Positions 1 through 64,000 of a stretch of 64,000 nt of DNA are shown here, one piece after another; the stretch's first letter is position 1; each line of letters opens with the position of its first letter. The notes below the pieces were generated by a model. It ran no database searches and had not been told where the DNA came from. It worked only from the letters and a program-made list of their open reading frames with translations. This DNA comes from an uncultured Actinomycetota bacterium (GTDB lineage: Bacteria > Actinomycetota > Actinomycetes > Propionibacteriales > DAIQRJ01). The stretch lies in NCBI GenBank assembly GCA_963708795.1, contig CAVPUH010000006.1, positions 170,005 to 234,004 of the forward strand, in the 5' to 3' direction. Both the position numbers and the translations under genes were made by a program.

Positions 1-802
1 GGATGATCAGCAGCACGGCCAGTGCCACCCGGTAGATCACGAACACCGAGATCGGGTGGTGGGCGAGAAAGCGAAGGAGCCAGGCCACCGCGGCGAACGC
101 GACCACGAATGCGACGACGACGCCGAGGATCATCGGTCCGACCCCGAGATCGCCGCCGGTCGCGTCCTTGAGCTCGTAGAGACCGGCCCCGAGAAGCGCC
201 GGGATCGACAGGAGGAACGAGATGCGGGTGGCGGCGACCCGCTCCAGATTGCGGAACAGGCCAGCGGAGATCGATGCTCCAGATCGCGAGATGCCCGGCA
301 CCAGGGCCGCGCACTGGGCGATCCCGATGATCACCGCGTCGGTGAAACTGAGCTGCTCCTCGGGCCTCGATTTCGTGCCCACCCGCTCGGCCCACACCAT
401 GACGACGCTCCAGCCGAGCAGCGCGATCGCGACCACCCAGAGGCTGCGGAGCGGGCCGCTGATCAGGTCACGCGCCAGGAAGCCGACGATGCCGACCGGG
501 ATCGAGCCCAGGCCGACCTTCCACGCCATCCGGTAGTCGTGCCCGCGGTCGGCCGGCCGGACAAGTCCGCGGAAGAAGGCCCCGATCAACCGGACCAGGT
601 CGCGCCGGAAGTAGATGATGACCGCACCGATCGCGCCCATCTGGATGACGGCCGTGTACCCGGTGACGGCCGGGTCGTCGATGGGCAGGCCGAGCAGCTT
701 CTCGGTGATCGTGAGATGGCCGGTCGAGGAGACGGGCAGGAACTCGGTCAGCCCTTCGACGACGCCGAGGACGACGGCGTCGAGCAGTGGCAGGGGCGAC
801 AC
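1..802 (-). CDS. uppP: undecaprenyl-diphosphate phosphatase UppP/BacA (3' end runs off window start)
   Basis: Own minus-strand translation from GTG 802 (alt GTG 814): VSPLPLLDAVVLGVVEGLTEFLPVSSTGHL...VPGISRSGASISAGL... The frame is open to position 1, so it is absent from the ORF track. Multi-pass membrane profile. Confidence 0.85.
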   Translation of the reverse strand, partial: MSPLPLLDAVVLGVVEGLTEFLPVSSTGHLTITEKLLGLPIDDPAVTGYTAVIQMGAIGAVIIYFRRDLVRLIGAFFRGLVRPADRGHDYRMAWKVGLGSIPVGIVGFLARDLISGPLRSLWVVAIALLGWSVVMVWAERVGTKSRPEEQLSFTDAVIIGIAQCAALVPGISRSGASISAGLFRNLERVAATRISFLLSIPALLGAGLYELKDATGGDLGVGPMILGVVVAFVVAFAAVAWLLRFLAHHPISVFVIYRVALAVLLII

Positions 803-832
803 GGTCCAGGACACCTCCGAGGCGACGTCACC

Positions 833-1903
833 TCAGGCGGATCCCCGGGCGAGCGCGCTCACGGTAGCGAGGATCGACGAACGCTCCCCCGGCGACCCGC
901 CGATCGGGGCCACCGCGAGCGTCGTCACGCCGGACTCCCGATAGCGCTCCAACCGCTCCGCGACATGCGCGCTGTCACCCAGGAGACAGGTCCGATCGAG
1001 GAAGTCCAGCGGCACTGCCGCCGCGGCCTCGCGCATCCGGCCCTGTCGGAACAGGTCACCGACGACGGCGGCCTCCTCGGCGTAGCCCAGTCGGGCAGCC
1101 TGGTCGGCATAGAAGTTGCGCCGGGGCGTCCCCATGCCGCCGAGGTACAGCGCAGCCAGCCCGCGTACCCGGTCCGCGCAGGTCGCGACGTCGTCTGCGC
1201 TGCCTGGCTCGGCCGGCACTGCGGGTACGAGCGCGACCACGTCGAACGGCCTGCCGCTGTCGTCGTCGTCCAGCGTCGACCGTCCGGTGGCGACTTCCCC
1301 GAGCGCATGGTCGAGGTCTTCCGGGCTGAGCCACACGCCGATCCACCCGTCGGCGATCTCCCCGGCGAGCCGGAGGTTCCGGTCTCCGAGCGCCGCGAGG
1401 AGGATCGGCACGGCTCCGCCCGGTCGTACCGACAGGTGCATCGGCGGATACCGATCCGTATGGGCGGGAACATCGATCCCGGGTCCGTGGACCTCGAGCG
1501 GACGACGGGCGAGAGCGGCTCGGACCGCCTCCACATACGCCCTCGTCCGGGCGAGCGGATGGTCGAACGGCACACCGTGCCAGCCGTCGGACACCTGTGG
1601 CCCGGAGATCCCGAGTCCGAGGGTGAACCGGCCGCCCGAGACCGCATCGAGGCCGGCTGTGGTCATGGCTGTCATGGCGGCGGTCCGACCCGGGATCTGG
1701 AGCGCCGCGGAGCCGATCCGCATGACCGACGTGCGCGCTGCGACCGCGGCCAGGATGCTCACGGCGTCGTAGCCGTACGCCTCACTGGTGAAACAGATCT
1801 CGATGCCGTCGGCCTCAGCCTGGACGGCCAGGTCGATCTGGTCCGGTACCGACACCTCCGGCAGATCAGGTGCCCGGAACCCGAGCATCAGTCCGATCCG
1901 CAT
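833..1903 (-). CDS. LLM-class (luciferase-like) F420-dependent oxidoreductase
   Basis: ORF 833..2335 trimmed to ATG 1903 (MRIGLMLGFRAPDLPE...). Luciferase-like TIM-barrel sequence (...GGRFTLGLGISGPQVSDGWHGVPF...). The upstream 144 codons are low-complexity. Confidence 0.8.
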   Translation of the reverse strand: MRIGLMLGFRAPDLPEVSVPDQIDLAVQAEADGIEICFTSEAYGYDAVSILAAVAARTSVMRIGSAALQIPGRTAAMTAMTTAGLDAVSGGRFTLGLGISGPQVSDGWHGVPFDHPLARTRAYVEAVRAALARRPLEVHGPGIDVPAHTDRYPPMHLSVRPGGAVPILLAALGDRNLRLAGEIADGWIGVWLSPEDLDHALGEVATGRSTLDDDDSGRPFDVVALVPAVPAEPGSADDVATCADRVRGLAALYLGGMGTPRRNFYADQAARLGYAEEAAVVGDLFRQGRMREAAAAVPLDFLDRTCLLGDSAHVAERLERYRESGVTTLAVAPIGGSPGERSSILATVSALARGSA

Positions 1904-1993
1904 CACGGTCCTCAGCGCTCCCCTCGTTGCTAGTCTGGACCGACAGTCAACGGGCTCGGCCTGCAGCGGCACCGGCCATGCGAAAGGTGGCGT

Positions 1994-3000
1994 ATGCAGC
2001 ATCGGTACGTCGGACGCACCGGGCTCCGAGTCTCCCGGCTCGGCCTGGGCACGATGGGCTGGGGGCGTGGCACCGACCAGCACGAGGCGGCCGAGCAGGT
2101 GCGCGCGTTCGTCGATGCCGGCGGCAGCCTGATCGACACGGCTGCCGGATACGCCGGCGGTGACGCCGAACGAGTCCTCGGTGTGGTCCTCGCTACGGTG
2201 TTCGGACCCGGGAGTGGTCGGCGCCGGACGCGTGACGATCTCGTCCTCGCCAGCAAGGTGGGCGTCTACCCGAGCGGCCGGGGCACGCGTCGTCGACATG
2301 TCCCGACGCGGGCTGCTGGCCCGGCTCGACGGCACCCTCGCGCATCTCGGCGTCGACCATCTCGATCTCTGGCAACTCCAGGCCTGGGGCGCACCGGTTC
2401 CGCTGGAGGAGTCGTTGTCGGCCTGCGAGCAGGCGGTGCAGAGCGGTCGGGTCCGCTACGTCGGGGTGGCACACCACACCGGCTGGCAGACCGCCTGGGC
2501 GGCGGCGGAGTTCGCGCGCGGACCCGCCGGCCCGATGGCCAGCGCGCAGGCCGAGTACTCGCTCGTCGTCCGGGACGCCGAGCAGGAGTTGCTGCCGGCG
2601 GCGGCGGCGCTGGGACTGGGCTTCTTCCCGGCCGCGCCGCTCGGGACGCGGGGTGCTGACCGGCAAGTACCGCCACAGCGACCGGAGGGGGCGATCCGGC
2701 CCGGCTGACGACGACGCGGCGCTCGCCCTGGCGGACTACCTGTCCCCACGCCGGCGCGGTGTCGTGGACGCCGTCTGCCGGGCCGCTGACGGGCTCGATC
2801 TGACCGCGGCCCAGGTCGCACTGGCCTGGGTGCGCGACCGGCCCGGCGTGACCGCGCCGATCGTGGGCGCACGGAGCGCAGCGCAACTGCGCGGGTCACT
2901 CGCCGCCGAGGGGGTGTCGCTGCCGTCGGAGATCATCAAGGCACTGGACGAGGTCAGCACCGTGGATCGGATCGAGGAACCGGAGAGGATCGGTACGTGA
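1994..3000 (+). pseudogene. aldo/keto reductase, reading frame interrupted twice (+1 at GGGG 2280-2283 and GGG 2643-2645)
   Basis: Three consecutive track ORFs (1994.., 2160.., 2653..) in frames 2,0,1 carry N-terminal, middle and C-terminal AKR sequence (MQHRYVGRTGLRVSRLGLGTMGWG / LDGTLAHLGVDHLDLWQLQAW / VLTGKYR...AQVALAWV). Deleting one G at 2643-2645 restores PLGRGVLTGKY. Confidence 0.85.
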
Positions 3001-3230
3001 GCAGAGCGAGAACCGGGTTGCCGGCAGGTGTGCAGTTCGAACTGCAGAACGTGGACATCCCGCGCGGGTTGTCCCGCAATGCGGTGCGACGCATGCTCAC
3101 CGATCAGGCCGAGTACGGCGGGTGGGAGCTGGCGCGGACCCGGATCTTCCGGGACGGCCGCCACACGGTGACGCTGCGCCGCAAGATCATCAAGGCCAAT
3201 CGCAGCGACGTGATGGTGCTCCAGACCTGA
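2997..3230 (+). CDS. small conserved actinobacterial protein (DUF5703-like)
   Basis: 77-aa ORF whose GTG overlaps the AKR stop (GTGA). Sequence ...RGLSRNAVRRMLTDQAEYGGWELARTRIFRDGRHTVTLRRKIIK resembles the DUF5703 family as I recall it. Confidence 0.6.
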   Translation: MSRARTGLPAGVQFELQNVDIPRGLSRNAVRRMLTDQAEYGGWELARTRIFRDGRHTVTLRRKIIKANRSDVMVLQT

Positions 3231-3382
3231 CCCGGCCGCCGCAGCGCGGTGGCCGGCGTGACCGGCGGCCCCCCAGAGTGGTCGCAACACCCGCAACGTC
3301 GGCGGGTCGCGCGACGACACGCCCACGTCGGCTTCGGTTGGGCCGGGGCCGAGGCCGGGGGCCTCTGGACGACGACCAGCGC

Positions 3383-4700
3383 TCAGATCCGGTCGAGGAG
3401 CCCGTCGAGGACGCGCGTGCCGAACTGCAGCGCGTCGGTCGGCACCCGCTCGTCGATCCCGTGGAACATCGCCGAGAAGTCCAGGTCGTCCCGCAGCCGA
3501 AGCGGCGCGAACCCGAAGCAGCGGATGCCCAGATCGCCCCAGGCCTTTCCGTCCGTTCCGCCCGACATCAGGTACGGGATCACCGGAGCGCCCGGGTCTT
3601 CGGCCTGCAGGCTCGCGACCATGGCATCGACCAGGCTGCCGTCGAAGCTGGTCGACACCGCGTCGTCACCGTGGATGACCTCGAGCTCGACCTTGTCTCC
3701 CAGCAACGAATCGACGGTCGCGAAGAAGTCGTCGCGGCCACCGGGCACGTAGCGGCCGTCGATCACCGCCGTCGCCTCCCCCGGGATGACGTTCTCCTTG
3801 TACCCGGCGGCCAGGCGGGTCGGATTCGTGGTGTTGCGGAGGCTCGCAGCGATCATCCGGGAGATCGCGCCGAGCTTGCCGAGGACGGGTGCGAGATCGT
3901 CCGCATCGGGATCGAGGTCGAGGTTCAGCGCGTCCGACAGCCCGCCCAGGAACGCCGCGTGCGCTGGGTGTCAACTGGAGCGGCCACTCGTGAGCACCGA
4001 CACGGGCGACCGCGCGCGCGAGTTCGGTGACGGCGTTGTCGTCGTTGAGCATGGAACCGTGGCCGGCGCGACCCTTGGCCCGCAGGCGCATCCACGCCAG
4101 GCCCTTCTCGGCCGTCTGGACCAGGTAGATCCGGCGACCCTCGACCGTGATCGAGAAGCCGCCCACCTCACCGATGGCCTCGGTGCAGCCCTCGAGTGCG
4201 TCCCGATGGTGATCGACCAGCCAGTGCGCACCGTGCGTGCTACCGGCCTCCTCGTCGGCGGTGAACGCGAGCACGACCGGCCGGTCGGGCAGACGGTTCT
4301 CCCGGGCCCGTTGCCGGATCACCGCGAGCAGGACGGCGTCGAAGTCCTTCATGTCGACGGCCCCGCGTCCCCAGACGCAGCCGTCCGCCACCTCGCCCGA
4401 GAACGGATCGACCTGCCAGTCCGCCGCGTTCGCCGGGACGACGTCGAGGTGGCCGTGCAGCAGCAACGGCGGCTTCGTGCCGTCCGCCGGTCCGAAGGTG
4501 GCGAGCACGTTCGCCCGGCCGGGCTGGGATTCGACCAACTCGGCGGCGATCCCGACCTCGGCCAGGCTCGCCGCGACGTACTCCGCGGCCACCCGCTCCC
4601 CTGGCCCGGAATCGTCGCCGTAGTTCGAGGTGTCGATCCGGATCAGGTCGGACGCGATCCCCACGACCTCGTCGTGAGCGGTGCCGGCGCGGTCGGTCAT
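3383..4700 (-). pseudogene. M20 family dipeptidase/metallopeptidase, one +1 frame interruption near 3966-3968
   Basis: ORF 3666..4700 holds the N-terminus and catalytic domain (HGHLDVVPA, GRGAVDMKD, FTADEEAGS). ORF 3383..3856 holds the C-terminus (MSGGTDGK, FHGIDERV). The frames join at ...HEWPLQLTP/AHAAFLGGLSDAL if one base of the run is removed. Confidence 0.85.
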
Positions 4701-4743
4701 GGGACCCCTTCTCTGAAGTGGCAGGTCGGCGAGTGCTCGGGCG

Positions 4744-5805
4744 TCAGTCGAGCCGGAGCTCGCGCCCGGCCTCGGCCGACTCGTACACGCCGCGAAGGAT
4801 CTTCATCAGCGCGACGCCGTGCTCGACCGGGGCGTTCGGCTCCGCCTCGCCGTGGCACAGGGCGACGAAGTGGTCGATCTCGGCCTGGAAGCCCTCGTCC
4901 ATCGTGAACGTCGAGCTGTCCAGCTGGGGCACCATGTTGAGCATCGTGTCGTGCTGCTCGGACACCAGCAGGAGCGACGGCTCCAGCTCGGCGCCACCCT
5001 TCCCGCCGAACACCGCGACCGACAGCGTGTCCTGGGCGGCGTGCAGCGAGAACGCGACGTCCACGAGCAACGACGCGCCGTTCTCGAACCGGATCACGGC
5101 GTTCGCCATGTCCTCGACGGTGTTCTGCGTCGGGTCGTAGTCCGACACCTGGTACCGCGACTTGCCCACGACGTTCGCCCGGTTGCCGAGGTAGTGGTAG
5201 CTGTTCCCACTGACCGACACCGGCTTCGGCGACCCCATCAGGTACCAGGCGAGGTCGATGACGTGCACGCCGATGTCGATCAGCGGCCCGCCGCCGGAAC
5301 GCTCGACGTCGGCGAACCAGCCGCCTGGATTGCCCATCCGGCGGATCGAGCTGGCCTTCGAGTAGTAGATGTCACCCAGGTCGCCGGAGTCGACGAACTT
5401 CTTCAGGATCTGCGTGTTGAGCCCGTATCGTCGGACGTAGCCCACCTCGAGCACGCGGCCGGTCGCGCCGACCGCCTTCTGCACCTCGAGTGCCTCGGCC
5501 ACCGTGCGGCTCAACGGCTTCTCGCAGAGCACGTCCTTGCCGGCGTTGAGGGCATCGATCGAGATCACGGCGTGGCTGTTGTTCCACGTGCACACACTGA
5601 TCGCGTCGAGACCGTCCATCGCCAACAGGTCGTGGTGGTTGTCGAAGGTGTTGGGGACGCCGTACGCCGCCGCCATGCTCTGGGCACGCTCGAGCTTGAG
5701 GTCGGCCACGCCGACGATCTCGACGTCAGGGTTCTTGGCGTAGGACTGGACGTGGAACTGGGCGATGCTTCCGGCCCCCACGAGGCCGACTCTCAACGTG
5801 CTCAC
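4744..5805 (-). CDS. Gfo/Idh/MocA family NAD(P)-dependent oxidoreductase
   Basis: 353-aa ORF with Rossmann N-terminus MSTLRVGLVGAGSIAQFH and the EKP motif (VLCEKPLS). Confidence 0.85.
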   Translation of the reverse strand: MSTLRVGLVGAGSIAQFHVQSYAKNPDVEIVGVADLKLERAQSMAAAYGVPNTFDNHHDLLAMDGLDAISVCTWNNSHAVISIDALNAGKDVLCEKPLSRTVAEALEVQKAVGATGRVLEVGYVRRYGLNTQILKKFVDSGDLGDIYYSKASSIRRMGNPGGWFADVERSGGGPLIDIGVHVIDLAWYLMGSPKPVSVSGNSYHYLGNRANVVGKSRYQVSDYDPTQNTVEDMANAVIRFENGASLLVDVAFSLHAAQDTLSVAVFGGKGGAELEPSLLLVSEQHDTMLNMVPQLDSSTFTMDEGFQAEIDHFVALCHGEAEPNAPVEHGVALMKILRGVYESAEAGRELRLD

Positions 5806-5823
5806 GACAGATACTCCCGATGC

Positions 5824-6708
5824 TCAGACGCTGGACAGGATGCGGTTGATGTTGGCGGCCGACTTCGCCGCACCGAGAGCCGAGTCCTCCAGGCCCTCGA
5901 ACTCGATCGACAGGAATCCGTCGAAGTCCGAGGCCTTGATGGCCGCGAGGATGCGAGGGATGTTCAGGTCTCCGTGGCCGACGATCGACCCGAGGATGTG
6001 GTGCCCGCCGGGGGTGGCGAGCCAGCCGTCGCCGGGGACGAAATCGCGGATGAAGAAGTCCTTGAGCTGGACGACCGAGGCGTAGGGCAGGTTCTGGATG
6101 GTCGCGGCGTAGGGGTCCTCGTCGACGCACATGAAGTTGCCGATGTCGAGGGTGGTCTTGAAGTTCGGCTCGTCGACGAGATACATCAGCCGGCGTACCC
6201 GCTCCGACCCGTTCATGAACATGCCGTGGTTCTCGACGCTCGTCGTGATGCCGTACTGCGCCGCGTACTGGGCGATCTCCTTGCTCGCCGCGGCGAGAAT
6301 CGGCAGGCAGGCTTCGAATTCGGCCTGATCCTTCGCGATCTTGGCCCACGGGGCCACGTCGTGGCGCAAGAACGCGATGCCCAGATCGTGGCAGACGTCG
6401 AGATGCCGTTTCACGCGGTCGATCATCGCGGTGTACGCATCGGGATCGAGGTCGAGGAACTGAGACCCGATGCACATGCCGGAGAGCGTCACGCCCTTCT
6501 CCGCCGCGCGCTGCTTGATGGCGGCGACGAGTTCGGGCTGGCTGTCGAGGGTGGAGTTGTCACCCTGCATGTCGGTCGCCAGCGCGACTGTGGCGATCTC
6601 CATGTGCGTGCCCTCGCTCTGCGCGATCCAGTCGATCACGTCGAGCATGCTCATGGTGCCGTTGCCCAGCTCGCGCTGGAAACACCAGGTGCTGAAACCG
6701 AGCTGCAT
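5824..6708 (-). CDS. sugar phosphate isomerase/epimerase (xylose isomerase-like TIM barrel)
   Basis: ORF 5824..7209 trimmed to ATG 6708 (MQLGFSTWCF...), preceded by GGAGGA. Sequence (...ITTSVENHGMF...LDIGNF...) looks like a sugar phosphate isomerase/epimerase (xylose isomerase-like TIM barrel) protein. Confidence 0.8.
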   Translation of the reverse strand: MQLGFSTWCFQRELGNGTMSMLDVIDWIAQSEGTHMEIATVALATDMQGDNSTLDSQPELVAAIKQRAAEKGVTLSGMCIGSQFLDLDPDAYTAMIDRVKRHLDVCHDLGIAFLRHDVAPWAKIAKDQAEFEACLPILAAASKEIAQYAAQYGITTSVENHGMFMNGSERVRRLMYLVDEPNFKTTLDIGNFMCVDEDPYAATIQNLPYASVVQLKDFFIRDFVPGDGWLATPGGHHILGSIVGHGDLNIPRILAAIKASDFDGFLSIEFEGLEDSALGAAKSAANINRILSSV

Positions 6709-6842
6709 ACGAGTTCCTCCGGGGTGTCGGTGATGCCGCGATCGATCGGCGGGGGCCGTGTCCGCGCATGGCGACCGACCCCGCACCGACAGACTAAGGG
6801 GTCCCGCGCTGTGGTCGTCGATCGCCCGATGCGCTGTCCGTG

Positions 6843-6860
6843 ATATCAGCATCCTGATAT
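6843..6860. promoter_or_regulatory. AT-rich 7-4-7 palindrome ATATCAG-CATC-CTGATAT, candidate operator
   Basis: Perfect inverted arms in the 179-bp gap between the MFS gene and the isomerase gene. It stands out as an AT-rich spot in GC-rich DNA. Confidence 0.3.
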
Positions 6861-6887
6861 TCGACCGCCGGTGGCGAACCACGGTCG

Positions 6888-8192
6888 TCAGCTGGCCGGA
6901 ACGTCGACCCTCGGGCGGTTGCGCTCGCTCGCGGCCGCCCACAGCCGCTGGCTGCCGAACGCGATTGAGGCCGAGACGGCGACCGCGATCGCAGCGCCCG
7001 CGAAGGACCACGACAGACCGTGGAAGTCGATGAGGATCCCGGCGATCGCCGTGCCGGCGGCCGCGCCGCTCGTGTTCGACGCCGTGAGGAACGACTGGGC
7101 CTCGTTCATGCGGTCCGGTGGCGAGAGGAGGTCGAGGAGGTTCTGCTGCATGATCAGCGTCGGGGCGATGGTGAGCCCGGTCAGGAAGAGCAGCGGCAGG
7201 AGCAGCCACAGTGGCCGACTCTGCGACACCATCAGCAGCGCCATGGCGCCGAGGAGGACCGCGAACGCCGCGAGGAACCGTGGAACCCGGCGGCGCTCGT
7301 TCCCCGGCCAGTGCCGGGCACCGTAGAGCAGGCCGCCGATCGCGCTCCCGCCGGCGATCGACGCGAACAGGATCCCGACCTTCTGCGTGCCGCCGAGCAC
7401 CTCACCCGCGGTCGCGGCCATCGACGTGTCGAGCTGGCCGAACCCGATGCTCATCACCAACATGACCGCGAGCACCGAGAACACCCCAGGCGCGGTGATC
7501 GCGGAGCGCCGGCCGTGGTGCACGTCGCCGACCTCGGTGTGGCGGGGGGCCGATGTCCAGGTGCGAGCGGCCGCGGTCGAGCAATAGGCGAGCCCGCCGC
7601 CGGCCATGAGCAGTGCGGTGACCAGCAGCGGGACCACCGGCGGTGTCACGGCCAACAGCAGGGACAGCAGGAGCGGGCCGCCCACGAACACGAATTCGAC
7701 CGACGTGGCGTCCAACGCGTAACCGACGCGTCTGGACCCGGGGTCGGTGAAGATCACCCGCCAGGCCGCACGCATCGCCGGGCTGATCGGCGGGAACGTC
7801 AGGCCGGCAACGGTCGCCAGGACCACCAGGACCTCATCGCCGGCTCCGGCCACCGCGGAAATCGCCAGGGCCGAGAGCACGGACGCGCTCACGAGCGACG
7901 TCGGCACGAGGATGCGGGGCTGACCGTGACGATCCATCAACCGGCCCCACATCGGCGACCCGGCCGCGGTGCCGAGCGCGTACGCCCCGGTCACGAACCC
8001 GGCGATGCCGTAGGCGCCACGGATGTGCTGGATGAGCAGGATCATCCCGATCGGGGCCATCGAGATCGGCAGCCTCGCGACGACCGCAGCGAAGAAGGGC
8101 CGGGCAGCCGGTCCGTAGCGCAACAGCCGCACGTATGCGGAGAGGCCGGACCCGACCTCGACCTGTGTCACCACAACTCCCGCGCCGTTCAC
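6888..8192 (-). CDS. MFS transporter
   Basis: 434-aa ORF, hydrophobic throughout and about 12 TM-like segments. Start is GTG 8192. Same strand as the isomerase/oxidoreductase genes downstream. Confidence 0.8.
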   Translation of the reverse strand: MNGAGVVVTQVEVGSGLSAYVRLLRYGPAARPFFAAVVARLPISMAPIGMILLIQHIRGAYGIAGFVTGAYALGTAAGSPMWGRLMDRHGQPRILVPTSLVSASVLSALAISAVAGAGDEVLVVLATVAGLTFPPISPAMRAAWRVIFTDPGSRRVGYALDATSVEFVFVGGPLLLSLLLAVTPPVVPLLVTALLMAGGGLAYCSTAAARTWTSAPRHTEVGDVHHGRRSAITAPGVFSVLAVMLVMSIGFGQLDTSMAATAGEVLGGTQKVGILFASIAGGSAIGGLLYGARHWPGNERRRVPRFLAAFAVLLGAMALLMVSQSRPLWLLLPLLFLTGLTIAPTLIMQQNLLDLLSPPDRMNEAQSFLTASNTSGAAAGTAIAGILIDFHGLSWSFAGAAIAVAVSASIAFGSQRLWAAASERNRPRVDVPAS

Positions 8193-8366
8193 GACTTCCC
8201 CGGCCTGGATCGTTTCACGGGGATTGCCAGACTGTCACAACTGTCCATGCCGTCGCCAACGGCCGCTGCGCCATCCGCACCGGCGGCGCCGTCGACCCCG
8301 CGCTGCACCACTGTACGGACGTGTCCGGACGACCGGTCGGCATTTGCTAGAGTTCCGTCCGCACTC

Positions 8367-8452
8367 GTCCGGGTGGCGGAAATGGCAGACGCGCTAGCTT
8401 GAGGTGCTAGTGCCCTTTATCGGGCGTGAGGGTTCAAGTCCCTTCCTGGACA
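8367..8452 (+). tRNA. tRNA-Leu (anticodon GAG)
   Basis: Hand-folded cloverleaf: acceptor GTCCGGG/CCTGGAC, anticodon stem CTAGC/GCTAG with loop TTGAGGT, long variable arm GCCC..GGGC, T-arm GAGGG-TTCAAGT-CCCTT. CCA is encoded at 8453-8455. Confidence 0.9.
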
Positions 8453-8638
8453 CCACGAAAGATCCTTCGACTCGTACCACGGGCCCGATCTGCGGCTCCT
8501 GACTCCCATGAGAAGCCACGGCGCGAGCCGTCCCGTCCAGACGTCGCTGCAGGCATCGCGGCCGAAACCTCGCGTCGAGGCCCCCGCTCGGGGCACTATG
8601 GACCGTGCGGAGTCGCGAGTGGAGAGGCCGGTGTCGCC

Positions 8639-8926
8639 ATGACGGTCGAGAAGCGTGGACCGGCCCTCGTCGACTGGTTGCTCGAGCAGATCGCGGCCGA
8701 CGAGGCCGCAGCCGTCGCGGACCAGGTGCACATGCTGGATTGTGAGGCACGTCGGCGCATGATCGGTGAGTACCGCGACTGCGCAGCCGATGTGGACCTC
8801 GCCCGGGCCAACGACTCGGTGTCGGTCGCTCAGCAACGAGTCCTCAGCTCGATGACAGCGTCTCTGCGCGAACTGGCGGAGTCGTTCGCTGGCCGCGCCG
8901 GGTACGTCGACAGCTGGCGGCGCTGA
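8639..8926 (+). CDS. hypothetical protein (DUF6221-like)
   Basis: ORF 8426..8926 trimmed to ATG 8639 after GGAGAGG. MTVEKRGPALVDWLLEQIAADEAAA...CEARRRMIGEY resembles the DUF6221 pattern, from memory only. Confidence 0.5.
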   Translation: MTVEKRGPALVDWLLEQIAADEAAAVADQVHMLDCEARRRMIGEYRDCAADVDLARANDSVSVAQQRVLSSMTASLRELAESFAGRAGYVDSWRR

Positions 8927-8947
8927 GACTGCGCCTGAGGGACGACC

Positions 8948-9448
8948 TCAAAGCCGTTCGACAGTGGCCTGGTCCTCAATGCCTCCGAAGTAGCGGTCGA
9001 GCACGGCCTCGAACACCGGCTCACCGGCCGACGCCCGGGCGAACAACGTCATCGAGGACTGCAGCTTCTGGGCGTCGACCGCGCCGAACACGTCGATTGC
9101 CGAGCGTCCGGTCGCGTCCGTGAGGAGCGTCGCGCACTCGAGGAGTCGTGGTCCCAGCACCGGGTGCTCCAGGTACGCCGCGGCCTCCTGGAGTGACGCG
9201 AGTGCATACCTGCGTGACATGGCGCTGCTGCCGAGTCCGGCGATCTGCGGGAACACGAACCACATCCAGTGACTCGTCTTCTGCCCGGCCCGGAGTTCGG
9301 CGACTGCTCGCGGGTACGTCCCACCCGCGTCCTGCGCCGTTACGAAGCGATCGAGGTTCCAGCGGTCGGTCACGTCAGCCTTCTCGCGTGTGAGGCGATC
9401 GCCGTCCGCCGGCGATCGGGAGTCGTCATCCGGCGATCGTGCCATCAC
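8948..9448 (-). CDS. DUF1810 domain-containing protein
   Basis: ...LDRFVTAQDAGGTYPRAVAELRAGQKTSHWMWFVFPQIAGLGSS... is the signature region of DUF1810. The true start may lie downstream of 9448. Confidence 0.75.
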   Translation of the reverse strand: MMARSPDDDSRSPADGDRLTREKADVTDRWNLDRFVTAQDAGGTYPRAVAELRAGQKTSHWMWFVFPQIAGLGSSAMSRRYALASLQEAAAYLEHPVLGPRLLECATLLTDATGRSAIDVFGAVDAQKLQSSMTLFARASAGEPVFEAVLDRYFGGIEDQATVERL

Positions 9449-9498
9449 GCTCGGTAGCGCGGCGCGGACGCTCGTCGTCGACGGCCTAGCATCGGGGC

Positions 9499-10356
9499 GT
9501 GCGCGTCGACGAACTGGCTGTCTACCCGATCAAGTCGACCGCACCGGTCGGCCTCGACCATGCCCGCGTCGAACCGTGGGGTCTGGCCGACGACCGCCGC
9601 TGGATGATCGTGGATCCCGACGGGACACTCATCACCGCACGCCGGCACCCGAGATTGCTGCATGTGCGGGCCCAGGTGCTCGGCCCCGGTTGCGTCCGGG
9701 TGGAGGGACCCCACGCCGAAGCGCTCGACGTCGACACGTCCGGTGGAGGGCTCGTACCCGTGTCGGTCTGGTCCAGCACCCTCGACGCGACCCGCTCGCC
9801 GGTCACCGCCGACGCGTGGTTCTCCGCGTTGCTCGAGCGTCCGGTCCGGCTCGTGTGGCTGGACGACCCGACCAGGCGCGCGATCAACCCTGCCCACGGC
9901 CGACCGGGTGAGGTGGTCAGCTTCGCCGACGGCTACCCGCTGCTGCTCACGACCAGGACGTCGCTGGCGCGACTCAACGACTGGATCACCGAAGTCGCGG
10001 CGTCGCGGGACGAGGATGCTCCCGAGCCGACGGCAATGAACCGCTTCCGGCCGAACGTCGTGGTCGACGGTGAGGGCGCCTTCGACGAGGACCGGTGGCT
10101 GTCCATCCGCATCGGGTCGGTGCAGTTCCGCGTGACCGAGCCGTGTGCCCGCTGCGTGCTGACGACGATCGACCCCCTGACGCTGAGCCGCGGCCGCGAA
10201 CCGCTGCGCACACTGGCGAAACGCCGCCGACAGGGCACCAGCGTGTTGTTCGGCGCGAACCTCATCCCGGACGGTGTCGTGCCCGGGGACGAGGCGGCGA
10301 CGATCGCGGTGGGCGACGAACTGGCTGTGCTGGAGCGCGACGACCGAGCCGCGTGA
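9499..10356 (+). CDS. MOSC domain-containing protein
   Basis: 285-aa ORF with the MOSC N-terminal beta-barrel motif (MRVDELAVYPIKS) and the C-terminal MOSC cysteine region (TEPCARCVLTTIDP). Confidence 0.85.
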   Translation: MRVDELAVYPIKSTAPVGLDHARVEPWGLADDRRWMIVDPDGTLITARRHPRLLHVRAQVLGPGCVRVEGPHAEALDVDTSGGGLVPVSVWSSTLDATRSPVTADAWFSALLERPVRLVWLDDPTRRAINPAHGRPGEVVSFADGYPLLLTTRTSLARLNDWITEVAASRDEDAPEPTAMNRFRPNVVVDGEGAFDEDRWLSIRIGSVQFRVTEPCARCVLTTIDPLTLSRGREPLRTLAKRRRQGTSVLFGANLIPDGVVPGDEAATIAVGDELAVLERDDRAA

Positions 10357-10360
10357 GCAC

Positions 10361-11059
10361 TCACGTCGTCGGCAGCTCGCGAGCGAGGAAGTCGACCGTG
10401 GTGGTCCAGGCCGCTCGGGACGCGTCGGCGTGGTGGAACGGCGGGCGCGGGTTGTCGAAGGCGTGGCCGGCGCCGGGGTAGGTGCGGAAGTCGGAGCCGG
10501 CAGGCACCGCCGCCGCGATGGCGGCGACGACGTCCGGCGGGATGTAGTCGTCGGCGAGGCCGAAGTGATAGAGCGCGTGCGGCGTCACCCGGTCGGCCCG
10601 ATCGAGCTGACCCGCCACCGACGAGCCGTAGTAGCAGACGAACACATCCGGGTCGGCCAGCGCGGCCACGGCGAAACCGACACCGCCACCGAAGCAGAAG
10701 CCGACGACGCCGGTACCGCCGTCGACCTCGTCGAGATCCGCCAGCGCCGTCAGGGCGGCCCGGGAGTCGTCGATCGGCTGCGCGTCGTCCAGGCGTGAAG
10801 CCAGCTCCATGGCGCGGGGAAGGTAATCCGGCCGTGTCTCGTCGACCGTGAGTTCGCCGACCCGCCAGAACAATGCCGGCGCGACCACGACGTAACCGAG
10901 CTCGGCCAGTTGCCGGGCGCGTTCCTGGACGTAGGCGCTCAACCCGAAGATCTCCTGGATCACCAGCAGTCCGGGGCCACGGCCGGAACGCGGCAGCCAC
11001 TTCCACGCCGGCATCGGGCCGTCCGCTGTCTGGATCTCGATCTGCTCGGCATCCGTCAC
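10361..11059 (-). CDS. dienelactone hydrolase family protein
   Basis: 232-aa ORF: ...GPGLLVIQEIFGLSAYVQERARQLAELGYVVVAPALF...VVGFCFGGG...YPGAGHAF. Confidence 0.8.
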   Translation of the reverse strand: MTDAEQIEIQTADGPMPAWKWLPRSGRGPGLLVIQEIFGLSAYVQERARQLAELGYVVVAPALFWRVGELTVDETRPDYLPRAMELASRLDDAQPIDDSRAALTALADLDEVDGGTGVVGFCFGGGVGFAVAALADPDVFVCYYGSSVAGQLDRADRVTPHALYHFGLADDYIPPDVVAAIAAAVPAGSDFRTYPGAGHAFDNPRPPFHHADASRAAWTTTVDFLARELPTT

Positions 11060-11064
11060 GACGG

Positions 11065-11700
11065 TCAGTATGACGTCGGATACCGCTGGGCCGACGCGTC
11101 CTCCTGCGCGAGCAACCTCAGGGCCGCGGCCGCCTCGCCGTACAACGCCACCCCGACGACGACGGCGCGGGCCAATTCCTCCCGGGGAGCGGAGGCCGGC
11201 GGGAGCGAGGCGATCTCGTCGGCCGCCAGCGCCCGGGCGTGCGCGGCATGGAGGGCCAGCAGGTTCTCGAGGGGCACTTCACCGACGACCGAGCGCAGGC
11301 CGAGCACGGCGTCGGCCAGTCGGTTCCGGGTCGGTGCGTCGGGCCGAATGGTCCAACCGAGGCCCGCCAGATAGGCGTCGACCTCGGCGCGCACCGACCG
11401 CCACACGTCGGACTCCCGGTCGGGCGAACCGGCCACCGCGTACTGCACCGCACCGAGCAGATCGTGGACGCCGAGGCCCGGTTCGTCGACGGCGACGAGC
11501 ACGGCACGAACGTCCTGCAGGCGGACTCCCCCGACCTCGACGAGCGCCCGGATCAGCCGCAGCCGATCGAGGTGGGCGGCGTCGTATCGCGCCTGGTTCA
11601 CACCGGTGCGTTCGCCCGCGGGCAACAGTCCCTCGCGCAGGTAGTACTTCACGGTCGGGACGGGAACGCCGCTGGCCCGGCTCAGCTCGGCCATACGCAT
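11065..11700 (-). CDS. MerR family transcriptional regulator
   Basis: ORF 11065..11754 trimmed to ATG 11700. HTH region MRMAELSRASGVPVPTVKYYLREGLLP. Confidence 0.85.
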   Translation of the reverse strand: MRMAELSRASGVPVPTVKYYLREGLLPAGERTGVNQARYDAAHLDRLRLIRALVEVGGVRLQDVRAVLVAVDEPGLGVHDLLGAVQYAVAGSPDRESDVWRSVRAEVDAYLAGLGWTIRPDAPTRNRLADAVLGLRSVVGEVPLENLLALHAAHARALAADEIASLPPASAPREELARAVVVGVALYGEAAAALRLLAQEDASAQRYPTSY

Positions 11701-11738
11701 CTGTCCTGCTCCTTCGCACCGATGGATCTTGCGTGAGC

Positions 11739-11763
11739 TTATGGAGAGTGACACTATCCATAA
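11739..11763. promoter_or_regulatory. 25-bp near-perfect palindrome TTATGGAGAGTGACACTATCCATAA, candidate MerR operator
   Basis: Lies in the 110-bp divergent region between the MerR gene and the DUF4188 gene. Eleven of twelve arm pairs match. GAGAGTGACA is repeated again at 11766-11775. Confidence 0.55.
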
Positions 11764-11810
11764 TAGAGAGTGACAGTGTCCGATGTGGTCCGGAGAGTAA
11801 CGGAGAGACG

Positions 11811-12320
11811 ATGTCCAGGAACCCCGTGGTCCCCGCGCGAATGACCGGTGTGCTCGATGACGAGTTCGTCGTGTTCCTGATCGGCATGCGCGTCAACAAG
11901 CCGTGGAAGGTGCGCCAGTGGCTACCGGCGTTCCTCGCGATGCCGAAGATGCTCGCCGAACTCTCGAGGCGACCGGAACTCGGTCTGCTCGGATACCGCC
12001 TGACGTTCGGCATCGACGGTCCCACGGTCATCCAGTACTGGCGCAGCACCGAACAGCTGATGGCGTATGCGCATTCGAGCGACGACGCGCATCTGCCGGC
12101 CTGGCGGGCCTTCAACAAGGCGGTGGGGCGATCCGGTGACGTCGGCATCTGGCACGAGACCTTCGTCGTCGCGCCCGGCGCCTACGAGAACATCTACGTC
12201 AACATGCCGCGATTCGGCCTGGCCGCAGCGGGCGAGCATCTGCCGGTGGCAGCCCGCGGCGGCACTGCGCGACAGCGGCTCTCCGCTCAGGACAGCTCGG
12301 CAGCTCCCAGCCGCCAGTAG
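11811..12320 (+). CDS. DUF4188 domain-containing protein (monooxygenase-like)
   Basis: ORF 11070..12320 trimmed to ATG 11811 after GGAGAG. ...VFLIGMRVNKPWKVRQWLPAFLAMPKMLAEL...VIQYWRSTEQLMAYA...HLPAWRAFNK...GIWHETF. Confidence 0.7.
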   Translation: MSRNPVVPARMTGVLDDEFVVFLIGMRVNKPWKVRQWLPAFLAMPKMLAELSRRPELGLLGYRLTFGIDGPTVIQYWRSTEQLMAYAHSSDDAHLPAWRAFNKAVGRSGDVGIWHETFVVAPGAYENIYVNMPRFGLAAAGEHLPVAARGGTARQRLSAQDSSAAPSRQ

Positions 12321-13018
12321 CCCATGAACGCGACCGAACGACGGTCGATGCCGAGATCGCGCACCAGCCGTCGACGCAGGTGCTTGGCCACGCCGGACTC
12401 GCCCGCCAACCACGCGTAGACGCTGTCGTCGGCTCGGGTGTCGTCGGGGACGTCCCACGGATCGTCCTCGTCTCGGTGTTCTCCGCGGAGACACCGGATC
12501 TGACCGCCGGACGAGAGTCGTGGGCCTCGGTCATCACGCGTTCGACCGCCGGGATCAACGCCGACCCGTGCGCTGCGGGGCCGCGCGCGAACCAGACGAC
12601 CTCGAGGTCCGGTGGTACCGACAGGTCGAGCCGCGGTCGGCACTTGCGGGATGGCCGTGCCGCGGGCGGTGATCGGCAGCCGTTCGCGGATGGTCGCCAC
12701 GGCCGGGACGGCCGTCTCGTCCGCGGCGAGGACATAGGTCACCGAACCCGGCGGCGGCCGCCACTCGAACGCCGCGGTGGATCGGTCGGCACGCGCATTG
12801 TGACCGACGAGGCGGATCTCGTCGCCGACGCGCGCACGATTGACCCAGCGGGAGGCCGAGCCGTCGTCGCCGTGCCCGACCAGGTCGACGTGGACCTCGT
12901 GGGCGCGCGCGCTCACACGTGACGAACCGTGTACGTGCGGATCGGGTTCCGGAGCTCGGCCGGCAAAGCCCGCCAGGAGATCTCGGTCACGGATCGGATT
13001 GATCCTTCGGGGCGACAT
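12287..13018 (-). pseudogene. siderophore-interacting protein (FAD-binding 9 / SIP family), multiply frameshifted and N-terminally short
   Basis: SIP motifs are split over two frames: RTYTVRHV(stop) and ...LDLSVPPDLEVVWFARG... in one; EVHVDLVGHGDDGSASRW...YVLAADETAVPAV and YAWLAGESGV...GYWR in the other. At least 3 shifts of mixed sign. Little sequence precedes RTYTVR. Confidence 0.65.
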
Positions 13019-13035
13019 TGGTAAGGCAACCCTAA
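13017..13035. promoter_or_regulatory. candidate iron box (IdeR/DtxR-type)
   Basis: ATTGGTAAGGCAACCCTAA matches 13 of 19 positions of the palindromic consensus TTAGGTTAGGCTAACCTAA (hand count). It abuts the ATG of the siderophore-interacting protein gene. Confidence 0.4.
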
Positions 13036-13084
13036 CCGAGTCGGTTCACAGGAGTCGACCGCCTCCGGAACACAGCCTGCCGAT

Positions 13085-13813
13085 TCAGCCAGAGGTCGCC
13101 GACGACTGCTCGATCGTGCGATCAGCGGCGTCGCCGCGGGGCGCGACCAGAAGCCCGAGCAGCATCTCGATCAAGTCGGCGGCGAACTCGTCGATACCGG
13201 CCGATTCGCGGGCACCGCGGGCCACGTCACGTTCCCAGGCCGCCAGTGCTGCGAAGACGAACCGGACCCCCAACGCCACCCGCTCCCGGCCGATCGACGT
13301 GTCGTCGAGGCGAGGCTCGTCGGCCATGAGGTCGTAGATCTCCAGCGCGACCTCGATCGGTTCCTCAGCGTCATGGCTGCCGATGCCGTCCCGGACGTGC
13401 TCCACGAACACGAGGGGCCGTTCGATCAACATCCGCTCGTTGTAACGGGCCCACTGGTTGCGCGGCTGGAGTCGGCCGATCTCAGCCGCGAGCGGCCAGA
13501 CGAGCAGTTCCGCCAGAGTGCGCAGATCGGGCTTCATGCCGCGCGCCCGCATGGCGTCGAGCCTGGCCCGCCGTTCCCGGTTCGGCGGTGCGGATCCGCG
13601 ATGGAACACAGCCTCGATCAGGCCGTCGCGCGTGCCGAAGTGGTAGGCGATCGCCGAGTTGTTGCGATGCCCGGATGCCTTGATGATCGCGCGGTCGGAG
13701 GTGCCGGCCGACCCGTACTCGGCTACGAGAAGTTCGGCCGCGTCCATCAGTCGCGCGTCCGCGTCCCCGTCGGCAGCCGGCTTCGAGCGCAGCCGGTCGC
13801 CACCCTGACTCAT
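13085..13813 (-). CDS. TetR/AcrR family transcriptional regulator
   Basis: 242-aa ORF with N-terminal HTH ...LMDAAELLVAEYGSAGTSDRAIIKASGHRNNSAIAYHFGTRDGLIEAV. Confidence 0.8.
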   Translation of the reverse strand: MSQGGDRLRSKPAADGDADARLMDAAELLVAEYGSAGTSDRAIIKASGHRNNSAIAYHFGTRDGLIEAVFHRGSAPPNRERRARLDAMRARGMKPDLRTLAELLVWPLAAEIGRLQPRNQWARYNERMLIERPLVFVEHVRDGIGSHDAEEPIEVALEIYDLMADEPRLDDTSIGRERVALGVRFVFAALAAWERDVARGARESAGIDEFAADLIEMLLGLLVAPRGDAADRTIEQSSATSG

Positions 13814-13902
13814 AAGTCAGATCATAGGGTCGCATTCCGGTCACCGGGCCATGCGACGTCGCTCGATCCGACCAGCGATCCTGGGCTGGTCGCGCATCCG
13901 TC

Positions 13903-15189
13903 TCACAACAGGGTGCTGAACGTGTGAATGGCCAGCCCGGCCAGACCTCCCACGATCGTGCCGTTGATGCGGATGAACTGAAGGTCCCGGCCGACGTGCA
14001 GTTCGATCTTGGCGGCTGCTTCCTTGCCGTCCCACCGGTTCACGGTGTCGGAGATGACGGTCGCGATCTCGGGGCCGAAACTGGTGGCGACATACCCGAC
14101 GGCATTGGCGACATACCCGTCCAGGCGCGCACGCAGGTTGGCGTCCTGGCCGAGTCGGGCGCCGAAGGCGGCGAGTGCGCTGACCCCACGCTGGCGCAGC
14201 ATCCCGTCGGGATCGTCGACGGCTTCGATCAGCCCACGTCGCAGCGCCGCCCAGACCGCGGTGATCGTCGGCTCGACCTGCGGGTGGGTGAGGACGCGCC
14301 GCTTGAGGTCCTCCGCCCGCGCCATCGTCGCCTCGTCGTGCTGGAGATCGTCGGCGAGTTTGCTCAGGAGGTTGTCGATGGACTTGCGCGCCGGGTGGTC
14401 GGGGGTGTCGCGGATGTCCGCGACCCAGGCCAGGACCTCCTTCTGGATGCGCCGGGTCACGCGCTCGTCGACCCAGCCGGGGGTCCACCAGGGCGCGCGC
14501 CCACCGACGGCTTCCGCCACGGTGTCCTCGTGCTCGGACAGCCAGCGGTAGGCCTCGTCCGCCGTGAGGTCGACCAGGCCGTGGTGGGCGCCGTCGCGGA
14601 CGATCTCGGAGAGGAAGTGCCCGAGCATGCCCGACACGGGCTCGTTCATCAGGCGCGGCAGCACCGCCTGTTGCACGATCGACGCGACGTCCGCGTCGTT
14701 GAGGACGCCGAGCGCGCCGCGAACGACCTTGGCGGCCTCACCGATCACCCGGGTGCTGTGCGCGGGGTCGTCGAGCCACCGGCCCACCCGCAGACTCAGG
14801 TCGGCAGAGATCACCTTCTCCTTGACCACCTGCTCGGACAGGAAGTTCGTGGCCACGAACTCCTCGAGGCTCCGCCCGAGGGCGTCCTTGCGAGTCGGGA
14901 TGATCGCGGTGTGCGGGATGGGCAGCCCGAGCGGATGCCGGAAGAGCGCGGTCACCGCGAACCAGTCCGCGATCGCGCCGACCATCGATGCCTCCGCCGC
15001 GGCGTTGACGTATGCCCAGGCGCCGTCGGTGTTCCGGGTCAGCACGTAGACGATCGTGGCCAGGACGAGGAGCGACAGTGCGACGGCGCGCATCCGCCGC
15101 AACCCGCGTCGACGCTGCCGATCGGCGTCGGTCTCGGTGTCGGACCCGGTTCCGGCCGAGCGGCCGGTCACGGCTGAAATCGTCGCCAT
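13903..15189 (-). CDS. DUF445 domain-containing membrane-associated protein
   Basis: ORF 13903..15999 trimmed to ATG 15189 (MATISAV...). ...GAIADWFAVTALFRHPLGLPIPHTAIIP...ELHVGRDLQFIRINGTIVGGLAGL is typical of DUF445. Confidence 0.8.
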   Translation of the reverse strand: MATISAVTGRSAGTGSDTETDADRQRRRGLRRMRAVALSLLVLATIVYVLTRNTDGAWAYVNAAAEASMVGAIADWFAVTALFRHPLGLPIPHTAIIPTRKDALGRSLEEFVATNFLSEQVVKEKVISADLSLRVGRWLDDPAHSTRVIGEAAKVVRGALGVLNDADVASIVQQAVLPRLMNEPVSGMLGHFLSEIVRDGAHHGLVDLTADEAYRWLSEHEDTVAEAVGGRAPWWTPGWVDERVTRRIQKEVLAWVADIRDTPDHPARKSIDNLLSKLADDLQHDEATMARAEDLKRRVLTHPQVEPTITAVWAALRRGLIEAVDDPDGMLRQRGVSALAAFGARLGQDANLRARLDGYVANAVGYVATSFGPEIATVISDTVNRWDGKEAAAKIELHVGRDLQFIRINGTIVGGLAGLAIHTFSTLL

Positions 15190-15284
15190 GGCCAGATCCT
15201 CCCCCACCCGGCCCAGCGCTGCGCGGCCCGGAGGCGGATCCGCCCGCGGGCGTCCGTCGATCGGCGGCGGTGCGGCGGGATCGG

Positions 15285-15864
15285 TCAGCTCGTCAGTGCG
15301 GAGTCCACGAGTCCGGCCGCCACGACGCGCGCGGCGGCGGCAGCGCTCGGGTCGCGGTCCATCCTGGCCGAGACGCCGGCACCGTCGTAGAGCAGGTGCA
15401 GTTGCCGTGCGAGGCCCTCCGGATCGCCCGCCTCTGCCGCACGGGCGAGGTCGACGAACAGTGCCCGCACCCACGCGCGATACTCGTCGGTCACCTCGAT
15501 GATCGGGCTGCCGGGCAGTGCCTCGGCGCTCGCATTGACGAAGGCGCACCCGTGGAAGCCGGGTTGGGTGAAGGTCTCGCCTAGGACGTCGAACACGCCG
15601 AGCAGCCGATCGCGCGGAGTGTCGTACCGCTCGAGTTCGGCGAGGATCCTGGCCCGCCGCCGCTCGTGCCGTCCCGCGAGATAGGCGCGGATGAGTTCGT
15701 CCTTGCTGCCGAACGTGCTGTAGAGCGTCGCCTTCGCGACCCCGGCCCGTTCGATGACGCGGTCGATGCCGACCGTGTGGACACCCTCTTCGTAGAACAG
15801 CTCGTCGGCCGCGGCGAGCAGTCGCTCGCGGGCCGGACGCGCATCGATCCGTCTTCGTGGGCAT
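15285..15864 (-). pseudogene. TetR/AcrR family transcriptional regulator, +1 interruption in the GGG run 15865-15867 directly after the ATG
   Basis: Own translation: removing one base gives MPRRRIDARPARERLLAAADELFYEEGVHTVGIDRVIERAGVAKATLYSTFGSKDELIRAYL..., continuous with track ORF 15285..15596. Confidence 0.8.
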
Positions 15865-15878
15865 GGGTTGACAGTACC

Positions 15879-15923
15879 AGACAGGTCTGTCTACTGTGGC
15901 GAGAGCACCAGACAGACCTGTCT
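15879..15923. promoter_or_regulatory. two 14-bp palindromic operators (AGACAGGTCTGTCT and AGACAGACCTGTCT) plus TTGACA -35-like hexamer at 15868-15873
   Basis: Perfect AGACAG/CTGTCT arms at 15879-15892 and 15910-15923, in the divergent TetR/MFS intergenic region. The first lies between TTGACA and a TACTGT -10-like hexamer. Confidence 0.65.
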
Positions 15924-15958
15924 GTCGCAGACGGGCCAGCCACTCCGAGGAGTTCCAC

Positions 15959-17261
15959 GTGATCGAGACCACCCGGTCCGCCAGAGTCACCGCCCGCAAC
16001 GCCGAGCCCAGGGCCGCGAGCCGCCGGCTCCCGAGCCCGGTGGCCTTCGCGTTGCAGGTGTCGATGCTCGTGACGTTCCTGGCCGCGTCGAGCGCGCCGA
16101 CGCCGCTGTACTCCGTCTACCAGGCCGAATGGGGCTTCTCCCCCATCACCGTCACCGTCGTGTTCGGCGTCTACGCCATCGCCGTCCTGGCCGGGCTGCT
16201 CACCGTCGGATCGCTGTCCGATCACGTCGGGCGACGACCGGTGCTGCTGGCGGCGGTGGGACTGCAGATCGTGGCGCTGGTCGTGTTCGCGACGGCAGCC
16301 GGGGTGCCGGCCCTCCTGCTCGCCCGGGTCCTGCAGGGCCTCTCCACCGGTGCAGCGGCCGGCGCGCTCGGGGCCGGACTGCTCGACCTGGACCGCAGTC
16401 GAGGCACGGTCGCGAACGGGGTCGGGTCGATCGCGGGCACGGCCACCGGCGCACTCGGGTCGCGCCCTGCTCGTCGCCTTCCTCCCGGCACCGACCCACC
16501 TCGTCTACCTGACCCTGCTGGTGGTGCTGGTGGTCCAAGGCGTCGGCGTGTGGTCGATGAGCGAGACCTCGACGCGGAAGCCCGGCGCGCTGGCCTCGCT
16601 GCGACCGCAGCTCGGGCTTCCGGCCGGTGCGCGCCGTCCGTTGGCGGCGGCCGTGCCCGCGCTCGTCGCGGTCTGGGCGCTGGCGGGCTTCTACGGCTCG
16701 CTCGGGCCGACGCTGATCCGCGGGGTGGCGGGGTCGTCGTCGATCGTGCTGGGCGGGCTCGCACTGGCCGTCCTGGCCGGTGGCGGCGCCGTGACGGTTC
16801 TGCTCGTCCGTGACCTGGAGGCCCGTGTGGTCACGGTCCTCGGGACCAGCGCTCTGCTCGTGGGCGTGGGCGTCACGCTCCTGGCCATCGCCTCGTCCTC
16901 GGAGGCGGGCTTCTTCGTCGGTACCGCGATCGCCGGTGTCGGTTTCGGCGCGGCGTTCCAGGGTGCCCTCCGGACTGTCCTGCCGCTGGCCGAGCCACAC
17001 GAACGGGCCGGTGTCCTGTCCACGATCTACGTCGTCTGCTACCTGGCGATGGGGCTGCCCGCGGTGCTGGCCGGCATCGCCGTCGTCGACGGTGGCGGTG
17101 TCCTCCTCACCGCTCGCGGCTACGGCCTCGTCGTCATGGCGCTGGCCGCCGCCGCACTGATCGGCGCCCTGCTCCGGCGGACGCCGGCCCCCGTGGCCCT
17201 GCCAGTGGCGGTCGAGACGTTCGAGACGGCGGACGACGGCGTCCTCTGCGAGGCGTGCTGA
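15959..17261 (+). pseudogene. MFS transporter, +1 interruption at CCC 16465-16467
   Basis: Start is GTG 15959 after GAGGAG. ORF 15896..16813 is TM-like up to ...GTATGALGS. ORF 16350..17261 continues LLVAFLPAPTHLVYL... to the C-terminus. Deleting one C joins them. Confidence 0.8.
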
Positions 17262-17283
17262 GAAGGTCCGACCGCTCGTCGGC

Positions 17284-18090
17284 TCACGTGCCCGCATCGC
17301 CCGCCGGCCACGGCTGGCAGTGCGGGCACCACCATGTCCGGCGCCTCTCCGGGTCCCCTGACTCCGCCGCCCGCACCTGGATTCGCGTGCCGCACCGCCG
17401 ACACGGTTCGTCGGCGCGGCCGTACACCCACTGTGTCGCGCCCCGGCGGGTGTCCCCCGTCGTCACCTGGTACATGCGCGGCTGGAGTGCCGACGCCCGC
17501 AGGGCCCGAGCCGCCAGCCGGACGGTCGCTCGGACGTCGGTCGCGCCGACGCGCGTCCTCGGGTCGTAGCCGCGGAGAAAGCACACCTCGTTCACCCAGA
17601 AGTTCCCGAGGCCGGCCAGACAACGCTGATCGAGAAGGGCGGCCGCGAGCTCCCGCTCCTCGTCGCTGCCGACGCGGCGGACGGCCTCGTCGAGATCCCA
17701 GTCGTCGCGGAGCGGATCCGGACCCAACGCTTCGGTGATCCTCCGTTCGTCGGTGGACCGCAGGAGCTCGACGACCGGGACGCGCTCACCCAGGACGGTG
17801 CCGGTGCCGGTGCCGAGCAGCACGCGGACGACGTCGCCACGACCGGGCCACGAACGCGAGCGGAGCACGCGCCAGGACCCGTCCATCCGCAGGTGGGTGT
17901 GCAACGTCAGGCCCGAGTCGAACCGGGTGAAGAGGTGCTTTCCCCAGGTGACGTTCGCGGTCACGGTCATCCCGACGAGGTCGGCGGTCGCGTGCGCCGG
18001 TACCCGGAGTTCGGCGCGCTCGAGTGGTCGCCCGAGCAGCGCGGCATCGAGGCGTCTGGCCGCGCGGTAGACCGTGTCACCTTCGGGCAC
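17284..18090 (-). CDS. nei: Fpg/Nei family DNA glycosylase (endonuclease VIII-like)
   Basis: ORF 17284..18468 trimmed to GTG 18090 (V/M-PEGDTVYRAARRL, the catalytic N-terminal PE). C-terminal zinc finger CRRCGTRI...WWCPHCQ. Confidence 0.85.
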   Translation of the reverse strand: MPEGDTVYRAARRLDAALLGRPLERAELRVPAHATADLVGMTVTANVTWGKHLFTRFDSGLTLHTHLRMDGSWRVLRSRSWPGRGDVVRVLLGTGTGTVLGERVPVVELLRSTDERRITEALGPDPLRDDWDLDEAVRRVGSDEERELAAALLDQRCLAGLGNFWVNEVCFLRGYDPRTRVGATDVRATVRLAARALRASALQPRMYQVTTGDTRRGATQWVYGRADEPCRRCGTRIQVRAAESGDPERRRTWWCPHCQPWPAGDAGT

Positions 18091-18148
18091 GCCCCATTCC
18101 ACCACCGGCCGGCGACTAACCGCCGGTGGCCGACCGGCCCGTGCCACG

Positions 18149-18937
18149 ATGACGCCCATGACTGCTGCGACATCGGTACTGGACGCCTTCAAACTCGACG
18201 GGAAGGTGGCGCTGGTCACCGGCTCCACCCGCGGCCTCGGACGCGCGTTCGCGCTGGCTCTCGGCCAGGCCGGCGCGAGCGTCGTGGTCGTCGGGCGCGA
18301 CGCCGCCGCTGCCGCCGAGGTCAGTTCCGAACTCGACGCAGCCGGCGTGCCGTCCCTGGTGGTGCTCGGCGACGTGACGATCCGCGCCGATGTGGAACGC
18401 ATGCTCGCCGAGAGCCTGGCCGCGTTCGGTGCCGTCGACATCCTCGTGAACAACGCCGGCACCTGCATCCATCGCCCTGCCCTCGAGGTGACCGACGAGG
18501 AGTTCGACCAGGTGATGACCGTGAACGTCGATGCACTCTGGCTGTGCAGCCAGGTGTTCGGGCGCTACATGGTCGAACGCGGTGACGGCAACATCATCAA
18601 CATCGGGTCGATCTCGGCGCTGATCGTCAACCGCCCGCAGTATCAGCCTGCGTACAACGCGTCGAAGGCGGCGGTCCACCAGCTCACGCGCAGCCTGGCT
18701 GCGGAATGGGCGCCGTTCAACGTCCGCGTCAACGCCCTCGCACCGGGCTACATGCGTACCGACATGGCCCCGGTGGACGAGCCGCGCTTCCGCCGCCAGT
18801 GGATCGACGACGCGCCGATGCAGCGGGCCGGTGAGCCGGCCGAGCTGGGCGGGGCGATCGTCTTCCTCGCGAGCGCGGCGTCGTCGTTCGTCACGGGCTC
18901 CGTCCTCGTCGCCGACGGGGGCTACACGATCTACTGA
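18149..18937 (+). CDS. SDR family oxidoreductase
   Basis: TGSTRGLGRA glycine-rich motif, NNAG, and YNASKAA catalytic Y-x3-K. Start at ATG 18149 is assumed. Confidence 0.85.
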   Translation: MTPMTAATSVLDAFKLDGKVALVTGSTRGLGRAFALALGQAGASVVVVGRDAAAAAEVSSELDAAGVPSLVVLGDVTIRADVERMLAESLAAFGAVDILVNNAGTCIHRPALEVTDEEFDQVMTVNVDALWLCSQVFGRYMVERGDGNIINIGSISALIVNRPQYQPAYNASKAAVHQLTRSLAAEWAPFNVRVNALAPGYMRTDMAPVDEPRFRRQWIDDAPMQRAGEPAELGGAIVFLASAASSFVTGSVLVADGGYTIY

Positions 18938-18959
18938 GGGCGCGGCCGGCGGGCGTCGA

Positions 18960-19295
18960 CGCCGAGTGGTCACGAACTCCCGCAGCTGCGGCGTGTCCCG
19001 TCACGACGCGCCCACTCCAGGCTCCCCAGCGACCAGGCACTCGAGGGCTCGCGTCCGAGTGGGCGCAAACTCCCCAAGATGCGGCGTGTCCCGTAATGAC
19101 GCGCCCACTCCAGGCTCCTCAGCGACCAGGCACTCGAGGGCTCGCGTCCGAGTGGGCGCGAACTCCCCAGATGCGGCGTGTCCCGCAAGGACGCGCCCAC
19201 TCCAGGCTCCCCAGCGACCAGGCCTCGAGCTCGTCCGAGTGGGCGCAAACTCCCGCAGCTGCGGCGTGTCCCGTGACGACGCCCCCACCCCGACC
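18960..19295. repeat. tandem repeat array, about 3.5 copies of an 87-93 bp unit, each with a 10-bp stem hairpin
   Basis: The anchor CCGAGTGG recurs at 18962, 19055, 19148 and 19235 (periods 93, 93, 87). For example GAGTGGGCGC 19057-19066 pairs with GCGCCCACTC 19101-19110. Sits between the convergent SDR and ABC genes. Confidence 0.9.
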
Positions 19296-19321
19296 CCGGG
19301 CGGCCGGCGCCCCTTCAGCCG

Positions 19322-21367
19322 TCAGGCGCCCGCCGGCCGACCGCCTGCGAGTGCTCCGCCGGCTTCGTCGAGATCGACGGCAGCCCCGCTGAACTGGGAC
19401 GCGTAGAGCCGCTGATAGGCGCCGCCCGCCGCCATGAGTTCGTCGTGCGTGCCCTGCTCGACGATGTCCCCGTGCTCCATCACGACGATCCGGTCGGCGT
19501 CGCGGATGGTCGAGAGCCGGTGGGCGATGACGAAGCTCGTCCGCCCCGAGCGCAGGCGCTCCATGGCCTGCTGCACCAGCGCCTCGGTTCGGGTGTCGAC
19601 CGACGACGTCGCCTCGTCCAGCACCAGGATGGCGGGGTCGGCGAGGAACGCCCGCGCGATCGTCAACAGCTGCCGCTGACCGGCGCTCACGGTCGCGCCG
19701 TCGTCATCGAGGACCGTCTCGTAGCCCTCGGGCAGGGTCCGGATGAAGTGGTCGGCGTGTGCGGCGATCGACGCCGCCAACACCTGGTCCTCCGACGCGC
19801 CGGTCGCCCCGTAGGCGATGTTCTCGCGGATCGTCCCGCCGAACAGCCACGTGTCCTGCAGCACCATCCCGAAGTCGTCGCGGAGGTCGTTGCGCCGCAT
19901 CTCCCGAATGTCGATCCCGTCGAGGCTGATGGCGCCGCTGTCCACGTCGTAGAAGCGCAGCAACAGGTTGGCCAGCGTCGTCTTGCCTGCTCCGGTGGGC
20001 CCTACGATCGCCACTGTCTGGCCCGGCTCGGCGACCAGGTCGAGGTCGCCGATCAGCGGGTTGTCCGGGTCGTAGCTGAACGAGACATGGTCGAACACGA
20101 CCCGCCCGCTGACCCGGTCGGGTGCGCGACCCGGGACCGGGTCGGGGATCTCCTCGGGTGCGTCGAGGATCTCGAAGACGCGCTCCGCCGACGCCACACC
20201 GGACTGGAGGAGGTTGGCCATCGACGCGACCTGCGTCAGCGGCTGGCTGAACTGGCGCGAGTACTGGATGAACGCCTGCACGTCGCCGAGGCTGATAGCG
20301 CCCGACGCCACCTGGAGCGCGCCGATCACCGCGACCGCCACGTAGTTCAGGTTCGACAGGAAGAACATGCCCGGCTGGATGATGCCGGAGATGAACTGCG
20401 CCTTGAAGCTGCTGTCGTAGAGCTTGTCGTTGTGGTCGGCGAACACCTCGCGCGCCTCGTGCTGGCGGCCGAACACCTTCACCAGCTCGTGGCCGGTGTA
20501 CATCTCCTCGATGTGCCCGTTGAGCTTTCCGGTGGTGGCCCACTGGTCCTTGAAGTGCGGCTGTGAGCGCTTCGCCACGGCGATCGTCAACAGCGCCGAG
20601 AGCGGGATCGTCACGAGTGCGATCACCGAGAGCAGCGGCGAGACGTACAGCATCATCCCGATCACACCGATGACCGTGAGCAGCGAGGTGAGCAGCTGGC
20701 TCATCGTCTGCTGCAGGGTCTGGCCGATGTTGTCGACGTCGTTGGTGACGCGGCTGAGGATCTCGCCTCGGGGCTGGCCGTCGAAGTACTTGAGCGGGAG
20801 TTTCTCGAACTTGGCCTCGACGTCACGGCGCATGGTCGCGACGGTGCGCTGCACGATGATCGCCGTGACCCGGCCCTGCAGCCACGCGAACACCGACGCC
20901 GCCACGTACAGCCCCAGGGCCAGCATCAGCACGTGGCTCAAAGCCGTGAAGTCGATTCCCTGCCCGGGCACGAGGCCGTTCATCGCGGCGATGATGTCGG
21001 CCTGGGAGTTCTGGCCGTTCTGCCGGAGTCCCGCGACGACCTGGTCGACGCTCGCGCCCGGCGGCAGCTGCTTGCCCACCACACCGGCGAAGATGATGTT
21101 GGTGGCATCACCGAGGACCTTCGGCCCGATCACCTGGAAGGCCACGCTGATGACGCCGAGCACGACCACGATGGTGGCCAGGAGGCCGTCCGAACGCAGC
21201 CGCCCGAGCAGTCGGGCCGAGGAGCCCTTGAAGTCGGTGGCCTTCACCGCTGGGCCGCCCATCATCCCGGCCATCGGGCCGCGCGGTGCACCACCCGGCG
21301 GCCGCACGGGTGCGGCGGGAGCCGGCGTCGCCTTGGCGTCGGTCGCCTTGCCGTCGCGCTCGCTCAT
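19322..21367 (-). CDS. ABC transporter ATP-binding protein/permease (exporter half, MdlB-like)
   Basis: 681-aa ORF with six TM-like segments, then Walker A GPTGAGKTT, signature VSAGQRQLL and Walker B ILVLDEATS. Confidence 0.9.
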   Translation of the reverse strand: MSERDGKATDAKATPAPAAPVRPPGGAPRGPMAGMMGGPAVKATDFKGSSARLLGRLRSDGLLATIVVVLGVISVAFQVIGPKVLGDATNIIFAGVVGKQLPPGASVDQVVAGLRQNGQNSQADIIAAMNGLVPGQGIDFTALSHVLMLALGLYVAASVFAWLQGRVTAIIVQRTVATMRRDVEAKFEKLPLKYFDGQPRGEILSRVTNDVDNIGQTLQQTMSQLLTSLLTVIGVIGMMLYVSPLLSVIALVTIPLSALLTIAVAKRSQPHFKDQWATTGKLNGHIEEMYTGHELVKVFGRQHEAREVFADHNDKLYDSSFKAQFISGIIQPGMFFLSNLNYVAVAVIGALQVASGAISLGDVQAFIQYSRQFSQPLTQVASMANLLQSGVASAERVFEILDAPEEIPDPVPGRAPDRVSGRVVFDHVSFSYDPDNPLIGDLDLVAEPGQTVAIVGPTGAGKTTLANLLLRFYDVDSGAISLDGIDIREMRRNDLRDDFGMVLQDTWLFGGTIRENIAYGATGASEDQVLAASIAAHADHFIRTLPEGYETVLDDDGATVSAGQRQLLTIARAFLADPAILVLDEATSSVDTRTEALVQQAMERLRSGRTSFVIAHRLSTIRDADRIVVMEHGDIVEQGTHDELMAAGGAYQRLYASQFSGAAVDLDEAGGALAGGRPAGA

Positions 21368-23139
21368 GCGGCCTCCGCCTCGCTCAGCTGCGACAACACG
21401 ATCTCCCGGTACGTGCTGCAGGTGTCCATCAGGTCGTCGTGGCGGCCGTCGCCGACCACCCGTCCGTCGTCCATGACCACGATCCGGTCGGCGTCGCGGA
21501 TGGTGCTGACGCGCTGGGCGACGATGATGACCGCAGCCGACCGCGTGACCGGCCGCAAGGCGGCCCGAAGCCGAGCGTCGGTCGAGTAGTCGAGCGCGGA
21601 GAACGAGTCGTCGAACAGGTACACCTCCGGCTTCTTGACCAGCGCCCGCGCGATCGCGAGCCGCTGCCGCTGACCGCCGGACACGTTCGTCCCGCCCTGC
21701 GCGATCGGTGCCTGCAGGCCCTCGGGCATCGACTCCACGAAGTCACGCGACTGCGCCACGTCGAGGGCCGCCCACAGATCGTCGTCGGTGGCGTTCGGGT
21801 TGCCGTACCGCAGGTTCGACGCGACCGTCCCGGTGAACAGGTACGGCCGCTGCGGCACCAGACCGATCGAGCTCCACAGGTCGTCGGGGTCGAGTTCGCG
21901 GACGTCGACCCCGTCGATCAGCACTGCGCCTCCGGTCACGTCGACCAGGCGCGGGATCAGGTTCAGCAGGGTGGTCTTGCCGGCGCCCGTCGAGCCGATC
22001 ACCGCAGTGATCTCGCCCGGGGCGGCGACGAGATTGAGGTTGTAGAGCACGGGTTGCTCGGCACCGGGGTAGGTGAAGGTGGCGTCCCGCAGCTCGAGCG
22101 TCCCGGTCCGCACCGGCCGCAAGGTCGGGGCGGCCGGGGCCCGCACCGACGGCTCGGTGTCGAGGACCTCGCCGATCCGCTCCGCGGAGACCTGGGCGCG
22201 CGGGAGCAGCACGAACATGAAGGACGCCATCATCACCGAGATCAGGATCTGGATCAGGTAGTTCATGAAGGCCGTCAGCGTGCCGATCTGCATCTGCCCG
22301 TCCTCGATGAGGTGGGCACCGAACCACAGCACGGCGACGCTCGACACGTTCATGATCAGCATGACCGACGGGAACATGTACGCCATCAGCTTGCCGACCC
22401 GCAGCGAGACGTCCATCAGGTCGTCGTTCGCCACGGCGAACCGCTTCTGCTCGTGGTCGTCCTTGACGAAGGCGCGGATCACGCGCACGCCGGTGATCTG
22501 CTCGCGCATGATCCGGTTGATGCCGTCGATCTTCTTCTGCATGGACCGGAACAGCGGATGCATCCGGCTGATGATGAAACCGACGACCGCCACGAGAACG
22601 GGGACGACGATCAGCAGGAGCAGCGAGAGCTTCGCGTCGAGGCGAACCGCCATGAACACGCCGCCGATGCACATGATCGGGGCGGAGACCATCATCGTGA
22701 ACGTGAGCAGGACGACCATCTGGACCTGCTGCACGTCGTTCGTCGAGCGCGTGATCAGCGACGGAGCGCCGAACCGACTGACTTCCTGAGCGGCGAACGA
22801 CTCGACCTTGTCGAAGATGCCCCGCCGCAGGTCGCGGCCCAGCGCCATCGCCGTACGTGCGCCGAAGTACACGGCGACGATGTTGCAGGTGATCTGCACG
22901 AGCGTGACGCCGAGCATGATCGCGCCGATATGCAGGATGTAGGACGTGTCGCCCAGGACGATGCCGTTGTCGATGATGTCCGCGTTGAGCCCCGGCAGAT
23001 AGAGGTTCGCGATCACCTGGATGAGTTGGAAGAAGACGACGAGGCCGATCGCCCGGCCGTAGGGACGGAGGTACGTTCGCAGGATCTTGACCAGCACGGA
23101 CCGACCGTATCCGCGCCACGCACGGTTTGCACGTGACAT
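21364..23139 (-). CDS. ABC transporter ATP-binding protein/permease (exporter half, MdlA-like)
   Basis: 591-aa ORF with Walker A GSTGAGKTT, signature VSGGQRQRL and Walker B VYLFDDSFS. Its stop overlaps the start of the downstream half by 4 nt. Confidence 0.9.
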   Translation of the reverse strand: MSRANRAWRGYGRSVLVKILRTYLRPYGRAIGLVVFFQLIQVIANLYLPGLNADIIDNGIVLGDTSYILHIGAIMLGVTLVQITCNIVAVYFGARTAMALGRDLRRGIFDKVESFAAQEVSRFGAPSLITRSTNDVQQVQMVVLLTFTMMVSAPIMCIGGVFMAVRLDAKLSLLLLIVVPVLVAVVGFIISRMHPLFRSMQKKIDGINRIMREQITGVRVIRAFVKDDHEQKRFAVANDDLMDVSLRVGKLMAYMFPSVMLIMNVSSVAVLWFGAHLIEDGQMQIGTLTAFMNYLIQILISVMMASFMFVLLPRAQVSAERIGEVLDTEPSVRAPAAPTLRPVRTGTLELRDATFTYPGAEQPVLYNLNLVAAPGEITAVIGSTGAGKTTLLNLIPRLVDVTGGAVLIDGVDVRELDPDDLWSSIGLVPQRPYLFTGTVASNLRYGNPNATDDDLWAALDVAQSRDFVESMPEGLQAPIAQGGTNVSGGQRQRLAIARALVKKPEVYLFDDSFSALDYSTDARLRAALRPVTRSAAVIIVAQRVSTIRDADRIVVMDDGRVVGDGRHDDLMDTCSTYREIVLSQLSEAEAA

Positions 23140-23204
23140 CGGTCAGTTGCGAGGGCTGAGAATCGGCATCGTCGACCGGCACGCTTCGGACGTCTCGTGG
23201 AGTC

Positions 23205-24334
23205 ATGAAACCTGTCGCTGCCTGGCATCGGATCGCTCCCGCGGTCGGCCTGTTCTTCCTCGCCCCGTTCGTCGCCGAGTTCCTCCTGGGTGACTTCTCG
23301 CTGGCTGGTCTGGCGATCCTGCTCGTCATGGCACCGATGTACGGCGGTGCTGCCGTGCTGATCCGCGAAGTCACGCGCCGGACGGCCCGCGGCTGGCCGA
23401 CGATGCTGATCCTCGGCCTGGCCTACGGAGTGGTCGAGGAGGGACTCGTCACCCAGTCGCTGTTCAATCCCGACTATGCGGGCGACCATCTCCTCGAACC
23501 TGCGTTCATCCGCATGCTGGGCATCGGGGCGTACTGGACCGTGTTCGTCCTGACGTTGCACACCGTCTGGAGCATCTCGTGCTCGATCGGGCTGGCGGAG
23601 GCGCTCGCGGCCCGTTCCGACGAGACCCGCGAGCGCACGCCCTGGTTGCACCGGCTCGGGCTCGGCGTGGTCACCGTGCTGTTCGTCCTCGGATCGGCCG
23701 CGATCGCGCTCGGGACCAGCTCCGGTGGGTTCGTGGCGCCGGCGCCACGACTGCTGGGTGCGGCCGTCGTCGCCGTGCTCCTCGTCGTCGTGGCCTTCCG
23801 GCTCCCACGCGGTCCCGTCCACGGGTCGTCGCCCTCGACCCCTCCCTCGACCCCTGCCCGTCGACGCTGCCGTCGTCGCAGCGCTCGGCCCCGCCGCTCA
23901 GGCTCGTCCTGCTGGTCGGTCTGGTGGCCGGCGCCGTGTTCATCCTGACCCCGATGATCGTGCGGGCGGCCGGCGGCTGGGCCGGCACCGTTGTCGTGAT
24001 CGCTCTCTGGATCGGCACCGTCCTCGTCCTCCGTGGGTGGAGTGCCCGGCCGGGGTGGGGTCGCGCGCACCGGCTGGCGCTCGTCACGGCCGGTGTGGCG
24101 ACCTACGCCTGGCATGGGTTCCTGGCCACTCCGATGACATCCACGCCGATCGGGCTCCGCGTCGCCAGCAACACGATCTACGCGCTCGTCGCGGCGGGCC
24201 TGCTGATCCTCTCCTGGCGTGGCACCGGCAGGCATAGTGATCACAGCAGGGGCCTCAGCCCTTACCTCAGCGAAGAGGTGGACCGCCGTGAGCAGAGCAC
24301 ATCACTACGAAGTCACGATCACCTGGACCGGTGA
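23205..24334 (+). pseudogene. hypothetical polytopic membrane protein, frame interrupted (probably two +1 shifts in C-runs 23838-23892)
   Basis: ORF 23205.. (frame 0) is TM-like up to ...VVAFRLPRGPV. ORF 23579.. (frame 2) resumes PLRLVLLVGLVAGAVFILTP...LLILSW. The intervening frame 1 reads PVDAAVVAALGP. The 3' end is uncertain. Confidence 0.55.
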
Positions 24335-24767
24335 CCGGGGCACCGGCACCTCCGGATATGACGACTACTCCCGTGACCACGAGGTCTCCCGAGCCGGTCA
24401 CGCCACCATCCACGCCTCGGCCGATCCGGCGTTTCGTGGCGATCCGACGCGGTGGAACCCCGAGGAGATGCTGGTCGCGTCACTGTCCGAGTGCCACATG
24501 CTCTGGTACCTGCACCTGGCGGCCGTGAGCGGTGTCGTGGTGGTCGGCTACACGGACTCGCCGGCCGGCACGATGACCGAGGACGGGCTCGGCGGCGCTG
24601 CGTTCGCCGCCGTCACCCTCCGCCCGGTCGTCGAGGTCGCCGACGAGTCGATGGCCGACGCCTCGCTGGCGTTGCACGCGGAGGCGAACAAGATGTGCTT
24701 CCTCGCGCGGTCGGTGAAGTTCCCGATCGACCACGAACCGCGGGTGCGCGTGCGGGTACGCGCCTGA
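24288..24767 (+). CDS. OsmC family peroxiredoxin/redox protein
   Basis: ORF 24219..24767 trimmed to GTG 24288 after GAAGAGG. ...HYEVTITWTGDRGTGTSGY...NPEEMLVASLSECHMLWYLHLAA...ANKMCFLARS (two conserved Cys regions). Confidence 0.8.
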   Translation: MSRAHHYEVTITWTGDRGTGTSGYDDYSRDHEVSRAGHATIHASADPAFRGDPTRWNPEEMLVASLSECHMLWYLHLAAVSGVVVVGYTDSPAGTMTEDGLGGAAFAAVTLRPVVEVADESMADASLALHAEANKMCFLARSVKFPIDHEPRVRVRVRA

Positions 24768-24776
24768 GCGGTGTGG

Positions 24777-25590
24777 TCAGCGCGGGCGGAGCTCCCAGAA
24801 GGCCACGGCGCTCGCGGCCGCCACGTTGAGCGAGTCGACGCCCGCACTCATCGGGATCCGGACCGTGACGTCAGCCCGATCGACAGTTCGCCGGCGGAGC
24901 CCGTCGCCCTCGGCTCCGAGGAGCATCGCCACCCGGTCGTCGCGGTGGTCGGCTGCGAACCGGTCGAGGTCGACGGCCGCGGTGTCGAGCGCGAGGGCCG
25001 CGACCACGAAGCCGGCCTCACGGAGCCGGTCGACGCCGGCCGGCCACGGGTCGATGCGGGTCCACGGCACCGCGAACACCGTGCCCATCGACACCCGGAC
25101 GCTGCGCCGGTAGAGCGGATCGGCGCACCGTGGGGTGACGAGCACGGCATCGATGCCGAGTGCGGCGGCCGAACGGAAGACCGCGCCCACGTTGGTGTGA
25201 TCGACGATGTCCTCGCACACGACGACCCTGGCTGCGCCCGCGAGCACGTCCGCCAGTGGCGGCAGCTGGACGTCGATGCACCGACGCCAGCGCGCCCCGG
25301 TGAACGGGATAGCCGGTCACGGTCTCGATGACCTCGGACGACGCGACAAGTACCGGCGCGGCGTCGCGTTCGGCGGTCTCGATCTCGGTGGCGAGGTCGT
25401 CGAGCCATCTGCGCTCGACGAGCAGCGATCGCAGGCGATATCCCGCCGCGACGGCCCGGCGGATCACCTTGGCACTCTCCGCGATGAAGAGGCCGTGCTC
25501 GGGTTCGAACCGGCGCCGGAGGGCGACGTCGGTGAGCGCTACGAAGTCGGCCAGCAGCGGGTCCCTCGGGTCGGTGACCTCGACGATCAT
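24777..25590 (-). pseudogene. TrmH/SpoU family RNA 2'-O-methyltransferase, +1 interruption near 25268
   Basis: N-terminus in ORF 25018..25716 from ATG 25590 (MIVEVTDPRDPLLADF...GYPVHRGALASVHR). SpoU domain in ORF 24777..25247 (VCEDIVDHTNVGAVFRSAAALG...IPMSAGVDSLNVAAA). Confidence 0.8.
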
Positions 25591-25663
25591 GCGAGATCCC
25601 CGTCGGCGCCCATGCCCGCAGTCTCGCCCACGAGGGCGGTGCGCATGTGACAGCGTGGCCCGC

Positions 25664-26401
25664 GTGCGCCGCATCCTGACCAACGACCACGGCCAACCCG
25701 TCGGACCGCCGCTCACCGCCTGGGCGCCCCGAGCGTTCCCGGCACCCGTCCGACTGGCCGGGCGGTACTGCCGGCTCGAGCCGCTCTCGCCCGAGCACGC
25801 ACCTGCTCTCTACGAGGCCGTGACGCGGGACGCGAGCGGCCGACAGTGGACCTACCTGAGCTACGGGCCGTTCGCCGGTCCCGGGGCGTTCGCCGACTTC
25901 GTGGACGCCACCATCGCCGACCCGGGCTATGTCACGCTCACGATCGTCGACGCCGCGAGCGGGCGGCCGGCCGGATGGGCGAGCTACCTGCGGATCGACC
26001 CGGCGGTCGGCTCGATCGAGGTCGGCGGTATCACGTTCGGCGCCGCACTCCAGCGCACGGCCGCGGCGACCGAGGCGATGTACCTGATGGCCGCCCACGC
26101 CATCGACGACCTCGGCTATCGCCGCTACGAATGGAAGTGCGACGACCTCAACGCGCCGTCGCGGGCGGCGGCCACCCGGCTCGGCTTCGCGTACGAGGGC
26201 ACGTTCCGCAACGCGACCATCTACAAGGGGCGCAGCCGGGACACCGCGTGGTTCGCGATCACCGACGACGACTGGCCGAGCCTGCGCGCGGCCATCCGAT
26301 CCTGGCTCGACCCCGCGACGTTCGACGCCGACGGTACCCAGCGCAGATCCCTGTCGTCCGCCACCAGGGCAGCCAGAGAGATCCTCGACAGCGCGCGTTG
26401 A
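25664..26401 (+). CDS. GNAT family N-acetyltransferase (RimJ/RimL-like)
   Basis: ORF 25328..26401 trimmed to GTG 25664. ...SIEVGGITFGAALQRTAAATEAMYLMAAHAIDDLGYRRYEWKCDDLNAPSRAAATRLGFAYEGTFR. Confidence 0.75.
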   Translation: MRRILTNDHGQPVGPPLTAWAPRAFPAPVRLAGRYCRLEPLSPEHAPALYEAVTRDASGRQWTYLSYGPFAGPGAFADFVDATIADPGYVTLTIVDAASGRPAGWASYLRIDPAVGSIEVGGITFGAALQRTAAATEAMYLMAAHAIDDLGYRRYEWKCDDLNAPSRAAATRLGFAYEGTFRNATIYKGRSRDTAWFAITDDDWPSLRAAIRSWLDPATFDADGTQRRSLSSATRAAREILDSAR

Positions 26402-26425
26402 CCGGACACCACCGTTGACCGTTAC

Positions 26426-26441
26426 TCGAACATGTGTTCGA
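26426..26441. promoter_or_regulatory. SOS box (LexA operator) TCGAACATGTGTTCGA
   Basis: Perfect match to the actinobacterial/mycobacterial SOS box consensus TCGAAC-N4-GTTCGA. It lies 22 nt upstream of the radical SAM gene. A TTGACC hexamer sits at 26415-26420. Confidence 0.75.
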
Positions 26442-26463
26442 ATGAACGCATGGGGTGTCACGG

Positions 26464-27531
26464 ATGAGGTGGAGCGGCCAGCAGGTCGACGTGGGGGACG
26501 ACTCGGCGCTTCCGGGCATGTCGCGCATTCGAGGCTTCATCCGGTCGGTCCGCACGCCGGAGTTCAGCGGGATCACGTTTCACGAGGTCGCGGCGAAATC
26601 GGCGCTGAACAAGGTCCCGGCGAGGTCCCGGATGCCGTTCCGGTGGAGCGTCAACCCGTACCGCGGCTGTAGTCACAGCTGCGTCTACTGCTACGCCCGT
26701 GGCACGCACGAGTGGCTCGAGCTCGACACCGGCAAGGACTTCGACACCCAGATCGTGGTCAAGACGAACGTCGCCGAGGTCCTGCGGGCGGAGCTGCGGC
26801 GCAAGTCGTGGTGTCACGAGATGGTCGCGCTCGGCACCAACACGGACCCCTACCAGCGGGCCGAGGGTCGCTACCGCCTGATGCCGCGGATCATCGACGC
26901 GTTCGCCGAGACCGGTACGCCCTTCTCGATCCTGACGAAGGGCACGCTGCTTCGGCGGGATCTGCCACTGCTGCGAGGTGCTGCCCGGGAGGTCGGCGTG
27001 GGGCTCGGCGTCTCACTCGCCATCGGCCATCCGGCGCTGCACGAGTCGATCGAACCCGGGACGCCGACACCGGCCGCGCGGCTGGACCTGATCCGCGCGA
27101 TCACCGACGCCGGCCTGCCCTGCGGCGTCATGGTCGCTCCGGTGCTGCCGCAGCTGACCGACGACGACGAGACGCTCGACCTGCTTCTCGGCCAGATCGC
27201 GGACGCCGGCGCGACCGGTGTCACGGTGCTGCCGCTGCACCTTCGGCCCGGTGCCTTCGAGTGGTACTTCGGCTGGCTCGAACGGGAACGTCCCGACCTC
27301 CTGCCGCTGTATCGCGTGCTCTATGCCAACGGCGCGAACGTCGCGGACTGGTACCGGCGCAAGCTCGACCTGCGCGTGCGACCGCTGCTCGAGCGGCACG
27401 GGCTGGCCGGCGGTCAGGTCCGGCGCCTCGACCCGGACCTTGCCGACGGCCAGTTCCCCACCGGGCTCCGGATGGACTGGGACGAGCCCGAGTACGAGGC
27501 CCCACCGGCCGACGAACCCGCCCTGTTCTGA
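26464..27531 (+). CDS. radical SAM protein (Rv2578c-like / SPL-type DNA-repair-associated family)
   Basis: CSHSCVYCYA (CxxxCxxC) cluster motif; ...NPYRGCSHSCVYCYARGTHEWLE...LGTNTDPYQ... Start is ATG 26464 (alt GTG 26455). Confidence 0.8.
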   Translation: MRWSGQQVDVGDDSALPGMSRIRGFIRSVRTPEFSGITFHEVAAKSALNKVPARSRMPFRWSVNPYRGCSHSCVYCYARGTHEWLELDTGKDFDTQIVVKTNVAEVLRAELRRKSWCHEMVALGTNTDPYQRAEGRYRLMPRIIDAFAETGTPFSILTKGTLLRRDLPLLRGAAREVGVGLGVSLAIGHPALHESIEPGTPTPAARLDLIRAITDAGLPCGVMVAPVLPQLTDDDETLDLLLGQIADAGATGVTVLPLHLRPGAFEWYFGWLERERPDLLPLYRVLYANGANVADWYRRKLDLRVRPLLERHGLAGGQVRRLDPDLADGQFPTGLRMDWDEPEYEAPPADEPALF

Positions 27532-27576
27532 GGGTGGGCGAGTCCGAAGGGGGCGTGGGCTCGTCTACCTGGATCC

Positions 27577-28398
27577 TCAGCCGTTGAACACGTCCGGGTC
27601 GCCGCCGAGTCGGTTGCCCTGGTCCAGCCCGTTGATCGCGCCCATGTCCGCAGCCTCGAGCTCGAAGCCGAACACATCGAAGTTCTCCTCGATGCGGGCC
27701 GGCGTGATCGACTTCGGGAACACGATCCGCCCGGCCTGCAGGTGCCAGCGGAGGATGACCTGGGCCGGCGTGCGGCCGATCCGCTCGGCGATCGTCACGA
27801 CGTCCGGCGCGGTCAGGTCCTTGGCCAGGCCGAGCGGGCTGTACGCCTCCGTCAGCACCTCGTGCTCGGCGTTCACGGCCTGGACGTCGCGCTGCAGGTT
27901 CGTCGGGTGGACCTCGATCTGGTTCACGGCCGGCACGACCGTCGTCTCCGCCAGGAGGTGCCGCAGGTGATGGGGCATGAAGTTGGAGACCCCGATCGAA
28001 CGGGCCAGGCCGTCGGCGTAGATCTGCTCGAGGTCCTTCCAGGCGTCGACGAACAGCCCCCGGCCGGGCGCCGGCCAGTGGATCAGGTACAGGTCGACGT
28101 GGTCGAGTCCGAGCCGGTCGAGGCTCTTCTGGAACTGTGGCCGGGCCTCGCCATGGTGGGCGTTCCACAGCTTGGTGGTGACGAACAGCTCGGAACGCGG
28201 GATGCCGGAGTTCGCGATCGCCTTTCCGACGCCCTCCTCGTTGCCGTAGATCGCGGCGGTGTCGATGTGCCGGTAGCCGACCTCGAGCGCCTTCTCCACC
28301 GCGGGCACGATGTCGTCGGAGCCGACCTGCCAGACACCGAAGCCGAGCTGCGGGATCGAGACGCCGTTGTTGAGCGTGAGCTCGGGAACCTGTGTCAT
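27577..28398 (-). CDS. aldo/keto reductase (2,5-diketo-D-gluconate reductase-like)
   Basis: 273-aa ORF: GFGVWQV, GYRHIDTAAIYGNEEGVG, LFVTTKLWN, LDHVDLYLIHWP, QIEVHP. Confidence 0.9.
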   Translation of the reverse strand: MTQVPELTLNNGVSIPQLGFGVWQVGSDDIVPAVEKALEVGYRHIDTAAIYGNEEGVGKAIANSGIPRSELFVTTKLWNAHHGEARPQFQKSLDRLGLDHVDLYLIHWPAPGRGLFVDAWKDLEQIYADGLARSIGVSNFMPHHLRHLLAETTVVPAVNQIEVHPTNLQRDVQAVNAEHEVLTEAYSPLGLAKDLTAPDVVTIAERIGRTPAQVILRWHLQAGRIVFPKSITPARIEENFDVFGFELEAADMGAINGLDQGNRLGGDPDVFNG

Positions 28399-28530
28399 GG
28401 AAGAGTTCTCTTCTCGTCGTGCGGTGCCGCCGAATGCCTCGGCGGCCGGGCGACAGGCATTGTCTCAGTGTCCGGCGCCGGCTCAGCTCCCGGCCGTGGG
28501 TGCCGGACTCGATCAGGAGGTAGACCGGCC

Positions 28531-28911
28531 ATGGCCGACCAGGACGACGTGCGGCGGCTCGCGCTCGAGCTACCCGAAACCACCCAGCACGACGACGGCT
28601 TCGGCTTCAGCGTGCGGGGCAAGAGCTTCGCGTGGGTGTACTGGGAACGGGTGGCGCCGAAGAAGCCACGGGTCGAGCGGCCCGACGTCCTGGCTGTCCG
28701 GGTGGCCGGCGAGGACGACAAGCAGAGCCTCATCGCCGCCGACCCGGACGTGTTCTTCACCGACGACCACTACCGCGGGTTCCCGGCGATCCTCATCCGG
28801 CTGCCGGCGGTCGATGACGGCGAGCTCCGGGAGCTTCTCGTCGACGGGTGGCGGGTGCGGGCTCCACGGACACTGGTGAAGCAGTTCGACGCCGACCAGG
28901 GCGACGGCTGA
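28531..28911 (+). CDS. MmcQ/YjbR family DNA-binding protein
   Basis: ORF 27742..28911 trimmed to ATG 28531 after AGGAGG. MADQDDVRRLALELPETTQHDDGFGFSVRGKSFAW... Confidence 0.7.
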   Translation: MADQDDVRRLALELPETTQHDDGFGFSVRGKSFAWVYWERVAPKKPRVERPDVLAVRVAGEDDKQSLIAADPDVFFTDDHYRGFPAILIRLPAVDDGELRELLVDGWRVRAPRTLVKQFDADQGDG

Positions 28912-29130
28912 CCTCCACCTGGCGACACTCCGGAGACCTCGACCAATCCGCGCCGGTACCGGTACCGAAGACCTGAGGACGACAGCGCGCGGCCCGCAAT
29001 CCCCCCCGTGCGCGGGCCACGCGCTGTCGGCCTTCCCCCGAGGTCTGGAGCTTTGTCGATGCCAACTCGCGAGCAACGCGGGCCAGCCTCCGGCGAAGAC
29101 AGGCCCGAATCGGCGAGACTCGCGCGTGTG

Positions 29131-29706
29131 ATGCCGTTCCGTGGACGCAAGCCCGACGAGTCGGAGCGGCTCGCCGAGCTGATGGAGTCGGCGGCGCGCG
29201 GGCATGAGGCCGCGTTCAGCGACCTCTACACGGCGGTCAGCCCGCGCGTCTACGGGCTCGTGGTCAGGATCGTGCGAGACCCGGCGCTGTCGGCCGAGGT
29301 CACGCAGGAGGTGTTCGTCGAGATCTGGACGCACGCCACGCGTTACGACCGGCGGGCGGGGTCGGTGATGAGCTGGATCCTCACGATCACCCATCGGCGG
29401 GCGGTCGACCGGGTCCGCCGCGAGCAGCATGCGCGCGAGCGTGACACCCGCTACGTCGAACACAACGTCGAGGTCGAGTTCGACGAGGTGTCGGAGGATG
29501 TGGAACGCAAACTCGACGCCGAACGCGTCCGGGAGGCGCTCGGCAATCTGACCGAGTTGCAACGCGAGGCGGTGCGGCTCGCCTACTTCGGCGGCTACAC
29601 GCACTCGGAGGTGTCGCGGCTGCTGAACGTGCCGCTCGGCACGGTGAAGACACGACTACGTGACGGCTTGATCCGGCTTCGAGATGTGATGGAGGTGCAG
29701 GCATGA
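29131..29706 (+). CDS. sigK: ECF RNA polymerase sigma factor SigK
   Basis: Region 2 (...SRVYGLVVRIVRDPALSAEVTQEVFVEIW...) and region 4 (LTELQREAVRLAYFGGYTHSEVSRLLNVPLGTVKTRLRDGL). Closely resembles mycobacterial SigK as I recall it. Start chosen by length (alt 29059 or 29008). Confidence 0.8.
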   Translation: MPFRGRKPDESERLAELMESAARGHEAAFSDLYTAVSPRVYGLVVRIVRDPALSAEVTQEVFVEIWTHATRYDRRAGSVMSWILTITHRRAVDRVRREQHARERDTRYVEHNVEVEFDEVSEDVERKLDAERVREALGNLTELQREAVRLAYFGGYTHSEVSRLLNVPLGTVKTRLRDGLIRLRDVMEVQA

Positions 29707-30512
29707 GCGAGCAGCCCGTGAGTCCGGACGTGCACGCCTCCTCCGGCGCCTACGTCCTCGACGCACTCGATCCGCAGGAACGCCGCGCGTTCGAGCGCCA
29801 TCTCGCCACCTGCGACACCTGCCAGGCGGAGGTGGCGGAGATGACCGAGGCGGCATCCACGCTGTCGCTGCTGGTCGAGCAGCCACCCCCGGCGGATCTG
29901 CTCGCGAAGGTGCTCACCCAGACCCGCACGATCCGTCAGCTCCCTCCGCTCGAGAGCACCGACGTCGTCGCATCCCGCGTCGACGAGCTCGCCGTCCGCC
30001 GGGCGCGTGCTTCGGCACGGATCGCGCGGTGGGTGGGCGCCGTGGCCGCCGCGGTGGCGCTGGTGGCCGGCGGTGGGTGGATCTACTCGCATCAGCAGCT
30101 CGAGGACGCCCGCACGGCCAGTGCCGTCACGCAGGTCCAACTCGCCGACGCCCAGGCACAGCAGGCGGCGACGCAGGCGATCCTGGCCGCTCCCGACCTC
30201 GAGACCGCCACGGCCCCGGTGAGCAGCGGCGGCAACGGCTCGGTGCTCGCGTCGGCGTCGCAGGGCCAGATGCTCTTCGTCGCCGGCGGGCTCCAGACCC
30301 TCGACCCGTCGAAGACCTACCAGCTCTGGCTGATCGACGCCGCAGGCAAGCCGACGTCGGCCGGCACGTTCCAGCCCACCGCCGGCGGGGCCCGGCAGTT
30401 GGTCCGTGGCAACCTCTCGACCACCAAGGTCGTCGGCCTGACCGTCGAGCCGGACGGCGGCTCGAAGGCACCGACGACGACGCCGATCTTCGCCCCGACG
30501 CTGGCCGGCTGA
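29703..30512 (+). CDS. rskA: anti-sigma-K factor RskA
   Basis: 4-nt overlap with sigK. N-terminal zinc-type anti-sigma domain (YVLDALDPQERRAFERHLATCDTCQAEV), one TM segment, and a C-terminal RskA domain (YQLWLIDAAGKPTSAGTF...LTVEPDGGS). Confidence 0.85.
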   Translation: MSEQPVSPDVHASSGAYVLDALDPQERRAFERHLATCDTCQAEVAEMTEAASTLSLLVEQPPPADLLAKVLTQTRTIRQLPPLESTDVVASRVDELAVRRARASARIARWVGAVAAAVALVAGGGWIYSHQQLEDARTASAVTQVQLADAQAQQAATQAILAAPDLETATAPVSSGGNGSVLASASQGQMLFVAGGLQTLDPSKTYQLWLIDAAGKPTSAGTFQPTAGGARQLVRGNLSTTKVVGLTVEPDGGSKAPTTTPIFAPTLAG

Positions 30513-30567
30513 CCCGCACCGGACAACGGACGCGAGATCCGGCCAGCGACTCTCCTAGGCTCGAACC

Positions 30568-31467
30568 GTGAACGCAGCGATTCCCCAGTCACCGGCCGGG
30601 AGCCCGCCGAGCAGGCATGTCGTGATCGTGGGCATCGACGGCGTCCGCCTCGACACCCTGAGGGCGAGTTCGACGCCGAACGTCGATCGGATCGCCGACG
30701 CCGGCTTCCTCGTCGGCGTCCGCGTGAACGACGCTGCGCCGACGATCTCGGGGCCCGGCTGGACGACGATCCTGACCGGCGTGCTCGCACCCGATCACGG
30801 CATCTACGACAACGACCTCTCACCGAACCGACTCGAGCAGTTCCCCGACGTCGTCCACCAGGTCAACGAGGCGCGTCCGGACGTCGCCACCTACGTCACG
30901 GCCAGCTGGGCGCCACTGGTGACGCAGATGTCGGGCGGTCCGGTCTTCCGCGGTGGCGGCATCGTTCCGGCGACGGCATCCGACGGCTGGCACGACCTCG
31001 ACGAGGCCGACGACCTGGTCGCCACCGGGACCGCGGCCTTCATCAGCGATCTCCCCGCCGGGCAGGACTCCCTCTCGTTCAGCTATCTGGGCAACCCCGA
31101 CGAGGTCGCGCACGAGGTCGGCGTGGGACCCGCGTACGTCGCCTCGATCGAACGGTCCGACGCCCGCGTCGGCCGCATCCTCGACGCCGTCGAGGGCCGG
31201 GCGGCCGGCGCGGCCGGCGACTGGACCGTCATCGTGGTCACCGACCACGGCCATCTCGACGCCGGCGGGCACGGCGGCGACAGCGACGTGGAGCGGACGG
31301 CGTGGATCGCCGCGGCAGGTGCCGGCGTGCCCACGGGTGCAGGCCTGGTCGGCGCACTCGAGCAGGCCGACGTCGCTGCGCACACCCTCGCCGTACTGGG
31401 AGTGGAGCCGGCCGCTCCGGTGCAGACGATCGGACGTCCCTTCGGCGCTCGGCCACTCGGTTCGTGA
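30568..31467 (+). CDS. alkaline phosphatase family protein (nucleotide pyrophosphatase/phosphodiesterase type)
   Basis: VVIVGIDGVRLD, PTISGPGWTTILTG, VVTDHGHLDAGGHGG metal-ligand motifs. Confidence 0.75.
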   Translation: MNAAIPQSPAGSPPSRHVVIVGIDGVRLDTLRASSTPNVDRIADAGFLVGVRVNDAAPTISGPGWTTILTGVLAPDHGIYDNDLSPNRLEQFPDVVHQVNEARPDVATYVTASWAPLVTQMSGGPVFRGGGIVPATASDGWHDLDEADDLVATGTAAFISDLPAGQDSLSFSYLGNPDEVAHEVGVGPAYVASIERSDARVGRILDAVEGRAAGAAGDWTVIVVTDHGHLDAGGHGGDSDVERTAWIAAAGAGVPTGAGLVGALEQADVAAHTLAVLGVEPAAPVQTIGRPFGARPLGS

Positions 31468-31480
31468 CCGGCGCCTGTCG

Positions 31481-32317
31481 ATGAGCGGCGTGGCGGCGAT
31501 CGTCCTCGCCACCGCCTGCCTTCACGCCGCGTGGAACACCGCGGCGAAGTCCGTCGGTGACCGGTGGGTGGCCAGTGCGTTGATCGGGTCGGTGTACGCC
31601 GTCGTGGGCCTGGTGGCCGTGCTGCTCCTCCCGCTGCCCGACCGGGCGTCCTGGCCGTTCATCGCGACGTCGGTGCTGCTCCAGGTGGCCTATCTGCTGC
31701 TGCTCACAGCCGCGTACGGGCACGGCGACATGAGCAAGCTCTATCCGCTCGTCCGCGGCATGTCGCCGCTGCTGGTCACGCTCATCGCGGTCGCCGTCCT
31801 GGGCGAGCACCTCAGCTCGGGAGCGCTCGTCGGCATCGGTGTACTCGTAGGCGGCCTCGGCGCGTTGGCCTTCGCGCACGGCCGGCCACGGCGGGGCGGA
31901 GGTGTCGGGCTGGCCCTGCTGACCGGGGTGGCGATCGCGGGATACACGCTGGTCGACGGTCTGGGCGTCCGGCGCTCCGGCCACGCCCTGGGCTACGCAG
32001 CGTGGCTGTTCGCCTTGCAGGGTCCACTTCTGGTGGGTCTGTGCCTGGCCCGCGGTGGCCCCGACATGCGCGCGCGGCTCTACCGTCACCGCTACGTCGG
32101 GCTCGCCGGCGGACTCCTCTCCCTCATCGCGTATGCCATCGTCGTCTGGGCGCAGTCGCGGGCCCCGATCGCGATCGTCGCCGCACTGCGCGAGACCAGC
32201 GTCTTGTGGGGCGCGGTGGCCGGCAGCGTGGTGCTGCACGAACGGCTCGGATGGAAGGGGGTGGTCGCGACGTTGCTGGCCGCGACCGGCGCGGTCGTCG
32301 TCCAGGTGTCCGGCTGA
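31481..32317 (+). CDS. EamA/DMT family transporter
   Basis: ORF 30953..32317 trimmed to ATG 31481. About ten hydrophobic segments in two similar halves. Confidence 0.75.
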   Translation: MSGVAAIVLATACLHAAWNTAAKSVGDRWVASALIGSVYAVVGLVAVLLLPLPDRASWPFIATSVLLQVAYLLLLTAAYGHGDMSKLYPLVRGMSPLLVTLIAVAVLGEHLSSGALVGIGVLVGGLGALAFAHGRPRRGGGVGLALLTGVAIAGYTLVDGLGVRRSGHALGYAAWLFALQGPLLVGLCLARGGPDMRARLYRHRYVGLAGGLLSLIAYAIVVWAQSRAPIAIVAALRETSVLWGAVAGSVVLHERLGWKGVVATLLAATGAVVVQVSG

Positions 32318-32338
32318 ATGCGTTAACGCCCTTCAAGA

Positions 32339-32356
32339 TATCTCACAGATGAGATA
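32339..32356. promoter_or_regulatory. AT-rich 7-4-7 palindrome TATCTCA-CAGA-TGAGATA, candidate operator
   Basis: Perfect arms, 12 nt upstream of the PPOX-type gene start, within a short low-GC intergenic stretch. Confidence 0.3.
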
Positions 32357-32367
32357 CCGTCGCCCGC

Positions 32368-33033
32368 ATGGTTCCTGCCGATGCCACTGCCGATGACACT
32401 GCCGCCGTCACGTCTGCGCCCGTCACCACCGTCACGACCGTCGACGAACTCCGCGCGGTCGTGGGAGACGTCATGCCGCGGGCCGCCATGAAGGTCCGAC
32501 CGGCGCTGGTCGACCTCGATCGGGAGTGGCTGGCCCAGTCGCCGTTCTGCCTCCTGGCCACGACCGGCGCCGACGGATCGTGCGACGTCTCGCCCAAGGG
32601 CGATCCCGCCGGTTTCGTGCATGTGCTCGACGAGACGACCATCGCCGTGCCGGATCGTCCGGGCAACCGCCGCGTCGACGGGTTCCTCAACATCCTCGAC
32701 AACCCTCACGTCGGCCTGATCTTCCTCATCCCCGGTCGTGGGGACACCCTCCGGATCAACGGACGGGCCACGATCGTCAGTGAGGCTCCCTGGTTCGACG
32801 ACCTGGCGGTTCGCGGGCGCCGGCCCGGGTTGGCGATGGTCATCGAGATCGACGAGGTCTTCCATCACTGCTCCAAGGCGTTCCTGCGCTCGAAGCTCTG
32901 GGAGCCCGACAGCTGGGCGCCCGAGAACGTGCCCAGCCGGGCGGTGATCGCGAAGGCCCTCGAACGTCCTGAGGAAGACCTCGCCGACATCGAGCGCTAC
33001 TACGGTCCGAGCTACGCGGACGGCCTCTACTAG
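32368..33033 (+). CDS. PPOX-type FMN-dependent flavoprotein (pyridoxamine 5'-phosphate oxidase family)
   Basis: ...SPFCLLATTGADGSCDVSPKGDPAGFVHVLDETTIAVPDRPGNRRVDGFLNILDNPHVGLIFLIPGRGDTLRINGRA... Confidence 0.75.
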   Translation: MVPADATADDTAAVTSAPVTTVTTVDELRAVVGDVMPRAAMKVRPALVDLDREWLAQSPFCLLATTGADGSCDVSPKGDPAGFVHVLDETTIAVPDRPGNRRVDGFLNILDNPHVGLIFLIPGRGDTLRINGRATIVSEAPWFDDLAVRGRRPGLAMVIEIDEVFHHCSKAFLRSKLWEPDSWAPENVPSRAVIAKALERPEEDLADIERYYGPSYADGLY

Positions 33034-33054
33034 CTCGCGCCGTTCACCGGTGGT

Positions 33055-33519
33055 TCAGTCGACCAGCCGGGCCGGGAAGCCACCGGTCGCGATCGGGCCC
33101 CAGCGGTCGACGTCGATGGAGATGAGCGACTTGTCCTGCACCCGCATGGCTTCGCGGTACTCGTCCCAGTCCGGATGCTCGCCCGCGATGCAGCGGAAGT
33201 ACTCGACGAGGCCGTCCGCGGCCTCGGGCATGTCGAGCACGGTCGCCGTCCCGTCGACGTGGACGTACGGGCCGTCCCAGCTGTCCGACAGCACGCACAC
33301 GGACACCCGTGGGTCGCGCCGGGCGTTCACCGCCTTGCTGCGGTCGGGATAGGTCGACACGACGATGCGGCCCTCCGGGGTGAGCCCGCACGAGACCGGG
33401 GAGGACTGCGGCCGCCCGTCCCTTCGGGTGGTCATCAGGACGGCGTGGTGGCGATCACGGACGAAGTCGAACAATTCGTCGCGGCCCACCTGGTCTGATC
33501 GAGCAATGCTTCGCGGCAT
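33055..33519 (-). CDS. PPOX class F420-dependent oxidoreductase
   Basis: ORF 33055..33570 trimmed to ATG 33519. ...HHAVLMTTRRDGRPQSSPVSCGLTPEGRIVVSTYPDRSKAVNARRDPRVSVCVL... Confidence 0.75.
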   Translation of the reverse strand: MPRSIARSDQVGRDELFDFVRDRHHAVLMTTRRDGRPQSSPVSCGLTPEGRIVVSTYPDRSKAVNARRDPRVSVCVLSDSWDGPYVHVDGTATVLDMPEAADGLVEYFRCIAGEHPDWDEYREAMRVQDKSLISIDVDRWGPIATGGFPARLVD

Positions 33520-33538
33520 GTTCAGCTCCCTGTTCCGG

Positions 33539-34216
33539 TCACGGTAGTGACCAGTCGATCGGCTCGGCACCCTGGGCAGTCAGCAACTCGTTGACGCGGG
33601 TGAACGGGCGCGATCCGAAGAACCCTCGATCGGCCGACATGGGCGACGGGTGCGCGCTCGTCACCGCGGGCACCTGTCCCAGCATGGGGACGAGATTCTG
33701 GGCGTCTCGGCCCCACAGGATGGCGGCCAGCGGACCCCCTCGCGCCACCAACGCCGTGATCGCGGCCTCCGTCACCGCCTCCCATCCCCGGCCGCGATGG
33801 CTGCCAGGGCTTCCGGGAGCGACCGTCAGGACGCGGTTCAGCAGGAGCACGCCGCGCTCGGTCCACGGCGTCAGGTCTCCCGTCGACGGCCGTGGAACGC
33901 CCGTGTCCTCGGTGAGTTCGCGGTAGATGTTGGCCAGGCTGCGCGGGATCGGCCGGACGTCCGGCGCGACCGAGAACGACAGTCCGACCGCATGCCCCGG
34001 GGTGGGGTAGGGATCCTGGCCCATGATCAGCACCCTGACATCGGTCATCGGGGTCCCGAACGCGCGCAGCACGTCGGCCCCGGCGGGCAGGTAGCCACGG
34101 CCGGCCGCCACCTCCGACCGGAGGAACGCGCCCATCACGGCGATCTGCTCGGCCACCGGGGCGAGTGCCTCGGCCCAGTCCGGCGCGACGAGCTCGGTCA
34201 GCGGACGGGCCGGCAT
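33539..34216 (-). CDS. ung: uracil-DNA glycosylase
   Basis: ORF 33539..34729 trimmed to ATG 34216. Family-1 UDG motifs GQDPYP, LLLN and HPSP. The ATG overlaps the upstream gene's stop by 1 nt (TGATG). Confidence 0.9.
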
Positions 34217-35698
34217 CAGCTGGGCAGGCCGGCGTCGGCGCGAAGGGTCCACGCCCGCACCGCCGAGCTGTCGCCCTCGATCCGCGCGGTCCAGCCCACG
34301 TGGTCGGCCGGGTACGTGCGCGTCGTCGCGGTTCGCCCGGCCGAGGTGTAGGCCTCGACCACCGAGCCGTCGACCACGACGCGAAGCCAGCTGGTGCCGT
34401 CGGTCGCATCCGGCTCGGCGGCCAACGTGAACTCCCCCACGCTGGCCTGCCCGACTTTCGGCTCCAGGCGAAGGACCAGTTCGACGTCGCCGCTCGCCAG
34501 CGTCACGGCCGCGGCAGAACCGGCGAGCAGCACCTCGGCCCCGACGGGCAACGCGAAGCCCTCGGCCGTCACCTCGACGGCCTCGGCCCGCAGGGCGTCC
34601 AGCTCGGCGACCGGCCACATCGCCAGCGCGCCGTCCCGGATCGACAGCCGGCGGGGGAAGGTGAGTGCTCCGCTCCAGCCGGCCGCGGCCGCCTCGCCGG
34701 CGTCTCGGAGCTCGCGCACCCAACCCCACAGGAGGATTCGCCCGTCGGGCGCGTGCAACAGCGATGGCGCGTAGAGGGCGTCACCGTCTTCGAGAAGGTG
34801 CGCCGACCGCTGGACGAGCTGATCGCCGGCACGGTCCGCGAGCAACGCGATCGTCATCGACGGGAACGGCGTCCGGTACCACGGGCACACGATCAGCACG
34901 CTGACGTCCTCGCCGTCGTCACCGGGAATCACGGCGTAGGCGGGGCATTCCCACATCTCGCCGGTGTCGATGTCGACGTCCGCCGCCGGGTCCGGGACCG
35001 GCACATGGTGGAACACCCCGGCGTACGTCCAGGAAGCCAGGTCGTCGGAGACGAAGCGCAACAGCGCCGCATACCGGTCCGGCGCTCCCGCCACCGGATC
35101 CACCACCCGGAGGCCGGCGCCCAGCACCAGCGACCAACGCTGAGCACCCGAGTCGGCAGCGTCGGCACGGTCAGCACGGTGGCGGGTCGGCCCAGGCGAA
35201 CGGGTCGCGCAGGGTGTGCGCGGTCGTACGGGTGCCGTCGGGAAGCACCACCACCTCGGGCGCCGTCGCGACGACCACGCCGTCGGTGGAGAACGTGGCG
35301 CCGTCGTCGTCGCTGACCGCACGGAGCGCCGGCTGCCACGGCTCGTCGGTGCGGAAGGCCGAATAGAAGGCGACGAGTCGGCCGTCGTGGCTGATCGCGT
35401 TGCCGGACCAGACGCCGTCGCGGTCGGCGCGGGTTTCGTCGCCCGGGTGCGGTCGCAAGGCGACGCCGCGGTCGTTCCACGTGATCAGGTCGGTCGAGTC
35501 GGCGTGCCACCAGCAGATGAGGTCCCCGCCCACGGTGGCGGCCGGGTTGTGCTGGGCGAACAGGTGCCAGCGTCCGGCGTGGTGGACGAGGCCGTTCGGA
35601 TCGTTCACCCAGTTCCGCGGCGGCCGCGGGTGCCGGCTCGGGTAGAGCGGATCGGTCGCGGCCGGGAACGGGCTGACGGAACTGTCGGGCGTCGACAT
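34216..35698 (-). pseudogene. glycoside hydrolase family 32 (beta-fructofuranosidase/sucrose-6-phosphate hydrolase-like), +1 interruption around 35175-35190
   Basis: N-terminus from ATG 35698 carries WVNDPNG and RDP (LRDPFAW), then stops. ORF 34216..35322 continues with the EC motif (GEMWECPAY) and a beta-sandwich-like C-terminus. Confidence 0.8.
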
Positions 35699-35748
35699 GC
35701 AGGGACCTCTCGGCATCGTGGGGACGGTCGGTGGAGCGGCGGGACTCG

Positions 35749-37461
35749 TCAGGAGACGAGCGGGACGGGCTCCGGTGCGGCGAGCCGGCTGGCGTCGGCG
35801 GCGACGTCGTCCACCTGTTCCTGACTGGAACGTTCGGCGGCGACCCGGCGGCGGTACAGCTCGATCTCCTGCGTGCGCGTGGCGTCGTCCCACCCCAGCT
35901 CGGCCGCCATCAGGTCGGCGGCGATCTCGGCTACCCGGTCGCCGCGGTCCCAGGTCTCGATCGAGATGCGGGTCCGTCGGGCGAGGACGTCGTCGATGTG
36001 GCGGGCACCTTCGTGGCTCACCGCGTACACGATCTCGACGGCCAGGTAGTCCTCGGCCCCGGCCAGCGGTTCACCCCAGCCCGGGTTGGCGGCGACGAGG
36101 TCGAGCAGTTCCGGCGTGAGCGAGCCGTAGCGGCGCAGAAGGTGCTCGATCCTCGCGACGTGCAGCCCGGATCGACTGGCCAGCAACGTGCGCTGGTTCC
36201 ACATCGCCTCGTAGCCGTCGGCGCCGACCAGCGGGATGCGGTCGGTCACACACGCCGGGACGCGGCCGTCGAGCGAGTGCGCGGCGGCGTCGACCGCATC
36301 GGCCGCCATCACCCGGTAGGTCGTGTACTTGCCGCCCGCCACGAGCACCAGACCGGGTACCGGCGCGATCACGGTGTGCTCGCGGGACAGCTTCGACGTC
36401 TCCTCGGATTCACCCGAGAGCAGCGGGCGCAGGCCCGCGTAGACGCCCTCGACGTCGTCGCGCGTCAACGGCGTGGCCAGGACGGTGTTGACGTGGTCGA
36501 GCAGGTACTGGATGTCGGTCTTCGAGGCCGCTGGGTGGGCCTTGTCGAGTTCCCAGTCGGTGTCGGTGGTACCGATGATCCAGTGCCGTCCCCACGGGAT
36601 GACGAACAGCACGCTGCGCTCGGTGCGGAGGATGAGCCCGGAGTCCGAGCGGATACGGTCCCGCGGGACGACCAGGTGGATGCCCTTGGACGCGCGGACG
36701 TGCAACTGTCCCCGGCCGCCGACGAGGTGCTGGATGTCGTCGGTCCACACTCCCGTCGCGTTGATCACCTGCTTGGCGCGCACCGGCCACTCGGCGCCGG
36801 ACTCGAGGTCGCGCACGCGGACACCGGTGACCCGCTCGCCCTCGCGCAGGAACCCGACGACCTGCGTGCGGTTGGCCACGTCGGCGCCGTAGGTGGCCGC
36901 CGTGCGGACGATCGACATGGTGTGCCGGGCGTCGTCGACCTGCGCGTCGTAGTACTGGATGCCGCCGATCAGCGCGTCGGACTTGAGCGCGGGAACGAGC
37001 CGCAGCGCCTGGCGACGGGACAGGTGCCGGTGCCGTGGCAGTCCGCGGCTGTTGCCCGACGAGACCGCCATCGTGTCGTAGAGCGCGAGCCCGGCGCCGA
37101 CATACGGGCGTTCCCAGAACCGCCCGTGGAGCGGGTACAGGAACGGGACCGGGCGGACCAGGTGTGGCGCGAGTCGCTGAACGAGCAGTCCTCGCTCACG
37201 CAGGGCCTCTCGCACGAGCCGGAAGTCGAGCATCTCGAGGTAACGCAGGCCGCCGTGGATGAGCTTCGACGACCGGGACGACGTGCCCGACGCCCAGTCC
37301 CGCATCTCCACGAGCGCCGTCGAGAGACCACGCGTGACGGCGTCCAGCGCGCTGCCGGCTCCGACGACGCCCCCGCCGATGACGACCACGTCGTACTCGG
37401 TGGTGTGCATCCGCGCCATCGCGGCCGCTCGCTCCTGCCCGGACAACCTGGCGGTCTGCAT
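35749..37461 (-). CDS. glpD: FAD-dependent glycerol-3-phosphate dehydrogenase
   Basis: YDVVVIGGGVVGAGSALDAVTRGL FAD motif; ...SSRSSKLIHGGLRYLE... Start is ATG 37461 after GAGGAGAGG. Confidence 0.9.
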   Translation of the reverse strand: MQTARLSGQERAAAMARMHTTEYDVVVIGGGVVGAGSALDAVTRGLSTALVEMRDWASGTSSRSSKLIHGGLRYLEMLDFRLVREALRERGLLVQRLAPHLVRPVPFLYPLHGRFWERPYVGAGLALYDTMAVSSGNSRGLPRHRHLSRRQALRLVPALKSDALIGGIQYYDAQVDDARHTMSIVRTAATYGADVANRTQVVGFLREGERVTGVRVRDLESGAEWPVRAKQVINATGVWTDDIQHLVGGRGQLHVRASKGIHLVVPRDRIRSDSGLILRTERSVLFVIPWGRHWIIGTTDTDWELDKAHPAASKTDIQYLLDHVNTVLATPLTRDDVEGVYAGLRPLLSGESEETSKLSREHTVIAPVPGLVLVAGGKYTTYRVMAADAVDAAAHSLDGRVPACVTDRIPLVGADGYEAMWNQRTLLASRSGLHVARIEHLLRRYGSLTPELLDLVAANPGWGEPLAGAEDYLAVEIVYAVSHEGARHIDDVLARRTRISIETWDRGDRVAEIAADLMAAELGWDDATRTQEIELYRRRVAAERSSQEQVDDVAADASRLAAPEPVPLVS

Positions 37462-37534
37462 GCTCGCCTCTCCTCGATCACCCACGCGGGCCGGTCGGCC
37501 ACGCACGCCACCCTAGCCACCGGCTCGACCGCGG

Positions 37535-38821
37535 TCACCGCGCGCGCAGTGCCGCCACATCCCCGATGACCAACAGGCCGGGCGCCTGTCTCGGCACGCT
37601 CGATGCGAGCGCGCCGAGGTCGGCCAGCGCGCCGCGCAGAACCTGCACGGACGGCTGGGAGGCGTCCGCGATGACCGCCACCGGGGTGTCCGCGGAGCGG
37701 CCGCCGTCGATCAGCGCACTCGCGATCGCCGCGCTGGTGGCCAGACCCATCAAGACGACCAGCGTGCCCCGCAGACTGGCCAGCGCGGCCCAGTCGACCT
37801 GCGAGCCCTCGGCGCCGGGCGGGAGGTGGCCGCTGACCACGCAGACCTCCTGTGCCAGGCCGCGGTGGGTCACCGGGATCCCGGCGAGGAGCGGGCCGGC
37901 CAACGCCGAGCTGATGCCGGGGACGACCTCGACAGCGAGACCGGCACGGGTGCACGCCTGCAGTTCCTCGTACCCGCGGCCGAGGACGAACGGGTCGCCG
38001 CCCTTGAGCCGGACGACGAACGAGCCTGCGGCCGCGTGCTCGACGAGCAGCGCGTTGATCGCGTCCTGGCTCATCGCGCGGCCGCGGGGCAGCTTGGCGG
38101 CGTCGAGGACCAGAACGTCGTCGTCCAGGTCGTGCAGGAGACCGGTGGGCGCGAGCCGGTCGGCCACCACCACGTCCGCCGCGCGGAGCAGCCGCTGGCC
38201 GCGCACGGTGATGAGGTCGGGCGCGCCGGGCCCGCCGCCGACGAGCGCCACCTGGATGCCGGGGGGACGCATGGAACGCCGGTCCGGCGGTCGACCACGG
38301 GTCGAGGCGACGCCGCCCACATCCGCCGCGCCGCCGCGCACCAGGTCGACGAGGTGGTCACGGATCCGGATCGAGTCGGCCGCCCGACCGCTCGACACCG
38401 CCACCCGAGCGGCCGCGTAGCCGAAGCCCGCCGGGAAGTCGGCGACCGCGGGCGTCCAGGCGCTCGACGCCGGGCCGTCGTCGGCCTGGACGCAGAAGAC
38501 CCGGCGACTCTCGGCGGCTGCGGCCACGGCGGCGTTGACCGCGTGGTCGTCGGTGCTGGCCAACACGTACCACGCGTCGTCGAGGTCGGCGTCGACGAAC
38601 GTGCCGGCCCGCCACGCGATCCGGCCGGCCGACGCCAGTCCCTCGAGCACCGGGCTGACGACCGGACTGACCAGGACGACGTCGGCGCCCGCCTCGATCA
38701 GGCGCGGCACCCGCCGCGCCGCGACCCGGCCGCCGCCGATGACGACGACTCGGCGCCCGGTCAGGCGCAGGCCGACCAGATAGGGCGGGACGCGGGTGGG
38801 CCCACCGGGATGCTCGGTCAC
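37535..38821 (-). CDS. cysG: siroheme synthase-like bifunctional protein (precorrin-2 dehydrogenase domain + uroporphyrinogen-III C-methyltransferase)
   Basis: ORF 37535..39811 trimmed to GTG 38821. N-terminus LTGRRVVVIGGGRVAARRV (NAD fold). C-terminal SUMT motifs LVGGGPGAPDLITVRG and VVRLKGGDPFVLGRGYEE. Confidence 0.8.
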   Translation of the reverse strand: MTEHPGGPTRVPPYLVGLRLTGRRVVVIGGGRVAARRVPRLIEAGADVVLVSPVVSPVLEGLASAGRIAWRAGTFVDADLDDAWYVLASTDDHAVNAAVAAAAESRRVFCVQADDGPASSAWTPAVADFPAGFGYAAARVAVSSGRAADSIRIRDHLVDLVRGGAADVGGVASTRGRPPDRRSMRPPGIQVALVGGGPGAPDLITVRGQRLLRAADVVVADRLAPTGLLHDLDDDVLVLDAAKLPRGRAMSQDAINALLVEHAAAGSFVVRLKGGDPFVLGRGYEELQACTRAGLAVEVVPGISSALAGPLLAGIPVTHRGLAQEVCVVSGHLPPGAEGSQVDWAALASLRGTLVVLMGLATSAAIASALIDGGRSADTPVAVIADASQPSVQVLRGALADLGALASSVPRQAPGLLVIGDVAALRAR

Positions 38822-38869
38822 GGCCTCAGGGTGCCAAACCGGGCCGGCGAGCGCAGTTAGGGTCGGATC

Positions 38870-39463
38870 ATGAGCGCAGATCCGATCCACCCGAGCGATG
38901 CTCCGGCCGCGGCTCGCTCCGCCATGGGCGCTTTGGAGCTCGTTCCCGCGGCCGACCACCCCGGGCTGCTGGCCGCCCCGGTGCGTGCCGCCCTGGCCGA
39001 TGGTGTGCTGCCGGTGGCCGACGTCTGGGTCGCGGAGATCGATCCGACACTCGCCGACACGGAGGCGCTCGTCGGTGCGTACGGGGTCGGGCTCGACGTC
39101 TCGGCGAACTGTGTGGTCGTGGCGGGTCGTCGTGGCGATCAGACGCGGTACGCCGGATGTTGTGTGCTCGCCACGACGAAGGCCGACGTCAACAAGGTCG
39201 TGCGGCGCGAACTCGACGCCCGCAAGGCGTCGTTCGCTCCCGTCGACGACACGCTCGCGGCGACCGGCATGGAGTACGGCGGCATCACGCCGGTCGGGCT
39301 GCCGACGGACTGGCCGATCCTGGTCGACGACGCGGTCACGGCGACGCCGTGGGTGTGCATCGGCAGCGGCATCCGGGGCTCCAAGCTCGTCGTTCCGGGC
39401 GCGCTCCTGGCGACGCTGCCCGGCGGGCGGTCGCTCGCCCTGGCCATCGCCCAGGGCGGTTGA
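38870..39463 (+). CDS. YbaK/EbsC-type aminoacyl-tRNA editing domain protein
   Basis: 197-aa ORF: ...NCVVVAGRRGDQTRYAGCCVLATTKADVNKVVRREL...GITPVGLPTDWPILVDD...GSGIRGSKL. Confidence 0.7.
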   Translation: MSADPIHPSDAPAAARSAMGALELVPAADHPGLLAAPVRAALADGVLPVADVWVAEIDPTLADTEALVGAYGVGLDVSANCVVVAGRRGDQTRYAGCCVLATTKADVNKVVRRELDARKASFAPVDDTLAATGMEYGGITPVGLPTDWPILVDDAVTATPWVCIGSGIRGSKLVVPGALLATLPGGRSLALAIAQGG

Positions 39464-39464
39464 C

Positions 39465-40748
39465 ATGACGGCCGACGCCGGCGCCGACCCGACGGCGGCG
39501 GACGAGGCGCGCTCCGAGGCGCACCGTTCGGAAGCCGCGTTCGACGCCGGCCGAACAGCGGTCGACCGGATCATCGCCGAGCGATTCGGCCCCGGCGCCG
39601 CGGTGCGCGCACACCGGTTCGTGCAGCAGCCGGAGCGACCGATCGTCGCCGTTCTCGACATGACCGGTGCGAGCGTGCCGACCGCGATCGTGAAGTTCGC
39701 ACCTCGCGAGCCCGACGTCGTGATCGACGACCACTCGGAGGCCGGCTGGCAGCTCGCGAACGAGTGGGCGACCCTGGCATTCCTGACGATGGTCGCGAAC
39801 GAGCGTGGCAAGGGTGCGCCGGAACTCCCGGTGCCGGAGTGCTACGGCGGGGACCGGGAAGCCGGCCTGGTCGTGATGGCCGACCTGGGGGACGGCGACA
39901 GCTTGGCCGAGGTCCTGCTCCGAGACCCGGCCGTGACGGGCCCGGAAGCCACCGCTGCGGCTGTCCGGTCGTTCGAGGGCTACATCGACGCGATCGCCGC
40001 GCTCCACCTCGCTACCTTCGGGACCGGCGATCGGTACCGTGCGTTCCGGACGGACTTCGGCCCGCCGCCGAACGACCCGCTGGCTCCCAGCACCCTCCTC
40101 GACGGGTGGCGCGAACTGGGCGTGCACCTCGACGTCGTGCTCGATGCGGCGGTCGAGGCCGAGGTGGCTGCGGTCGAGGCGCTGCTGGCGGCGCCCGGGG
40201 CGTGGGAGGTGCGTGAGCCTCAAGGACATCTGCCCGGACAACAACCGCGTGCTTCCCGGTGGTGAGGTCCGGCTGTTCGACGCGCAGTACTCCGGTCCTT
40301 CACCACGGCCTGATCGACGTCGCCTACCTGCACACCACCATGCCGACCTGCTGGTGCGTGCGGCGCCTGCCGGACGGACTGGCCGACCGGCTGGTCGAGC
40401 GTTACGTCGACCGGCTCCGCGCCGCCGGCCACGATCCGGGCGATCCGCTGACCTTCGCCCGTGAGCTTGCGATGTGCCGGGTCTACATGGCGTTGTGGCG
40501 CGGTGGCGGGGCAGCTCGGCACGCTCCGTCGCAGGACGGGGACGCTCAGCCGTACTGGGACGCGTACGAGTTCTCGATGGTCTCGCATCGACAGCAGCTG
40601 GCGTTCCGAACCCGTCAGCTGGCAGAAGCGGCGGCGCTGCGTCCCGACCTCGCCGCCCTCCACGCCTGGGCGCAGCGTCTGCACGAGGCCATCGTCAGGA
40701 CCTGGCCGTCGAGCCGAACCGCTGCCGCTGTACCCCGCCTTCGGGTAG
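39465..40748 (+). pseudogene. phosphotransferase/kinase-like protein (APH/CHK fold), three +1 interruptions (about 40195-40220, 40297-40298, about 40700-40715)
   Basis: Frames 0,1,2,0 in succession carry ...TAIVKFAPREP...GLVVMADLGDGDSL... / ...SLKDICPDNNRVLPGGEVRLFDAQYSG / HHGLIDVAYLHT...AQRLHEAIVRTW / ...EPLPLYPAFG(stop). The 3' end is inferred. Confidence 0.6.
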
Positions 40749-40843
40749 TCGGCAGCCGCGATCACTCGATCCCGAGCGAGCGCAGATGCACCTCACCAGG
40801 GCTCACGGCGAGGGTGCATCGGCGCACAGTCGGCTCGATCCGC

Positions 40844-42021
40844 CTAGGCCTGCGTCCCGTCCGGGCGCACGCCGTCGTTGTCCGTCGCGTCGAGCAGTGC
40901 CTGCGCGCTCGGGTCGTTCAGCTGACCCGACATCCGCGCCGTGCTCTCGGCCTCGGCGATCGCCTGCTTCACCACCTCGTTCGCGGCTTCGAGCGCCTTC
41001 GAGTCCGGGCTCCGGCAGCTCGAGATCGGCCGGCATCGGCGGCGGGGCCTGCTCGACCGCCTGGTCCGCCGGCGGCTGCCAGCTGGGCGCGGGCGCACTC
41101 TCGGGCTTCGGCACGAGACCACCGAGCGCACCGCCGAGGCCCTCGAGTGCCTTGCCGAGCTCGCTCGGGACGATCCACAGCTTGTTCGAGTCGCCCTTGG
41201 CGATCTCCGGCAGCATCTGCAGGTACTGGTAACTCAGCAACTCGGCGTCGGGACGCCCGGCATGGATGGCCGAGAACACCGTCGAGATCGCCTGAGCCTG
41301 ACCCTGGGCCTTCAGGATCTCGGACTCCCGGCTCGCCTGCGCCCGCAGGATCATCGCCTCGCGCTCACCCTGGGCCCGCAGGATGTTGCCCTGCTTCTCA
41401 CCGTCGGCCGTGAGCACCTGCGACTGCCGCACGCCCTCGGCGTTCAGCACCGCGGCCCGCTTGTCCCGCTCGGCCCGCATCTGCTTCTCCATCGAGTCCT
41501 GGATCGACGCAGGCGGGTCGATGCCCTTCAGCTCGACGCGCTTGACCTTGATGCCCCACTTGCCCGTCGCGGCGTCGAGCTCGCTGGCCAGGGCCCCGTT
41601 GATGCGCTCGCGAGAGGTCAGCGTCGTCTCGAGCTCCATCCCGCCGATGACCTGCCGGAGCTGGGTCATGGTCAGCTGCTCGATCGCCTGCAGGTAGTTG
41701 TTCACCGCGTAGGTCGCCGAGCACCGGGTCGGTGACGATGTAGTAGATGACCGTGTCGATCGAGACCACCAGGTTGTCCTTGGTGATCACCGGCTGCGGC
41801 GGGAAGGACACGACCTGCTCGCGCATGTCGACGGTGTAGCGCACCTTGTCGATCCCCGGGATCACGAGGTGCGGGCCGGAATCGAGCGTGCGGCGGTACT
41901 TGCCCAGACGCTCGACGATCCGTACCCGCGCCTGGGGCACGAAGACGATCGCCTTGACGATGAAGATGATCACCAGCAGAGCGATGATGACCGGTACGAG
42001 CCAGGACGCGATGTCACCCAT
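40844..42021 (-). pseudogene. SPFH/Band 7 (stomatin/QmcA-like) protein, two +1 interruptions (near 41717 and GGG 41007-41009)
   Basis: N-terminus in ORF 41398..42021 (TM + VPQARVRIVERLGKY...VIYYIVTDP). Core in ORF 40803..41705 (ATYAVNNYLQAIEQLTMTQLRQVIG...). C-terminus in ORF 40844..41131 (DSKALEAANEVVKQAIAEAE...). Confidence 0.8.
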
Positions 42022-42060
42022 GGTCGGCCCTTCCTTGTCGAGAGATGTCCATCTTGCCTG

Positions 42061-42549
42061 TCAGTGCCCAGGACGGTCGGGGTCGAACAGCGATTCGTCG
42101 AGCGGATGGACCAGAACGGTCACCCCGTCGACGTCGAATACCTCGACGGCCGTGCCGTCGTCGATCACGGAGTCCTCCACGTACGGCCGGGCCGTCCACA
42201 CGACGCCGTCGAACTTGACCTGTCCCGCGTGGTCGTCGATCCGGCCGAAGGCCCGCGTATGCCGCCCGAGCAGTTCCTTCACGGGCTCGATCTTCAGCTC
42301 CGGCCCGGCGTGCAACCGCTTGAGGATGGGCGGCCGGACGAGGAACAGCAGCACCAGCGACACCACTGCGGCGACCACGAGCGCGATCGGGGTCGACACT
42401 CCGAGCGCCACCGCGCCGGCACCGGCGAGAGCGCCGACCCCGAACATCAGCGACCACGCCTCGAGCCCGATGAGCATGTCCGCGCCGATGAGCGCCAACC
42501 CGGCGAGCAGCCAGGCGAGCCCCGCGTTCTCACTCAGCCATTCCCACAT
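42061..42549 (-). CDS. NfeD family protein
   Basis: 162-aa ORF with three TM-like segments and a C-terminal OB-like domain (GRIDDHAGQVKFDGVVWTARP...). Lies immediately upstream of the SPFH gene, the usual pairing. Confidence 0.8.
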   Translation of the reverse strand: MWEWLSENAGLAWLLAGLALIGADMLIGLEAWSLMFGVGALAGAGAVALGVSTPIALVVAAVVSLVLLFLVRPPILKRLHAGPELKIEPVKELLGRHTRAFGRIDDHAGQVKFDGVVWTARPYVEDSVIDDGTAVEVFDVDGVTVLVHPLDESLFDPDRPGH

Positions 42550-42631
42550 CCGCCGGTCTCACCTCCTCGTCGAATTCGCTGTGAGCTCGCCCTCCGCGCA
42601 GCAGCTCTCCGTGGAACTGCGGGGCGCCGGT

Positions 42632-43162
42632 TCAGGCACCCGCACCGGCCTGCTTGGGGGCGGTGGGGTCCGCCGCGGCCTTGCCCGTCTCGCGGGCCAC
42701 GTAGTCCTCGATCCCCTCGATGTCGTGCGTCGAGCGGGTGACGACCGTCAGGAGGTCGCTCATCGACGACACCTCCTCGACCTGCTCCTTGATGAACCAC
42801 TGCATGAACTGCTCGGACGCGAAGTCGTTCTCCTCACGCGCCACCCGGGTGAGGTTGTGGATCTGATCGCTCACCCGCTTCTCCTGGGCGAACGCGAGGC
42901 GGACGGGCGCGATGAGGTCGTCGAAATCGTTGTCCGGAGCCTCCACTCCGGGGACGATCACCGCCTCGTCGCAGTCGATCAGGTACTGGATCATCATCAT
43001 CGCGTGGCCGCGCTCCTCGATCGCCTGCCGGTAGAACAGCCCGGCCAGCTGGGGCATGGTCAGGCCGTCGTAGTAGGCCGCGCAGGCCACGTACTGGTTG
43101 TGTGCGGAGAGCTCCTTGCCGATCTGCGCGTTCAGCACCTCGACGAATCTCTTGGCGGCCAT
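42632..43162 (-). CDS. ferritin (non-haem, BfrB/Ftn-like)
   Basis: ORF 42632..43366 trimmed to ATG 43162 after GAGGAG. Ferroxidase-site residues are present (E..H in ...IEERGHAMMMIQYL; ...EQFMQWFIKEQVEE). Confidence 0.85.
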   Translation of the reverse strand: MAAKRFVEVLNAQIGKELSAHNQYVACAAYYDGLTMPQLAGLFYRQAIEERGHAMMMIQYLIDCDEAVIVPGVEAPDNDFDDLIAPVRLAFAQEKRVSDQIHNLTRVAREENDFASEQFMQWFIKEQVEEVSSMSDLLTVVTRSTHDIEGIEDYVARETGKAAADPTAPKQAGAGA

Positions 43163-43304
43163 CGGGACTCCTCGGGATCGGGGACAGAGCCAGCGCCGTC
43201 GACGCTGCGCCCGGGAGTCCATTGTGCCTGGTCGAGCCTGCGCGGATGTCCAGATCGCGGCGTCGACTGAGGCTTGCCTTGCCTGTCTTGTACAGTCCCG
43301 CCTC

Positions 43305-43436
43305 GTGTCCGGCAAACCCAAGAAAGAGTGCTGCGTGTCCAAACCGCGGTGCAAGCGCTGCCCCATCCGGATGCTTGCGAACGGGACGCTCCCGACCGGC
43401 TACACGGTGAAGAAGCGCAAGCTCGTCAAGGCGTGA
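43305..43436 (+). CDS. small basic cysteine-rich protein (43 aa), hypothetical
   Basis: Own reading of the 3' part of ORF 43098..43436 from GTG 43305: VSGKPKKECCVSKPRCKRCPIRMLANGTLPTGYTVKKRKLVKA. CC-x5-C-x2-C pattern. Divergent from ferritin. Confidence 0.45.
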   Translation: MSGKPKKECCVSKPRCKRCPIRMLANGTLPTGYTVKKRKLVKA

Positions 43437-44226
43437 CACCGGCGGGGACCGCCCGGGCGCTCCAGCGCTCCCCGTGGCGTTCCAGGGCCAGCGACAGTCC
43501 GAAGGTCGCCGTCAGGTTCGCCGCCGTGAGCGTCGACTCGATCGGCCCGGCCGCGACGACGGCGCCCTCGCGGATCAGGAGCAGGTGGGTGAAACCGGCC
43601 GGGATCTCCTCGACGTGATGCGTCACGAGCACCATGGCCGGCGAGTCCTCGTCCAGCGCCAGCGTCCCGAGCGTCCGCACCAACTGCTCGCGGCCGCCGA
43701 GGTCGAGACCGGCGGCGGGCTCGTCGAGCAGCATCAGCTCGGGGTCGGCCATCAGGGCGCGAGCGATCTGCACACGCTTGCGCTCGCCCTCGCTCAACGT
43801 CCCGAAGGTCCGCTCGGCCAGACCGGCGACGCCCAGGCGGTCGAGGAGCCGCAGAGCGCGGTCGTGATCCATCTGCTCGTACTGCTCGCGCCACCGCCCC
43901 ATCACCGCGTAGGTGGCCGTGACCACGACGTCCAGCACGCGCTCGCCACGTGGGATGCGATCGGCCAGCGCAGCCGAGGCGAGGCCGATCCGCGGCCGCA
44001 ACTCGAACACGTCGACGGTCCCGAGCACCTCGCCCAGGATCTCGACGATGCCGTCGCTCGGGTGCATGTGGGTCGAGGCGACCTGGAGCAAGGTGGTCTT
44101 GCCGGCGCCGTTCGGGCCCAGGACCACCCAGCGCTCACCCTCGTCGACCGTCCAGTCGACCCGGTCCAGCAGGCGTGCCTGCCCGCGGACGATCGTCACC
44201 TCGGCGAAGTCGAGCACGGCAGGCAT
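43426..44226 (-). CDS. ABC transporter ATP-binding protein (stand-alone ATPase)
   Basis: Walker A GPNGAGKTT, signature LSEGERKRV, Walker B LMLLDEPAAGLD, H-loop VTHH. Confidence 0.9.
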   Translation of the reverse strand: MPAVLDFAEVTIVRGQARLLDRVDWTVDEGERWVVLGPNGAGKTTLLQVASTHMHPSDGIVEILGEVLGTVDVFELRPRIGLASAALADRIPRGERVLDVVVTATYAVMGRWREQYEQMDHDRALRLLDRLGVAGLAERTFGTLSEGERKRVQIARALMADPELMLLDEPAAGLDLGGREQLVRTLGTLALDEDSPAMVLVTHHVEEIPAGFTHLLLIREGAVVAAGPIESTLTAANLTATFGLSLALERHGERWSARAVPAGVTP

Positions 44227-44293
44227 GGCGTCAACCTATGGCAACCCGACGGCGACAAGGCAGCTGACCCTCCGGGCTGTCTACGCTGAGCCG

Positions 44294-45139
44294 GTGCCCG
44301 CCTCGCCGTCACGGACCCCGGTCGCCGCGTTACCGGCCGCGTTCCTGCTGGCGGCCTGGGCGAACTCGTGGCTGACCGGCGCCGTCAGCCTGGACGACGT
44401 GCTCGACGCGCTCCGCCGGCAGTCCGCGGGGGCCGATCTCGGGGTCGCTCACCACGTCTACGCCGCCGACCCCTCGGCACTCGCGGCCCTCGACACCGCC
44501 GACGCGGCTCCGTTGACCACCTCGCTCGGACGGCTCCGCAGCGTCGGCACATCCTCGTTCACCCTCGCGCTGCCGGTGCCCGGCGACCCGCTCGGGCTCG
44601 GCGGACCCCGGGGGTTCACCGAGGCCGCCACCGAAGCCGGCGAGGCCGTGCTGTGCGACGGGACGGCCCTCGGCGCCGTCCCCTTCGCCGTCGGCGCCGG
44701 CGTTCAATGGGCGGTCAGCGAGGCGTTCGTCGGCTCGACCGAGAGCCTGGCCGAGGCTGACGAGCGGCTCGCCCGCGTGATCGTCGACGCGCGGCGACAG
44801 CTCGGCGACCGTTCGAGCCACGCCGGCGGCGACGGCGGAGCGGCCTGGTCCCCCGATCAGGGCCACCGGGATCGAGCCGCTGCCGCCACCATGGGGTCGG
44901 TCCGGCGGGCGACGGCGGCCACGGCTGCCGCACTGCCTCCGAACGCACCCGTACGGGCCGACCGCGTCCTGACCCGTTCGGTCACGTGCCTGCAGATCGG
45001 CCGGTTCGCGGCCGAGCGGGCCGCCGAAGGCGATGACGTCGCACCCGTCGCGCTCGTCCGCGACCTGTCCGCAGCCGCCCGCCGGGGCCTCGTCGCCGTG
45101 GCCCAGGCCTGCCGGAGCTCGAGCGGGGTCGACCGTTAG
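44294..45139 (+). CDS. hypothetical Ala/Gly-rich protein
   Basis: Frame of ORF 43913..45139. No motif I recognise. Start is uncertain (GTG 44294 or ATG 44225). The stop lies 1 nt before the serB GTG, suggesting co-transcription. Confidence 0.45.
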   Translation: MPASPSRTPVAALPAAFLLAAWANSWLTGAVSLDDVLDALRRQSAGADLGVAHHVYAADPSALAALDTADAAPLTTSLGRLRSVGTSSFTLALPVPGDPLGLGGPRGFTEAATEAGEAVLCDGTALGAVPFAVGAGVQWAVSEAFVGSTESLAEADERLARVIVDARRQLGDRSSHAGGDGGAAWSPDQGHRDRAAAATMGSVRRATAATAAALPPNAPVRADRVLTRSVTCLQIGRFAAERAAEGDDVAPVALVRDLSAAARRGLVAVAQACRSSSGVDR

Positions 45140-45140
45140 C

Positions 45141-46466
45141 GTGAACCCCGTGCCCGAGTCAGCCAAGTGGTCCGTGCTGACCGGCGGCGGCCCCTCGTCG
45201 TCGGAGCCGGCCGGCGCCCCGGGCGACTCGACGCGGCCGGCACCCGCTGACCTGCCGGTGCCGGCGGAGTTCGACGGCCCGACCTTGCGACTCACGGTGT
45301 CGGGGGTCGACGAGGTCGGCCTGACATCCGGACTCTTCGAGCAACTCGCGCGCGCCGGAGTGATCGTGCTCGACGTCGGCCAGGTCGTCCTCGGCGGCCA
45401 TCTCGTCCTCGGTGCCGTGGTCAGCGCGCCGAAGGATGTGCGGGCGCTGACGTCGAGGTTGCAGGCGTGGGCGAGTGCTCACGACGTCCGGATCGAGGCC
45501 GAGCTGGGCCATGGCGACCCGTCGCCGTCGGGAGCCGGGCGTGCGCACGTCACGGTGCTGTCCCAACCGCTGGCGCCCGGCGCGGTCGCCGCGGTCGCCG
45601 GGCGGATCGCCGACGTCGGCGGCAACATCGACCGCATCATCCGAGTTGCCCGCTGGCCCGTCACCGCCCTCGACCTGGACGTCTCCGGGGTCGACATCGG
45701 CCACCTCAAGGCCGTGCTGGCCGGTGAGGCGGCCAAGATCGGGGTGGACGTAGCCGTCCAGGCCGCCGGACTCCAGCGTCGGGCGATGCGGTTGGTCGTC
45801 CTCGACGTCGACTCGACGCTGATCCGAGGCGAGGTCATCGAGATGCTCGCGGATGCCACCGGGCACGCGGCCGAGGTGGCCGCGATCACCGCGCGGGCCA
45901 TGGCCGGAGAGCTCGACTTCGCCGCCTCGCTGGCCGCGCGGGTGCGGCTCCTGGAGGGCCTTCCGGCTGCCGTGGTGGACGACGTCCGTGCCGCCATCAC
46001 CCTGACCCCCGGAGCACGAACGCTCCTCCGGACGCTGAAGGCGCTGGGATACCGGGTCGGCCTCGTCTCGGGCGGGTTCGCCCAGGTGATCGCCCCGTTG
46101 GCGGCCGAGCTCGGCGTGGACTTCGTCCGGGCGAACGCGCTCGAGATCGTCGACGGCCGGCTGACGGGTCGCGTCACCGGCGCCGTGGTCGATCGGGCGG
46201 CGAAGGCTGCCGCCCTTCGCGAGTTCGCCGCCGACCACGACGTGCCCCTCGCCTACACGGTGGCGATCGGCGACGGGGCGAACGATCTCGACATGCTCGC
46301 GGCTGCGGGCCTCGGCATCGCCTTCAACGCCAAGCCGGTCGTCCGGGCGGCCGCGGACGCGTCCGTCACCCTGCCGTATCTCGACTCGGTCCTCGCCCTG
46401 CTGGGCATCGATCGCGATGAGGTCGACCGAGCCGGTCACCTGACCGGACCGAAAGAGAGCCGATGA
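45141..46466 (+). CDS. serB: phosphoserine phosphatase SerB (with N-terminal ACT-like domains)
   Basis: HAD motifs LVVLDVDSTLI, GLVSGGF and IGDGANDLDML. The N-terminal about 190 aa is ACT-like. GTG 45141 is assumed. Confidence 0.85.
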   Translation: MNPVPESAKWSVLTGGGPSSSEPAGAPGDSTRPAPADLPVPAEFDGPTLRLTVSGVDEVGLTSGLFEQLARAGVIVLDVGQVVLGGHLVLGAVVSAPKDVRALTSRLQAWASAHDVRIEAELGHGDPSPSGAGRAHVTVLSQPLAPGAVAAVAGRIADVGGNIDRIIRVARWPVTALDLDVSGVDIGHLKAVLAGEAAKIGVDVAVQAAGLQRRAMRLVVLDVDSTLIRGEVIEMLADATGHAAEVAAITARAMAGELDFAASLAARVRLLEGLPAAVVDDVRAAITLTPGARTLLRTLKALGYRVGLVSGGFAQVIAPLAAELGVDFVRANALEIVDGRLTGRVTGAVVDRAAKAAALREFAADHDVPLAYTVAIGDGANDLDMLAAAGLGIAFNAKPVVRAAADASVTLPYLDSVLALLGIDRDEVDRAGHLTGPKESR

Positions 46467-47383
46467 CCGAGCCCGGTGTCCTGTTCGCGATCGGCGGTGC
46501 CGAGGACAAGACGGGACCGCGCACCGTTTTGAGGCGCTTCGTCGAGGCCGCGGGGGGTGCGGAGGCCACGATCTGCATCGTGCCGACCGCGTCCTCCCTC
46601 GGCCCTGAGGTGGTCGACGTCTACTCCGCACTGTTCCGGCGCCTGGGTGCCGGCGTCGTGACGGCAGTGCGACCCGCGAGCCGCGCCGAGGCCGACGACC
46701 CCGCGGTTTCTGCCGTAGTCGACGCCGCGACCGGGGTGTTCATGACGGGTGGCAACCAGCTCAAGCTGGCGCAGATCGTCAACGGGACCCGGACGGGTCG
46801 CGCGATCGTCGCCGGTCACCGCCGCGGGACGGTGGTGGCCGGGACGTCCGCCGGCGCGTCCATCATCACCGAGCACATGATCGCGTTCGGCGGTGCGGGC
46901 GTGACCCCACGGATGCGCTCGAGCCAGCTGTGGGAAGGGCTCGGCCTGCTCACGGGCGCCGTCATCGACCAGCACTTCGGCGAGCGTGGGCGTTATGGAC
47001 GTCTGCTGTCTCTCGTGGCGGGATCACCCGCCCTGCTCGGCATCGGCGTCGACGAGAACACGGCCGCCGTCGTGCACCCCGACCGTCTGCTGGAAGTCGT
47101 GGGAGCGGGCGCCGTCACGGTGTTCGACGGGGCACGCGCCGTGTCGAACGCCCATCTGGCCGAGCGCGGCGAGCCGCTGCTGGTCTCCGGCGTGATCACC
47201 CACGCCCTGCCGGCCGGTACCTGGTTCGACCTCGACTCCCGCGCGCTGGTCGAGGCGCACACCCAGCGGCCGGCCCGCGAGGCGATCGAAGCAGTGGCGG
47301 CGGAGAACGACCTCCGGGCACTGGCCGCCGCGATCGAGGCCGAGGACCATGGACCCACCCGAGCCCAGGAGGACACGGCATGA
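46463..47383 (+). CDS. cyanophycinase (peptidase S51)
   Basis: 306-aa ORF: LFAIGGAEDK, FMTGGNQLKL, GTSAGASI (nucleophile Ser), IDQHF. ATGA overlap with the serB stop. Confidence 0.85.
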   Translation: MTEPGVLFAIGGAEDKTGPRTVLRRFVEAAGGAEATICIVPTASSLGPEVVDVYSALFRRLGAGVVTAVRPASRAEADDPAVSAVVDAATGVFMTGGNQLKLAQIVNGTRTGRAIVAGHRRGTVVAGTSAGASIITEHMIAFGGAGVTPRMRSSQLWEGLGLLTGAVIDQHFGERGRYGRLLSLVAGSPALLGIGVDENTAAVVHPDRLLEVVGAGAVTVFDGARAVSNAHLAERGEPLLVSGVITHALPAGTWFDLDSRALVEAHTQRPAREAIEAVAAENDLRALAAAIEAEDHGPTRAQEDTA

Positions 47384-50197
47384 CCGATCCCGCCATGACC
47401 GACCCGTCGCCGCCGACGGTGCCGTCCCCCGATCTGCGCATCGTCTCGACCCGGATCTATCGCGGGCCCAACATCTGGTCCTACCAACCGTCGGTGCACC
47501 TGATCGTCGAACTGGGCCGCCTGGAGGCATTTCCCAGCAACACCATCGACGGCTTCACCGATCGCCTGCTCGAGTTGCTCCCCGGCCTTCAGGAGCACAC
47601 CTGCAGCCGCGGCCACGCCGGTGGCTTCGTCGAGCGCCTGCGCGAGGGCACGTGGCTCGGACACGTCGCCGAACACGTCGCGCTCCAGCTCCAGCAGGAG
47701 GCCGGCCACGACATGCGTCGCGGCAAGACCCGGCAGGTCAAGGGCGAGCCCGGCCGGTACAACGTCGTCTACGCGTTCTCCGACGAGAAGGTCGGCGTCG
47801 CGGCCGGCGAGCTCGCCGTCCGACTGGTCAACGAACTCGTCGCCCCGACGGCCGCGTTCGTGTTCGCCCACGAGCTCGACCGGTTCCTCCTGGCCGCCGT
47901 CCGCACCGCGTTCGGGCCGTCCACGCAGGCGATCGTCGAGGAGGCGGTGTCGCGCGACATCCCGTGGATCAGGCTCAACGAATACTCGCTCGTCCAGCTC
48001 GGGCAGGGCGTCCACCAGAAGCGGATCCGGGCGACGATGACCTCGGCGACCTCAGCCATCGCGGTCGACGTCGCGAGCGACAAGGAGCTGACGCTCCAGC
48101 TGCTCTCCCAGGCCGGGCTGCCGGTTCCCCGGTCCGAGGCGGTCCGCTCGGCCGACGCCGCCGTCGCGCTGGCCAGGCGGATCGGCTACCCCGTCGTGAC
48201 GAAACCGCTCGACGGGAACCACGGTCGCGGCGTCATGCTCGACCTGCGCGACGACGACGCAGTGCGGAGTGCGTTCGTCAAGTCCGAGGACGAGTCCAGG
48301 CGTGGCTGGGTGATCGTCGAGACCTACGTCACCGGACGCGACTACCGGTGCCTGATCGTCGACGGCCACATGGTCGCGGTCGCCGAGCGGGTGCCGGCCC
48401 ACGTGCTCGGGGACGGCCGTCACAGCGTGCGCGAGCTCGTGGACATCACCAACGCCGACCCGCGCCGCGGCGTGGGACACGAGAAGGTGTTGACCCGCAT
48501 CACGATCGACGACGCCGCGATCGAGCTGGTACGCAGCCAGGGTCACGGGATGGACGACGTACCGGCGGCCGGGGAGATGGTGAAGCTCACGCTGACCGGG
48601 AACATGTCCACCGGCGGCATCTCCGTCGACCGCACGTTCGAGGCGCACCCGGAGAACGTCGAGATCGCCGAGGAAGCGGCGCGGGTGATCGGTCTCGACA
48701 TCGCCGGCATCGACTTCATCTGCCCCGACATCGCCGAGCCCGTGCGGGAAACCGGCGGGGCCATGTGCGAGGTGAATGCCGCGCCGGGCTTCCGCATGCA
48801 CACCCACCCGACCGTGGGCGACGCGCAGTTCATCACCAAGCCCGTCGTCGACATGCTCTTCCCTACCCGGCAGCCCGTCACGGATCCCGATCGTCGCCGT
48901 CACCGGCACGAACGGGAAGACGACGACCTCACGCATGATCTCGCATGTCTTCAAGGGAATGGGCCGCAAGGTCGGGATGACCTCGACCGACGGCATCGTC
49001 ATCGACGAGCGGCTCGTCATCCGCGCCGACGCGTCCGGCCCGCGATCGGCGCGCATGGTGCTGCAGAACCCGCGGGTGGACTTCGCGGTGTTCGAGGTCG
49101 CTCGCGGCGGGATCCTGCGCGAGGGACTCGGCTACGAGCGCAACGACGTCGCCGTGGTCCTCAATGTCGCCCCCGACCACCTCGGCCTGCGCGGAATCGA
49201 CACCCTGGAACAACTTGCCGACGTCAAGGCCGTCCTCGTGGAAGCCGTCCCGCGCAGCGGGGCCGCGGTCCTCAACGCCGACGACCCGCTGGTCCGGGCC
49301 ATGCGCCGGCGCTGTGCCGGCGAGGTCGTCTGGTTCTCCATGGAACCGCCGGGGTCGACGATCCGGCAGCTGATCGACGACCACTGCCGCCGCGGGGGGA
49401 AGGCCGTCGTCCTCGAACCGAGCGACCTCGGCGAGATGATCGTGGTCCGGCACGGCCGACGCAGCATGCAGCTCGCCTGGACGCACCTGTTGCCCGCGAC
49501 GTTCGGCGGCCGCGCCCGCATGAACGTGCAGAACACGCTGGCCGCCACCGGAGCCGCGTTCGCCGCCGGCGCACCCCTGCACGACATCCGGGCCGGGCTC
49601 CGGAGTTTCTCCACCAACTACTACCTCTCCCCCGGTCGGCTCAACGAGGTCGAGGTGGGCGGGGCGACCGTCATCATCGACTACTGCCACAACGCGGCCG
49701 GCATGCGGGCCCTGGGCGACTTCGTCGACCGGACGGCGGAGACGATGCGCGCCTCGCACGACCTCGGCAAGGTCTCGCTGATCGGCGTCGTCGCCACGGC
49801 GGGCGACCGCCGAGACGCCGACATGGTCGAACTCGGCGAGGTCTCGGCCGAGCACTTCGACGTCATCGTGGTGCGAGAGGACACCAATCTGCGCGGCCGG
49901 CCGGTCGGCGAGACGGCCGCTCTCGTCGCCCAGGGAGTACGCAACCGCATGCAGGACGGGACGAAACCCGCGCGATGTAAGCAGGTTGACATCGTGCTGG
50001 GCGAGATCGACGCCGTGCGGGACGCGATGGCCCGAGCCAACCCGGGCGACCTCGTCGTGCTCTGTGTCGACAAGCACGCCGACGTGATGGCCGAGATCGA
50101 GACCATGAGCAACCGCGCCCAGGCCGGCTCGCGCATCACCGGGGTCGACGACGGAGCCGACCCGGACTTCAGCCCCGCCACTTCGCCGTCCGCCTGA
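47380..50197 (+). pseudogene. cphA: cyanophycin synthetase CphA (N + ATP-grasp + Mur-ligase domains), single +1 interruption at CCC 48874-48876
   Basis: ORF 46930..49980 from ATG 47380 carries the N domain and ATP-grasp (PVVTKPLDGNHGRGV...). ORF 48776..50197 carries RIPIVAVTGTNGKTTTSRM and the rest of the Mur-ligase module. Deleting one C gives ...LFPTRQPSRIPIVAVTG... Confidence 0.9.
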
Positions 50198-50235
50198 ACC
50201 GCCACCCGCACCGACGATCACAAACGGAGACGTAG

Positions 50236-51108
50236 ATGCGCGGCATCATCCTGGCCGGTGGATCCGGCACCCGACTGAACCCGATCACGCTCGGCGTCAG
50301 CAAGCAGCTGGTGCCGGTCTATGACAAGCCGATGGTGTACTACCCGCTGTCGACGCTGATCCTGGCCGGCATCCGCGACGTCCTCGTCATCACCACCCCG
50401 CACGATGCCGAGCAGTTCCATCGCCTGCTCGGCGACGGCTCCCAGTTCGGGATCGCCATCAGCTACGCGGCGCAGGCCGAACCGAACGGGCTCGCCCAGG
50501 CGTTCGTCATCGGCGCCGACTTCGTCGGTACCGACCGATCGGCGCTCGTGCTCGGCGACAACATCTTCTACGGACCGGGGCTCGGGTCGCAGCTCAAGAG
50601 GTTCGACACACTCGACGGTGGTGCGGTCTTCGCCTACCGGGTGGCCGACCCGACCGCGTACGGGGTGGTCGAGTTCGACGCGGACGGCCGGGCGCTCTCG
50701 CTGGAGGAGAAGCCGGCAGCACCACGCAGCAACTACGCCGTGCCGGGGTTGTACTTCTACGACAACGACGTCATCGAGATCGCTCGCGATCTCGAGCCGT
50801 CCGCCCGGGGCGAGTACGAGATCACCGACGTCAACCGCACGTATCTCGAGCAGGGTCGCCTGCAGGTCGAGGTGCTCCCCCGCGGTACGGCCTGGCTCGA
50901 CACAGGAACTTTCGACGCCCTGCTCGAGGCCTCGGACTACGTGCGGACCGTCGAACACCGGCAAGGCCTGAAGATCGGTTCACCCGAGGAAGTCGCGTGG
51001 CGGCAGGGATTCCTCAGCGACGACGAGTTGCGGGTGCGGGCCGAAGGGCTCGTGAAGTCCGGTTACGGCACCTACCTGCTCGATCTCCTGGCTCACGAAC
51101 GCAGCTGA
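50236..51108 (+). CDS. rfbA: glucose-1-phosphate thymidylyltransferase
   Basis: [18 protein letters not shown]...[18 protein letters not shown]...; 290 aa. Confidence 0.9.
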
Positions 51109-51869
51109 CTCGCCGACTCCTCGTCGAGCAGCAACGTCGCCTTGGGAGTCGTCCGCAGGATCGACGCCGGGCACGAGGTGTCGACCGGACCCGTCAGCGC
51201 GAGCCGGACCGCGTCCGCCTTCCGTCGTTCGGGCACGCTGACGACCAGAACGTCCGGAGCGAGCAGCGCGGGGACGGTGAGCGAGATCGCGGTCCGCGGC
51301 ACGGAATCGACGTCCGGGAAGTGTCCCTCACCGACCTGTTGCCGGCGGGAGACGGGGTCGAGCACGATCTCCCGGACCCACTGCCGATCCTCGAAGTCGG
51401 CGGCGAAGGGTTCGTTGAACGCGAGGTGCCCGTTCTCCCCGATGCCGAGCAACACCACGTCGATCGGCGCCGACCGCAGGGCCGTTTCGTAGCGGGTGCA
51501 CTCGGCTGCCACGTCGGTGGTGTCGCCACGGATGTACTCGACGTGGCGCGGGTGGAGCGTGTCCTCGATCCGCTCGCGGATCCATCGCTGGAAGCTCGCC
51601 GGGTCGTCGGCGGCCAACCCGACGTACTCGTCCATGTGGAAGACCGTGACCTGTTCCCACGGGACGTCCTGCCGGGCGAGGGCCGCGACGAGGTCGAACT
51701 GCGAGTTGCCGGTGGCCGCGATCATCCGCGCGCTGCCCCGCTCCGCCACCGCCCGCACCAGACCGGCGGCAGCGAGCGCCGCGCCGCGAGCACCGAGCGC
51801 GGCGGAATCGGGATGGACCTCCACCGGGAGTTCCCCCACCGTGAACGTCCTGACGAGCTGGGTCATCAC
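51093..51869 (-). CDS. nagB: glucosamine-6-phosphate deaminase/isomerase family protein
   Basis: ...[10 protein letters not shown]...[12 protein letters not shown]...[18 protein letters not shown]... The 3' end overlaps rfbA by 16 nt (convergent). Confidence 0.75.
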
Positions 51870-51961
51870 GCGCTCCTCCGTCGCCTATGCGCCGGGGCCC
51901 GACAGCCGCGCGGCGCGCACACGTGGACCCTAGTACGGTCAGCTGACCGCATGGCAATCGC

Positions 51962-53092
51962 TTGCACGAGGAGTGGGGAATGGCCCAGCCGACGTTCCAG
52001 CCGACGACCCGGCGTAACACCCGTCGCCGGAATCTGAGTCCCTACGAGGCATTCCTCGCACGCGGTCGGGCGACGACGCCGAGGTTCGCCTACCGCGACG
52101 GCGACGACGTCGATCGATGGCGGTCGGCCGCGCTGCCCGAGGTGCTCGCCACACTCGGCCGGTTACCGGAGCCCGTGGACCCCGATCCGGAACTGCTGGC
52201 CGAGTTCGAGTACCGCGGCATTCTCATGCAGCGTTGGATGATCGACGTCGAGGACGGACTGTCCGCGATCGCCGTGATCAACCGTCCGCTCGGTACCGCT
52301 CCCCCCGGCGGCTACCCAGGGCTGCTGTGCTGGCACGGTCACGGACGTTTCGGCAAGGACGCCGTGATGGGCAGCGAGTCGACGACCGCCATCCGCGACT
52401 ACGTGTCCGAGACCGGCCTCGACTACGGGCTGCGGATGGCCCGGCGCGGCTACGTCACGTTCGGCATCGACTGGATGGGCCAGGGCGATCGCAACGATGC
52501 TCGCAAACCGAACAACCGGCCACTCGTCGACGGTGACTGGTGCAACGCGTACTACCTGCACGCGACGCTGCTGGGCCAGACGGTGCTCGGACTCAATCTC
52601 ACGCACGGGCAGCGACTCCTGGATTTCGTCGTCGGCCTCGACTTCGTCGACGCCCGTCGCATCGGCGTGATGGGCGAGTCCTACGGAGGGACGCTCGCCG
52701 TCTGGACCACGCTGCTCGACGAGCGGATCGGCGCCACCGAGGTGATCTGTTACAGCGACTCGTTCGCCGACTTCGCGCTGCGTGATCTGAATTACTGCGG
52801 ATCCCAGATCACGCCGGGACTGTTCACGCTGGTCGATGTGGCCGACCTGCACGCTCTGGTCGCGCCGCGGCCGTTGCTGACCGACATCGCGGTGTTCGAC
52901 GAGTGCTTCCGATTGGAGTCGGCGACGGCCTGCGTCGACCGGGTCGAGGCGATCTACGCGGCGGCGGGCGCCACCGACACCTTCTCCCGGCAGCTCTTCG
53001 ATCACGGCCACGGCTGGCAGGATCGCGCGTCACACGAGTTCTTCGCGCGGCACCTCGGCGCCGGCGCGCCCGATCCGGGCGACGAGCACTGA
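51962..53092 (+). CDS. alpha/beta hydrolase (dienelactone hydrolase/acetyl esterase-like)
   Basis: Nucleophile elbow GVMGESYGG. 376-aa ORF; the start may be ATG 51980 (MAQPTF). Confidence 0.6.
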   Translation: MHEEWGMAQPTFQPTTRRNTRRRNLSPYEAFLARGRATTPRFAYRDGDDVDRWRSAALPEVLATLGRLPEPVDPDPELLAEFEYRGILMQRWMIDVEDGLSAIAVINRPLGTAPPGGYPGLLCWHGHGRFGKDAVMGSESTTAIRDYVSETGLDYGLRMARRGYVTFGIDWMGQGDRNDARKPNNRPLVDGDWCNAYYLHATLLGQTVLGLNLTHGQRLLDFVVGLDFVDARRIGVMGESYGGTLAVWTTLLDERIGATEVICYSDSFADFALRDLNYCGSQITPGLFTLVDVADLHALVAPRPLLTDIAVFDECFRLESATACVDRVEAIYAAAGATDTFSRQLFDHGHGWQDRASHEFFARHLGAGAPDPGDEH

Positions 53093-53093
53093 C

Positions 53094-54275
53094 GTGCCCT
53101 CGTCGTCGGCGACAGTGCTCACTGGGGCGACGGTGGTCAGCGACGGCCTCGAACGGCGTCTCGACGTCGTCGTCCGGGACGGTCTGTGCGCCGAGGTCCT
53201 GACTCCCGGCTCGGCAGACCCCGCTCTGCCCACCGTCGATCTGCGCGGCTACAGGCTGACTCCCGGTCTGATCGATCTGCACATCCACGGAGCGGCCGGC
53301 CACGAGTTCGTCGAAGGCACCCCACCCGTGGTGGACTCGATCCTCGCGGAGATCGGGCGGCACGGCGTCACGTCGGTCGTGGCCACGATCGCATCGGAGC
53401 CGGTCGACGTGCTCCTTGCGGCTCTTCGTGCCTTCGCCGCCCCGGCCGACATCGGGTCACGGGACGGCGCCCGGGTGGTCGGTCTGCACCTCGAGGGCCC
53501 GTACCTCGCGCATGACCAGCGCGGCGCCCACCGGGCCGCCGTCGTCAGGGCGCCGACGAGCGACGAGATCGACCTCGTCCTCGCGGCCGGCGACCCTATT
53601 CGGATCGTGACACTCGCACCGGAACTTCCGGGTGCGATGGAACTCATCAGGCGGCTCGTCGCTCGTGGCGTGCTCGTCTCGATCGGTCACAGCTCGGCGT
53701 CGCCAGAGGTCGTGGCAGCGGCCTACGCGGCCGGAGCACGGCACTTCACCCACCTCTGGAGCGGCATGAGCACGCTGCGCCGGGAGGGCCGCTGGCGTCG
53801 GCCGGGCCTGGTCGAGAGTGCACTGGCGAGTTCGGGGATGACCGCCGAGGTGATCGCGGACGGGAAGCATTTGCCGCCGGAACTACTCGAGATCGCGCGC
53901 GCGTGCTTCGGCTCCGAGCTGTGTCTGGTCTCCGACGCGGTCATGGGTGCGGGGCTGCCGGAAGGCAGCGAGTTCGGGCCGCCCGAGCTGCGATGCCGAG
54001 TCCAAGACGGCGTCGCGATCGTCATCGGCGCGGACGCCTTCGCCGGCAGCACGACCCTGCTCGACGGCGCCGTGCGACACGTGGTGGGCACTCTCGGGTG
54101 GGGATTCGCCGAGACCGTTCGGATGGTCACCGAGGTGCCCGCCCGGATCATCGGACTCGATGATCGCCTCGGCCGGGTGGCGCCGGGATTCGCGGCGGAC
54201 TTCGCCGTGTTCGACGCCGACCTCGCGGTCCGCGCCACGATGCGCGACGGTCGCTGGCTCCACTCCGAGCTGTGA
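53094..54275 (+). CDS. nagA: N-acetylglucosamine-6-phosphate deacetylase
   Basis: Amidohydrolase motifs: GLIDLHIHG, HLEGPYL, SIGHS, HLWSGM, and a C-terminal DADL... segment. Confidence 0.8.
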   Translation: MPSSSATVLTGATVVSDGLERRLDVVVRDGLCAEVLTPGSADPALPTVDLRGYRLTPGLIDLHIHGAAGHEFVEGTPPVVDSILAEIGRHGVTSVVATIASEPVDVLLAALRAFAAPADIGSRDGARVVGLHLEGPYLAHDQRGAHRAAVVRAPTSDEIDLVLAAGDPIRIVTLAPELPGAMELIRRLVARGVLVSIGHSSASPEVVAAAYAAGARHFTHLWSGMSTLRREGRWRRPGLVESALASSGMTAEVIADGKHLPPELLEIARACFGSELCLVSDAVMGAGLPEGSEFGPPELRCRVQDGVAIVIGADAFAGSTTLLDGAVRHVVGTLGWGFAETVRMVTEVPARIIGLDDRLGRVAPGFAADFAVFDADLAVRATMRDGRWLHSEL

Positions 54276-54312
54276 GCGCACGGCGCCGTTGCGGGCATCT
54301 CCGCCGGCGTGA

Positions 54313-56058
54313 TCACCCGGGCCGATGGCCGGCGCGGGCGGCCAGCACCTTGACCCGCAGGGCATCCGGGTCGTCGACGACGGCGCCGTGCTGGTGCAGC
54401 CACGCGTCGAGCTGGGGGCGCTGTGAGTGCGCCATCACCCCGACCACGTCACCGGGGCCCGCCTCGCCGACCAGCGTCGCGAGGCCGGTCAGCTCGTCGG
54501 GCAGGCTCGGTACGTCCTCGACGCCCACACCGGCCGCCGCGGCGCGGAAGATCACGTCCATCTCGCGCGGCGTCCGGCCGCGCAGGTAGTCGTCCTTGTG
54601 CACGATCACGAGCCGATCGCTGTCGCGCGCGGCGATCTCGGCGATGCCGGCCAGGATCTCGTCGGTGCGATCGCCGGCCGTCCCCATGGCCAGCAGCAGC
54701 CGGGCACCGGGTGCGCGCAGACCGTCCATGACCTCCAGGAGAGCTGCGACGCCGGCCTCGTTGTGCGCGAGATCGACCACCACCGTCACCGCGCCCAGGC
54801 TGTAGATGTTCATCCGGCCGGGATTGTGCTCCGGCCCGGGCGAGAACGTCCGCAACGCCTCGATCACCGTCTCACGTGGCAACCCGAGTCCGAGTCCGGC
54901 GGAGGTGGCGGCCAGCACGTTCTCGATGTTGAAGCGGGACAGCCCGGATAGCGTCAGCGGGACATCGGTCAACGCGATCAACGGGTCCGGGCCGCGGCCG
55001 CGCCCGAGCACGGTGATCATGTCGTCGAGAACGGTGGTCACGCGGCCGTGGGCGTCGAGGACGTCGCGCAGACCGGGTGCGTTCGCGTCGCGCGAGAACG
55101 CCCACACCGGCGCCCGGGTGCCGCTGCGCATCGCCAGGACCCGCGGATCGTCGGCGTTGAGCACACACCACCCGGACGACCTGGTGATGTGGGTGATCAC
55201 CGCCTTCACCTCGGCAAGCTGGTCGACGGTGTCGATGCCCTGCAGCCCGAGGTGGTCGGCCGTGACGTTGGTGACCACCGAGACATCGTTGTGGGTGACG
55301 CCGACGCCCCGGAGGAGGATGCCGCCGCGGGCGGTCTCGGTGACCGCCAACTGAACGCCGGGCAGAGCCAGCACGTGGCCGGCGCCCGAGGGACCCGAAT
55401 AGTCGCCGCCCTCGACGAGCCGGCCGTCGTCGTAGATCCCGTCGGTCGACGACCACCCGACATGCAGGCCGGCGCAGCGGCCCATGTGCGCGATCAGCCG
55501 GGACGTGGTCGTCTTGCCGTTCGTGCCCGTCACGGCGACCACCGGGATGCGCGCCCGGATGGTAGGCGGAGGTGGACCGGCGGCAGCGGTCGCCACCCGA
55601 TGTGACGCGGCGCCGATGTTCGCGGCGACCGCCGCCGCACCGTCGGCGAGAAAGAGGTCGATGATGCCCGCCACCTCGGTGCCGAGTGCCTCGGCGGTCC
55701 CCCGGCGACGCCACGGGTACGCGACGACCAGCGTGTCGGGTGTCGGACCGGGGCGTGATCGGACGGCGAGCCGGGTCGTTCCCGAGGCGTGCGCGATCCT
55801 GCGGACGAGCCGGAGGACGACAGATCCCACGAACCGCTGACGGAGTTCGGTGTGAGGGGCCCACGGGCGTCCGACACGCCCTCCGACCGCATGGCCGAAA
55901 CCCCGGAGCCGCTCTTCGTCGGCGTTCTGCAGTCCGCCCAGGTCGAGTGTCAGCTTGATCGCGGCCCGGGGGAAGTACAGGTTCGCGCCGTCGAGCACCC
56001 GCAGTTCGACCAGCGATCGGGCCGCACCGGCGGTCGGGGTGGTGGGTGTGGCCGTCAT
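54313..56058 (-). CDS. cyanophycin-synthetase-like Mur ligase family protein (CphA N-domain + Mur-ligase module, no ATP-grasp domain)
   Basis: 581-aa intact ORF. Residues about 15-140 parallel the CphA N domain. The P-loop IPVVAVTGTNGKTTTSRL sits at about residue 170-187, versus about 500 in the window's CphA. Downstream blocks are near-collinear with the CphA M domain. Confidence 0.8.
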   Translation of the reverse strand: MTATPTTPTAGAARSLVELRVLDGANLYFPRAAIKLTLDLGGLQNADEERLRGFGHAVGGRVGRPWAPHTELRQRFVGSVVLRLVRRIAHASGTTRLAVRSRPGPTPDTLVVAYPWRRRGTAEALGTEVAGIIDLFLADGAAAVAANIGAASHRVATAAAGPPPPTIRARIPVVAVTGTNGKTTTSRLIAHMGRCAGLHVGWSSTDGIYDDGRLVEGGDYSGPSGAGHVLALPGVQLAVTETARGGILLRGVGVTHNDVSVVTNVTADHLGLQGIDTVDQLAEVKAVITHITRSSGWCVLNADDPRVLAMRSGTRAPVWAFSRDANAPGLRDVLDAHGRVTTVLDDMITVLGRGRGPDPLIALTDVPLTLSGLSRFNIENVLAATSAGLGLGLPRETVIEALRTFSPGPEHNPGRMNIYSLGAVTVVVDLAHNEAGVAALLEVMDGLRAPGARLLLAMGTAGDRTDEILAGIAEIAARDSDRLVIVHKDDYLRGRTPREMDVIFRAAAAGVGVEDVPSLPDELTGLATLVGEAGPGDVVGVMAHSQRPQLDAWLHQHGAVVDDPDALRVKVLAARAGHRPG

Positions 56059-56106
56059 CCGAACTGCTCCCGTGGTCGTCGCGCGTGGGTGGGCGGTCGC
56101 CGCGGC

Positions 56107-56877
56107 TCAGGCACCCATGGCGTGGAATCCGCCGTCCACGTGGACGATCTCACCCGTCGTGGCCGGCAGCAGGTCCGACAGCAGGGTCACCACCGCCTTC
56201 CCGGCGACGTCGTACCCGGTGTTGTCCCAGCCCAGCGGCGCCCGGGCCTGCCACGCTTCCTCGAACCGCTCGAAGCCGGGTATCGCCTTGGCTGCGAGCG
56301 TCTTCAGCGGCCCGGCGGACACCAGGTTGACCCGGATACCGTCGGGGCCGAGATCGCGTGCCAGGTACCTGTTGCACGACTCCAGGCCGGCCTTCGCCAC
56401 CCCCATCCAGTCGTAGCCGGGCCAGGCGACGGTGGCATCGAACGTCAGGCCGACGACCGAGGACCCGGCGTGCAACAGCGGCCGGGCGGCCATCGTCAGC
56501 GCCTGGAAAGAGTAGGCGGACACCCGGAACGCCGTGGCGACGTCGTCCCACTCGGTCTGGAGGAACTTCCCGCCGAGAGCAGTCGCCGGGTTCGCGAACG
56601 CGATCGAGTGGACCAGCCCGTCCAGGTGGTCGGCGTGCTCGCGCACCGCGTCGGCCAACCCAGCCAGGTGGTCTGGATCGGTGACGTCGAGATCGAGGAT
56701 GGGCGCGGGCCCGGGAAGCCGCTTCGCGATGCGCCTGGTGATGTTGAGCGCACGACCGAAGTTCGAGATGAGGACGGTGGCACCCTGCTCCTGAGCCACC
56801 TTCGCGGTCGCGAAGCCGATCGAGGTGTCGATCGTGACGCCCGCGACCAGCACCGTCTTGCCGTCGAGAATGCCCAT
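56107..56877 (-). CDS. fabI: NADH-dependent enoyl-ACP reductase (FabI/InhA)
   Basis: ORF 56107..57069 trimmed to ATG 56877: MGILDGKTVLVAGV...SIGF... ...HSIAFAN...YDWMGVAKAGLES (Y-x6-K). Confidence 0.9.
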   Translation of the reverse strand: MGILDGKTVLVAGVTIDTSIGFATAKVAQEQGATVLISNFGRALNITRRIAKRLPGPAPILDLDVTDPDHLAGLADAVREHADHLDGLVHSIAFANPATALGGKFLQTEWDDVATAFRVSAYSFQALTMAARPLLHAGSSVVGLTFDATVAWPGYDWMGVAKAGLESCNRYLARDLGPDGIRVNLVSAGPLKTLAAKAIPGFERFEEAWQARAPLGWDNTGYDVAGKAVVTLLSDLLPATTGEIVHVDGGFHAMGA

Positions 56878-56917
56878 GCCGGATAAGCCTTTCGGTCGGT
56901 GCGTGCCGTTCGGTTGA

Positions 56918-56959
56918 GATGCGGTCGGTGGAGATGCGGTCGGTTGGGATGCGGTCGGT
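56918..56959. repeat. 15-bp tandem repeat x3 (GATGCGGTCGGTnnn) in the fabG-fabI intergenic spacer
   Basis: GATGCGGTCGGT occurs at 56918, 56933 and 56948. It is flanked by related TCGGTCGGTG motifs at 56892 and 56981 and by duplicated GGTGCGTG(T)GCCGTTCGG. Confidence 0.85.
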
Positions 56960-56990
56960 GCGTGTGCCGTTCGGCGCGCGTCGGTCGGTG

Positions 56991-57695
56991 TCAGTGCCCC
57001 ATGCCCAGTCCGCCGTCGCACGGGATGACCGCGCCGGTGAGGTAGCCGGCATCGGGTCCGGCCACCCACCGCACGACCGATGCGACCTCGTCCGGGGTGG
57101 TGAAGCGTCCGAGCGGTATCTGGGCGAGATAGCGCTCGCGCAGCTCAGGGGCCAGCACGTCGGTCATGTCCGATTCCACGAACCCGGGCGCGACGACGTT
57201 CGCGGTGATGCCCCGCGAGCCGAGTTCGCGAGCGATCGACCGGGCCATGCCGACCAGCCCTGACTTGCTGGCCGCGTAGTTGACCTGCCCTGCGGATCCC
57301 AGCAGTCCCACCACCGACGAGATGAACACGATCCGTCCCCGGCGCATCCGGAGCATCCCCTTGGCCGCCCGCCGGGCCACCCGGAACGACCCGGACAGGT
57401 TCGTGTCGAGCACGGCGTCCCAGTCGTCGTCGCTCATCCGCAGCAGGAGCGTGTCCCTGGTGATGCCCGCGTTCGCCACGAGCACCTCGACCGGCCCCTG
57501 GTGCTCCTCGACCTCCGCGAACGCGGGATCGATCGCCGTCGGGTCGCTGACGTCGCACCGCACTCCGAACAAGCCGGCCGGCGGTTCGCTCGTATGGAAG
57601 GTCACCGCGACCTGGTCGCCCGCCGCCTCGAACGACCTCGCGATGGCCAGTCCGATGCCGCGACTACCTCCTGTGACGAGGACCGATCGACCCAC
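56991..57695 (-). CDS. fabG: 3-oxoacyl-ACP reductase FabG (MabA-like)
   Basis: ORF 56991..57860 trimmed to GTG 57695 after GAGGGAGAG. VLVTGGSRGIG, NAGI, YAASKSG. Confidence 0.9.
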   Translation of the reverse strand: MGRSVLVTGGSRGIGLAIARSFEAAGDQVAVTFHTSEPPAGLFGVRCDVSDPTAIDPAFAEVEEHQGPVEVLVANAGITRDTLLLRMSDDDWDAVLDTNLSGSFRVARRAAKGMLRMRRGRIVFISSVVGLLGSAGQVNYAASKSGLVGMARSIARELGSRGITANVVAPGFVESDMTDVLAPELRERYLAQIPLGRFTTPDEVASVVRWVAGPDAGYLTGAVIPCDGGLGMGH

Positions 57696-57825
57696 GACTC
57701 TCCCTCGACTCCGACGCTCCGACCTGAGACCGCGGCGACGGTAGCACCAGCGGCGCCGGCGGCGTGTCGACGCCATGGCCGCCCGCGTACGGTGGACATG
57801 TCCGACGCGTCGAGGAGGTCCGCAG

Positions 57826-58119
57826 GTGGCACGGGGTAGCTCCGAGGTCCACGGGATCACGACGGCGGCAGAGAGCGCCGGCGACGACCTCCGGCGTCGC
57901 CAGGTGCGCTACATGATGTCGATGGCGCTGCGGATCGTGCTGTTCCCGGCGGCCTTGTTCCTGCACGGTCCGCTCCGCTGGATCGCCCTCGCGGTCGCGC
58001 TCGTCATCCCGGCCATCGCGGTGGTGTTCGCGAACGCCAAGGGTGAACGCCGTAAGGGTGTGGGCCCGACCTCGCCCGAGCACGGCGTGATCGTGCCCGT
58101 CGAACACACCGGCAGCTGA
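57826..58119 (+). CDS. DUF3099 domain-containing membrane protein
   Basis: ORF 57775..58119 trimmed to GTG 57826, 6 nt after GAGGAGG. ...ITTAAESAGDDLRRRQVRYMMSMALRIVLFPAALF...VVFANAKGE. Confidence 0.7.
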   Translation: MARGSSEVHGITTAAESAGDDLRRRQVRYMMSMALRIVLFPAALFLHGPLRWIALAVALVIPAIAVVFANAKGERRKGVGPTSPEHGVIVPVEHTGS

Positions 58120-58223
58120 CGCGTCCCTGTTGTGCCGGTCCGGGTCGTGTGGCATGGTTTCCATGCTGGTGTCGACGCCGAGCGTGCGTACCCCCCGACA
58201 CACGTTCGTCCGATGCCAGTCAA

Positions 58224-58271
58224 GGCGCGGTGCCCAATGACTCCTCCCCCGTAGTCGATGGGCACCGCGCC
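58224..58271. terminator. 13-bp stem hairpin between convergent genes (candidate bidirectional terminator)
   Basis: GGCGCGGTGCCCA (58224-58236) pairs perfectly with TGGGCACCGCGCC (58259-58271), with a 22-nt loop. No clear U-tract. Confidence 0.4.
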
Positions 58272-58297
58272 TCCCTATGTGCCAGGAGTGCCCGGCG

Positions 58298-59356
58298 TCA
58301 GCCGCCGATCGCCGACATCGGGCGGGTCGGCTGGAGGAACAGCGGGTCGTCGATCCCGTGGCCGGGCAGCTTCCCGGCCATGGCCGAACACCACTGCCGT
58401 GCGATCTCGTCGTCGGCGGCGCCCGAACGCAGGGACGCCCGAAGGTCCGTCTCCGTGGTGGCGAAGAGGCACGTGCGCATCTGCCCGTCGGCGGTCAGCC
58501 GCGTCCGGTCGCAGGATCCGCAGAACGGCTCGCTCACCGAGCCGATGATCCCGACGACCGCCGGGCCGCCGTCGACCATGTACCGCTCGGCGGGGGCGGC
58601 GCCACGCGACGCCGCATCCTCGGCACGCAGGTCGAACTGCTCGCGCAGGCGATCGCGGATCTCGGCCGCCGTCACCATCGTCGAACGCTGCCACCCGTGC
58701 TGGGCGTCGAGCGGCATCTGTTCGATGAAACGGAGTTCGTAGCCCCGCTCCAGGCAGAACCCGAGCAGATCGGTCGCCTGGTGGTCGTTGACGCCACGCA
58801 TCAGCACGGAGTTCACCTTGACCGGTGTCAGACCGGCATCCGCAGCGGCGGCGAGCCCGGCCAGCACGTCGTCGAGCCGGTCACGCCGGGTCAGCGCTCG
58901 GAAAGTCGTCCGGTCGATCGTGTCGAGCGAGACGTTGACGCGCGTCAGGCCCGCCGCAGCCAGCGGTTCCGCCAGCCGGGCCAGGCCGAGCGCGTTGGTG
59001 GTGATCGCGATCGACGGCGCCGGCTCGAGCGCGGCAATCCGTTCCACGAGCCCGACGACGCCGGGGCGGATCAGCGGCTCACCGCCGGTCAGCCGGACCT
59101 GCGTGACGCCGAGCATCGAGACGGCGATACGGATGAGACGCACGAGCTCGTCGTCGGTGAGGAGCTCCTCCCGCGGCAGCCAGGGCAGGCCGTCCTCGGG
59201 CATGCAGTACACACAGCGGAGATTGCACTTGTCGGTGAGGGAGACGCGCAGGTCGGTGGCCACCCGACCGTGACGGTCACGCAGCGCCATCGTCGTCGAC
59301 TGCGCCGTCGGCGGCCCGGACCGGGTCGCGGGCTCGAACGTCGGGACAGTGGTCAC
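58298..59356 (-). CDS. moaA: GTP 3',8-cyclase MoaA (molybdenum cofactor biosynthesis)
   Basis: Radical SAM motif CNLRCVYCMP, C-terminal cluster CGSCDRTRLTADG, terminal GG. Confidence 0.9.
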   Translation of the reverse strand: MTTVPTFEPATRSGPPTAQSTTMALRDRHGRVATDLRVSLTDKCNLRCVYCMPEDGLPWLPREELLTDDELVRLIRIAVSMLGVTQVRLTGGEPLIRPGVVGLVERIAALEPAPSIAITTNALGLARLAEPLAAAGLTRVNVSLDTIDRTTFRALTRRDRLDDVLAGLAAAADAGLTPVKVNSVLMRGVNDHQATDLLGFCLERGYELRFIEQMPLDAQHGWQRSTMVTAAEIRDRLREQFDLRAEDAASRGAAPAERYMVDGGPAVVGIIGSVSEPFCGSCDRTRLTADGQMRTCLFATTETDLRASLRSGAADDEIARQWCSAMAGKLPGHGIDDPLFLQPTRPMSAIGG

Positions 59357-59442
59357 ACCACGAGGTTACCGATGTACGCCGACGTCCGGTGCCGGCGCTG
59401 CGCGGAGCCGCCCGGCCATCGGTGGGTGTGTAGCGTTGATGC

Positions 59443-60306
59443 GTGATCAGGGTGTTGCTGCGCAGGCGGACGATCCTGTTCACCCTGTTCGTGGTGTTCC
59501 TGGTCGTGACCTTCATCGAACTCTCGATGTGGCAGTGGCACCGGCACGAGTCGCGAGCCCTGCACAATTCGCTGGTCCGGGCGGCATGGTCGGCCCCGGT
59601 CGTGCCGGTGTCGACGATCCTGCCGAGCACCTCGACACCGTTGGCGGTTCCCGATGTCTGGCGGCGGGTCACCGCGCTCGGACGCTACGACACGTCGCGG
59701 CAGCTGCTCATCCGGTATCGCGCGCACGACGACGACAACGGGTTCGAGGTCCTGACGCCGCTCGTCACCGACCACGGCACGCTCTGGATCGACCGCGGGT
59801 GGATCCCGCTGGCAGGTCGAGGCGCCGACGACCTCCCCGCCGCGCCGGCACCTCCCGCCGGCAATGTGACGGTGACGGGCTACCTGCAGGGCTCCGAGAC
59901 GACCGACAAGACGGTGCTCCCGGCGACGGGACAGGTGCGCACCATCACCCTGCCGGTCATCAACTCCTGGTACGGACGGCCCGCCTACGGGGCCTACCTG
60001 CAGCGCACCACGGAGTCGCCGGCGCCGGCGACGTCGCCGACCACCCTCGCCGTCGAAGATCTGTCCGGCGGCCCGCACGTCGCCTACGCCATCCAATGGG
60101 CGCTGTTCGCCGCCATCGGCGTCGGCGGCTACCTCAAGCTGATCCGCGACGACGTCCTCGCGAGCAGGCGACCGAGCGAGGAGAAGAGCCGGCCCGGCAG
60201 CGGTCGGGACGGCAGCAGTCGGGACGGCAGCGGTCGGGATGGCGGCGGACCTCAGCCGGGTCCGAGCGGCCGGTCGTCGAGACGTCGCTCGACAGCCGAC
60301 GTGTGA
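59443..60306 (+). CDS. SURF1 family cytochrome oxidase assembly protein
   Basis: N-terminal TM + WQWHRH motif, C-terminal HVAYAIQWALFA TM. The tail carries the (GSGRD)n repeat. Confidence 0.8.
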   Translation: MIRVLLRRRTILFTLFVVFLVVTFIELSMWQWHRHESRALHNSLVRAAWSAPVVPVSTILPSTSTPLAVPDVWRRVTALGRYDTSRQLLIRYRAHDDDNGFEVLTPLVTDHGTLWIDRGWIPLAGRGADDLPAAPAPPAGNVTVTGYLQGSETTDKTVLPATGQVRTITLPVINSWYGRPAYGAYLQRTTESPAPATSPTTLAVEDLSGGPHVAYAIQWALFAAIGVGGYLKLIRDDVLASRRPSEEKSRPGSGRDGSSRDGSGRDGGGPQPGPSGRSSRRRSTADV

Positions 60307-60493
60307 GCTGACTGCTCCGAACGCATCGTTTCGGTCACCATGGGTGAACGACGTCGCGAGATTCGGCCCGGGAACCGATAGCGTTGCCCTCGACATCTGC
60401 CGACGGTGACATGGACCGACGAATAGTCACCGTCCGCAGCGGATCGTCTCGCGCACGGGGTGTGCCGCGTCGTCGCCGGAAAGTAGGAGTGGG

Positions 60494-61252
60494 ATGGACC
60501 TCGGCCTGCACAACAAGGTCTTCGTCGTGACGGGCGCGACCCGCGGACTCGGATTCGCCACCGCCAAGGCGCTCGTCGGTGAAGGCGCGCGCGTCGTGCT
60601 CTCGGGCCGGAACGCCGAGAGCGTCGATGCCGCGGTCGGCCAGCTCGGCCGGGTGAGCTGTCTCGGCATCGTGGCCGACAACGGCGATCCGGAAAGCCCT
60701 GGTCGCCTCATCGCGGCCGCCCGCGCGCGCTGGACCCACCTCGACGGCGCCTGCATCAGTGTCGGCGGTCCACCGGCCGGCGGTGCCCTCGACGTCAGCG
60801 ACGACGCCTGGCGGGACAACTTCGAGACCATCTTCCTGGGCGCCGTGCGCACGATGCGCGACGTCATCAGTCAGTGCGAGGACGACTCGTCGATCGTGCT
60901 GGTCCTGAGTACCTCGGTACGGGTGCCGATCCCGGGGCTCGCCATCTCGAACGCCCTGCGGCCGGCGCTGGCCATGCTCGCGAAGGACCTGGCCGACGAG
61001 CTGGGCCCCCGGGGGATCCGGATCAATGGCCTGATGCCCGGCCGTATCGAGACCGAACGGATGCGCGAGCTCGACCGGATCCAGGGCGATCCCGAGCTCG
61101 CCAGAGCCCGCGGAGCGGCCACGATCCCGCTGCGGCGCTACGGCCGGCCGGACGAGTTCGGGGCGGTGGCCACGTTCCTGCTGTCCTCGGCGGCGTCTTA
61201 CCTCACCGGTTCCGTGCTTGCCGTCGACGGCGGGGCCACCCGCGCCCTCTGA
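60494..61252 (+). CDS. SDR family oxidoreductase
   Basis: VVTGATRGLG glycine motif and a Rossmann fold. The classical Y-x3-K is not obvious, so this looks divergent. Confidence 0.75.
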   Translation: MDLGLHNKVFVVTGATRGLGFATAKALVGEGARVVLSGRNAESVDAAVGQLGRVSCLGIVADNGDPESPGRLIAAARARWTHLDGACISVGGPPAGGALDVSDDAWRDNFETIFLGAVRTMRDVISQCEDDSSIVLVLSTSVRVPIPGLAISNALRPALAMLAKDLADELGPRGIRINGLMPGRIETERMRELDRIQGDPELARARGAATIPLRRYGRPDEFGAVATFLLSSAASYLTGSVLAVDGGATRAL

Positions 61253-61352
61253 CGCGATCGGCGCCTTGCCGAGCCGGCCCCGATCGGGTCATTCGTTGTC
61301 CACCGGGTGGCGCACGGGCCGCCTGGGTGCCATACCGTTGCTCTGACCCCCC

Positions 61353-61382
61353 GGTTCTGGCGCGGCATGCCGCGCCAGAACC
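61353..61382. promoter_or_regulatory. 30-bp perfect palindrome GGTTCTGGCGCGGCATGCCGCGCCAGAACC
   Basis: Both 15-nt halves are exact reverse complements. It lies 100 nt after the SDR stop and 27 nt before the putative MFS start. No T-tract follows. Confidence 0.45.
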
Positions 61383-61408
61383 TCCCGTGGCCAGCCACGC
61401 CTGCCAGC

Positions 61409-62680
61409 GTGCGCCACCGTCGGAACGGAGCCCGCCGCTTGTCATCCGTGCTGGCCTACCGCAACTTCCGGCTCTTCTGGGCCGGTGGGGTGTTGTCGGT
61501 GGCCGGGGACTGGATGCTCCTCACGGCCCTTCCGTTCTACGTCTATTCGCTCACGGGCTCTGCAGCGGCGACGAGTGCGATGTATGTGGCCTACGCGGTG
61601 CCGAGGCTCCTGCTGGGACTCCTCGGCGGCACACTGGTCGACCGGTTCGACCGCCGCCGCACGATGATCTTCTGTGACGTCAGCCGCTCGGTCCTCCTGC
61701 TCCCGCTGCTCTTCGTCGAGACGCGCTCGACGCTGTGGATCCTCATCGCCGTCAGCGCCGTCCAGTCGGCCATCGGCCAGCTCTTCTTCCCGGCCCGGCA
61801 CGCGCTGTTGCCCGCGCTGGTCCCGCAAGACGCCCGGGTCCGGGCGAACTCGCTCGACTCGCTCTCGATGGGACTCACGCGCCTGGTCGGCCCGATCAGT
61901 GGCGGCGTCCTCCTCGCCGGGTTCGGCATCAGGTCGGTCGTGGTCATCGACGCGATGAGCTTCATGCTGTCGGCGGGCCTGCTCTGGCGGATGCGGGTGC
62001 CGCTCACGATCGCCTCGCCGCTCCCGCACCCGCGGCCCGCGGTGCTCCGCGACCTGGTGTCGGGGCTGCAGCTGTGCTGGCACCGACGGATCGTCCGCGG
62101 CGTCCTCGGCCTGAGTGGCGTCGTCATGATCGGGTACGGGTTGATGAGCGTGCTGACGGTGGTGTTCGTCCAGACGGACCTCGACCGGAGCGCAGCGGCC
62201 TTCGGCTGGATGCTGGCGGCGCAGGGCGTCGGCATCACCGTCACCGGGCTCCTGGGAACCCGGCTCGGGCCGCGGATCCCGGCCCCGCGGTTGTACGCAG
62301 GCGGTCTGGTCGTCGCCGGACTCAGCATGCTGGTCACGTTCCAGGCGCGCACGCTTCCGGTCGCACTCGTCGCCTTCGCGCTCTCGGGGGCGGGGCTGTC
62401 GGCCTGGATGATCGGCGAGCGCACCCTGCTGCAGGGCGCCGTCCGGTCCACTCAGCTCGGGCGGCTGTTCGGCACCTACAACACCGTCACCAGCGTGCTC
62501 ATGCTCGCCGGCACGATGGCGGCCGGCGTCCTCGGGACCGCATGGGGCGCTCGGACCGTTCTCACGCTCGCGTCGGCGCTGTACCTGGTCCCCGGCCTGA
62601 TCGGCCTCGGTGTCCTCGCACGCGCCCGGGTGCGGCCGACAGCGGTGGCCGACGTTGTGAAACGACGCGAAGCCGCATAG
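61409..62680 (+). CDS. MFS transporter (EntS/MFS_3-like)
   Basis: ORF 61307..62680 trimmed to GTG 61409. ...LAYRNFRLFWAGGVLSVAGDWM... and the D-R-x-D-R-R loop (LVDRFDRRR). About 12 TM segments. Confidence 0.8.
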   Translation: MRHRRNGARRLSSVLAYRNFRLFWAGGVLSVAGDWMLLTALPFYVYSLTGSAAATSAMYVAYAVPRLLLGLLGGTLVDRFDRRRTMIFCDVSRSVLLLPLLFVETRSTLWILIAVSAVQSAIGQLFFPARHALLPALVPQDARVRANSLDSLSMGLTRLVGPISGGVLLAGFGIRSVVVIDAMSFMLSAGLLWRMRVPLTIASPLPHPRPAVLRDLVSGLQLCWHRRIVRGVLGLSGVVMIGYGLMSVLTVVFVQTDLDRSAAAFGWMLAAQGVGITVTGLLGTRLGPRIPAPRLYAGGLVVAGLSMLVTFQARTLPVALVAFALSGAGLSAWMIGERTLLQGAVRSTQLGRLFGTYNTVTSVLMLAGTMAAGVLGTAWGARTVLTLASALYLVPGLIGLGVLARARVRPTAVADVVKRREAA

Positions 62681-62865
62681 CGTGCGGTGGGCAGGGTGAT
62701 CGGGGGTTCGGCGATCGGTTCAGGCACAGGAGCCAAGGTGGTCTGCAGAGTTCGGCGCGCCGTTCCCGTTGTTCCTCAGGGGATCTCCCCGAGGGGCCTG
62801 ACCTCCTCGGATCACTCCGCCCGCCCCTGCTTCCTGGCCCTCCCTCAGCTTCCGGCCTCGGCTCG

Positions 62866-64000
62866 ATGAGAGCCGCACCGGATCGGGACAGCGCCGGGCA
62901 CGTCAGCCCGAGCATGCTGATCTCGCTGTTCAGCCTGGGCGCCAACGCCGGTGGATCCCGCGCCACGCTCGAGCTGAGCAGTCGGCTCGGCTCGGACGTC
63001 AGCTACCTCGTCGCGGACCCGGCCGAGGGTCTGACCTCACCGCTCCTCGCGAATCCGGCCGGTCTGCGGCCGCCGTCGATCACGGTCAACCGGCTGCGCC
63101 CGAAGCCGCATGTACGACCCGGCACGGCGACCGCGCGCGAGCTGGTCCGGCGCAATCTCGACCTGGCCGCCGACCTCGCCTGGGTGCGTCGGCAGGACCG
63201 GCTGGCCGCGGAGAGCTCGGTCGACCTGGTGTGTTCGATGACGACGTTGATGCACCGTGCGGACGTGTTCTGGGTGCACTTCCTCCGGGCGCAGGCGGTC
63301 GAGCAGACCTACGGCATCTCGGTGTCCCGCGCGGACGCGTTGCTGCGGCGGATCGACCTGAAGGAGCGCCACCTGCTGCGTCTCGAACGGGTCAACCTGA
63401 AGCCGGCCAACCACCGCCTGGTCGTCGCTCCGTCCCGCCGCACCGCCGCCGATCTCGCCTTCCACTACGGCATCGATCCGGCCGGGGTCGCGGTGGTCCA
63501 CAACGGTGTGGACGACACCGTCTTCACGCCGCCGACCGCCGGGGTCCGCGCACGGGCCCGGGCGCGCCTCGGGCTGGCCGGCGACGACGTACTGGCGTTG
63601 TTCGTGGGCCGGAGCCCGGAACGCAAGGGTCTCGAGCCGCTGGTCGACTCCGCCGCGCGGATCCGGCGTCGCGACGGTGGGCGACGGCTGCGGCTCGCCT
63701 TCGCCGGCTTCGCCGACACCGATTACGCGCACCGGCTTCTGGCCGGCCAGGAGATCGGCGCGTTCGTCCCCGGTGAGCTAGACCAGGACGTGCTCCGGCA
63801 CGACTGGTACGCGGCCGCCGACCTGCTCGTGCTGCCCTCGATGGTGGAGCCGTTCGGCCTCGTCGCGCTCGAAGCCATGGCCTGCGGGGTCCCGGCGGCG
63901 GTCAGCGACGTGGCCGGCGCCGCCGAGGTCATCTCCGATCGCGAGACCGGCATCATCCTGGACAGCACCCGGCTCGGCGCGGAACTCGACGCCCTCTTCG
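62866..64000 (+). CDS. glycosyltransferase family 4 (GT-B, RfaB-like), 3' end beyond window
   Basis: Own translation in one open frame to the window end, so absent from the ORF track. ...VVHNGVDDTVFTP...LFVGRSPERKG...ADLLVLPSMVEPFGLVALEAMACGVPAAVSDVAGAAEVI (E-x7-E region). Start is ATG 62866 or 62914. Confidence 0.75.
   Translation, partial: MRAAPDRDSAGHVSPSMLISLFSLGANAGGSRATLELSSRLGSDVSYLVADPAEGLTSPLLANPAGLRPPSITVNRLRPKPHVRPGTATARELVRRNLDLAADLAWVRRQDRLAAESSVDLVCSMTTLMHRADVFWVHFLRAQAVEQTYGISVSRADALLRRIDLKERHLLRLERVNLKPANHRLVVAPSRRTAADLAFHYGIDPAGVAVVHNGVDDTVFTPPTAGVRARARARLGLAGDDVLALFVGRSPERKGLEPLVDSAARIRRRDGGRRLRLAFAGFADTDYAHRLLAGQEIGAFVPGELDQDVLRHDWYAAADLLVLPSMVEPFGLVALEAMACGVPAAVSDVAGAAEVISDRETGIILDSTRLGAELDALF

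Follow-up and report, generated by a model that had tools for sequence, protein, structure and literature searches.

The DNA analysed here, a window of 64,000 nt from the genome of an uncultured actinobacterium, carries an SDR-family oxidoreductase gene on the plus strand (18158..18937; 259 aa from the ATG at 18158; Pfam adh_short_C2, E=6.5e-63) that converges with an ABC exporter gene on the minus strand (19322..21367; ABC_membrane and ABC_tran domains). Their stop codons at 18937 and 19322 enclose a gap of 384 bp that is nearly filled by a tandem repeat, hereafter array A. Both the array and the almost completely occupied convergent gap had been recognised in a preliminary description of this DNA, and both are borne out: Tandem Repeats Finder places array A at 18962-19288 with a period of 93, 3.6 copies, 88% matches and a score of 500 (the runner-up tandem repeat of the 64-kb window scores 96), and arrays occupy the same site in two other assemblies. 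The SDR stop borders the array across a left flank of 24 nt (18938..18961), and the sequence between the last unit and the ABC stop is unique and G+C-rich. The SDR protein is identical to its closest homolog (P0001) at 257 of 259 positions, and the C-terminus of the ABC exporter is collinear with that of its relatives. Three other tandem repeats of the window, at 41301-41384 (period 33, 2.5 copies), 56910-56960 (period 15, 3.4 copies) and 60195-60248 (period 15, 3.6 copies), are probably peptide repeats within genes, since all of their periods are multiples of 3.

Array A is built of direct units on the plus strand that start at 18962, 19055, 19148 and 19235, exactly where the anchor sequence had been reported to recur, with a spacing of 93, 93 and 87 nt; we refer to the first ~60 nt of a unit as its head. 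The first unit, u1 (93 nt with head and tail, 18962..19054), has a degenerate outer 5' arm (GAGTGGTCAC), the palindrome CCGCAGCTGCGG at 18980-18991 and, at 18989-19017, the core of the head with the arms of an inner hairpin at 18990-18996 and 19006-19012. Unit u2 (93 nt, 19055..19147) combines a perfect 10-bp outer stem (19057-19066 / 19101-19110) with a core at 19082-19110 and inner hairpin arms at 19083-19089 and 19099-19105, and u3 (87 nt, 19148..19234), which has three small deletions amounting to 6 nt in all, contains an 11-bp outer stem (19150-19160 / 19192-19202) and a core at 19174-19202. The last unit, u4, is a head only (19235..19295), with a degenerate 3' arm (GCCCCCACC), the palindrome at 19253-19264 and a core at 19262-19290. 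Full units are 90-93% identical among themselves and the partial u4 is 83-85% identical to the others, close to the 85-95% estimated by eye, and the palindrome had rightly been assigned to the two outer copies, u1 and u4. The perfect outer stem GAGTGGGCGC/GCGCCCACTC is found in the window in u2 and u3 only, so that the earlier claim of a 10-bp perfect stem in each full unit fails at the 5' arm of u1.

The array as a whole is bracketed by a perfect 13-nt inverted repeat made of G and C only, CGGCCGGCGGGCG (18943-18955, in the left flank of the gap) and CGCCCGCCGGCCG (19327-19339), the right arm of which lies inside the last codons at the 3' end of the ABC gene. The flanks of the gap pair with each other when the whole gap is folded, and this inverted repeat, which has no clear equivalent in relatives, might be an older hairpin that was split by array A.

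Array A is non-coding, as indicated by a G+C content that is flat over codon positions in all six frames (0.67-0.75; the flanking genes have a GC2 of 0.44-0.48 and a GC3 of 0.89-0.93) and by head-to-head spacings in other strains (79, 79, 90 and 85 nt; 83, 92 and 93 nt) that are not all multiples of 3. The ORFs that cross it have no credible Pfam match, with Ribosomal_S19 at E=0.003 as the single sub-threshold one, and keep no frame, in agreement with the initial view that they merely translate the repeat. We found no promoter-like site on either strand of the array A region and no stem-plus-T-run terminator-like site on either strand between 18500 and 19800. Rfam reported nothing overlapping array A at E<=10, and for a second array of the same family described below (array B) it gave two sub-threshold matches at chance level only (TYMV_upPK, 18.8 bits versus a gathering score of 38). 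Compared with shuffled sequences, folding is unremarkable both for the whole gap (plus strand, z = -2.6; minus strand, z = -1.2) and for single units (z between -2.4 and +1.2). A role as terminator is therefore unsupported for array A: no positive evidence emerged for the bidirectional terminator that had been proposed, given the lack of a U-tract on either strand, the unremarkable folding and the gaps of just 12-43 bp with which relatives make do at this junction.

These relatives are four genus-level ones known from metagenomes, with SDR proteins 87-89% identical and DNA 75-82% identical to the window. Their gene order is that of the window (Fpg, SDR, then two ABC genes on the opposite strand), and the SDR/ABC gap measures 19 nt in L001, 43 nt in L002, 20 nt in L004 and 12 nt in L005, in each case without the element; L003, a second contig with the same SDR protein as L002, likewise has a gap of 43 nt. 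Alignments of the relatives to the window end at 18937-18941 and restart at 19328-19367, so that array A has no counterpart there and constitutes a lineage-specific insertion. It had been considered beforehand that the repeat unit might turn out to be part of a conserved protein-coding gene in relatives, and these lack the sequence altogether.

Conspecific contigs were found through the 90% cluster of the closest SDR protein, members of which lie on long ENA contigs, and two of them were compared, L009 (ERZ25039594, a 441-kb contig) and L010 (ERZ25039464, a 76-kb contig), each with ~96% DNA identity to the window over ~20 kb; exact look-ups of the SDR and ABC products of the window, and of the protein P0243 from an 821-kb contig, gave no match. 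The SDR/ABC gap of 384 nt in the window (period 93, 3.6 copies, 4 heads) corresponds to 450 nt in L009 (period 85, 4.7 copies, 5 heads) and to 382 nt in L010 (period 92, 2.6 copies, 4 heads). Between the window and L010 the first two units match by position; later units are mosaic between strains, with differing combinations of 5'-arm, palindrome and loop variants, and the segments between heads vary between strains in length (~19-38 nt) and sequence. Mosaic units together with a differing number of heads are the pattern expected of unit gain, loss and conversion, and the presence of same-site arrays in two independent other assemblies rules out an assembly artefact. Array A is thus a true variable-number locus between conspecific assemblies, with 4, 4 and 5 heads, as had been ventured from the window by itself. 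We also found a short-read contig of 1072 nt with a 99%-identical SDR gene that ends 235 nt after the stop codon, and no gene is called in this last stretch; judged from gene calls rather than from DNA, this is consistent with an assembler break inside array A.

Strain-to-strain alignments open a gap every 150-300 nt, and both the window and the ENA contigs have the appearance of error-prone long-read assemblies rich in indels. Two genes of the window, one for an aldo/keto reductase (1994-3000) and one for an M20 peptidase (3383-4700), are each split over overlapping ORFs in different frames, and both genes are intact in another conspecific contig, L011 (334 aa and 438 aa), which suggests that the splits are long-read indel errors or possibly pseudogenes. 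In assemblies so prone to indels, the single-base deletions of u3 and exact unit lengths are unreliable and head counts are robust; the small indels of u3 may be sequencing errors.

Heads are present beyond array A. An nhmmer profile of the four window units detected one more significant stretch of the window, 3276-3334 (E=1.6e-4, against E=4 for the runner-up), and this match covers the head only. This single diverged head (3272..3334, plus strand, core at 3300-3328; 43.9 bits with a family profile that includes this copy) occupies the gap in which a DUF5703 gene (stop 3230) converges with the M20 peptidase gene (stop 3383); the two gene products have their closest named homologues in Nocardioidaceae and Propionibacteriaceae at ~60-65% identity. 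The single head is shared by the conspecific contigs L011 and L012, and the DUF5703/M20 gap measures 155-164 nt in these two contigs and 152-164 nt in the species; in L013, the sole relative recovered for this gap (DUF5703 protein 85% identical), it measures 33 nt and contains no element. Array B, the second array of heads, is found ~3.5 kb outside the window on its left side, where an FGGY kinase gene converges with a gene of 291 aa. It has a period of 89-93 nt and the head variant CGACTGGTCGAGAACTCACCTCCACCCGGCGTGTCCCGTGACAACACGCCCACTCC, and comprises 4 heads in L011 (3232-3557, period 90) and 3 heads in L012 (3301-3546, period 92). Array B heads carry CACCTCC where array A heads have CTCCCGC (L011 3231-3560); the former heptamer is identical to the anti-Shine-Dalgarno end of 16S rRNA, and the likeness is probably a coincidence.

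The ~71 kb of the species examined thus hold three head loci, all of them in convergent gaps and all on the same strand, and two of the three are arrays of similar period whose copy number varies between strains. Asked whether the unit is dispersed or variable in copy number, as the preliminary description had put it, the answer is both, with at least two further intergenic loci and 3-5 heads per array. Neither a covariance model nor nhmmer profiles revealed further head copies in the window or in relatives. The best-scoring additional candidate, in a relative (L004, 15426-15466; 24.7 bits), overlaps the C-terminus of a SpoU methylase gene and was judged to be a chance match.

We aligned all 23 heads from the three loci (window and conspecific contigs) as one family. 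The most conserved part of the head is a 29-nt core, CGGCGTGTCCCGTGACRACRCGCCCACTC, which is 86-90% identical between loci, whereas the 5' half reaches 56-64% (Fisher p = 0.02, arrays A versus B). The core contains the inner hairpin, 7 bp of GGCGUGU / ACRCGCC with a loop of 9-10 nt, which is paired in 98.8% of cells over the 23 copies and present in most minimum-free-energy folds; its arms are near-invariant, so that pairing is inseparable from sequence conservation. Its sole variable pair is U-G in 14 copies and U-A in 8. The outer stem is paired in 79% of cells over the same copies, with a central G-C pair in 4/23 and one pair broken in 7/7 array B heads. Neither the outer stem nor the inner hairpin shows compensatory changes or covariation across the 23 heads, and the folding and covariance checks that had been suggested for the unit gave the outer stem no support, the z-scores being unremarkable as well. 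The tails of arrays A and B have no significant similarity (shuffle p = 0.02-0.35).

Outside the species, a 24-base pattern of the core had no exact match in GTDB species genomes or JGI metagenome contigs; because these collections also lack the window's own sequence, absence of the core there is weak evidence. Relaxed patterns returned three matches (L006-L008) in which similarity ends at the pattern. One of them, on a JGI contig (L007, Ga0066710_100247921, 1244-1272), keeps 27/28 of the core and sits where the 3' ends of convergent GH3 glycosidase and RidA/L-PSP ORFs overlap; judged by sequence, this could be chance or possibly a distant family member in another organism. A pattern scan of viral contigs gave no match, and neither did BLAST against plasmids or E. 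coli genomes, the latter disposing of a suspected 11-nt resemblance to the E. coli REP. The ~71 kb of the species examined yielded no transposase or other mobilising enzyme. A 10-nt direct repeat around the array, GCGGCCGGCG (18942-18951 and 19300-19309), was considered as a target-site duplication and rejected, as it is gone in L009 and degraded in L010; the empty sites of relatives are too diverged to align, and no target-site duplication or element boundary is definable.

We are fairly confident that array A is an interspersed minisatellite of the kind known from MIRUs and REP clusters. A ~60-nt head with a conserved hairpin core occupies convergent 3' gaps in the lineage of this species; at both gaps that can be compared (SDR/ABC and DUF5703/M20), relatives have 12-43 bp only. 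At the SDR/ABC gap, the head would then have been reiterated head-to-tail together with ~25-38 nt of adjacent sequence, with array growth likely to have proceeded by replication slippage or unequal recombination between units, and turnover is ongoing, strains at present having 4 or 5 heads and mosaic units. Head-to-tail amplification with neighbouring sequence has affected two of the three loci. The head itself is most likely carried along almost neutrally in the 3' untranslated regions of its neighbouring genes, and convergent 3' gaps would be where insertion is least harmful. If transcripts are affected at all, it would be through the conserved inner hairpin and not through the outer stem. 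Against such a minisatellite stands the likeness in period of two arrays (85-93 nt and 89-93 nt) whose tails are unrelated, which purely local duplication does not explain, and a core so strongly conserved points to a constraint of some kind, whether from mobilisation or from the host, that fits poorly with pure neutrality.

The heads could instead be undescribed non-autonomous mobile elements for which arrays of ~90-nt period are intrinsic to a strand-specific mechanism of mobilisation, a tentative proposal that we regard as improbable. An enzyme would in this case recognise the hairpin core, as in the HUH/Y1 systems (IS200/IS605, RAYT-REPIN). That mobilisation would be strand-specific follows from the single orientation shared by all 23 copies at the three loci, and the similar period of two arrays with unrelated tails would then reflect mechanism, not coincidence.

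A distinctly improbable explanation, to our minds, is that the heads are functional RNA elements, either terminators without a U-tract or stabilisers of 3' ends, which have been selected at convergent junctions, with an array that insulates the SDR and ABC transcripts from each other redundantly and in both directions. The placement of 3/3 loci between convergent genes would agree with this, as would a core more conserved than the remainder of the head and an inner hairpin kept in 98.8% of cells whose variable pair, U-G or U-A, pairs in both forms on the plus strand. On the minus strand, however, the U-G pairs turn into C-A mismatches, so that a symmetrical bidirectional role is not favoured; a terminator of the stem-plus-T-run kind is found on neither strand, the folding z-scores (-2.6 to +1.2) are unremarkable and neither helix shows compensatory base changes. 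Copy number moreover varies freely between strains, and relatives manage with gaps of 12-43 bp and no element.

Such free variation, and the existence of relatives without the element, weigh equally on the idea that the 29-nt core is a binding site on double-stranded DNA for a host protein such as gyrase or a nucleoid protein, with arrays that relieve transcription-driven supercoiling at convergent junctions. BIME arrays of E. coli have been reported to bind gyrase or nucleoid protein, and the analogy would suit a family in which sequence is conserved rather than any demonstrable structure, spacing is a regular ~85-93 nt at two independent loci and every locus sits at a convergent junction; with no known protein partner and no E. 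coli REP/BIME similarity found, we consider it very improbable. Next to negligible is the chance that array A is an artefact of assembly or part of a coding gene with a 31-residue repeat. It is true that the periods of the window's units (93, 93 and 87) are divisible by 3, that long ORFs run across them and that other genes of the window have frameshift-like breaks, but same-site arrays exist in three independent assemblies from different samples, the 1072-nt short-read contig continues for 235 nt beyond the SDR stop with no gene called, and the relatives are without the sequence altogether. Nor do the flat codon-position G+C, the want of a credible Pfam match for the crossing ORFs or the unit lengths of other strains, which are not all multiples of 3, speak for a protein.

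As two variable-number loci within ~25 kb, arrays A and B offer strain-typing markers for an uncultured soil actinobacterial species, and array A explains likely breaks of short-read assemblies at the SDR/ABC site. For MIRU/REP-like elements in general, the family adds one more case outside the well-studied genera; a new biological question would arise only if the core were recognised by a mobilising enzyme or worked as an RNA element.

Among known systems, CRISPR arrays share with array A a regular spacing of direct repeats and a palindrome inside the repeat, but here the units abut and the inter-head segments are homologous (90%+ in the window; also within L009 and L010). Since the segments between heads are themselves repeated and not unique spacers, array A is not a CRISPR, as had been stated at the outset, and no cas gene adjoins it among the flanking genes. 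Terminator-like dispersed repeats offer another parallel, one of them being the TRIT motif of M. tuberculosis. Pneumococcal SPRITE is likewise named among repeats of this type (PMC3184786). Repeats of the SPRITE/TRIT type resemble the heads as dispersed conserved hairpins at gene 3' ends and differ from them in that the present hairpin has no T/U tract and shows no evidence of termination.

REP and BIME elements of Proteobacteria are similar in being short hairpin elements 3' of genes that prefer convergent or co-directional gaps, and the ~60-nt head falls within the 21-65 bp length range of REPs (PMC3184786). REP/BIME clusters, too, reiterate an element in tandem together with flanking DNA (PMC3733652). 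REPs are however marked by a conserved terminal GTAG or CGTC tetranucleotide by the stem (PMC3733652), a tag that the heads do not conserve: GTAG/CTAC occurs in 0 heads, and CGTC/GACG in some copies only, being lost from most array B heads. BIMEs and REPINs typically alternate in orientation whereas all present copies are direct, no RAYT transposase was identified in the ~71 kb examined here, and there is no sequence similarity to the E. coli elements.

MIRUs are units of 40-100 bp with ~40-50 copies per genome that are missing from the homologous region of related species (PMC3184786). The MIRU-VNTR loci of Mycobacterium tuberculosis have in common with the present family head-to-tail units of 40-100 bp at several intergenic loci of a high-G+C actinobacterium, a copy number that varies between strains, absence at the corresponding site of related species and internal G+C-rich inverted repeats (PMC3184786). 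They belong to a host of a different order from the present one, which is probably a member of the Propionibacteriales, and they lie between co-directional operon genes with short ORFs overlapping the flanking genes, whereas our heads lie in convergent gaps and keep no frame; on this ground, which is one of description and not of sequence, the heads are set apart from MIRUs proper. The head family thus belongs to neither MIRU nor REP, matches no described family and is specific to the present species. It shares the general traits of the MIRU-like class, with a period of 85-93, three loci in ~71 kb and strain-variable head counts, and the initial assignment of array A to a MIRU/VNTR-like or REP-like class stands on its copy-number variation and on the dispersal of the head to at least two other intergenic loci.
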